Source of the DNA: the human T2T-CHM13v2.0 reference genome, Homo sapiens | Reading direction: 5' to 3' (one strand) | Length of the DNA: 64,000 nucleotides | Assembly: GCF_009914755.1 (NCBI RefSeq) | Contig: NC_060931.1 | Notes under the pieces: model-generated | What the model was told of the DNA's origin: nothing | The model's input: only the letters and a program-made list of their open reading frames with translations | Databases searched by the model: none | In this document: piece after piece, positions 1-64,000 of the stretch | Layout of the letters: each line of letters opens with the position of its first letter | How positions within the stretch are numbered: the first letter of the stretch is position 1 | Position numbers and translations under genes: made by a program

Positions 1-340
1 CACTAAAACCCTCATGAGTTCCCAAAGGGGACTAAGTGCCATTATGTGATGGTGGAAAAAAAAAGTTTAATTAATGAAGTGTTTAAAAGCCATCTATCTA
101 TTTCTCTCTGTTCTTTCTCATTCAAAGAAATACCATTTTCAAAAAAGTCATTTTCTTGGAAAGCGCATACTAACATTTCAGGTGGCTATAAATTATAATT
201 TATGCCTCTAGCACAATATGCACCAAATGTTGACTTACATATCCTTAAAATCATTAAGAGAAGCATAAATTTAAAGCCACGAATTACTAATAAAATTGAA
301 AAATAATTTCTATAAAAGGGACATAATTCAATAATCCTTA

Positions 341-538
<198 letters not shown>

Positions 539-1888
539 TTAGGAAAAGTAAACATGAAATTTAAAAATTATACATTCATTAAAAATAATGATACTCTAAG
601 GTTGACCTTTAAGGTGCAGTATGTATGGTATCGCTCTTTCATGTCTTTAAAAAATGAATCCATCTAGTTATTCCCTGATTTATCTATTGAGGACCTAATA
701 AATCTAATGGAGACACAAGAGGTACTGCAAACTCAGACCATATACTCAGAGCAATGTCTAGTGAGGTTCCCTACTCGTGGATCTTATGAAATAAATGAAC
801 GAATGATAAAAATTTGTCTCTGAAATAAATATTCTGGAAGGGTGATAAATTTCCATACTGTATTGTTTGTTAAACAAAATACAGTTCATATTCCTATGAC
901 TTCCAGAACAATCTCTTCCTACCCCAGGTCTTATAAGGTTTCATATGAGAAGGTCAGAACTGAAATAGGCATTAATAATGTACATCTGAGTCCTGTCCTG
1001 ACCTAGAAATCTGCACCACTCCCTTAAACACTGGACTAATAGATCTAGTATAAGAACAGTAACAGATCGAGTGTAAGATTAGTAACACCAGTCCTATAGA
1101 TGCTATAGATTTCAAAATTTGAGATTAACACACTAGGTAATAATAATCCAAGCCACTCTTAGTTGCATTTTATATCTATTTCAGCTCTTAAGAACCTTGA
1201 AGCAAGTCAATGCTGCCAAACCCTCCAACCTCACCTCCCTAGCACTCCTCTCCTTGCACTCTAAGCTCCAGTCAACAGGGTATTCCCCAACATATCATTA
1301 CTTCCTGTACCTCTGTGCTTTTGCCTGTAGACCACGCTTCCTTTGCTTCTTTATTAGCATGAAATTGGTTCATGCTAATTTCTACTCTTCCATCAAAACT
1401 CGGCTCAGTTGTCAACTCCTCCAAAAAGCCTTCCCTGATAACTCCTTATCCCACCTCACCCCCAGTTTAGGTTATATGCTCCTACACTACTCTGTGTATA
1501 CTTCTCGCATAGTGTATGCTGTCATCTCCTTGTTGGTCACCCTGGTCAAATTAATCTCTCTGAATTTCCATTTATTGACCTGTAAAGCCCAGGGAATATC
1601 TTCATGTAGAATACAAAGCAATCCAAGAAAGCCAAGAAAGGGCTGGCTACTCATACACAGTAGCCATCATTATTAGTATCGTTCTGCGCTAATACTGTTC
1701 ACCCTTCTTTTTCTCCTAGAATTTGAGAATACAGACTGTGCACAAGCATTTGACAAATATTTGTCAAATGAACAAAAGAGTAAATCTGTAAATTAAACAA
1801 TAAGTAAGGGAGAATGAAAAACCCTAAAGGACTAACCATGAAGTTGCAGAATTTTCACACTGTTTTTACTCTACCAATTTTGCTATTA

Positions 1889-2218
<330 letters not shown>

Positions 2219-2443
2219 TTAATACAGAAGATATGAAATGGTTTCAGTATCATTTCAGTGCTGGGAAAATTCAGGTTGTCCTTTTGAAAGCACTAGAAAA
2301 GCTCGATATTGATTTAACTATAAAAATTTGATCTATATTTTATTAATATACCCATCACAAAAACTTGTTCATCAACATGGTTCAATTAATACAGTCTCAA
2401 AGCGTGCAGTAAAGTATCAAATTTTATAAAACTCAGAAAAGGA

Positions 2444-2742
<299 letters not shown>

Positions 2743-3502
2743 AGAAAAAAGAAAAGGAATATGCTACTATAATTCCTGTATGCATGTATTCATTTATACC
2801 CAGTTTCATCCCATTGAGAATTTTAGATGGCTTACAACAAAATAAAAAAAGTAGGATGTGGGAAAACATAAGTGAGAGTAAGGGATCAAGATTCATTTAA
2901 AATCAAATGCAAATGCATCTGCCTAGAGATCCTGGAGTTGCTATATTTGAAACACAAATTTGGCTTCAAACTTCCTGGTGAGTTACAAAGTTTAAATTTA
3001 CAAAGAACAGGAAATACACAAGTTCATGATTAGTTGGAACTATATGACAGCGGTACCCATGGGGGAAAAATTAACTGTTCAAAGTAAAATCTTCCCAATA
3101 TTTTTTAATTGAATAGATAATAATGTAAATGTTAAGGACTTTAAAAGTACAAAAGTGTTATATGGTGAACTGTAATTCTCCTCATTGCTGTCCACAGCCT
3201 CCTACTTTCTCTCCCCTGAAGCAACCATTCTCCCAGTTTTCCATAGCAATTCAGAGATCATTTATACCAATTAGAGTATATTCTAAGTACTAATTTTTCA
3301 GAGTGGTGTCAGTGAGCACTTCCAGAAATGTAGTCTACAAAAAGTTCTGGCTAGAAAAAAAAATAGGCCTCCATTAAATATGGAGAGTTTTAGAAATTTT
3401 ATCAAAAACATTAGAAAGCCAAAGACTTAAAATTTCTAAGAAATTTTAATGACTAAATGATAAACAGAAAAGTTAAAGACTAGATGATATGTGTATTTAT
3501 TA

Positions 3503-3676
<174 letters not shown>

Positions 3677-3749
3677 CTAGAAAATAATTGCTTTATAGGA
3701 ATTCCCAATATATTCAGTCACAGAAATAGTTCCTGTCATTGTGGCAACC

Positions 3750-4110
3750 ACCAAGATTCAGCCTCAATTTTATACAACCTCTTCCAAAAAAACAAAAGAA
3801 GAGGAGAGAATACTTCCCAACTCATTTTATGAGGCCAGATTTACACGGATAGCAAAACCAGACAAAGACAACACAAAAACAGAAAACTGCAAACTAATCA
3901 CTTTCAAACTTAAATGGACAAAAGCTCAACAGAACATTAGCAGATAAAACTCAGCAATGTAGAAAGAATGATACACCACAACTACGTGGTATTTATCACA
4001 GGTATGCAAGGCTGGTTCAACATTTGTAAGTTACTCAACCCTATCAACACCTAATAGCCTAAAAAAGAAAAACCATATAATTGTATCAACTGACACAGAA
4101 AAAGGGCATG
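3750..4110 (+). mobile_element. Old L1 ORF2 fragment in PEX1 intron 10
   Basis: EEERILPNSFYEARFTRIAKPDKD resembles L1 ORF2. Confidence 0.8.
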
Positions 4111-4316
4111 GAGAACATCAGTCTTATTCGTCATCACTCCCCCAACACCTAAAAGCAGACACACAGAAATATTAGTGAATAAATGAATGCTTTCCATATG
4201 TCGTATAAACCCTATATAATAGATGGTCAAAACCCACCCTATATAATAGATGGTCAAAACCCAAAGAAAGATAAATGAAAAGTTATTAAATGTTACAGAA
4301 AAATGAACACACCTTA

Positions 4317-4550
<234 letters not shown>

Positions 4551-4574
4551 TTAATTAATTTAATTTAATTTTTT

Positions 4575-5891
<1,317 letters not shown>

Positions 5892-6658
5892 TTATATTAA
5901 TAAACACTGTGCTATAAACATTTTGACTTTATCGTTTAATCCTTTTACTAAAACATTTACAGATTATACCATTCTAAGAAATCAAATCCCTACTACTACA
6001 TCTACCAAAGCTTCTGTGGAGACTTCTAAGAGGTAGTGTTTATAAGAGATTCTCATATTATATAAGAAATATGGAAATTAAGAGGAGTTTAAAAAATATT
6101 TTTTATATTTTATCTAGCCCTACTTAATCAAAAGAGGAATTTTTTAAATATTTGTTTTAAAAGTTGAGAAAAACACAAATAATCCAAATTATTACAGTAA
6201 TACAAGACAGTGAAGGAATAACTTAATTTGAAATATTTTTAAACATTCAACTAATGTTTTTGGCTTTAACTTTTAAAATGTATTTATTTGTTCTAAGAAT
6301 TATTGTTTTATTCAAGCATATATGATCCACGTGATATCTAGTTGCTTTCTTCTCATCGATCAATTCTCAAAGTAAAATTTCTAATAAGCTTCAGACTTCT
6401 TGTTATCGAAGAAGACAAGGTTATCCCCTACCACCAGGGATGGATAAAAACATAAAAATAAAGAGAAAAAAAAAAAGACGACAAGGCAAATTATAAGCTA
6501 GGCGTGAAGATAGAGACAATCCTTGAAAAAATATCTACTGATGCATTATTAAGATCACTTATTGACATTAACATCTACTTTAATATTTACATTGAAAACT
6601 CTGCCAGATATAGTGTTAAAAACATGTCTAACATGCTAGTTTGGCCATAACTTCTTAC

Positions 6659-6741
6659 CCCAAAGAGCTCAGCTTTAAAAAAGGAAGAATAAAGTCAATT
6701 TCCTCACTGTTTTCTTCTTTTACCATAGGATCTAGAAGGAC
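6659..6741 (-). CDS. PEX1: PEX1 exon 9
   Basis: tag|GTC...TTG GG|gtaag, 83 nt, VLLDPMVKEENSEEIDFILPFLKLSSL. Confidence 0.95.
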
Positions 6742-7121
6742 CTACAGTTGCAAGGAAAAATCAGTTTTACATTTCAAAGTATGTCTTTTGCATGTTTTTC
6801 TCGGGTCCCAGAAAACTAAATTGCTGATTCTGTTATACCAGAGAGAATAAATTATGCATGCAAGATCATTATTTAAACACCCTTGACAATAACAATGTAC
6901 CCATCCAGGGAATATAAATATTTATGGTCAACAAGCAGAAAGAATGTTATTGCCTTAATACATTTTACAGGTATATTTTTATCTATAATTTTGATTTGTG
7001 TCACAATTATCCTTTTCACAATTCTTACATTTGTATCTTCTCCAAATGGTATTCCTTCAATAACATTTCAAAAATAAAGAAACAATGTCTAGTTCCAAAA
7101 CAATGAAATTCTAAATGACTA

Positions 7122-7505
<384 letters not shown>

Positions 7506-7508
7506 CTA

Positions 7509-7892
<384 letters not shown>

Positions 7893-8257
7893 TCAAAATA
7901 AGATGGGTTGTGCAGTAAAATTGCATGTAAAAATAGGAATTTAAAAAATCAAACCCTTAAAACTACGTTTTCATTTGTTTCAATCCTAGAAGAATTTTAA
8001 ATCATGATCCATTTACCAGTTAACATGATCAACTCTATTCTTGGAACTTAATTGTGCTAAGGCATTCATTTTTAAATTTAGGTTAAGTCAATAATTTGTA
8101 CAGATAATTTAAAGAGATTACAGAATAAAATATTTTAAATCAAGTTATTCCTTACTCTTAGCAGGTTTTTAATACACTTCACAATGCAAGGTGTTACAAG
8201 GAACTTCATACTTTATTATCAATCATATGTAACAAATAGTATTTTATTAAATATTCA

Positions 8258-8440
<183 letters not shown>

Positions 8441-8688
8441 TTAAATGTCAAATTTATTTAAGTTAAAGACTTTTTTTTTTTTCCCCCCAACAGGGTCTCA
8501 CTCTGCTGCCCAGGCTGGAGTGCAGTGGCAGGAACACAGACCTCCTGGGCTCAAGTGATCCTTCTGCCTCAGCCTCCCAAGTAGCTGGGACTACAGGCAT
8601 ACACCACTATGTCAGGCTAATTTTTGTATTTTTTTGTATAGATAGGGTTGCGCCATGTTGGCAGGCTGCTCTCGAACTCCTGGCCTCA

Positions 8689-8778
<90 letters not shown>

Positions 8779-8801
8779 CTACTGTTTAATTATCATAATT
8801 A

Positions 8802-9783
<982 letters not shown>

Positions 9784-9840
9784 TAGGACTACAGGCATGT
9801 GCCACCACATGTGTCTAATTTTTATTTTTACTTTTTTTGA

Positions 9841-9948
<108 letters not shown>

Positions 9949-10499
9949 TAGCTGAGATTACAGGATTAGCACCACGCCCCGATAATTTTGGTATTTTTAG
10001 TAGAGATGGGGTTTCACCATGTTGGCCAGGCTGGTCTCCAACTCCTGACCTCAAGTGATCCACCCATCTCAGCCTCCCGAAGTGTTGGGATAACAGGCGT
10101 GAGCTACCACGCCTGGCTTAATTTTTTTTTTAATTTTTTTGTAGAGATGGGGTCTTGCTATGTTGCCCAGGCTATTCTCAAACTCTTGGCCTCAAGCAAT
10201 CCTCCCACCTCAGCTTCCCAAAGTGCTAGGATTACAGGTGTGAGCCACTGGACCCCACCTGCAAAGATCTTTAAGTTCAATATCTCATTTCCTGACTCTA
10301 CCAGTATCCAAAGAATTAACTGAGTAAAAAGTAAAACAGTCTAGCACTCTTTTAGGCTACAATATTAATACTGAAACAACATGGGACAATTTTTTTTAAT
10401 TACAACCACGTGGCAAAATGATCAATCTCTTAAAAGCCAAAAATATTCATATTTGCATTGGCAAATATAAGTATTTGTGTTATCATTTATTAAAGATTT

Positions 10500-11070
10500 C
10501 TCAGCTTCTCAAAAAGTTAAACATAATTCCTAGGTATATCCCAAAGGAGCTGAAAAGAGGAACTCAAACAGATACTTGTACACCAATGTTCACTGTAGCA
10601 TTATTCACAGCAGCCAAAAATGTGGAAACAACCCAAGTGTCCATCAACAGATGAATGGATAAACAAATGTGGTATATGCAGTCAATGGAATAGTATTCAG
10701 CCATGAAAAGGAATAACATTCTGATACATACAACACAGATGAGCCTTGAAAACATTATGTTAAATGAAATAAGTCAGATACATAAGACAAATGCATACTT
10801 CTACTTATATATGAAATATCTAGAATAAGTAAATTCATAGAGACACAATATACATTAGAGATTACCAGGGACTGGGGAAAGGAGTGGACGGGGAATTATT
10901 GTTTAATGGGTACCAAGTTTCTCTTTGGGGTGATGGAAAAGTTCTGGATATAGATAGTGGTGATGGTTGTACAATATTATGAATGTAATTAATGCCTTTG
11001 AATTATACACTTAAAAATGGCTAACATGGCATATTTTATGTTATATATAGTTTAACACAATAAAAAAAGA
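10500..11070 (+). mobile_element. Old L1M 3' end
   Basis: Typical L1 3' motifs (ccatcaacagatgaatggataaacaaatgtgg) and an A-rich tail. Confidence 0.8.
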
Positions 11071-11107
11071 TTTGTATCAAAAAGGAATACAACATTCTTA
11101 TTACTTA

Positions 11108-11383
<276 letters not shown>

Positions 11384-12098
11384 CTATGAATTTAGGTGAA
11401 ATAACAGAAGCTATCATAATAACTCATAGTTGTCTCAGTCCATGCAGGCTGCTATATCAAAATATCCTAAACTGGGTGGCTAACAAACGACAGAAACTTA
11501 TTTCTCACAGTTCTCTTTTATAAGAGCACGAATCCCATTCATGAAGGCTTCACCTTCATGACCTAATCACTTCCCAAAGACCACACCTCCTAATACGATC
11601 ACCTTGGGAGTTGGGATTTCGACATATGAATTTGAGGAGGACAAAACATTCAAATACCAACGGTGTGACCAGATGGATGTTCAGATATTGTTATACCATG
11701 AACATTTCAATCCTCTCCCTACATTTCTTTCCTTTTCTTTACATAATCTTCAGAATTAGAGCTTTAAATGTATGTATTTGACTGTATTCACCAAACCCAT
11801 CTTTTAAACTATGGCACATTTACATTCAAATTAAATGTTATTTCTAATCTTTGAGCAGCCTTTATTTGTGAAAGTTAACAACCAATGAAGAAGCTGGAAT
11901 GGCCAAAACTAATCACAGACAATCTGCCTGATTGTCTGATTAAATGATTAGATCCAGACAGAAACTTAATCTAAAAAGCAGAGTAAAATTTCTCCCACCC
12001 CCTAATGAAAATGTTCTAAACTTAGATTGTGGTGATGGCTGTACAACTAGTATAAATATACTAAAAATGACTGAATTGTACACTTTAAATTTTACCTC

Positions 12099-13718
<1,620 letters not shown>

Positions 13719-14510
13719 AGAAAAGAAAATGATGTAGGCCAAAGAGATTAATGCTTTGTCAGTTATTTGTATAAAGGTCACAGGTAAAACTGTTGGAGAA
13801 AAAAAAAAAATCTACAAAAGGAGACAACCTTCTCTTTCTATTTTATTCTCTTTCCTAACAAGTTCCTCTCTTTATCACTATGAAGTCTTACTTTACAGTG
13901 GTTCAAATTTAGCTTCCAATAAATGGACTAGTGACTTATGTCATATAAAGGTAGCATTAATATTTGTGGCCAGGATGAGGGGCTGGAGCACTAGTTGCCC
14001 TGTCTACTTCCTCTCCGTTATACACAAATTAAAGAGCAGACACCGGCAGGGTAAGCAGCTCCTGGATGCATTCCAATCCAGGTGCCACCACATGCAGCAG
14101 GAAGGTTACCTCATGCCATGGATCTCTCCCTACACTGGCCCTTTTCCCTAATATTAACAAGTTGCTTTCGGTAACTGGGGAACAAATCTGCAAGCATTAA
14201 AGATGGGAGGCTTTGTAGGGCACTCCATCCTGATGAACCCCCAAGTCAATCTGCCTGGGTTTGAATCCTAGTTGTAACACTAGCTATGCAATCTCAGGCA
14301 AGTAATTTTGACCTCTCTGGCCTGAACCTATCTAAGCTTGTACCTATTCAAGCTTACTTGGCCAGAAAACATACAATCTTTATCCAAACAAGGACTTTAC
14401 TGCAAAGCGTAAATGTGTCCCCCAAGTGCCTTTAGGCACTGTGTTTCTTTTTAATTGATTTTCAATTTATATATGAAATACTATTCTAATTCATAATTTG
14501 GGGATGTTTA

Positions 14511-15532
<1,022 letters not shown>

Positions 15533-16256
15533 CTAGAACCAACAGATGAAAAGATCAATTCACTTTACATTTTGTCCACTCCATATCTAGTTAAAAAAAA
15601 TCTCAATTCTTTTTTTAAAAAACAAATTTTAATGTGCATATTTAATATACACGACATGGTGTTATGAGCTACATATAGATAGTATAATGGTTACTATAGT
15701 GAAGTAAATTAACATATACATCATCTCACAGTTACCCACTTTTGTGTTTTTGTGGTAAGAGTAGTTAAAATCTACTCATTTAACATGAATCCCCAATACA
15801 ATTTTATTACCTATAGTTGTCAGGTTGTACATTAGATCTCTATCAATTCATTCTTTTTTTATTTGAGACAAGGTCTCACTCTGTTTTCCAGACTGGAGTA
15901 CAATGGCAAGATCCTGACTCACTGCAGCCTTGACTTTACGGGCTCAAGCGATTCTCCTGCCTCAGCCTCCCAAGTGACTGGGACTAATGGCATGCACTAC
16001 CATGCCTGGCTAATTTTTGTATTTTTAGTAGATACGGGGTTTCACCATGTTGCCCAGCCTGGTCTTGAACTCCTGGACTCAAGCAATCCACCTGCCTTGG
16101 CCTCCCAAAGTGCTGGGACTATAGGCATGAGCTACTGTGCCTGGCCCCAATTCATTCTTATAATTCAAAACCAACTCAGAATATATAATAAAGCTTAGAG
16201 AAAGCTAAAGACATTGATATTGTGAAGTAATTTAACCTTAAATGAGATAGTTCTTA

Positions 16257-16355
<99 letters not shown>

Positions 16356-18691
16356 CTAGAAAAAATTAAAAATTTAAAACTACTTTAAAAAAACTTTTCT
16401 GTGTCATATATTAGAAAATAAGAAGTTATCTTCTTACCATTTTAGGTTAAGTAGATGTGTGTGTATGTTTTGGATGGGGGTGTATATGTAGTCTATGTAA
16501 TCTTTCTTTTCTGTTTTGAGAGATGGGGCCTGGCTCTGTCACCCATTCTGGAGTAGAGTGGTACAATCATAGTTCACTGCAGCCTGGAAACCCTGGGCTC
16601 AAGCAATCCTCCTGCCTCAGCCTCCTGGGTAGCTGGGAAAACAGGTGCAAGCCACTGCACCTGGCTATATGTGTAGTCTTTCATGTGGCAAATATTTATT
16701 ACTTATTCTTAGCCAAGACTTGATATACTCAGCATTTTAGGAAAAACTGTTTCATAACTAATTACAGAATGAAGAAAAATACATCTCAGCATGACATGTT
16801 TTTCAAAAATGAAAGTAATCATTAAAATGTAAAAATGTAAGTAAAAAATATAAGAAGAAATGACTATATCATCAAGTTATGGCTTGATCTAATATATAAA
16901 TATTCTCATTATTTCTAGAAGTTTTGCAACAGACATGCTGCTTCAAGAAAAGTGAAAAATACACTGAAATAGACACTGGAGACAAATATTGAGAAGTATA
17001 ATCCTTCACAGTTGAAAGTTAAGTAAAACTAATAATACCCTCCTATTATAGTTTAAATATATGTAACACTAGTATGTCTATAAGCTGGAGTCACCATCTT
17101 ACTTCCTTTCCCCTTCCATAGGCATTTCCAAGGATTAAAGGAGTAAAATCCAAAGCCTCTGCATGTTAAATACTCTAGGTAACCAACCCTTCCTCTCTGC
17201 TTTTGTGGACTGGAGCAGGATTTCCCTGAGTGCCTCACCCCCAGACTCCTCAGTAGATTTCTCTTCAATATCTCCCTTACTGAAAAGGATGATTCTGAGC
17301 AAGCACAAAGCAGCTCCTGCCCACCAAGAAGCTAGAGACTCAGTTTCTTAGTGGCATTGCTGCAATAAGGGATCTAAAAAAATCAGGTAAAGTCACTTCA
17401 AAGCAAATGGGAGTTAAAAACAAGTAGGATTCTTCAGAGTACTAATTAAGACTTGAAAATCAGGAAGTTGATGTTGCCCACAGGGAAGTGCTGGGTACTC
17501 AGAGGGCAGAACTGTAACCTGCTAAGCAATCCTGGGTAAAATATTCCATCTCCTTGTATTGTAGAACAAAGCACCAAAGTTAATGATTTCTAAGGTCCGT
17601 CTGGTGCTAAAATTTTAAGATTCTAGCAACAATTTAGAGTATGCAAGGGACTAGTGTTAGGTTTACAGATTTCTCATGAGTAGCCTATTCTCATCAAAAA
17701 ACATGCATAAACAAGATTAGTCTGTGCTCAAAACAAGTTAAAAAGACATGGCACTCTCGTGTATTGTCATGGGAAATTAGTAATAGAGAGCAATGTAGCC
17801 CCATCTATATAAGTTTTAAACGTATAGCACCCTTGGCTATTCTGTTTTTAAATGTTTCAGTCCACATATATATCTGATTCTGAGAAAGCACAAAGCAGCT
17901 CCTGCCCCCTAAGAAGCTAAGGACTCCTGGCCTAGCCAGTCCACTTTCTGTTCCTATCAGTGATTCTTCAGGAGATAGTGTCTTACTGGCAGGGCTGCAA
18001 CAGAGGATCATGAAGACGCACACAGAGAGAGAGAGAAAGAGAGAGACATGTTAAATGCACATTGTTTGTAATACATGGAAAGGTATCTGAAATATTTTGT
18101 GGGGTAATAATTGCAGAAAATATGAATGATCTCATTCTTCCAATCCTAAAGGTCTACTGAGATCCCCATTCTGAGGATGGGACTGGGAAAAGGTAAAAAC
18201 TCATTTTTTACTTTCAATGGTAAAATAGTTATAATGAATATGTATTATTACTACATCTTCTTCTTTTAAGAGATAGGGTCTTGCTATTGCCCGGGCTGGA
18301 GTGCATAATCATAGGTCACTCAAATTCCTGGTCTCAAGCATTCCTCCTACCTCAGTCTGCTGAGTAGCTGGGACTACAAGCATTTGCTACCATGCCCAGC
18401 TAATTTTTTTAATTTTTTTATAGAGATAGGGTCTTGCTATGTTGCCTAGCCAGGCTAATCTTGAACTCGTGGCCTCAAGTGGTCCTCCCACCTTGGCCTC
18501 CCAAAGCACTGGGATTACAGGCATAAGCCATTGAGCCCAGCCTCACATTATTCTTACAGTTTAGAAAATGTTTAAAGGAATAACTTGATAAACATAAGAA
18601 AACAAAAGATAGACATAGGTATTCAAGCTTTCAGGTTTATAATCTAAACATATTAAACTCATAAGGGAAAACAAAAATGGAAAAATAATAA

Positions 18692-18835
<144 letters not shown>

Positions 18836-18885
18836 TGAGTAGCTGGGATTACAGGCACCTGCCACCATGCCCAGCTAATTTTTGA

Positions 18886-19035
<150 letters not shown>

Positions 19036-19306
19036 TGAGACCATGGAAGGTTATAAAATATGTCAGAAATAAAGTTTAATAATAGTAAGTAGAACCTAGT
19101 AATTCAGAAGGAAAAATAATTTCATGAAACCAAAATTAGGGGATGTGGAAAATGAGTTAAATAGTAGAATAAGAAGCAAGTAGGGAGTATGGTAAACTAC
19201 AAGATAATGACCTAAAAACAGAGTATAGTCAGCTTCAATATCCTAGACTAGTTACATAATAGCATACAAATTAGGTGACATCTCACCTCCTTTAACAAAA
19301 AATCTA

Positions 19307-19522
<216 letters not shown>

Positions 19523-20806
19523 CTATTCATATAAGAAATGAGAGGAAAAAAGGTTTTCGTATACATTTTTCTGGATTCACATGAAAATAAACTATTATTA
19601 CAATTCACATGTCCAAAAAGAGTTCTATAGATAGTTCTCTGTTATCTACATTTGTTGTAGCATTTAAAAATCTATAATCATTTCCAACACCCAATGCTGG
19701 TGGATGCTAATGAAGCCAATACCCTTATATTCTTATGGCAGCATTATAAATTTAATCAACCCCTTCAGAATTCAAAATGGCAGCAGTCAGTCAATAAACT
19801 TAAATAGCAGTTGAGCCACATATAACTATTTGAGCATTTATTCCCAATTAACGATTCAAAGAAAAAAGAAACTATAGCAAAAGCTATCTGTGCAGTATTT
19901 TCTATGATAGTGAACACTTGAGACTGTCTTAAATGTCTATCAATAGGGAAATTATTAAATAAGATATAAATTTACTATTTTAACATATACGTTAATAAGT
20001 AGAAACACATATCATCTTTAAAAATGTAGCAATATAATTTTAGAATTATGAAACACCAACCAGATGGAGTATACAATCCATATTTATTTACTTATTTATT
20101 GGAAGAATAATAAATGCATGTGGCAAAAGCACAAAACGTACAAAAGGGTAAAATGTGAAGCCATGTCTCTGTTCTCAGAGGTAATTACTGCTGTTTCTTC
20201 TGTACCCTTCCAGAAACGTTATATTATGCAGCCTCTTAATAATTGTAAGGGCTCATATAACTATGGGAATATAGGTTTTAAAAAAGCAAAATATAACATT
20301 TATTCTCATTAAAAAAGCAATTACATTAAAACATGTAAGTTTGTGGCCAAGGACCAAAAAAGGGTTTTCTATGATTAAACAATTACAAACTCATTATAGA
20401 GACCTCGGAAAACATATAAACTTGGAAGGAAACAAATGAACTACTGATATTCTCTCCACAAACAAGACAACCATGTGAACAATTTGGTCTATTTCTTGTT
20501 AATCCTTTTCTCTATGTGCAAGTTTTTCATATAGTTGTGTTCATATAGGCACAATTTAATATCCTTTTCCACTACTTATATTGCATCATAAGCATTTTCG
20601 AACTTTTTTTTTTTTTGAGACAGGATTTTGCTCTGTTGCCCAGGCTGGAGTGCACTGGCACAATCATAGGTCACTGTAACTTGAAACTCCTGGGCTCTAG
20701 CAATCCTCTCACCTCAGTCTCCTGAGTAGCTGGGAATATAGGCATACACCACCACACCTAGCCATTTTTTTTTTCTATAGAGATGGGATCTCACTATGTT
20801 GCTTAG

Positions 20807-20914
<108 letters not shown>

Positions 20915-21329
20915 TAAAAATAATTTTATTAATATGTATCAATAATAAATTTTAAAAATCAGCCAGGTGTGGTGGCATACGCCTGTGGTCCCATCTACTC
21001 AGGAAGCCGAGGTGGGAGGATCACTTGAGTCAGGGAGGTTGAGGCTACAGTGAGCCATGATAGTGCCATTACACTCCAGTCTGGGCAACAGAGTGAGAAC
21101 CCGTCACACACACAAAAAGACTTATTATATCAGGAAGCTTCAGTGTTATTAATTTATTTATATCAAAATAAATTCATTAAGTTAAAAATATTAGGCCAGG
21201 TGCAGTGGCTCACATGTGTAATCTTTATACTTTGGGAGACTGAGACAGGAGGATTGTTTGAGCCCAGAAGTTCAAAGCCAGCCTGGGCAACATGGCAAGA
21301 TCTACATCTCTACAGAACAGTTTTCATAA

Positions 21330-21853
<524 letters not shown>

Positions 21854-22784
21854 TAAATGAGACAAATTTCAAACAATGTTGGAGCCACTTCTGGGACAAT
21901 ATAACGTACTGGAAATTAACCATGTTATTACAATTTTATATTTAAGAAAGCCATCATCATGTATCACTTAGTTGTGTAATTTTTCTCACAATTTTCACAG
22001 AACAGTCCAACTGTTCTGGCTGACAAATTCTTTCAACTGAGTGTATTTTGCCTAGATTTGGAATCAAAAGTCTTAAGTTACCATATCAGCTGTAACCGTG
22101 TGAGCTATTACAAGAATGAAGGTGATCAAGCCCCAGATGCTTTCTATGGGTTTTCATCAGAGTCAGCAATACATAATCCAGATAAATTCTACTTCATATG
22201 AAGAAACTTAAGAGATGGAAATATGAAAGATGCCCTGAAATATCAAAAAAGGAAACTCTACCAGCTCACTGAAAAAAGGAAAAATGAACCTTATTGAGGA
22301 GGAAAAATACTTCTAATTATTTATTTGGTCAAAAAGTAGTAACCAGCTCCATAAAGCCACAATATGTGCTCAGTTATATTGAGCAAACTCTGCAGACCAA
22401 TGTTCTAAGTTAATTTTTATGTCAAAATACTTCACTTGAACCACAGAGCCCTGGCTATTCAGGTAAAGAGAAGAAAGAGACAGCTAGAAAGGAGCGTCTT
22501 TTCCAGGAGTCAAATCAAATCAATCAATTAATTGACCTTCTTTGACCCAAACTGAGGTATCAGTATTACCAGGAAATCTGCAGGTAAAACCATACATCAG
22601 AATGCCTTAGGAATAATCAGGTCCAAAGCCTAGGGTATCTCTTGCTAACACAAGGGAAATGAAAATTGTGTGGCCATATCCGAATGGTGATTTAGGTTCG
22701 TTTGCATTCACTGTGTATATGAATCCTCTCCCCCTGCTGCAATCACATCAAGTTCTGAGTACAGAGAAGATAACTTAGTTGAAG

Positions 22785-23000
22785 CGGTGGTTCTCAACCA
22801 GAGGTGATTTTGTCCTTCAGTAGACATCTGACAATGTCTGAAGACCTTTTTGGTTGTCACAGATAGGGGGAGGCAGTACAGGCGTCTACTGGATAGAGGC
22901 CAAGGGTGCTGTTAAACATCTTAAAATGTACAGGAGAGCCCCCAAAACAAAAAATTATCCAGCTCAAAATGTCAACAGTGCCAAGGTTGAGAAATCCTGA
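22785..23000. mobile_element. MER20-like DNA transposon
   Basis: gtggttctcaacc ... ggttgagaaa terminal inverted repeats. Confidence 0.7.
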
Positions 23001-25559
23001 CTTAAAGCATCTACTGGGTAGTCAGTCCTGAAATAATGACTTGAGTAAACAAGAGAATACAATACTTGAAACACAGTACAGAGTATATCAAATGTGATGT
23101 GTCACATAACACAACAGAGAAGTATTGAAAGGGAGACAAATGTGGGCAACAGAGAATTGGAAAGCTATGTGGAGGAGGTAGGATTATTCCTTTTTAAAGA
23201 CATGGAATTTGTATGGAAGGAAGAAAAATGACTGAGGGAAGAATGGCATGAGTAAGAGAACAGAAGTGGGAAGGAGATTGGTTATAGAAGAAACAGTGAG
23301 AACGGTAGGTTGGGTGATGCAGAGTGAGCTATAGACAAGAGGGCAAATTAGCTGCATGGCAATGGTACTGGCCTAGGAATGCCAGTTTCCTTACATGTAA
23401 AAGTACAGAAACGACCTAGATGCTTAAGGTCTCTATCGTCATTAAAATTCTATGATTCTAGGACAGTAGGTCTCAACTCTTTTGTGCATCCAAGTAGCCT
23501 GAATAAATTTTTTAAAATTAGAGATGCCTAAAGCCTATTCCCTAAGATTTTAGGTCTGATTTAATAGGTCTGAGGGTTGATCAGAACATCTGTATTCTTA
23601 AAAGCTTCAAGGTAAGTCTGACATAGGCCAGAAAACCATTGTTCCAACCCTTCTTCCCATTACTGCATGATCTGTATTATGCACTCAATGCTTCACCCCA
23701 AATAAAGTAATTCAAGTATTAACTCCCAACTTGTGAATCTTTCTGCTTTCATAATTATCTATGGCCTCTAACCCAAGAATTCTGGGAATCTATCCTAGAC
23801 AACCAGAAATAAAATGATGTTTTCTAAACAAAGATGTGTTATTTTCAACGTCTGATTAAAATATAGTTTATCACTTCTAATGCCTAAAAATTAAGTACAA
23901 TCTAAATGGTCAATCATAGTAAACAATTAAATAAATTATGGCAAATTTGTGCTAGAATACTAATTAACAACTTAAAATGATGACCTTTTAACAAAATAAA
24001 ACACTCATAATAACATTAAATAAAAACACCAGGACACAAAACTGTACGTGTGTATACAGGACCTCATTTATGTTAAAAATAAAGATTAGAAACAAAACTG
24101 GAAGATTTGATCCAAACTGTCAACATTAGTCACCTCTAAGTTCTGGGATTATGGGTAACTTATTTTCTTGTTAATAATTTTCCATGCTTTCCAAATTTTC
24201 TATAAAACATAAATTCTATAAATTTATATAATTCATCGAGGAATAAATGTATAGATTTATGGAATCTATAAAGTAATAAACTTATTACATTGATAATTAG
24301 AAAGTAAAGTTGACCTATTCTGCTAATATGGGCTGAACAGAAACAGCAATTTGTTCCAGGGCTAAAGACATTTACATTTCAAAAAGATATGCATGAATTA
24401 ATTCTTATAAGTACTTCCCGAAGGCTCAAAATTTAAAACAAAGATCAAGACCACTAAATTCTTAAACAGTGATGAATGTAAGGTAACAACTACATCTTAG
24501 GATCAAATTAGAGTTACTGTAAGAAAGCATTCCTACTATTAAGTGCAGATTTGAAAACATGTTGAAAAATCCCATCGAAGCTGACAGAGCACTGAACCAA
24601 CTTCTACCTGGAACTTGGTGACAGTGACTGATTTGTCTCTAGCCATAAAGCCCATCAAAAACCAAAAGATTGTCTACTTAGTGGTAAAAAATAATAACGA
24701 CGATGATAGGAGGATTCTGCTGAACTCATGTTTTCAGTGGACCAAAAATATCTTCCCCTAGGTATGGGGAAGTAACTCAAGTGGAAAGAAGGGATGCTTG
24801 AAATTATTGCAAACTCTATTCATTGCATAGATTAGCCACTGGTGGGTACCATGCATCCAGGATTTATGAGGATTTCAAATACGCCGTCCTTTTGCCCCCA
24901 TAAGTACACTCAAACTCGTGAGACCATGTGCCTCTATTTTTAATTATGAAAATATGGACGCTGTATCTCCACCAGTGGTTAGAACTGTGAAACATCCTAA
25001 CCACAACGTCCAGAAGGGCGACTGATCGCAGAGCTTCAAGTGATCTTAACTACGTTATGTGTTCCTAACACACTACAGCTGTGTTCCGCGTCAGCGACGC
25101 AGGGCAGAACCATCATTGTATTAACCTTTCCCGCTCATGGGACGCGGTGCTTAGTCCCCGGGAACCGACAGGGGCTCCGCCAACAACTCTGCGTCCCGCT
25201 CTCGCGGCCCGGACGGCAGCAGCGCAGGTTAACTGGAAATGGCTGGCAAGGAAAACACCTTTTAAAATAATAAAAACAAACCACTTCTCAGGAGCTTTTC
25301 CAGCCTGGAATAAGGAATATTTATAAAAACAGTGGTAGAATATTAGGACGTTTCTAGGTTCAGTTTCACCAAGTGAAAAGACCTGGGATAAGACGAGCCC
25401 AGGGCTGCACTGGACTTGTGGGATCCAGAGACTACCCAGAAGGGCCCTGCCGTCGAGGGACCCTGATCTCTGCGCGCTTCGGCGGCGCCCGGGTGGCAGC
25501 CGGTGTCCCGCCGCGTCCCTGAGAGGCTTCGGCCTCGTCCGACCCCAGGCTGAAGATCA

Positions 25560-26006
<447 letters not shown>

Positions 26007-26090
26007 TTAACTCATCCCGCTCTCTTATTGGATAAAAGGGAGCTCAGTAGGGCGGATGTTGTCCTCCCTGCGAGGATCAAAGTAGGCAAG

Positions 26091-26201
26091 ATGGCGTCGA
26101 GCGGCGGGGAGCTAGGGAGTTTATTTGATCACCACGTCCAGAGGGCGGTATGCGACACACGGGCCAAATATCGAGAGGGACGACGGCCTCGTGCTGTGAA
26201 G
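26091..26201 (+). CDS. RBM48: RBM48 coding exon 1 (RRM protein, minor spliceosome factor)
   Basis: MASSGGELGSLFDHHVQRAVCDTRAKYREGRRPRAVK, ends AAG|gtaaag, 111 nt. Confidence 0.95.
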
Positions 26202-26752
26202 GTAAAGTGATTTTGGTTTCATTCGCTCTCCTCGGTAGCTTTATGTGAGTGCTAGCGCCATATGACCAGCCTACGGAAATAAAGGCACGACAAGGCTTCC
26301 GTCAGATCTGTCTCTCGTTAGAGCTGGCGTGAAGAACCCTCGGTCAGTTACCAAAGATTCTCACGACGCCTTTGGTCAAGTATTAGAACATCAACTCCAC
26401 GAGAATAGGCCTTGGTTTTAGTCATTGGATCTTCTGTGTTTACAGTACTACTTGGCACAGGTAAGCACTCAGTGAATATTCGTTGAGTGATTGTTCCCAG
26501 TGACTTCTACCGACTCAATTTCTGGAAAAAAATGTCGACTGAAGGTAGTCTGTTATATGCCTTAGGTAGCCTCTCACATGGACTGTTATTCTTTATGCAG
26601 AAGGAATGGCAGAAATTTCATTTTGTGTTCTTTTGCTGACTGGGTTGAACAGATTATTTCTTGTTTTCAAAGTTCTCTTTAAAAAAAAATAGAGGCAGAT
26701 TCGTCCTAGGCTTATTTGCGAAATACGTTTAATAACTCTGCATTTCTTTCAG

Positions 26753-26943
26753 GTATATACAATCAATTTGGAATCTCAGTACTTATTAATACAAGGAGTT
26801 CCTGCTGTGGGAGTCATGAAGGAATTAGTTGAGCGATTCGCTTTATATGGTGCAATTGAACAGTACAATGCTCTAGATGAATACCCAGCAGAAGACTTTA
26901 CTGAAGTTTATCTTATTAAATTTATGAACTTACAAAGTGCAAG
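26753..26943 (+). CDS. RBM48: RBM48 exon 2 (RRM)
   Basis: cag|GTA TAT...GCA AG|gtaat, 191 nt, VYTINLESQYLLIQGVPAVGVMKELVERFALYGAIEQY... Confidence 0.95.
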
Positions 26944-27173
26944 GTAATGTGCAAGTTAAGAAATGACTCATTTCCTCATTTCTTCCATTCATATTTCTGT
27001 CATTTTGGCCCCAAGTTTCCCTCATTCATAACTGAATTACCCCAAAACGTAATCTAGCATATCTTCCTCCAGCCTTTTTAAAAGTTAACTTTACTGAAAC
27101 ACTGTATCCATCACATCATTCCCATGCTTAACAATTTAATGTCCTGTAGCTTGGTAGAGTAGAAGTTGGGTTT

Positions 27174-28370
<1,197 letters not shown>

Positions 28371-29680
28371 GTTGGGTTTGGAGTAAGTTTTCCATTTCCA
28401 CTGCTTACTAGCTTCATGATCTTGGGCAAGTTATTTAACCTGTTTAAGTTTTTCCTCTTCCATAAAATCTGTATGGTAAAGGGACCTATCTACTTCTTGG
28501 GGTTGTATGAGGATGAAATGAGATAATCCATATAAAGGTGTATCCTGGTCAGAATACAGTAAACATTAGCTATTGTGGTTTCTACTGTTACTCCTTTCTG
28601 CAAACTGACTCAGTTTTTTCCAGCCTTCTATGTGACATAATCCTCTGCTCCAAAAAGGCTGAAGTATGCAGTGCCTTATCTATTTTTATATTGATCTCTG
28701 TTCTCCTCACTAATCTGCTCTGAGACCCATCCTTCTCTGGCTATTACAATTCATATTTTCTTTCTTGTGCTATCAGTAGAACTCATAGTCTACCACAAAA
28801 GCACTTGATTTTACTGGGTCTTGTGTGGTTTTCTCAGGCTGCTGTTATATGTAATTTCACTTTCTTAACCAACCTGCCAGCTCCCATGGTTAGGGAAACA
28901 TTTTCTAGAGCTTTTCTGTTTTCTATAGTACGTAGTCTGGTAGGCTCTGAAGTAAGACATCTGGATTTGAATCCTTGCTCCTCAAACCAGACTATGAGCA
29001 TGGCTAAGTTACATAATGTCCCAGTGCTTCAGTTTCATTACAGTGTTGTTTTTAGGTGTTAATTCAAGTGAAGCGCTTATGACATTGCCTGGCATATGGT
29101 GAAATCTCAACAAGTATTTATCATTATCCCTGGATATAGAAGTAGTTAAATTTATTGTAGTACCTGGCCAGTCATAGATGTTTAGTAAGTATTTATTGAC
29201 TGAATAACATTCTTCTCATTTTCTCATTGTTATATATTTAATAGTTCCTCAGTTATTGAATGTTTTATGATTATAGTATCTTTCATCTGATTTTTAAGGC
29301 ATGAATCCCATCACAGAAATACATAGTGCTGAAAAAGCTTAATTGGGTATGAACCAACTCTTCAGGGCCACAGAGAAAAGCTCCATTTTATGACCACAGT
29401 TTACATACTTCAGGCCAACCAGCTGGGTCCTTAGTTGTTTAAAGACTAGGGAACAAAGAGGCTCAAAGGGAAGGAAAGGGGAGGCTCTACGAGTACATAC
29501 TCGATCAATGGGATGAATACTGTCCACAAGCAGAGCATCTTAATTCCCAATCCACAGGATATATATACACGTAGCAAAAGCTGGACTTTGCTCTTTAGAT
29601 CCAGATATTGCATACTAGTTAAGCTTTCATCCCAAGTAAATCTAGATTAAAAAACTATGCTATCTTGTATTTCCATTCAG

Positions 29681-29826
29681 GACAGCCAAGAGAAAAATGG
29701 ATGAACAGAGTTTCTTCGGTGGATTGCTTCATGTGTGCTATGCTCCAGAATTTGAAACAGTTGAAGAAACTAGAAAAAAACTACAAATGCGGAAGGCATA
29801 TGTAGTAAAAACTACTGAAAATAAAG
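29681..29826 (+). CDS. RBM48: RBM48 exon 3
   Basis: cag|G ACA...AAA G|gtatg, 146 nt, includes DEQSFFGGLLHVCYAPEFETVEETRKKL. Confidence 0.95.
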
Positions 29827-31678
29827 GTATGGAAAGCATATTGCTAAATGCCTCCTGTGTGTCAGGCACTCTGCCAGGTGTGTCATCATGCAATTCCCAG
29901 TCTAGTGGTAGGAGAGGCAAGTAAACCATCACAGTATTCAGTAACTGTGAACCACAGGGTTCTCTGCAGCACACTACATAATCTGGGTTGAGAAGGGAGA
30001 AATATTGGTTCATAGAAGACTTCCTATAGTATGTGAGAAGTGGCTGAATTTTAAAGGATAAGTAGACGTTAACTAAATGGGAGAGGAAAAGATGGAAAGG
30101 CAAGCCAGGCAAGATGTTTAAATGTTTAGAGGAATAAATGAGCATCATGCATTTAAGGAACTTTAATTAATACAGTATAACCAAAGCCCAAAGGTTTCAG
30201 TGAGAGATAAGTTTAGAAAAGTGGGTAAGAAGTGAATCATGGAGGGCCTTGTGTCCCATGCTAAGGAATTAAGGCTTTGACCAGAATGCAGTGAGAAGCA
30301 GTTATGATTTGCAGTTGTCAAATCATATAGTTGTCACTGCTAATCATGGAGAAGTTCTACTTTTGACCAGCAATTGGCTAAATGCCCCCACATGCCTGTT
30401 CTACCACATAGTGATGGAGAGAAATAAAGTGGGAAAACTCTTGGAAAACTTACTCAGAAATCTGGTAAGAGAGCTGTTGAGAATCCCCAGTCATCTGCAG
30501 ACATTGAACTCTAACTTGTAAGATAAGTAAATAAATAGCACCAGGAAAACTTGTATGTTTGTGTGGCAAAGGAAATTATAAAATATTAATGTGGAGAAAG
30601 ACCTTTGACATTATCTGACCTGGGTCCTAATTTTTCTGGGTGAGGAAACTAAGTCTCAGAAAGTTTGTGACCTGCCTATATTATTAGAGATGAATTAAAG
30701 ACAAAATAAGGGTTAAAACCCAAGCTTTGGACTCTGTCCAGAGTTTACTTTTTAACTGCTTTAATCATCTCAGTGTTGGTGACAGCCTAGGATTATCTTC
30801 ATTATTTGCTCCCCTTCCTCTTAAGACCTTTTTGCTGTGCTGCTGACCTCAGAATTAAACTATGACTTGTTTGGCCTTGGACACTTTAGTTAAGCTCTCT
30901 TTCATCTGCAGCATTCTAGCCTCTACAAGATGCATTTGTATACGTGGTCTTACTTTTCAAAAACTCTTATTATGGAAATTTCAAAACACACAGGCAGAGA
31001 GACTAAGTTAACATAACTCCCATGTATTAATATTAACATTAACAATCATCAACACATAGCCAATTTCATCTTTACCACATCTTCCATACTCCATTCCTGT
31101 TGTAATCTGCTTTTGGGAGAGTAAACCAGGGAAGAGGCCCTTGCCAGCCCTAGAAGTGCGACAAGCATATTGCTTTCTTTAGTGACTAACAAACACAAGC
31201 CAAGGAGCATGATACATCCAGATAGTGGAATACTCTGAAATTGTAAAAAAAAAAAAAAAAAAAAAACCTTTCTATATAATGATGAAAAACCTCTGTAAGA
31301 TCTACAGTGAAATGGAAAATGCAGAGGTGCAGAGAAATGCGTATTACAGGTTATCTTAAAGTGGGGAGAAAATGGGAGGAAGGAGGTGGCAAAGTGAGAC
31401 ATATTGAACAGATAAATAAAAAACAATAGTGATTACTTATGGGGATGAAACCAGACCCATGGAGAGCAAGGAAAGGGTGACACTTGATGCTATATATCTT
31501 TTTATCCGTTTTAGGTTTTAAACCATGTGAATATATACCCTTCTCAAGAAATGATTTTTTTGGAGTAGAATTTGTTAACATTTTTAAGTGATTTTTTTAA
31601 ATTATATGATTCTGAATGATGAAAACAATAAACCACTTCTGTTTCCCTTTCCCTCAACTTTTAAATTGTAATATAAAG

Positions 31679-32247
31679 ACCATTACGTGACAAAGAAGAA
31701 ATTGGTTACAGAGCATAAAGACACAGAGGATTTTAGACAAGACTTCCACTCAGAGATGTCTGGATTTTGTAAAGCTGCTTTGAACACTTCTGCAGGGAAC
31801 TCAAATCCTTATCTTCCGTATTCCTGTGAATTGCCTTTATGTTATTTCTCCTCAAAATGTATGTGTTCATCCGGGGGACCTGTAGACAGAGCACCAGACT
31901 CCTCTAAGGATGGTAGAAACCATCATAAAACAATGGGGCATTATAACCACAATGACTCTTTGCGGAAAACACAGATAAACTCTTTGAAAAACTCAGTGGC
32001 CTGCCCTGGTGCACAAAAGGCTATTACGTCTTCAGAGGCAGTTGACAGATTTATGCCTAGGACAACACAACTGCAGGAGCGCAAAAGAAGAAGAGAAGAT
32101 GATCGTAAACTTGGAACTTTTCTTCAAACAAACCCAACTGGTAATGAGATTATGATTGGACCTCTGTTACCAGACATCTCTAAAGTGGATATGCACGATG
32201 ACTCATTGAATACAACGGCGAATTTAATTCGGCATAAACTTAAAGAG
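31679..32247 (+). CDS. RBM48: RBM48 exon 4
   Basis: aag|AC CAT...GAG|gtaag, 569 nt; matches ORF 31687..32361 up to HKLKE. Confidence 0.93.
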
Positions 32248-34127
32248 GTAAGGTTATTTTTAAAAAACTATTCTAAGACACGATTTGGTTATAGGATTAA
32301 ATGGAGAATTATTTGTGGGAACAATAGTACTGTAATTTTTTTTCACTTTTTAGTGTTTTGATGTGTTTTTCTACAGTTCTCTGTTGAAATAACTGAATTT
32401 GGCTAACATTTTATTTGCTTTAAACTGTTAATACTTGCTTTAAACAATGAACAGACATTTTATATCACTGTAGATACAAAATATTAAAGCAGTGGTTTCA
32501 GCCAATTAAATCAATCTGTGAGAGTGGAGCCCAGGCCTGCCATTTTTGTTAAAAGCTCCCCAGGTAGTTCTAATATGAGCCAAAGTTGAGAAGCAAAAGT
32601 ATTGTAAATTATTTCTCTCAAATTTAGAGTTATTACAGTTTATATCAAATTCAAAATGCTTAATTTGCTTTTGTGATAAAGAGCAATAGAAGGTGGTGAG
32701 ATTTCTAAAAATTAGGCCTCCAGGTATGCATTTCAAATGTAGACTTCTTAAATGATCGGGATCAGATTGTGCTGCCTAGGTAGTCTGTTTTTTTTTTTAA
32801 TGTCATTTACATAATCATTTTCCATTTCCTAAGCACAAATGAAGTTAACATCTGAGTTAGCTTTTGAAAGACACCTTTTTGTGGGGTAGGGACTACTGTT
32901 ACAAATCATAAACTGAGGGTTATGACATTCTCTTATACTTACTCCAAGATGCAGAAACTGCTTTTCACATAGTTTTACTCATATTTTACAATGTGATTAA
33001 GGGAGGCTAAGGTAGTTTAATTTCATATATGTACATTTTTTACCTAAAAATATCTGATTAAAGGTATTATTTAATAATAATTAAAATCCGTGGGCACAGT
33101 TTTGAAGCCTTCTTTAGCTTTTCAGTTTAGGCTGGGCCCAGTGCCTCACACCAATAACTTCAGCACTTTGGGAGGCTGAGGTGAGCAGATTGCTTGAGCC
33201 CAGGAGTCTGAGACCAGCCTGACCAATGTGATGAAACCCCATCTTTACCATAAATATACAAAAATTAGCCAGGCGTGGTGGTGAACTCTTGTAGCTACTT
33301 GGGAAGCTTAGGTGGAAGGGTACTTGAGTCTGGGAGGCGGAGGTTGCAGTGAGCCAAGATCATGCCACTGCACTCCAGCCTGGGTGACAGTGTGAGACCC
33401 TGTCTCAAAAAAAAAGGTTTTCAGTTTGTGCTGCCACCCTTACTTCCTTCCTTCAGTTACAGCTGAACTGAGGCATAGACATAGATACATACCTGTCTCA
33501 ACCAGAGCTGATTACATTTTCAAGATAAACGTGTGAAGTCCAAATTCTAGGTCCAGAAATAGAACAACAAAAAAAAGATATTAAATACAGTTTACTATAG
33601 TTTCTAATAATTTTCCATTTCAAATGAAGACTCTTACTTTGCTTTGACTTATTGTATACTCTTTGTACACTCTTTTTCTGATGGTGTGTTTGCTTTTCCT
33701 TTTTCTCCAGGAAATTGAGGATTATACTGCTTCCTGCTCATTTCTCCAAAGGTTTTCATCCCCCCAAATCTATCAAACGTTATCAGTGTTTCAAGAATGC
33801 AAAACCAGGATATCTATCTGAATCCGTAATATAACAAGTGTCTTTAGATCTATAAAGGAATGTTAAAGTAGAGCATATGTTCACTTTTCTTCCTCCAAAT
33901 TTTTTTTCTTTTTAAATAGCTTTAGAAATTTTACTGTCATCAGTATTCAAATGGAAGACTCCACTCTGTGCCTAGGTCATAGGCTGTACCTTGAACTTAG
34001 GCGAACTCTGCCTCGAAAGTGACATCAAGGATTGAACTATTGGATGTAGTCTTACCTCTTCTAATAGCTTATTTACTCCTGTGCTATAGAAACTAAGTTT
34101 TAATGGTTCTTTTTTTTTTTTAATTAG

Positions 34128-34214
34128 GTAATTTCATCTGTGCCAAAGCCTCCAGAGGACAAGCCAGAAGATGTACATACAAGTCATCCATTAAAACAAA
34201 GAAGAAGAATATAG
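34128..34214 (+). CDS. RBM48: RBM48 exon 5 coding part, to stop
   Basis: tag|GTA ATT...ATA TAG, VISSVPKPPEDKPEDVHTSHPLKQRRRI*; total CDS 367 aa. Confidence 0.94.
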   Translation, partial: VISSVPKPPEDKPEDVHTSHPLKQRRRI

Positions 34215-34333
34215 AGTGCCAGCAGCAACTTAGTATTTTCTAAAAAGAACATTTATTATTTATTTTTAGCCTGTCATTTTAATTCTTCAAGAGATTTTAC
34301 TGCTGGTATTTTTTAATGCACTCCTCTTTGTAA

Positions 34334-34698
<365 letters not shown>

Positions 34699-34768
34699 TA
34701 ACATTATCTCTCATGTACAGTAATTATATGTAAATTAATTGAAGCAAATATGGAAACTTTACAATAGA

Positions 34769-34774
34769 AATAAA
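34769..34774 (+). terminator. RBM48: Probable RBM48 polyadenylation signal
   Basis: AATAAA ~555 nt after the stop codon. Confidence 0.65.
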
Positions 34775-34800
34775 GATAGGCAGCCAGCGTCTGTTTCCAA

Positions 34801-34884
34801 TTATAATACAAGTATTGAATGAACCATTGAAACACTAGAAGTCAGGATGTTTCCGAATGCCAGGGTTTCAAAATCAAGACAATT
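34801..34884 (-). pseudogene. Calaxin-like pseudogene probable exon 6 (terminal)
   Basis: tttttacttcatag|AAT, phase 0, NCLDFETLAFGNILTSSVSMVHSILVL* (cf. calaxin SQMEFEAQVF); similarity is short. Confidence 0.65.
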
Positions 34885-35390
34885 CTATGAAGTAAAAAGT
34901 AGATTAGCTATTAGAACAAAGCTGAAATTAGAACCTTATATGCTTTAAATAACTTTTAAGAATTTGCTTGACCTGTGGCAATCCAAAAATACATCAGTAT
35001 TTATAAATTCTAGACTTCTGTTACTACTTCTGGCATATCCACACTTTTTTCTGTCAGTGGATTACATAATTGGAAATTTCAGTACATCTAGACTGTCTCT
35101 ATTTTCTTTTTCTTTTTTTATTTTTAGTAGAGACAGGGTCTCACTGTGTTGCCCAGGCAGGTATTGAACTCCTGGGCTCAAGTGATTCACCCACCTCGGC
35201 CTCCCAAAGTACTAGGATTATGGGTGTGACCCACTGTGCCTGGCCATTTTCTTTACTGATAAAAATAACTTGAGAAGGTCCATACCGTGGTGTGTTGTTT
35301 TCATTTCTCCCTATCTTTAATGGCCTCTTGCCTAGTGGATTGAATTTGAACATACCAGTTAATAAGGTTCAATTTCAGCTATGATGTACT

Positions 35391-35753
35391 TGTAGCAGGA
35401 CGAGCTGCAGACAAAACCCCGCAGACACCAGGTTATAGAAAGAAGAGGCTTTATTCGGCCAGGAGCGTCGGCAGACTTGTGTCTCAAGAACCGTGCTCCC
35501 TGAAGAAAAAGTTCCTGGTCCTTTTAAGGGCTTACAACTGTAAGAGGGTCTGCGTGAAAGGGTTGTGATAGACGGAGCAAGTGATCTATAGGCAACACAT
35601 GGTTAGAGTTGGGGGGTTAATCTTTAACCTCAGGCCTGGTCAGTGGCGTCGGTTGGTTTTGCCACTGGCTCCATTCCTGTTGTTTTTCAGCTTTTACTCC
35701 CTCCTCCTCTTCAGAGATGGGAGACAGGAAGAGAAATGGCCTCTCTCCTCACA
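35391..35753 (-). mobile_element. ERV solo LTR (family not assigned)
   Basis: TG...CA termini; TGTAGCAGGACGAGC end typical of ERV1 LTRs; minus-strand AATAAA at ~35450. Confidence 0.75.
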
Positions 35754-36668
35754 CTGATCCAAATTAACTAGGATGGCTCCAAGTGGTAGATGGTACTAAC
35801 AGCAAGCTGCAGATAAGGAGGGTAGGCCCTACTTCCATGTGAGGTAATTAGATACAGTTTTTGCTGAAATCTCAGGTAAAGGATATATTAGAGACCTAAG
35901 CATAGAATTGGAAGGAGCAAATTGCTGTCTGGTTCAGGCTTCTCAGACTATAAGTTGCTATGATCTCCACCTCAGGATCTTGTTAAAATGCAGATTCTGG
36001 TGGTGGTGGTGGCCAGGGGCTGTGGGGAGGGAAAATGAGGAGTTACGGTTTAATGGGCATAGAATTTCAGTTTTGGAAGATGAAAAGAGTTCTAGAGATC
36101 TGTTGCATGACAAACGTTACCTGACAGTTAAGGAGAGGAGCTGCTAAATGGGTCGTGTGTTTCTGAATGGGTTCCTGATAGTCCTGTGACCATGCGGAAG
36201 CCAGCACTCCTCATCCCCACCAACATAATTCATCATGAGGAGAGACAGAAAGAAACCTTTGTGGTGTCAAGCAGCAAAACAAAACAAAAAGATTCAAATT
36301 AAGTTGGTTTGGGTGGGGCCTGAGATTCTGCATTTTTCCCAAGTCCCTAGGTGCTGCCAGTGCTGCTGGTGCACAGACCATCTTTGAATAGCAAGGCTCT
36401 AGATAACTGGGCTACAGATGAACTCTGGAAGCAGCTGAAGAACGGTTGGCTGTTCCATCCTAAGCAGTTACTCTGATCTAGTCCATTATGCTATATACTG
36501 TTTTCGCTCATCTCTTTTCAGATTGGAAGCCTGCCTTTTACACATTGCTTTTTACCACACGTTTCCAGAAAGTTAAAATGCGGGGTAGAGGGAATAAACT
36601 ACAGGGAGACAAATAAATTAAAGAGATGAGTTGAGGTGGATAAGGATAGCTTAATAACATGCAAGCTA

Positions 36669-37082
<414 letters not shown>

Positions 37083-37544
37083 TCAGAAAACTTTTGTCAG
37101 ATGCATACATGAAAAACCTTCATAAGCACAAAGTACTCTATGTCTCCAAAATTTTAAAAACATTGACAGCAATTGTATTGAAAGAGATCAAGTGTTCTAG
37201 CAGTTTGTGGTGTACTTGCTGAAACTCTATTCAGTGTTCTATCCCTTAAGCAAGCCAATATACCCTGGATTTGGTTTGGGAAATACACCATACTTACAGG
37301 AAACAGGAATTGTCTATTGCTAAAGAGGTTAAAAGCTCAATGGAAGTCTTGAATATAGTTACTGAAATAATCATGAATGTCTTCTTGGGGCCCAAATGCC
37401 AGGATGGGGCTGAACTCTCAATGATTGCCTTGACTTCAGCAGTGGGCTGCAGCCCAACAGAGGAGAGTGTCTAGCAAGTATTACTCTCTGACCCTTTAAA
37501 ATTTTTCCTGAATCTATATGGGCTATTGGCACTAGTAACTATAC

Positions 37545-37648
37545 ATTTGCTTCTGGTAAACATGGTCCAAACACCTCCAACAGAAGTCTGTCTTCTCTTA
37601 CTGTTTTTCAAAGTCTGCAAGCGATAGCTTGCCATCATTGTCATAATC
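37545..37648 (-). pseudogene. Calaxin-like pseudogene exon 5 (EF-hand; dead acceptor, frameshift)
   Basis: cctaa|GAT acceptor; 104 nt where 105 is needed; DYDNDGKLSLADFEK/xVREDRLLLEVFGPCLPEAN|gtatag. Confidence 0.9.
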
Positions 37649-38474
37649 TTAGGAAGATGTTTCTTGGTAAATACTAGTTTTAAATTTTGCATGGCAAATA
37701 GCTCTCTAGACTAAAAAAATTTTACCAAATAAAAGTTCACACTTCTGTAGACACCCTACATACATAAAAAATTATTTATTTACAGAGGCCACTTATTTTA
37801 TTTGTACTATTCTAATAGGCATACCTGAGTTACCCTAGATATATAAAATATAGCCCTGTCCCTAAAACACTTATACTCTAATTGGAGAAATAAGATAAAA
37901 ATTAGAGGAAGTCCATTATTATATGGCTACTTTATGATAAAATAAGTACAATAGGGCAATGATTTTCAAATTAATTTTTTTGTAGAATTTGTTCCACAAA
38001 GTATCTCTTACTTGGGAGCCCATCAGGTAAAAAGGGTAACAGTGAAGTTGCTCTGTTAAGGAGGAAGGCACTGGGAGTTATGGAAGTAACAGTTCTGAAG
38101 AAGACTTGCAGACCACTGCTGAACCTTTAAGGATGGTTGGGATAGGTAGAGAGGTGTGAGGAGGAGGTGCAGAAGAGTGGCCCACCTGAATTAAGACAGC
38201 AAATGGGTATAAATTAAGAAGACAGACCTGCCTGGAGTGAAGCATTCATGACAGGGATTATGAGAGACCAAGTATGTTGCGCAGGAGTAGCGGGTGAGAA
38301 TAGCATGTGTAGAGATTATGAATGCCTTTAACTGCTTAATTGGATTGGTTTCAACAGGTCCTTGTTTTTTCACTTCTGGGCCTAATTACATCAGGATTGC
38401 TGAGAGTCTAATCTAGAGAAAAGTTTGAGTAATTGTCAGAAAAAATTTACTCCATAACATTTTCTTTCAAAGGA

Positions 38475-43390
<4,916 letters not shown>

Positions 43391-43577
43391 AAAGAAGGGT
43401 GTGTGTGGTACTGGGAACATACTGTCTCTCAGGAAGGAATCTACCCTCAGCCCTAACAGGCCTAGTGAGTATATTTCCAAAAGAAGAGGATACTTTGGAG
43501 ACTGCATTAGCTGGATCTGAGACTCCAAAACCTCCCACCATCTGTTTCTTTCCTGAACTCCAAAGTAATACAGGTGA

Positions 43578-44028
<451 letters not shown>

Positions 44029-44127
44029 TGAATTATGCACCCCATTTTCTAGGGTGACCTTGGGTAAACCTTTCTGTATTTCAGTTTTCTCATTTGCAAA
44101 ATGGAGATAATAGTTTCTACTTCATAG

Positions 44128-45197
44128 TGATGGCAACAGCGGCCCATCTGGAGTGGCCATTGCAAAGGTGCCAGCTGCAGCAGGGAGGCGTAGCTGGGGC
44201 TGTGTGCGCTACATAGCAGGCAGGATCCCCACCCTCCTGGGCACAGCTGCCGCTGCCCAAGCCACAGCTGCGGACCCAGGCATCTCTGCACTCTTAGGGG
44301 CCGGGAAGGCCCCCCTTCCCCCCACAGGCTTGGAGATGCCTGCTCCCACTCTCTGACCTCTCCCTTCTCCTGGCACCTACTCCACAGGCTTGGAAGCACC
44401 TGCTGCCACTTCTGGCCTCTCGCTGCTCCGGCACCCATTCCAATCTTAGAGCAAAGTTGAGGCTGAGCCAGGGCACTGTCGCGACCTGGCCAGGTGTGCG
44501 CACACTCAGGGCAGTGCTGACACACCAGCCCCCTGCTGACTTGGCCCCCTCCGGACTTTGGGCACTGACTAGCATTGGAGAGAGGCCGAGGAGGTGCTGA
44601 AGGCAGTTCAGCGCTGGCCTGCAGGCACTCCTTGTCACCAACAACCTGGGCGCCATGAACAGCGGCAGGAGGCAGACAGGCTCTGGGGTGGAAAGGGGTG
44701 TGTCCTCAGTTTTGAAGAGAGAAGGAGAGAAGAGCTGCGGCCCTTCAGAGAGCCCAGACCTAGGAGCTCCCCAAGCCAGGGATGTGACACCCTGTTTGGG
44801 AATCTGTAGTTCCTGGCTTCTCCAAGCTTCTGGGCACCACCACATTCCCTGGTGCCAACTGTGGAAGCTGTTTGTGGTATACCTGGTCCAGCTGCAGCCT
44901 CACAGGGAGGTAGCGCTTGTGCCAGCACCTGGAGCTGCCCACCCCACCACAGCCAGTGTGCCTGTCTGTGCGCAGTGGCTGGACCCCATGGTCATTCACT
45001 CACACACCCTTTGCTGCTCTGAGCCTGACTCACCCTTGGCAGGCATGGGATTCAGGCCAGTAGCACAAGCCAAGCACAACCCTGCCAGGCCGAGTGGATG
45101 GAATGAGTCCAGTAGGCCTGAGCAAAACTTGGACAAAGGTGCCACTAGCCACAGAGGTTTCTGGCTGGCAAGGTGACACCCCAAGAATCCCATGACA
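44128..45197. mobile_element. ERV1 solo LTR (MER52-like) inserted in a MIR
   Basis: TG...CA termini, GC-rich ~1.07 kb, resembles MER52 as recalled; MIR-like sequence on both sides. Confidence 0.75.
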
Positions 45198-45988
45198 ATG
45201 AGGTTGTTTTGAGAATAAAATGAGTTCACGGCCAGGCGCAGTGGCTCACGCCTGTAATCCCAGCACTTTGGGAGGCCGAGGCGGGAGGATCATGAGGTCA
45301 GGAGTTCGAGACCAGCCTGGACAACATGGTGAAACCTCATCTCTACTAAAAATACAAAAATTAGCCGGGTGTGGTGGCACATGTAATCCAAGCTACTCAG
45401 GAGACTGAGGCAGGAGAATCCCTTGAACTCAGGAAGCGGAGGTTGCAGTGAGCCAAGATTGCACCATTGCACTCCAGCCTGGGTGACAGAGCGAGACTCT
45501 GTCTCAAAAATATATATATATATATATATAAAAATAAAATAAAATGAGTTCACAGATTAAAGCTCCCTGAAGGGTCCTGCATTTAGAAAGCACTCTAGAG
45601 GGGTCAACTATTTTTATTATTATGTTATTGTATTATAATGAATATGTAGGTGGATTGGAGGAGTTAGGTCATAAAGACAAAATAGAGTAGCATCCAATTG
45701 TACATGCATTGCATCTGGTCTCCCCCTAAACTAATGAGGTTTTACTGAGTAAAATTTTTAAAAATAACAAAATAAACATTCATTTTGTATAGTGATTCAT
45801 TTAGTTGCCCAGCTATTCTATAAATATTTGTTGAGCACCACTATCAGCCAGGCATTGTTCTAGGCAATAGTTAGGTCAGGAACAAACAAAAACCCCTGCA
45901 CTCATAAAGGCTGCATTCATTATGGAAGAAAAGAAATCATTTCCTTAGCTTTATCTAACAAAAATGAATTGTAATTTTTCATTCTTAC

Positions 45989-46139
45989 CATTTTCTACAG
46001 TGTTATATCTACCGATTCTTTAATTCCTTCATCAGTCTCTTCTTCAGATGACTGTTGGTGTAGACTGTTCTTCAACATGTCAAATATTTGCTCTCAAGAA
46101 ATGTAACCATCTCCATTCAAATAATAAACTTGAAACAGA
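45989..46139 (-). pseudogene. Calaxin-like pseudogene exon 4 (EF-hand; frameshift and 2 stops)
   Basis: 151 nt where 152 is needed; CF/QVYYLNGDGYIS*EQIFDMLKNSLHQQSSEEETDEGIKESVDITL*KM|gtaag. Confidence 0.92.
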
Positions 46140-47128
46140 CTTTTTAAAGCATAAGAAGTTTAAAGATTTGAATAACAGCAGTTAAAGTGTCATTAGTCTT
46201 CTCTTTAGTTATTTCAATTTATGATACTAAAAGACAAAAACAATTTATATTCCACGCAATGACTAGTTTATTATATGGTAGAGAGATTTTAGAATAAAGC
46301 ACTCTTTATATTTTTTTCTATCAGATTAAATATTCCTTGGGATATGAAATGAAAAACATAATTTCTGGATTTTTATATTGAAGGTTTAAAAATGATATGA
46401 AGCTGCAATCAAGGAGCTTTGAGATGAAGTTTTTAAACCTTTGATCATGCAATACATATATATACATACATGTATATGCATGTGTGTATCTATATCAGTA
46501 TTATGATTCTCTTCTTACATAGAGTGCAAAAACGAAGTACACCCTTCACTGTATCGCTGACAAAGAACATTTTTGGATGTATTTGGATGGTGAATCAGTA
46601 ATGTCCTTGGTGTCTGCTCATCTGCACTATCCAAAATTATCGAATAACCTCTCCCTGGAGAATGCTTGCCATGACTTATAATCATGGAGCTTAAGATCAT
46701 GCTTTCCATGATCTTTATAAGCACCAAAGTTCACTCACTCATCCCACAAATGATCTCACTCAGGTCATTTGTGAATAAAGGAGTCCCACAGTGAAGGAGC
46801 TTTTGTGGGGTTTATAATCAAATGTTTTAGCAAAAGTAGGAATAAAACTCCAGATTAGCAGATTAGTTGGGTCTTTCTGTTGAATTTCTTCAATCTGTAG
46901 CATACATATGAGTTTGCAATACAACCTGACTAGAAAGTAGTATTTTCTCAAAATTAACTTAAGTGTATATGAAACATTTTTAAGAAGTGAGATTAGAGAA
47001 GGAAAATTTTTTTGATAACGGGAGGCTGTTCAACCATGTACAGCTGCATTCAGTGTCAAGACCACTTTCACCAGATATTAGCATTACAAGAATTTACATT
47101 CAGAAAACAACTTTTCACTCCTAAGTGA

Positions 47129-47515
<387 letters not shown>

Positions 47516-47993
47516 TGAAAAGTTAGAGTGGGAGAAAAAAAGTACAACACAGAGAAACTAAAAAATTCATAAATGTCAAAGAAAAGTCAAAGAATTACCC
47601 CTCCATAATACATGCACTGCCATGTGCAAGGCCCGTTTCCTGCCTCAGAGGCAGCCTCGGAAATGCAGTCTTACCAGCTGATCAGAGTTGGCACAAGCCC
47701 TGACCCTTAGCTGTTGTTCTTAGCATGGGCCATAAGCCAAAGACCCATCCTGGTGATGACATTTCGGCATCCCAGAACCAGTGAAGGAAATGTTTGGGGC
47801 TGGGGACTCTTCCGTGACCTTACAATTCTGCCACCCATTTCATCAGCTTTTTTTTTTTTTTAAGCTGTCATGAACTATTTCTGCAAGGTTGCTATAAAGA
47901 ACACTGATTTTATATTTTTAAACATGTAAGCATTCACTAAGTCCAAAATTGACTATATATTACTAAGCCAGTAATCACATACAGAAATCTTAC

Positions 47994-48098
47994 ACTTGAG
48001 CTTTTCTTCATACGTTCCTTGAAGAAACACTGATAATCCTTTAACCCACTCTTTTACTTTTATGTAGTTATCATGGTCTTTGTCAAATGCAAAAAACA
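47994..48098 (-). pseudogene. Calaxin-like pseudogene exon 3 (EF-hand)
   Basis: cag|TG TTT...AAG T|gtaaga, 105 nt, [35 protein letters not shown]; intact. Confidence 0.92.
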
Positions 48099-48523
48099 CT
48101 GAAAGAAAAAGAATGCGTAACTGTATTGTAATTTAGTGCTATTTTGTAATTCAACAGTATGTAAGTATGGATAGAAAAATGTTTCTCCCAAATTGAGGGG
48201 GAGAAGTTTTGGCACAGTCTTCTTGAAAGAATCAAAATTACAGGAAATGTGTTTTCCGCTGTATTCTTGAAGAAAGAAAAGAGACATTCTCCATCATGAG
48301 CAATGATGAGTTTCGTTTGTGATGTTTTATACAGTTACTATGAGCCAAGGAGACACACAGTGGAGTTAATAGGATAATGCTTATTCTAAAAAAAAAAGTG
48401 GCAAAAATTATGTTCTAAAGAGTTTGCACAATACTTAAAGGTAAATTACTAAAATAATACATTATTTTTAAAATGGGAAACTTTAGTATTAGCCTATAAA
48501 AATAAGATATTTACTCTTTTTGA

Positions 48524-48754
<231 letters not shown>

Positions 48755-49164
48755 TTAGCTGGGCATGGTGGCAGGCGCCTGTAATCCCAGCTACTCCGGA
48801 GGCTGAGGCAGGAGAATTGTTTGAACCCGAGAGTTGGAGGTTGCCTGAGCTGAGATTGCACCACTGCACTCCAGCCTGGTCAACAGAGCGAGACTCCATC
48901 TCGGAAAAAAAAAAAAATCTGTTACTGAAATTAACTGGATCACATTAAATAATTTTTTATTTTAAAGATATGATCTTTGATTTTTTTCAATATGATGAGT
49001 CATTACCATTTTTTATACTAACTGATACATGTTCATTTTTATGAGGAAAAAGAAGCCATTTAGTAATTTACATGTCTACAGCATGTGAATCTAAAGACAT
49101 CATGATTAAAAGCTACAAACTGCATATCTTTTTTTTTTCTTTTTTTTTCTTTTTTTTTGTGTGA

Positions 49165-49347
<183 letters not shown>

Positions 49348-49472
49348 TAGCCAGGATGGTCTCGATACCCTGACCTTGTTATCTGCCCACCTCCGTCTTC
49401 CAAAGTGCTGGGATTACAGGTGTGAGCCACCGTGCCCGACCTGCAAACTGCATATCTTTTAAAAAAATGTTA

Positions 49473-49782
<310 letters not shown>

Positions 49783-49790
49783 TTACTTAG

Positions 49791-50141
<351 letters not shown>

Positions 50142-50389
50142 TGAGGTATGAAATTCTGAGTGAGTTTGTATTGAAAACTATCCTCACGATCAAACTAATT
50201 ATGTTTGCAGCACTACACTTCTGGTATTATGCCTTTCTAGTTCGGAGTTAAAAAAATTCAGGCCTGGCACGGTGGCAGATCACGACGTCAGGAGTTCGAG
50301 ACCAGCCTGGCCAACATAGTGAAACCCCATCGCTACTAAAAAATACAAAAGTTAGCCAGGTGTGGGGCACGTGCCTGTAGTCCCAGCTA

Positions 50390-50521
<132 letters not shown>

Positions 50522-50600
50522 TCAAAGTCTTTCATGAAAATGGAATATGAGTAGTCTGCTATTTCAGATCGGCTGTTTTTAGTCTCTTATGACTTCTTAT

Positions 50601-50756
50601 CCCTATTCATCAACATGTCATCAGTCATTCCTAATACATTGTGCAGGACCCCTCGAAAAGCGTTACGATCTAGCCCAGTGTTTCCAAATCTTCCATCAGC
50701 TCTTCCCACTAAGCTGTGGAAAAGTCTTATGAGACACTCTAGCTCACTTTTTTTGG
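50601..50756 (-). pseudogene. Calaxin-like pseudogene exon 2
   Basis: cag|CC AAA; KKSELECLIRLFHSLVG...GLDRNAFRGVLHNVLGMTDDMLMNR; donor reads G|ataaga (GT>AT). Confidence 0.92.
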
Positions 50757-52148
50757 CTGTAAAATGAAAAGGCAAATAAATACAACTTAGCTTTAATCAT
50801 TAAGTTATTCAATCCAGTGAAATATATCTTACTAGCAGCTATTTTGTTCCTATGATGCTAGGTATTCTGATAGAAAAATATATATATGATATGGACTAGT
50901 TACTAAAGAGCTTACACAATTAATGTGAGCCTCACTTAGAAATTTCCTAAGACAGTATGCAACTGCTAAATCATGTAAGATAACGTTCACCACTATAGAC
51001 ATGTGAAGAAAGAAAAATCAGTATGGGAAAAGAGTTGGGCCATTTTCATGGGAGAACTAGACTGTGAACTGAGCCTTGAAGGATGCGTAGTATCTATGTA
51101 GGAAGAAATGTGTTGAGGGTGGTAAAGAGGAGGAAAATTCTAGGAAAATAGGATGACATGAGTAAAGGAAAGAGGTAGAATTTTAGGATTGAAATAGAAC
51201 GTGCCTTACTGGAAGCATAATGAGCATAGCAAGGAGTTGGGAAGAAGAGAACAGCAAGGTTCAAGAGGATAGGCTGATGGTGGAGGGCCTTCAATGCCTG
51301 GTCAGAAGATTAATATTTACTATACAGAAGCAGTGTCATTTTAGACCATCTGTATGAGAATTAACCCCTTCTCCACTGCCCCATGCTTGCAGTTTCCCAG
51401 AACTTGCCCCAAATCTGCTAAACCAGAATTGTTAACAGCAGGCCCAGGAATTAGCTTTTGAACAAGAGCTCAACTTCTATGCCCTAGGAGTTGAGAATCT
51501 TTGGGTTAAGCCACTGAACATTTCGGAACAGGAGAGGGCCATAACAGTACAAAGTGGTTTAGGAAAATCTATTGAAGTAGGAAAGCTGGAAGCATGGAAG
51601 CCAGGCTTGGAGGCGTAGGGTTTGGGATAGAAAGGTGGAAATAAAGACAGAAAGCTGGGAGGGAGCCTGAGATGCTGCAGAAACTCAGTCAGGCTTTGTG
51701 ACCGATCAGATCTGCAGTGTTCAAATGGAAATTTTTAAATATGCACATACCTGGTTCTCACTCCAGACTTAGTAAAATGCTATTTTGAACAAGTGCACAA
51801 GTGTCTGATGCACTGTCAGGACTGAGAACCAACAGGTGAGACTTCGTGGGCTGGGGATACAAGACTTAATAAGCCCCTGGGTTCCACTTCCATTTCTTAT
51901 CCTAAATAACTGAGAGACTTACACAAGTCATACAGCTTCTTTATGCCTCACTGCCCTCACCTATAACACTTAGGTTTTGTCCTGGATGATCTCTAAGATT
52001 CCTTCAGTCTCTAAAAGCATAAAGTGGCACCGGGCACGCTGGCTCACGCCTGTAATCCCAGCACTTTGGGAGACTGAGGCGGGCAGATCACCTGAGGTCA
52101 AGAGTTTGAGACCAGCCTGACCAACATGGAGAAACCCCATCTCTACTA

Positions 52149-52307
<159 letters not shown>

Positions 52308-52339
52308 TCAAAAAAAAAAAAAAAAAAAGGATTACACTA

Positions 52340-52394
<55 letters not shown>

Positions 52395-52462
52395 CACAGG
52401 ATCTTTCTCTGTCACCCAGGCTGGAGTGCAGTAATGTGAATGATAGTTCACTGCAGCCCTGA

Positions 52463-52627
<165 letters not shown>

Positions 52628-53020
52628 TGATATTTTGGTGCATTCATCACCTGAGCAGGGTACATGGTGCCCAGTATGTAGTCTTTTATCCCTCACCCTC
52701 CTCCCACCCTTCCCACAGAGTCCCTAAAGTCCATTGTATCATTCTTATGTCTTTGCATCCTCATAGCTTAGCTCCCACTTATGAGAACATGTGATATTTG
52801 GTTTTCCATTCCTGAGTTGCTTCATTTAGAATAATGGCCTCCAGCTCCACCCAAGTTGCTCCATCTAAAGGCCATTAACTTTCAAATTTTTAGTAGAGAT
52901 GAAGTCTCACTATGTTGGCCAGGCTGGTCTACAACTCCTGGGCTCATGCAGTCCTCCTGCCTTGGCCTCTGAAAGTGCTGGGATTACAGGTGTGAGCCAC
53001 TGTGCCCAGCCTGGCAGTAG

Positions 53021-53356
<336 letters not shown>

Positions 53357-55254
53357 TAATGGTGAATCCTGATGAGGCAGTTTGTATTTTCCTAAAGATG
53401 ATTATATCAATGTATCCCATTGAACATGCTCTTCTTACAATGTGACTTTGGTACTCCTCTCTTAGAGAGATGGGGTCTATGTCTTCTCCCCTTAAAACTA
53501 GGGGGCTTTTTGTGACTGTTTTAACCAATAGAATATAGTGAAAATGAGGCTCTGTGATTTACAAGACTAGGTCATAAAATGGACGCAGCTGCTCTGAGGA
53601 CAAAAACTTGGAAAGTCTTTTCTTGTTTGGAATATGAAGAAAAAGGAAGCTCAGGTGTAGATGCATTATATAGAGTATAGTGTATTAATGCTTGCCTGAA
53701 AGAGATCCTGCTCCACTCTGGTAGAAAGTTATTATCTGAGTGGAAAATGTTAGCACCAATAGTGGTGTGAAAATGGAAGCCCGAGAAAAGAGAGGTTGGA
53801 AGAATAAGAGTCAGGAGCTTCTCTGAGAGTCAAATGTTGACAAGTCATCCAACAAAGCAATCAAAGATTTTAGATACAATCTGCAGCAAATAATAAGGTA
53901 ACTTTTCCTGAATTTTATCAGTGTGTCTCATGTTTCATTATATCTAAAGACCTTGCACAAGAAACCATTGTAAGGACAGGCATGGTGGTTCATGCCTGTA
54001 ATCCCAGCACTTCTAAAGGCAGAGTTGGGCAGATTGCTTGAGCTCAGGAATTTGAGACCAGCCTGGGCAATATAATGAAATCCCATCTCTACAAAAAATA
54101 CAAAAATTAGCTGAGTGTGGTGGCACATGTCTGTAGGCCCAAGCTACTTGGGAGGCTGAGGTGAAATGATGGCTTGAGTTAGGGAGGTCGAGGCTGCAGT
54201 GTGATGTGTTTGTACCACTACTACAGTCCAGCCTGGGTGACAAAGTGAGACTCTGTCTCAAAAAGAAAAGGAGAAAAGAAACCATTGTAAATGATATTTG
54301 AGAAACAATGGGTCAATAATGAGGATGGTGTTGAGATAATAGAAATTGACCCATTTTAGTTTGGAATAATTTTAAATTTACATAAGAGATGCAACGGTAT
54401 TACAAAGAGTTCCTATATACTTTTCACCCAGTTTCTCCCTAATGCTAATGTCTTACATAGCCATGGTACATTTGTCAAAGCTAATGTATTAACATTAGTA
54501 CATTAAACTATAGACTTTAATTGGATTTCCACAGTTTTTACACTAACATCCTTTTTTTGATCCCAGAATTCAGTCCAGGATACCATATTTGGTTGTCATG
54601 CCTCCTCCAACCTGTGATAGCTTTCAATCTTTCCTTGCCTATCATGAACCTGACAGTTTTGGATTTATTTTGTAGAATGGAATGGTCATCATTTTGTTTT
54701 TTTAAATTATTTTTTTCTTTTTATTTTTTAAGAGATGGAGTCTTGCTGTGTCTCCCAGGCTGGAGAGCAGTGGTGTGAGCTCATTGCAGCCTCCAACTCC
54801 TGGGCTCAAAATATCCTCCTGCCTCAAGGCCTCCCCAGGAGTTAGGACTACAGGTGCATGCCATCACATCTGGGTGTTTGCCTGTTTTTCTCAAGATTAG
54901 ACTGTGATTATGTGTTTTGAGGAATAAAACCACAGACGTAAAGTGCTGCTCTAATCACATGTAAAGGGAAACATAATCTCAGCATGACATATCACTATGG
55001 ATGTTAAACTTGATTGTTTGGTTAAGCTAGAGTCTGCCAGCTCTCTCCACTGTACTTACTGTTTTTCTCTTTCCACAATCTATTCTTTTGAAGCCAGTCA
55101 CTCAAGAAGGGAATTAAGCTCCACTTCCTGGGAAGTGGTATCTATATTATTATTTAGAATTCTTCCATAAGGAAGATTCTTCTTTTCCATTTATTACTAT
55201 TATTTAATCAGTATTAAGTCACATGTATTTATTTTATACCACTGGTTATACACT

Positions 55255-55600
55255 GCTATGGTCTGTTTAGGCCCCTCCCTGGCCTCCACCAAATTCATGT
55301 TGAAATTTTAACCCCCAAGCTAATGGTATTAGGAGGTGTGGCCTTTGGGAGGCAGTGGCAGCTAGGCCTAGTGTTCTTATAAAGAGACCCCACAGAGCTA
55401 GCTAGTCTCTTCCACTGTGGTGAGGACACAGCAAGGGAGTGCCATCCATGAGCCAGAAAGCAGGCCCTTCCTTACCAGACAGTGAATCGGCCTCGACCTT
55501 GGGCTTCCCAGCCTCCAGAACTGTGAGAACTACATTTCTGTTGCTTATAAACCATCCAGTCTATGGTATTTTGTTACAGAAGCCCAAATAGACTAAGACG
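55255..55600. mobile_element. MaLR (MST/MLT1-like) LTR within an old L1 fragment
   Basis: tgctatggt start; ccagcctccagaactgtgaga ... gactaagac end. Confidence 0.75.
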
Positions 55601-55767
55601 CCTTTCAATACTATGTTACTTTGTTGCTCAAGTTGTTCCGGCTTTGGCCATTGGCAGTTTTCAGGTTGGCTCCTGTATCTTTTTAATATATCCTCATCTT
55701 TTTGCTTTTTAAACATTTCTGTGAATCAAGATGTTCAGGCAGCACTGGAAGTCTGGTCAGTACTTAC

Positions 55768-55825
55768 AGTTCTTGACAGTTTCACTGATGGATTCTACCA
55801 GTTTCTTCAGAGCCTTCTGGTCCAT
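55768..55825 (-). pseudogene. Calaxin-like pseudogene exon 1
   Basis: gacATGG start; MDQKALKKLVESISETVKN plus T|gtaagt, 58 nt (cf. calaxin MNRKKLQKLTDTLTKNCKH). Confidence 0.85.
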
Positions 55826-55934
55826 GTCGTGTGGCTTTAACAACTCCAGAATTTCCAGATAGCTTAGCTTCAAGCCTGGACATCCTGAGCTATCACTGTT
55901 TCCAAAGTTCGTTACTCCAATCCCAACATGGCAT

Positions 55935-55948
55935 GTGACCATGGCAAC
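55935..55948. promoter_or_regulatory. RFX X-box upstream of the calaxin-like pseudogene
   Basis: GTGACCATGGCAAC matches GTNRCC-N(0-3)-RGYAAC; extra half site CCCAGCAAC at 55951-55959; 110 bp from the ATG. Confidence 0.75.
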
Positions 55949-57195
55949 ATCCCAGCAACCAAACACAGAAGGTTCTCAAGTAACTGGAAAAGTATGAAAT
56001 GTTTGCTACCACTCCGAATATGGTAATTTCATTAATGTTTCTGTGATCTAAAAATTCATTATTTTCTGAGACAGGGTCTTGCTCTGCCACATCGCCTAGG
56101 ATGCAGTGCAGTGGTGCCATCTCAGCTCAATGCAACTTCCACCTCCTGGGGCTCAAGCAATCCTCCCACCTCAGCCTCGTGAGTATCTGGGATTACAGAC
56201 ATGCACCACCACACCTGGTTTATCTTTTGCATTTTTTGTAGAGATGGGATTTTGCCATGTTGCCCAGGCTGGTCTCGAATTCCTGGGCTCAAGCGATCCA
56301 CCCACCTCCACCTCCCTAAGTACTGGAATTACAGGCCTGAGCCACCGTGCCCGGCCTATTTTTATTTTTTAGACAGGGTCTTGCTGTGTCACACTGCCCA
56401 GGCTAAAGTGTAGTGGTACAATCATAGCTCACTGCAGCCTCAGCTTCCCAGGCTCAATCCACCCTCCATCTCAGCCTCCCAAGTAGTTGGGACTGCAGGC
56501 ACGAGCCACCACACCCAGCTAACGTGATTTAAAAATTTATAGCAATTCCAACATTTATCTTTTCTTTGGGGCTAAACACCACTTCAAGTGGTATTTGATA
56601 CCATTTATACTCCTTCAGCACCAACAGAACAGTTGAAAACATATTTGAACACATAATAACTAAATAAGTTACAAATACCTTATTAAGCTGGAAGTAATTT
56701 CCCAGGCTATCAGCAGCTCCTTCAAAGGTTACAACCTCCTCCAAACTCTAACCAAGCACCCTTTTATGATATCCAAACAGAAGCTTCAATCTGGGAGCTT
56801 CTAGAAAAATTAAAAACTCACTTTTACCCCTCCAACTTTGATTGGGTTGACTGGTAGGATAACATGGTGTGACTATGCCAAAGCTGACTAAAATGTCAAC
56901 TGTTCTAACTTGTTGATTGTAAAATCCTGGTAGAGAGAACAAACATGTCATCTATGTCTGCTGGCCTTCACTGTGGTAAGGCAAGAAAATGTATTAAAGT
57001 GATTTTTAGAATTTAGGACACTAGATTCTTACTAACTTTTAAATGAAACATAAAACCAAAATTTAAAATACAGCAAAGGCTGGGCGTGGTGGCTTATGCC
57101 TGTAATCTCAGCAGTTTGGGAAACTGAGGTGGGAGGACTGCTTGAGCCCAGGAGTTTGAGACCAGCCTGGGTAACATAGGGAGATCCTGTCTCTA

Positions 57196-57235
<40 letters not shown>

Positions 57236-57981
57236 AGCTGGGTGTGGCGGTGCATGCCTGTCACAGGTTCCAGCTACTGGGAAGGCTGAAGTGGGAGGCT
57301 GGCTTGAGCCTGGGAAGTCAAGGATGCAGTGATCTATCATTAAATACAGTTGGGGGGAAAAAAGGTTTCTCAAAACTTTTCTTAAGCAAATAAATAAATG
57401 AGTATTCATAGACTTTAAGTTAAAAAGTAGCAATTTTTAAAAAACTATGAACCCTGTCACTTAAATTTGAAGAATAGCTGTTCTCACTTGGTTTCTGTGA
57501 GCCTTGTCTATGGGTCTCCATGAAATGTCAGAAAATTAAGCAATAGGTTTTTAATACAACTTGATTGAAGGAATGTAAATCTGTATTCTAGTTAAAATAA
57601 ATTCAGGACACTCTAATGGTATTTAAAACAACTAAATATACTAAGGGCAGCCAAAGGAATCCAAACAATTACAAAGAGGTAGCATGAGTATAAAGCCAAT
57701 TTTTCTATCTGGAACATCCACAGATTTATGGCAGTTATTCCAGTACCGTTATCCTAGTAACATGCCTTGTATTTGTAAAAAATTGGTGTAAAGTTTGTCA
57801 AGAAAAAGGGTAGTTTGGAAGGGAGGAAGAGATGTTAGTAACTTGCACAGGGTAATAACTTTGGAATAAACATAACTGATAATATGACTCTGTCAGCTAG
57901 GCGCAGTGGCTCATACCTGTAACCCTAGTACTTTGGGAGGCAGAGGTGGGTGGATCACTTGAGCCCAGGAGTTTGGGATCA

Positions 57982-58209
<228 letters not shown>

Positions 58210-58739
58210 TTATTCTGTCAAATTTTCTTTTCTTTCCATACTTTGTTAGGAGGCTGTTAAGGCTACCAACAGAGGACTAGAAAAAAGTGTTGCCCAGACA
58301 GTTAACACATTCTGGAAAGAATATAGTTTTTCACCAAATCACCTTCTTCCCCGTCTAATAAAATGAACAGTTGCTTCTAGTGGAATACAATCTTTATATA
58401 CCTATTGGACTAGTCTGTAAACCTGCACTTCCATGTCGTAACAAAAGTGATGACCATGTAATCTGATCAACTTATCTTCTGGCATTTTCATGAACAACAA
58501 TTCTAGGAAACTTCCTTTTGGATGCAAAATGTCCCTTGAATTTTCTGTGTATTCAAAAGCATACAGATATCTTTTATTAGGAAATAGCATGCAGCTTTGA
58601 GTATAAGAAACCAAGATATGTGTTTTTTTAATAGCTAAAAATTTAGGGACATGTCTTATCTATTTCCAGCTTAACATCTAGGAGTGTTTATCTTTGTAAG
58701 TTTACTTGCAGTCCAAAGGGAGCTGATAAGAACACAGCT

Positions 58740-60229
58740 ATTTTTAAGTAAAATAGCTATTTATTCAGCCTGTTGTCATGCCAACATGTTCTGTGCATAT
58801 ACCACTATAATTAGCACACCCTTTGTAACAGGCAAAATTGTACATCAAGTTGTATGTCATGTTACCTGATTATATAAAAATGTAAAATGAAAATGAATTA
58901 TCAATTCCTTTTAACATTCCTAGTAAACAATTCAGCAGTAGACATGAGGCACAAAATCTTAGTAAAATATGACACAGGGAGAGCAATAATGTAACTCTTA
59001 TTTAAACTTAACTTGTCATAATTTGTTATTAATATACAAAGACAACAAACTTTTAAAACATTACATTTACTAAGATTCTGGCAATAAGACACAGCATACC
59101 AGGCTTGCCACTCAACTTGTTATTGTAAGTCTCAGCTTCAATATGAAGCCGTTTTTTTTTTTTAATCAAAACCCTGCTTTTTACATGCTAAATATCTTGG
59201 CAAGTAGGCCATTAAACATAGTAATGAACTTAAGACAGCAAGAGTGAGGAGTTAACAAAAGCTAAACATTGCAGCCTAAACAAAATTCATACAAAAAAAT
59301 AAACTATCACTAGTTACATAAAATTTTCCTGACTGGTTAAAACTTAGTATAAAACATGCATTTTAGAATCTTTAGCTATCAAGTTCAAAAAGTACCAATG
59401 TCTATTTAAAATAATTCCTCTCCCAAGCCAAAGTGTAGTCAAAATTAATTCAAATGACATAACACATTCTAATGCTAAAAAATATTCATTATTACTAAAG
59501 TGGAGGTAAATCCCAGAGCTTTTGGGGCTTTCTCATGCTGCAAATGGCTGTTTCTCTGGTTCACTCAAAGCAGCATATGACAGCATCCAAAGATGACACT
59601 AAGCTCAGTAAAGGGCAAGACTGCTGGTAGCCAGCTCTGACCTCCCCGTGAAGCATGGCTACTGTGTCCATAATACAGGATGTGTGAGGATCAAAGGCAC
59701 ACTATTCTGCTAGCTAAAGAGATAGCAAACCACCCCCCAACCCTAAAAGCTCCTTCCCCAGGTAAATAAAAGTATACGAGGGGAAAAAATTAAAATACAC
59801 TTATCTACAGAGTAAGGGTTTTGAAATATTAATGTAATCCCTCCTTCAAAAATTCTAACTAGAGTCATCTGGTCATTTCTGATTACATCTTAAAGATGTA
59901 TCCAGATTCAATTTCTGTTGGTTTATCCTTAGACGCTTCTAGTCAAAAGTATTAATTTTATTCCCAAATATCTTAACCACTAGTACGACTGCAGTGTATT
60001 ATCTCCCAGAGTTATCAAGCACTGGAAGAGAAAAAAATAGATGTTCAAGCAGCAGGCAACATTTATGGCCCTTTCACACAGTGGCATCTGAGTGGCTACT
60101 GAATAGTCCAGGAATAATTCCAAAAACAAGAAAATTCATGCATTTTAGTAAATATGTTGTAGTTTTCACAGTTGAAATTTCCTCAGACATTGCACTTTCT
60201 TTATAAGGGAATCCTGATTTTTCTTAATG
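58740..60229 (-). other. FAM133B: FAM133B 3' UTR, with candidate poly(A) signal at 58760-58765
   Basis: AT-rich sequence after the stop with no obvious repeats; minus-strand AATAAA (plus-strand tttatt); exact end inferred. Confidence 0.6.
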
Positions 60230-60364
<135 letters not shown>

Positions 60365-61299
60365 TTAAAAGCATCTTTACCATGCTTCTAAGCTACCACA
60401 TAATTCCAAACAATCCACACAACCAAGAAAACTACTCAAAACATTCCTCAAAAAGTCTCAACAACCAGTATCATATGAGGACTAAAACAGTTCTTGTCGA
60501 TTTTCAAAAAGATAGGGAGAAACTCTTAAGTCATTAGCATATTAACATAACTTCTAACAAAATTTCCTGTAGGAAATAAATTCAATTGAATCATGCTACC
60601 AATCACTATTATTTCATGCTATATAACTTCTAAAGGTAAAGTAATTGCAGTTACTGGAATGGAGTAACCAAATAAAAACATAATTGTTTTTGTAAAATAG
60701 TTTTCAGACAGAACAGAGATATTAAATTTGCCAGTTTTAAGTAAATAGGTACACAGGCATTGTGTACTGCTCAGACTGGCAGCACTACTTGAAGTTGCTG
60801 TCATTAATTATTAAATTATTAAATTAAAATCAACTAATTAGTACAAAGTATCAATGTATAGTTAAAAAGTCTACTTTGTTAAGCAAAACAGATGTCTGAT
60901 TTTTAGAAGAAAATGCCACTAATGCCCGGTAGAAGTAGTTAAACTGTGAGTGGATTGAAGGGAGCTGGAGTTTTGCTGAAGTCTGACTCTCCTATTTTTG
61001 TTATAGAACGCAGAACTTTTAGAAACACAGATACTTGGAAAGGTGGTACCAAATGAGAGACTGCTGCTAGTGTACTGATATTCAAGAGAAGAAAATGAAA
61101 AGCAAAAAAGAAGAGACCTATAAGGATGGTAACAGCAGAGCTTCCTATCCATTTCCTATCTATCAGCACTATCTACTCTCCCCTCTCTCAAAGGCCTCTA
61201 CCACTCTGTGGCACTAAGCTAATTTTCAACATTCTTTTCTCACTACATGTTTGAAGTACATAGGGAATATTACAGAGTCCAAAATCTTGTAATTTGGGC

Positions 61300-62380
61300 T
61301 TTTAAAACTAAGTTTTGGGTATAGGTTGCTTTTTCATAAAAGGACAGCTGAGCACTCTCTTCTAAAAATCATTTTCTTCTTAGCTTCCATGACACCTCTC
61401 TGCTGGTTTTCTTCTATCACAAAGACCTCTTCATTTCCTTTGCTGGCTCTTCTTCCTCTGGCTGGCTTTTCTGGGGCTTCCTTCCATTGTTTACCACATA
61501 CTCTCCCAGTCACATGCTTTACATTCCACTTAAAACCAATGATGCCCAAATCTTTATATTCAGTCCTACTCTTTGACCTCAGGACGATAAGTGCCTCATT
61601 AACAGCTCTACCTGGGATGTCTCGTAGGCATATCTGAAATTAGCACAACAAAATGCTTCATTTTTCTCTCCAAATCCTCAGCCATCTTAGTAACTGGCAC
61701 TACTTATCTGTCATTTTGCTTAGGTCAAAGAATCTAAGCTATCTCTGATTCTGCTCTTTAACTCCAATGTCCGCATTCAAAGTACCAAGCAAGTCTTACC
61801 ATCTAAGTTCAAAATGTATCTCAAATCCATCCTTGCCAGTCCAACTCCATTACTATCACTGCTGTACAAACATCATTCCTCACTTGTGCCCACTTATCTC
61901 CTGTACCAAAGGATTTACAAAATGTAAAATATTTAGGTCACCTCTTTGTTTAAAACCCTCAGAACAGCTTCTTATAACATTCTGATGAAAACACACTCTG
62001 CTGTGTAATGTAAGTAAGCCTCTGCTTACTTCCTACCCTCATTGTATGGCATTCCTCTTTCCCCACCAGGCATTAAGCCACTTACCTTCTCTTAGTCCCT
62101 CAAATATATCAAGCTTATTCTCACTATAGGTCTCTAAGAGCTCTTCCCTCTGCCTAGGATATTCTTTCCTTTGATATTCACATGGTTGGCTCTTTCTTGT
62201 AAATCAGATTTCAGCTTAATTTCACTTCCTCAGCGAGGATTTCATGAGCCCGTCCCCACAGTATCTCTCTCACGTATCATATTCTTCTATCTCATACTCT
62301 TTTGTACTCTTAAGACTTAGAAAAGTGCCTGCATAGAGTTGCTTCATACATACACACTAGCTGAAAGCATGAAACAGTGA
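61300..62380. mobile_element. Degraded L2 fragment
   Basis: Pyrimidine-rich sequence with L2-like motifs. Confidence 0.55.
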
Positions 62381-63060
62381 AAGTATGCAAATACTTATTT
62401 GGTTATGTCTTAATTAATTAATCCGAACCACAGACCAAAGCTATCTTCACCCAAACTACTTTCACATTCAGAACAAACAAACAAACAAACAAAAACTTAT
62501 TTGTCATCGTAGGCTTGGAGCACATAAAATGTTATTTCTGAATCATTACTAGGGGAGCCTTCCTATCAGAGAAGGTACCTCGTTTTAAGAGTCAGGAAAA
62601 TTCTGGGAAGGGGTTACTGAAACCTACAAATGATGATGTTTTCATTTTTCTTTCACCTTTCCCTAAGAAAATGCCTTCAAAGGTCATAGCTCACATTTAT
62701 ACTGAGGGCCCCTAAATTACTTTGCTGATATTGTTGGCATTACTCTTTGAAAATAATCTCTGTTAACCATTTTCTCTTGGTTGATCTGTTTCTTGTTTGG
62801 ATACTACTTCTATTTTCCTTAATTCGCCTCTTCTTTCTCTTTTCTTCTCAATTTGCATTAATAGCAGAGTTTGGCTTTAAAAGCTATCAAAAGAATCTTT
62901 ATTAATGAGTCATTTATGTTGTCATATTATTATTTTTTCATTGCAGCTAGTGCTTGGAGAGGCTTTTTCTGTTATTACCAGATTTGGCTGATTTGGAAGT
63001 AACTATTATCAAAGATAACAGAAATCACCATACTTTGGTCTCTCGTATTTCATATTGTAG

Positions 63061-63710
<650 letters not shown>

Positions 63711-63961
63711 CTGAGCTTATATTTCTAACAGTAAAATACTGAAATGGAAACAGGACATGCTTGCTACCAGGGTATTTTTTATTTTTCCTGAACCATTTTG
63801 ACTTTCTCCTACCCATTAAGTGAAGCTGCTGAACACACCACACCTTTCCCAACAAATACTTATTTGGTCCCAGTAAATCCAATCAAGCTTTACCATGACT
63901 CATTTTATATTAAACCAAAACACCTATTCTATTGTCTGTAAAAACGTTAAGAGATACTTGC

Positions 63962-64000
63962 TGTTGCTTTTTCTCGTTCTTCACTGCTTTTCTTCTTTTT
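63962..64000 (-). CDS. FAM133B: FAM133B penultimate exon (cut by window edge)
   Basis: KKKSSEEREKAT, followed by donor ACA|gcaagt. Confidence 0.85.

What the first reader, a model, noticed from the sequence alone, without database searches (positions are those of the whole stretch)
55935..55959. Intact RFX X-box in the promoter of the dead ciliary gene
Seen: GTGACCATGGCAAC, a perfect X-box match, plus a half site, 110 bp upstream of an ATG in strong Kozak context whose exon keeps a consensus gtaagt donor. Established: RFX2/RFX3 drive motile-cilia and spermatid genes through proximal X-boxes. This independently supports the calaxin-like identity. Inference: the promoter may still fire in testis or ciliated epithelium, producing a lncRNA or short peptide, or act as an enhancer for neighbouring genes.
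Basis: partly seen in the sequence, partly recalled or inferred. Interest (0 to 1): 0.7.

Follow-up and report, generated by a model that had tools for sequence, protein, structure and literature searches.

The report
Surviving cilia switch of dead gene
A short DNA motif matching the binding site of RFX, the main switch for cilia and sperm-tail genes, sits intact in front of a broken, unannotated human copy of the ciliary gene calaxin; it is likely that gene's old promoter, likely surviving as a leftover rather than because it is still needed, while other mammals keep the gene whole as a little-studied, likely sperm-cell calcium sensor.

Summary
The motif is real (55935-55948) and not chance. 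It lies 110 bp upstream of exon 1 of a six-exon minus-strand pseudogene that RefSeq does not list. This is the orthologue of mouse 1700109H08Rik, a therian duplicate of calaxin (CLXN), with six disabling lesions in human.

Orthologue protein models that read through the box show it is conserved: 39 of 40 determinable bases in 7 non-anthropoid mammals, against 383 of 581 in the neighbouring spacer. CLXN has a similar box 146 bp upstream of its ATG. So this is very likely the ancestral RFX promoter element.

Its intactness in human is not evidence of present function: neutral survival since the gene began to decay has P of about 0.4-0.75. Mouse data point to germ cells, not ciliated epithelium. 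The orthologue falls about tenfold in Rfx2-null testis, but no RFX peak was listed in P21 germ cells or ependymal cells. A macaque model spliced to a non-orthologous exon hints that the dead locus is still transcribed in monkeys. No human activity data were reachable, and nothing supports an enhancer role. Verdict: an ordinary X-box on an apparently undescribed gene loss.

The parts
55935..55948 (.). RFX X-box, one optimal and one imperfect half
   Evidence: conserved in 8 of 9 species models that cover it, buffalo implies one change at 55948
55954..55959 (.). Second X-box half site
   Evidence: 5 of 5 overlapping codons identical in buffalo and sea lion models
55949..55995 (-). Conserved upstream promoter block; holds the half site, a forkhead-like TGTTTG at 55965 and a two-unit heat-shock-like element at 55975-55968
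   Evidence: 48 of 53 determinable bases kept, seen in buffalo and sea lion only; motif labels are simple consensus matches
55940..55942 (-). ATG inside the X-box, in frame with exon 1 in human (39 extra codons) but out of frame in carnivores and buffalo; not a conserved start
55768..55825 (-). Exon 1 coding part (58 nt), strong Kozak ATG, intact GTAAGT donor
   Evidence: same length and phase as CLXN exon 1
50601..50756 (-). Exon 2 (156 nt); donor mutated to AT
   Evidence: calaxin match E 1e-12
47994..48098 (-). Exon 3 (105 nt), EF-hand, splice sites intact
45989..46139 (-). Exon 4 (151 nt, 152 in CLXN): 1-bp deletion near 46131, TGA at 46096, TAG at 45997
37545..37648 (-). Exon 5 (104 nt, 105 in CLXN): acceptor reads AA, 1-bp deletion near 37603; antisense to the RBM48 3' UTR
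34834..34884 (-). Exon 6 coding start, intact acceptor; antisense to the RBM48 3' UTR
   Evidence: tblastn of orthologue C-termini, 76% identity
35970..36019 (-). Non-orthologous exon to which the macaque model splices exon 2; acceptor intact in human
56822..56970 (-). 149-nt cryptic exon upstream of the X-box, with acceptor and donor, used by the squirrel-monkey model to bypass exon 1

Best explanation
The motif is a conserved X-box in front of exon 1 of a broken calaxin duplicate, and is likely the core of that gene's ancestral promoter, where an RFX dimer (likely RFX2 in spermatocytes and spermatids) would switch on a calcium-binding, probably flagellar, protein; in human it likely survives as an unselected leftover. 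Shown: motif, position, six-exon gene, six lesions, orthology, conservation of the box, a like box in CLXN. From papers: the mouse orthologue is germ-cell expressed and RFX2-dependent. Inferred: direct RFX binding, a start site close to the box, inheritance of the box from the pre-duplication promoter, and neutral survival in human. The promoter lacks a CpG island, so it would be tissue-restricted. I put about even odds on some residual testis transcription. That would give an RNA unable to make calaxin; at most a 75-residue piece without the EF-hands of exons 3-5, if exon 2 reads through its dead donor.
For: Non-chance motif and position. Box bases kept 39 of 40 in 7 non-anthropoids against 383 of 581 in the spacer; with one species for each of four lineages, 24 of 25 against 155 of 236, binomial P 4e-4. 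CLXN box 146 bp upstream, same orientation; flanks 13 of 30 identical, reached by 51 of 5000 shuffles. Orthology: best human hit of the mouse protein is this locus, 69% against 55% for CLXN in exon 2; tree 100/99; dog models fuse the gene to PEX1. Mouse gene log2FC -3.30, P 2.7e-24 at P30 in Rfx2-null testis, with an RFX2-like profile; spermatocytes 9.46 against hepatocytes 4.71. Neutral survival P 0.42-0.75 for 2-6% divergence. CpG o/e 0.21 against 0.92 at CLXN.
Against: No RFX2 promoter peak for the mouse gene in P21 germ cells, and no change at P21; the P30 fall may follow from spermatid arrest. No RFX1/2/3 peak in ependymal cells. No rodent model covers the box, so its state in mouse is unknown. 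Buffalo implies a change at an outer G. The promoter-to-promoter alignment with CLXN is only borderline overall, 108 of 2000 shuffles. Conservation is read indirectly from predicted proteins, lineages are not independent, and frameshifts may depress the spacer figure. No human binding or expression data were seen.
Confidence: 0.7

Rival explanations
1. The promoter is still selected in human because it makes a useful testis lncRNA or short peptide, or acts as an enhancer or antisense regulator of RBM48, PEX1 or FAM133B.
For: Box, half site, Kozak ATG, exon 1 donor and exon 2 acceptor are all intact while the lesions lie from the exon 2 donor onward. The macaque model joins exon 2 to a non-orthologous exon 14.6 kb away, which suggests RNA support. 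Exons 5-6 overlap the RBM48 3' UTR in antisense.
Against: Intactness is expected neutrally, P 0.42-0.75. Exons 1-2 carry changes at conserved residues shared with macaque (F22S, I58V, F63L). RefSeq lists no transcript or element here (hub annotation). Human cannot use the macaque splice because the exon 2 donor is AT. In mouse ependymal cells the only RFX peaks assigned to Fam133b lie 46.5 and 180 kb upstream.
Confidence: 0.1
2. The block is a real germ-cell promoter but RFX does not drive it directly; another factor (heat-shock, forkhead or MYB family) uses the conserved bases and the RFX2 dependence is secondary.
For: ChIP 'no' in both mouse studies. The mouse gene is among the top HSF1-bound, heat-induced spermatocyte genes, and a conserved GAAnnTTC lies at 55975-55968. 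The imperfect half fails 4 of 5 published patterns.
Against: The best-kept bases are those of the X-box. CLXN, a proven RFX1/2/3 target, has a box with an equally imperfect half. ChIP was done at P21, before the gene was affected, and most P30-down genes also lack a peak (111 direct targets among some 650 down genes).
Confidence: 0.14
3. What is conserved is a start codon: the ATG in the middle of the motif (gccATGg) begins an N-terminally longer protein, and the X-box look is incidental.
For: The ATG at 55942 is in frame with exon 1 in human; 6 species models start there (macaque, marmoset, alpaca, hippo, goat, tamandua).
Against: The frame is broken in sea lion, stoat and buffalo; human has compensating indels relative to macaque; spacer codons are only 162 of 341 identical. 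51 of 102 placental clusters start at the calaxin-equivalent Met. Bases are kept in all three frames and 5' of the ATG, as expected of a DNA motif. The extension matches no Pfam family and no calaxin structure entry.
Confidence: 0.04
4. A chance match in intergenic DNA.
For: The genome holds up to 1211 strand hits to the pattern.
Against: P at most 2e-4 for this position, cross-species conservation and a counterpart in the paralogue.
Confidence: 0.02

Closest known systems
RFX1/2/3 X-box promoters of motile-cilia and spermatid genes, e.g. Efcab1/CLXN
   Same: 14-bp imperfect inverted repeat near the gene start; CLXN has its box 146 bp upstream of the ATG in the same orientation; Efcab1 and the mouse orthologue both fall about tenfold in Rfx2-null testis.
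   Different: No CpG island or GC box here; no RFX peak listed for the mouse orthologue, whereas Efcab1 has peaks in testis and ependymal cells; the downstream human gene is dead.
Calaxin (CLXN/EFCAB1/ODAD5), outer-dynein-arm docking complex subunit
   Same: Same exon lengths and phases 58, 156, 105, 152, 105; 110 of 188 residues identical for the human relic and 114 of 192 for the mouse orthologue; E 4e-76 to human calaxin in the PDB.
   Different: A separate therian clade; seemingly germ-cell restricted in mouse; function untested (listed 'Unknown' in PMC8156796); broken in human.
Human unitary pseudogenes of testis and cilia genes (CETN4, TEX21, TSSK5, CYCT, ADAM3/5 in PMC2864566)
   Same: Intact in mouse and most placentals, disabled in place in human with introns kept; donor GT-to-AT loss as described for MUP.
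   Different: Not in Table 1 or the supplement of that paper, nor in the supplements of PMC10195156 and PMC6886504 that could be searched; no RefSeq row.

Membership tests
RFX X-box promoter element | Match to the inverted-repeat consensus RTNRCC-N1-3-RGYAAC | tested here: met
   fails four other patterns from the same paper
RFX X-box promoter element | Within about 500 bp of the transcription start (PMC5838959) | tested here: inconclusive
   110 bp from the ATG of the first coding exon; the start site itself is not mapped
RFX X-box promoter element | Conserved in sequence and position across species | tested here: met
   39 of 40 determinable bases in 7 non-anthropoids, 8 of 8 in 2 monkeys; indirect, no rodent covered
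RFX X-box promoter element | Target gene depends on an RFX factor | tested here: met
   published mouse data: log2FC -3.30 at P30 in Rfx2-null testis; may be indirect; not listed in ependymal cells
RFX X-box promoter element | RFX protein bound at the site in vivo | tested here: inconclusive
   no peak listed for the mouse orthologue in P21 germ cells or ependymal cells; mouse box state unknown; no human or round-spermatid data seen
RFX X-box promoter element | Mutating the box lowers transcription | not testable with these tools
   needs a reporter or genome edit
Calaxin family | Sequence closer to calaxin than to other calcium sensors | tested here: met
   E 1e-54 to 1e-77 for calaxins, 5e-19 or weaker for the rest; exon 2 hits only calaxins
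Calaxin family | Shared exon-intron structure | tested here: met
   exon 6 located
Calaxin family | Binds outer-arm dynein or its docking complex and calcium | not tested
   EF-hand families found in the mouse and lemur proteins; no binding test or complex prediction was run
Unitary pseudogene | Disabling lesions at the ancestral locus | tested here: met
   two splice sites, two frameshifts, two stops
Unitary pseudogene | Intact orthologue elsewhere and no intact orthologous copy in human | tested here: met
   50 full-length placental models; among 14 human matches to the mouse protein the closest are this locus and CLXN
Transcribed pseudogene / lncRNA from a gene-loss relic | RNA made from the old promoter in human | not testable with these tools
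   only an indirect sign in macaque

The most novel reading that the evidence does not exclude
Therian mammals carry a second, sperm-specific calaxin driven by this RFX2 promoter. It could explain why Efcab1-null mice stay fertile. Monkeys and apes lost the protein but kept the promoter firing, and in human it now yields a selected testis RNA (or a 75-residue peptide) running toward the antisense strand of RBM48.
Probability: 0.08. Interest if true: 0.7.

Novelty: new member of a known kind. Interest (0 to 1): 0.36.

Why it matters
The box itself is textbook. Its value is as a pointer to an apparently undescribed gene: a mammalian second calaxin. In mouse testis it is more abundant than calaxin (base mean 369 against 56), it depends on RFX2, and it decayed in the monkey-ape line. 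That gives a direct test of why calaxin-null mice are unexpectedly fertile (PMC6586612), and a warning that mouse may model human CLXN loss poorly in sperm, since humans would have no spare copy (inference). It also adds a likely unitary pseudogene missing from RefSeq and from the loss lists checked, and a clean case for asking how long a tissue-specific promoter outlives its gene.

Tried and rejected
Conserved N-terminal extension from the ATG in the box: rejected, frame not conserved. Repeat-derived motif: rejected, single-copy. A-MYB-like CAGTTA at 55986: not kept in buffalo or sea lion. TATA, GC-box and CRE patterns: none in 220 nt upstream. PDB search with exon 1 plus extension: only chance DARPin-type hits, E 0.07 or worse. 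My first exon boundaries for exons 3-5 were wrong and were corrected; the exon 5 length of 105 printed should read 104. Literature: 1700109H08Rik is in 6 papers, none about the gene by their titles (2 opened). Calaxin-like, EFCAB1-like, CLXNP1 and LOC77036 gave no paper, and EFCAB1P one unrelated listing that I did not open. Searches gave no paper on this locus. The supplement of PMC4745085 could not be read, so a second Rfx2-null data set stays unchecked. The supplements of PMC5838959 had no entry for the locus or its neighbours. Earlier scan findings were not available. No structure or complex prediction was run, as the question concerns DNA.

Full report
Observation. The 14-mer GTGACCATGGCAAC lies at 55935-55948 and the half site AGCAAC at 55954-55959. 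On the minus strand an ATG at 55825 in the context gacATGg opens a 58-nt coding exon ending AACT|GTAAGT. The match is unique in the window, with 0.03 expected. The genome has 620+591 strand hits against 47+39 for the reversed control, giving at most 2e-4 for a site within 500 bp of a given ATG. The surrounding 181 bp are single-copy. The site is not 'perfect': it fits RTNRCC-N1-3-RGYAAC but none of the four other patterns of PMC2375033 (passages seen).

The gene behind it. Six minus-strand exons run from 55825 to about 34834. Exon 2 hits only calaxins in the PDB, and in the human genome only itself and a chr8 locus whose translation matches human calaxin, CLXN. Exon lengths and phases equal those of CLXN except for two 1-bp deletions, so the copy arose by genomic duplication, not retroposition. 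Lesions: exon 2 donor reads AT, 1-bp deletion near 46131, TGA at 46096, TAG at 45997, exon 5 acceptor reads AA, 1-bp deletion near 37603. Full-length 'calaxin-like' models exist across placentals, including lemur and mouse 1700109H08Rik (P0060). The best human match of the mouse protein is this locus. A tree of 31 chosen rows out of 132 proteins plus the two human ones puts the relic in a placental clade (100/99), sister to two marsupial proteins (100/99), with human CLXN among sauropsid calaxins (midpoint root, one mammalian CLXN only). This suggests duplication before the marsupial-placental split. Dog models fuse the gene to PEX1 exons that map to this window, confirming synteny.

Conservation of the box. 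No other genome could be read, so I used gene models that begin upstream of the true start and read through the promoter. Of 102 placental clusters, 51 start at the calaxin-equivalent Met, 23 extend 5' within exon 1, and 28 have other starts. I used 13 of the 23; the 10 left out are cat-family duplicates that start downstream of the box. Nine of the 13 cover the box, in three frames: MVT in macaque, marmoset, alpaca, hippo, goat and tamandua; MLPWSH in sea lion and stoat; YCHGH in buffalo. Codons over the box are identical to human in 23 of 24 cases in seven non-anthropoids, against 162 of 341 in the spacer. At bases fixed by the residue the figures are 39 of 40 against 383 of 581, and 48 of 53 in the 47 bp upstream; forced start Mets were excluded. 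With one species per lineage, 24 of 25 against 155 of 236 gives P 4e-4. The one miss is buffalo, at the outer G (55948). Caveats: predicted proteins, related lineages, frameshift noise in the spacer, and no rodent. Because the frame from the ATG in the box to the main ATG differs between lineages, the conserved thing is DNA, not a longer protein.

The paralogue's promoter. CLXN has GTTGCCTTGGCTAC 146 bp upstream of its ATG in the same orientation, and the two boxes align. The best local alignment of the two upstream regions is that box, but 108 of 2000 shuffles reach its score. With the boxes fixed, the 15-bp flanks share 13 of 30 bases, reached by 51 of 5000 shuffles. Common descent of the box is likely, not proven. 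CLXN sits in a CpG island (GC 0.66, o/e 0.92); this promoter does not (0.41, 0.21).

Published mouse data. PMC4498915 (passages, section 11 and supplement rows seen): 1700109H08Rik is down at P30 in Rfx2-null testis, log2FC -3.30, P 2.7e-24, base mean 369, with an RFX2-like profile, but ChIP 'no' and no change at P21. Efcab1 is down -3.29, base mean 56, ChIP 'yes'. ChIP was on P21 germ cells, and only 111 down genes had a promoter peak, against 106 down at P21 and 640 at P30. PMC7498320 (passages; supplement searched, cut when stored): Efcab1 appears in the expression table and in the RFX1, 2 and 3 peak tables; the orthologue appears nowhere. PMC3711851 (one table passage): expression 9.46 in spermatocytes against 4.71 in hepatocytes, HSF1-bound and heat-induced. 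So the gene is a germ-cell gene that needs RFX2; direct binding is unproven, and ciliated epithelium is not supported.

Does intactness mean life? At 116 columns at least 90% conserved in 50 intact models (cats over-represented), the human relic differs at 11 (8 substitutions, 1 stop, 2 frameshifts); intact orthologues differ at a median 2.8%, maximum 6.5%. Three of the changes (F22S, I58V, F63L) are shared with the macaque model, which is itself truncated. Marmoset and squirrel-monkey models are partial; lemur is whole. Decay therefore probably began before the human-macaque split. The excess implies roughly 2-3% nucleotide divergence (my estimate); even at 6% a 14-bp motif survives with P 0.42, and at 2% with P 0.75. 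The intact box is thus no evidence of selection. One sign of residual activity: the macaque model joins exon 2 in phase to a non-orthologous exon mapping to 36019-35970, behind an intact acceptor. Homology-based prediction would not produce that, so RNA support is likely (inference). The squirrel-monkey model instead uses a 149-nt exon upstream of the box, a reminder that read-through from FAM133B, whose 3' end is 2.8 kb away on the same strand, could also feed RNA into this locus. A human exon 1-2 RNA reading through the dead donor would encode 75 residues.

Mechanism. Most likely an RFX dimer, RFX2 in spermatocytes and round spermatids, bound this box in a CpG-poor promoter and started transcription nearby, as for other RFX targets (PMC5838959, passages). 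That produced a second calaxin, which by homology would act on the outer-dynein-arm docking complex (PMC8754002, passages). In the monkey-ape line the protein decayed, and the short promoter has not yet been hit. Confidence 0.7. Selected human function 0.1, non-RFX control 0.14, coding start 0.04, chance 0.02.

Known or new. X-boxes and unitary pseudogenes are known kinds. I found no paper on this paralogue or its human loss in eight searches. It is absent from PMC2864566 (section 7 and supplement), from the main text of PMC2134963 (term search only, supplements not seen), from the supplement of PMC10195156 and from the searched supplements of PMC6886504 (two files not searched). Passages of PMC6586612 report fertile Efcab1-null mice and contain no 'paralog' or 'redundan'. 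Verdict: real, conserved, ordinary X-box; modest interest, carried by the lost gene rather than by the motif.

Noticed in passing
window 55975-55968 (-): Two-unit heat-shock-like element GAAnnTTC inside the conserved block, compatible with the buffalo and sea lion models; the mouse orthologue is reported HSF1-bound and heat-induced in spermatocytes. About 0.07 expected by chance per 220 nt.
   Followed up: partly
window 34834-37648 (-) against RBM48 34128-37758 (+): Exons 5 and 6 of the relic lie antisense within the long RBM48 3' UTR.
   Followed up: no
proteins P0025, P0027-P0031 (dog, jackal, wolf): Database models fuse the calaxin-like gene to PEX1, skipping PEX1's first exons: read-through transcripts or annotation artefacts across RBM48.
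   Followed up: partly
proteins P0091 (sheep), P0100 (Myotis): Models join a lysine/serine-rich N-terminus, which I recall as FAM133B (not tested), to exon 2 of the calaxin-like gene; possible read-through from FAM133B.
   Followed up: partly
window 36060-35990 (-): The macaque terminal exon begins in sequence that I recall as an old L1 3' end (not tested): possible exonisation of a repeat.
   Followed up: no
PDB 9cpc_1F: This calaxin chain is 262 residues long, 50 more at the N-terminus than the other mammalian entries; CLXN gene models may also be over-extended into the promoter.
   Followed up: no
window 14161-14175: A second X-box-like site with a 3-base spacer in a PEX1 intron.
   Followed up: no
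window 42000-45500: GC-rich stretch (0.46-0.66) inside intron 4 of the relic, partly repeat-masked, not matching any listed gene.
   Followed up: no
G000:C9:113769122-113769523: Intronless match to the mouse protein (38% over residues 65-195, one TGA): a possible processed pseudogene of an EF-hand gene.
   Followed up: no
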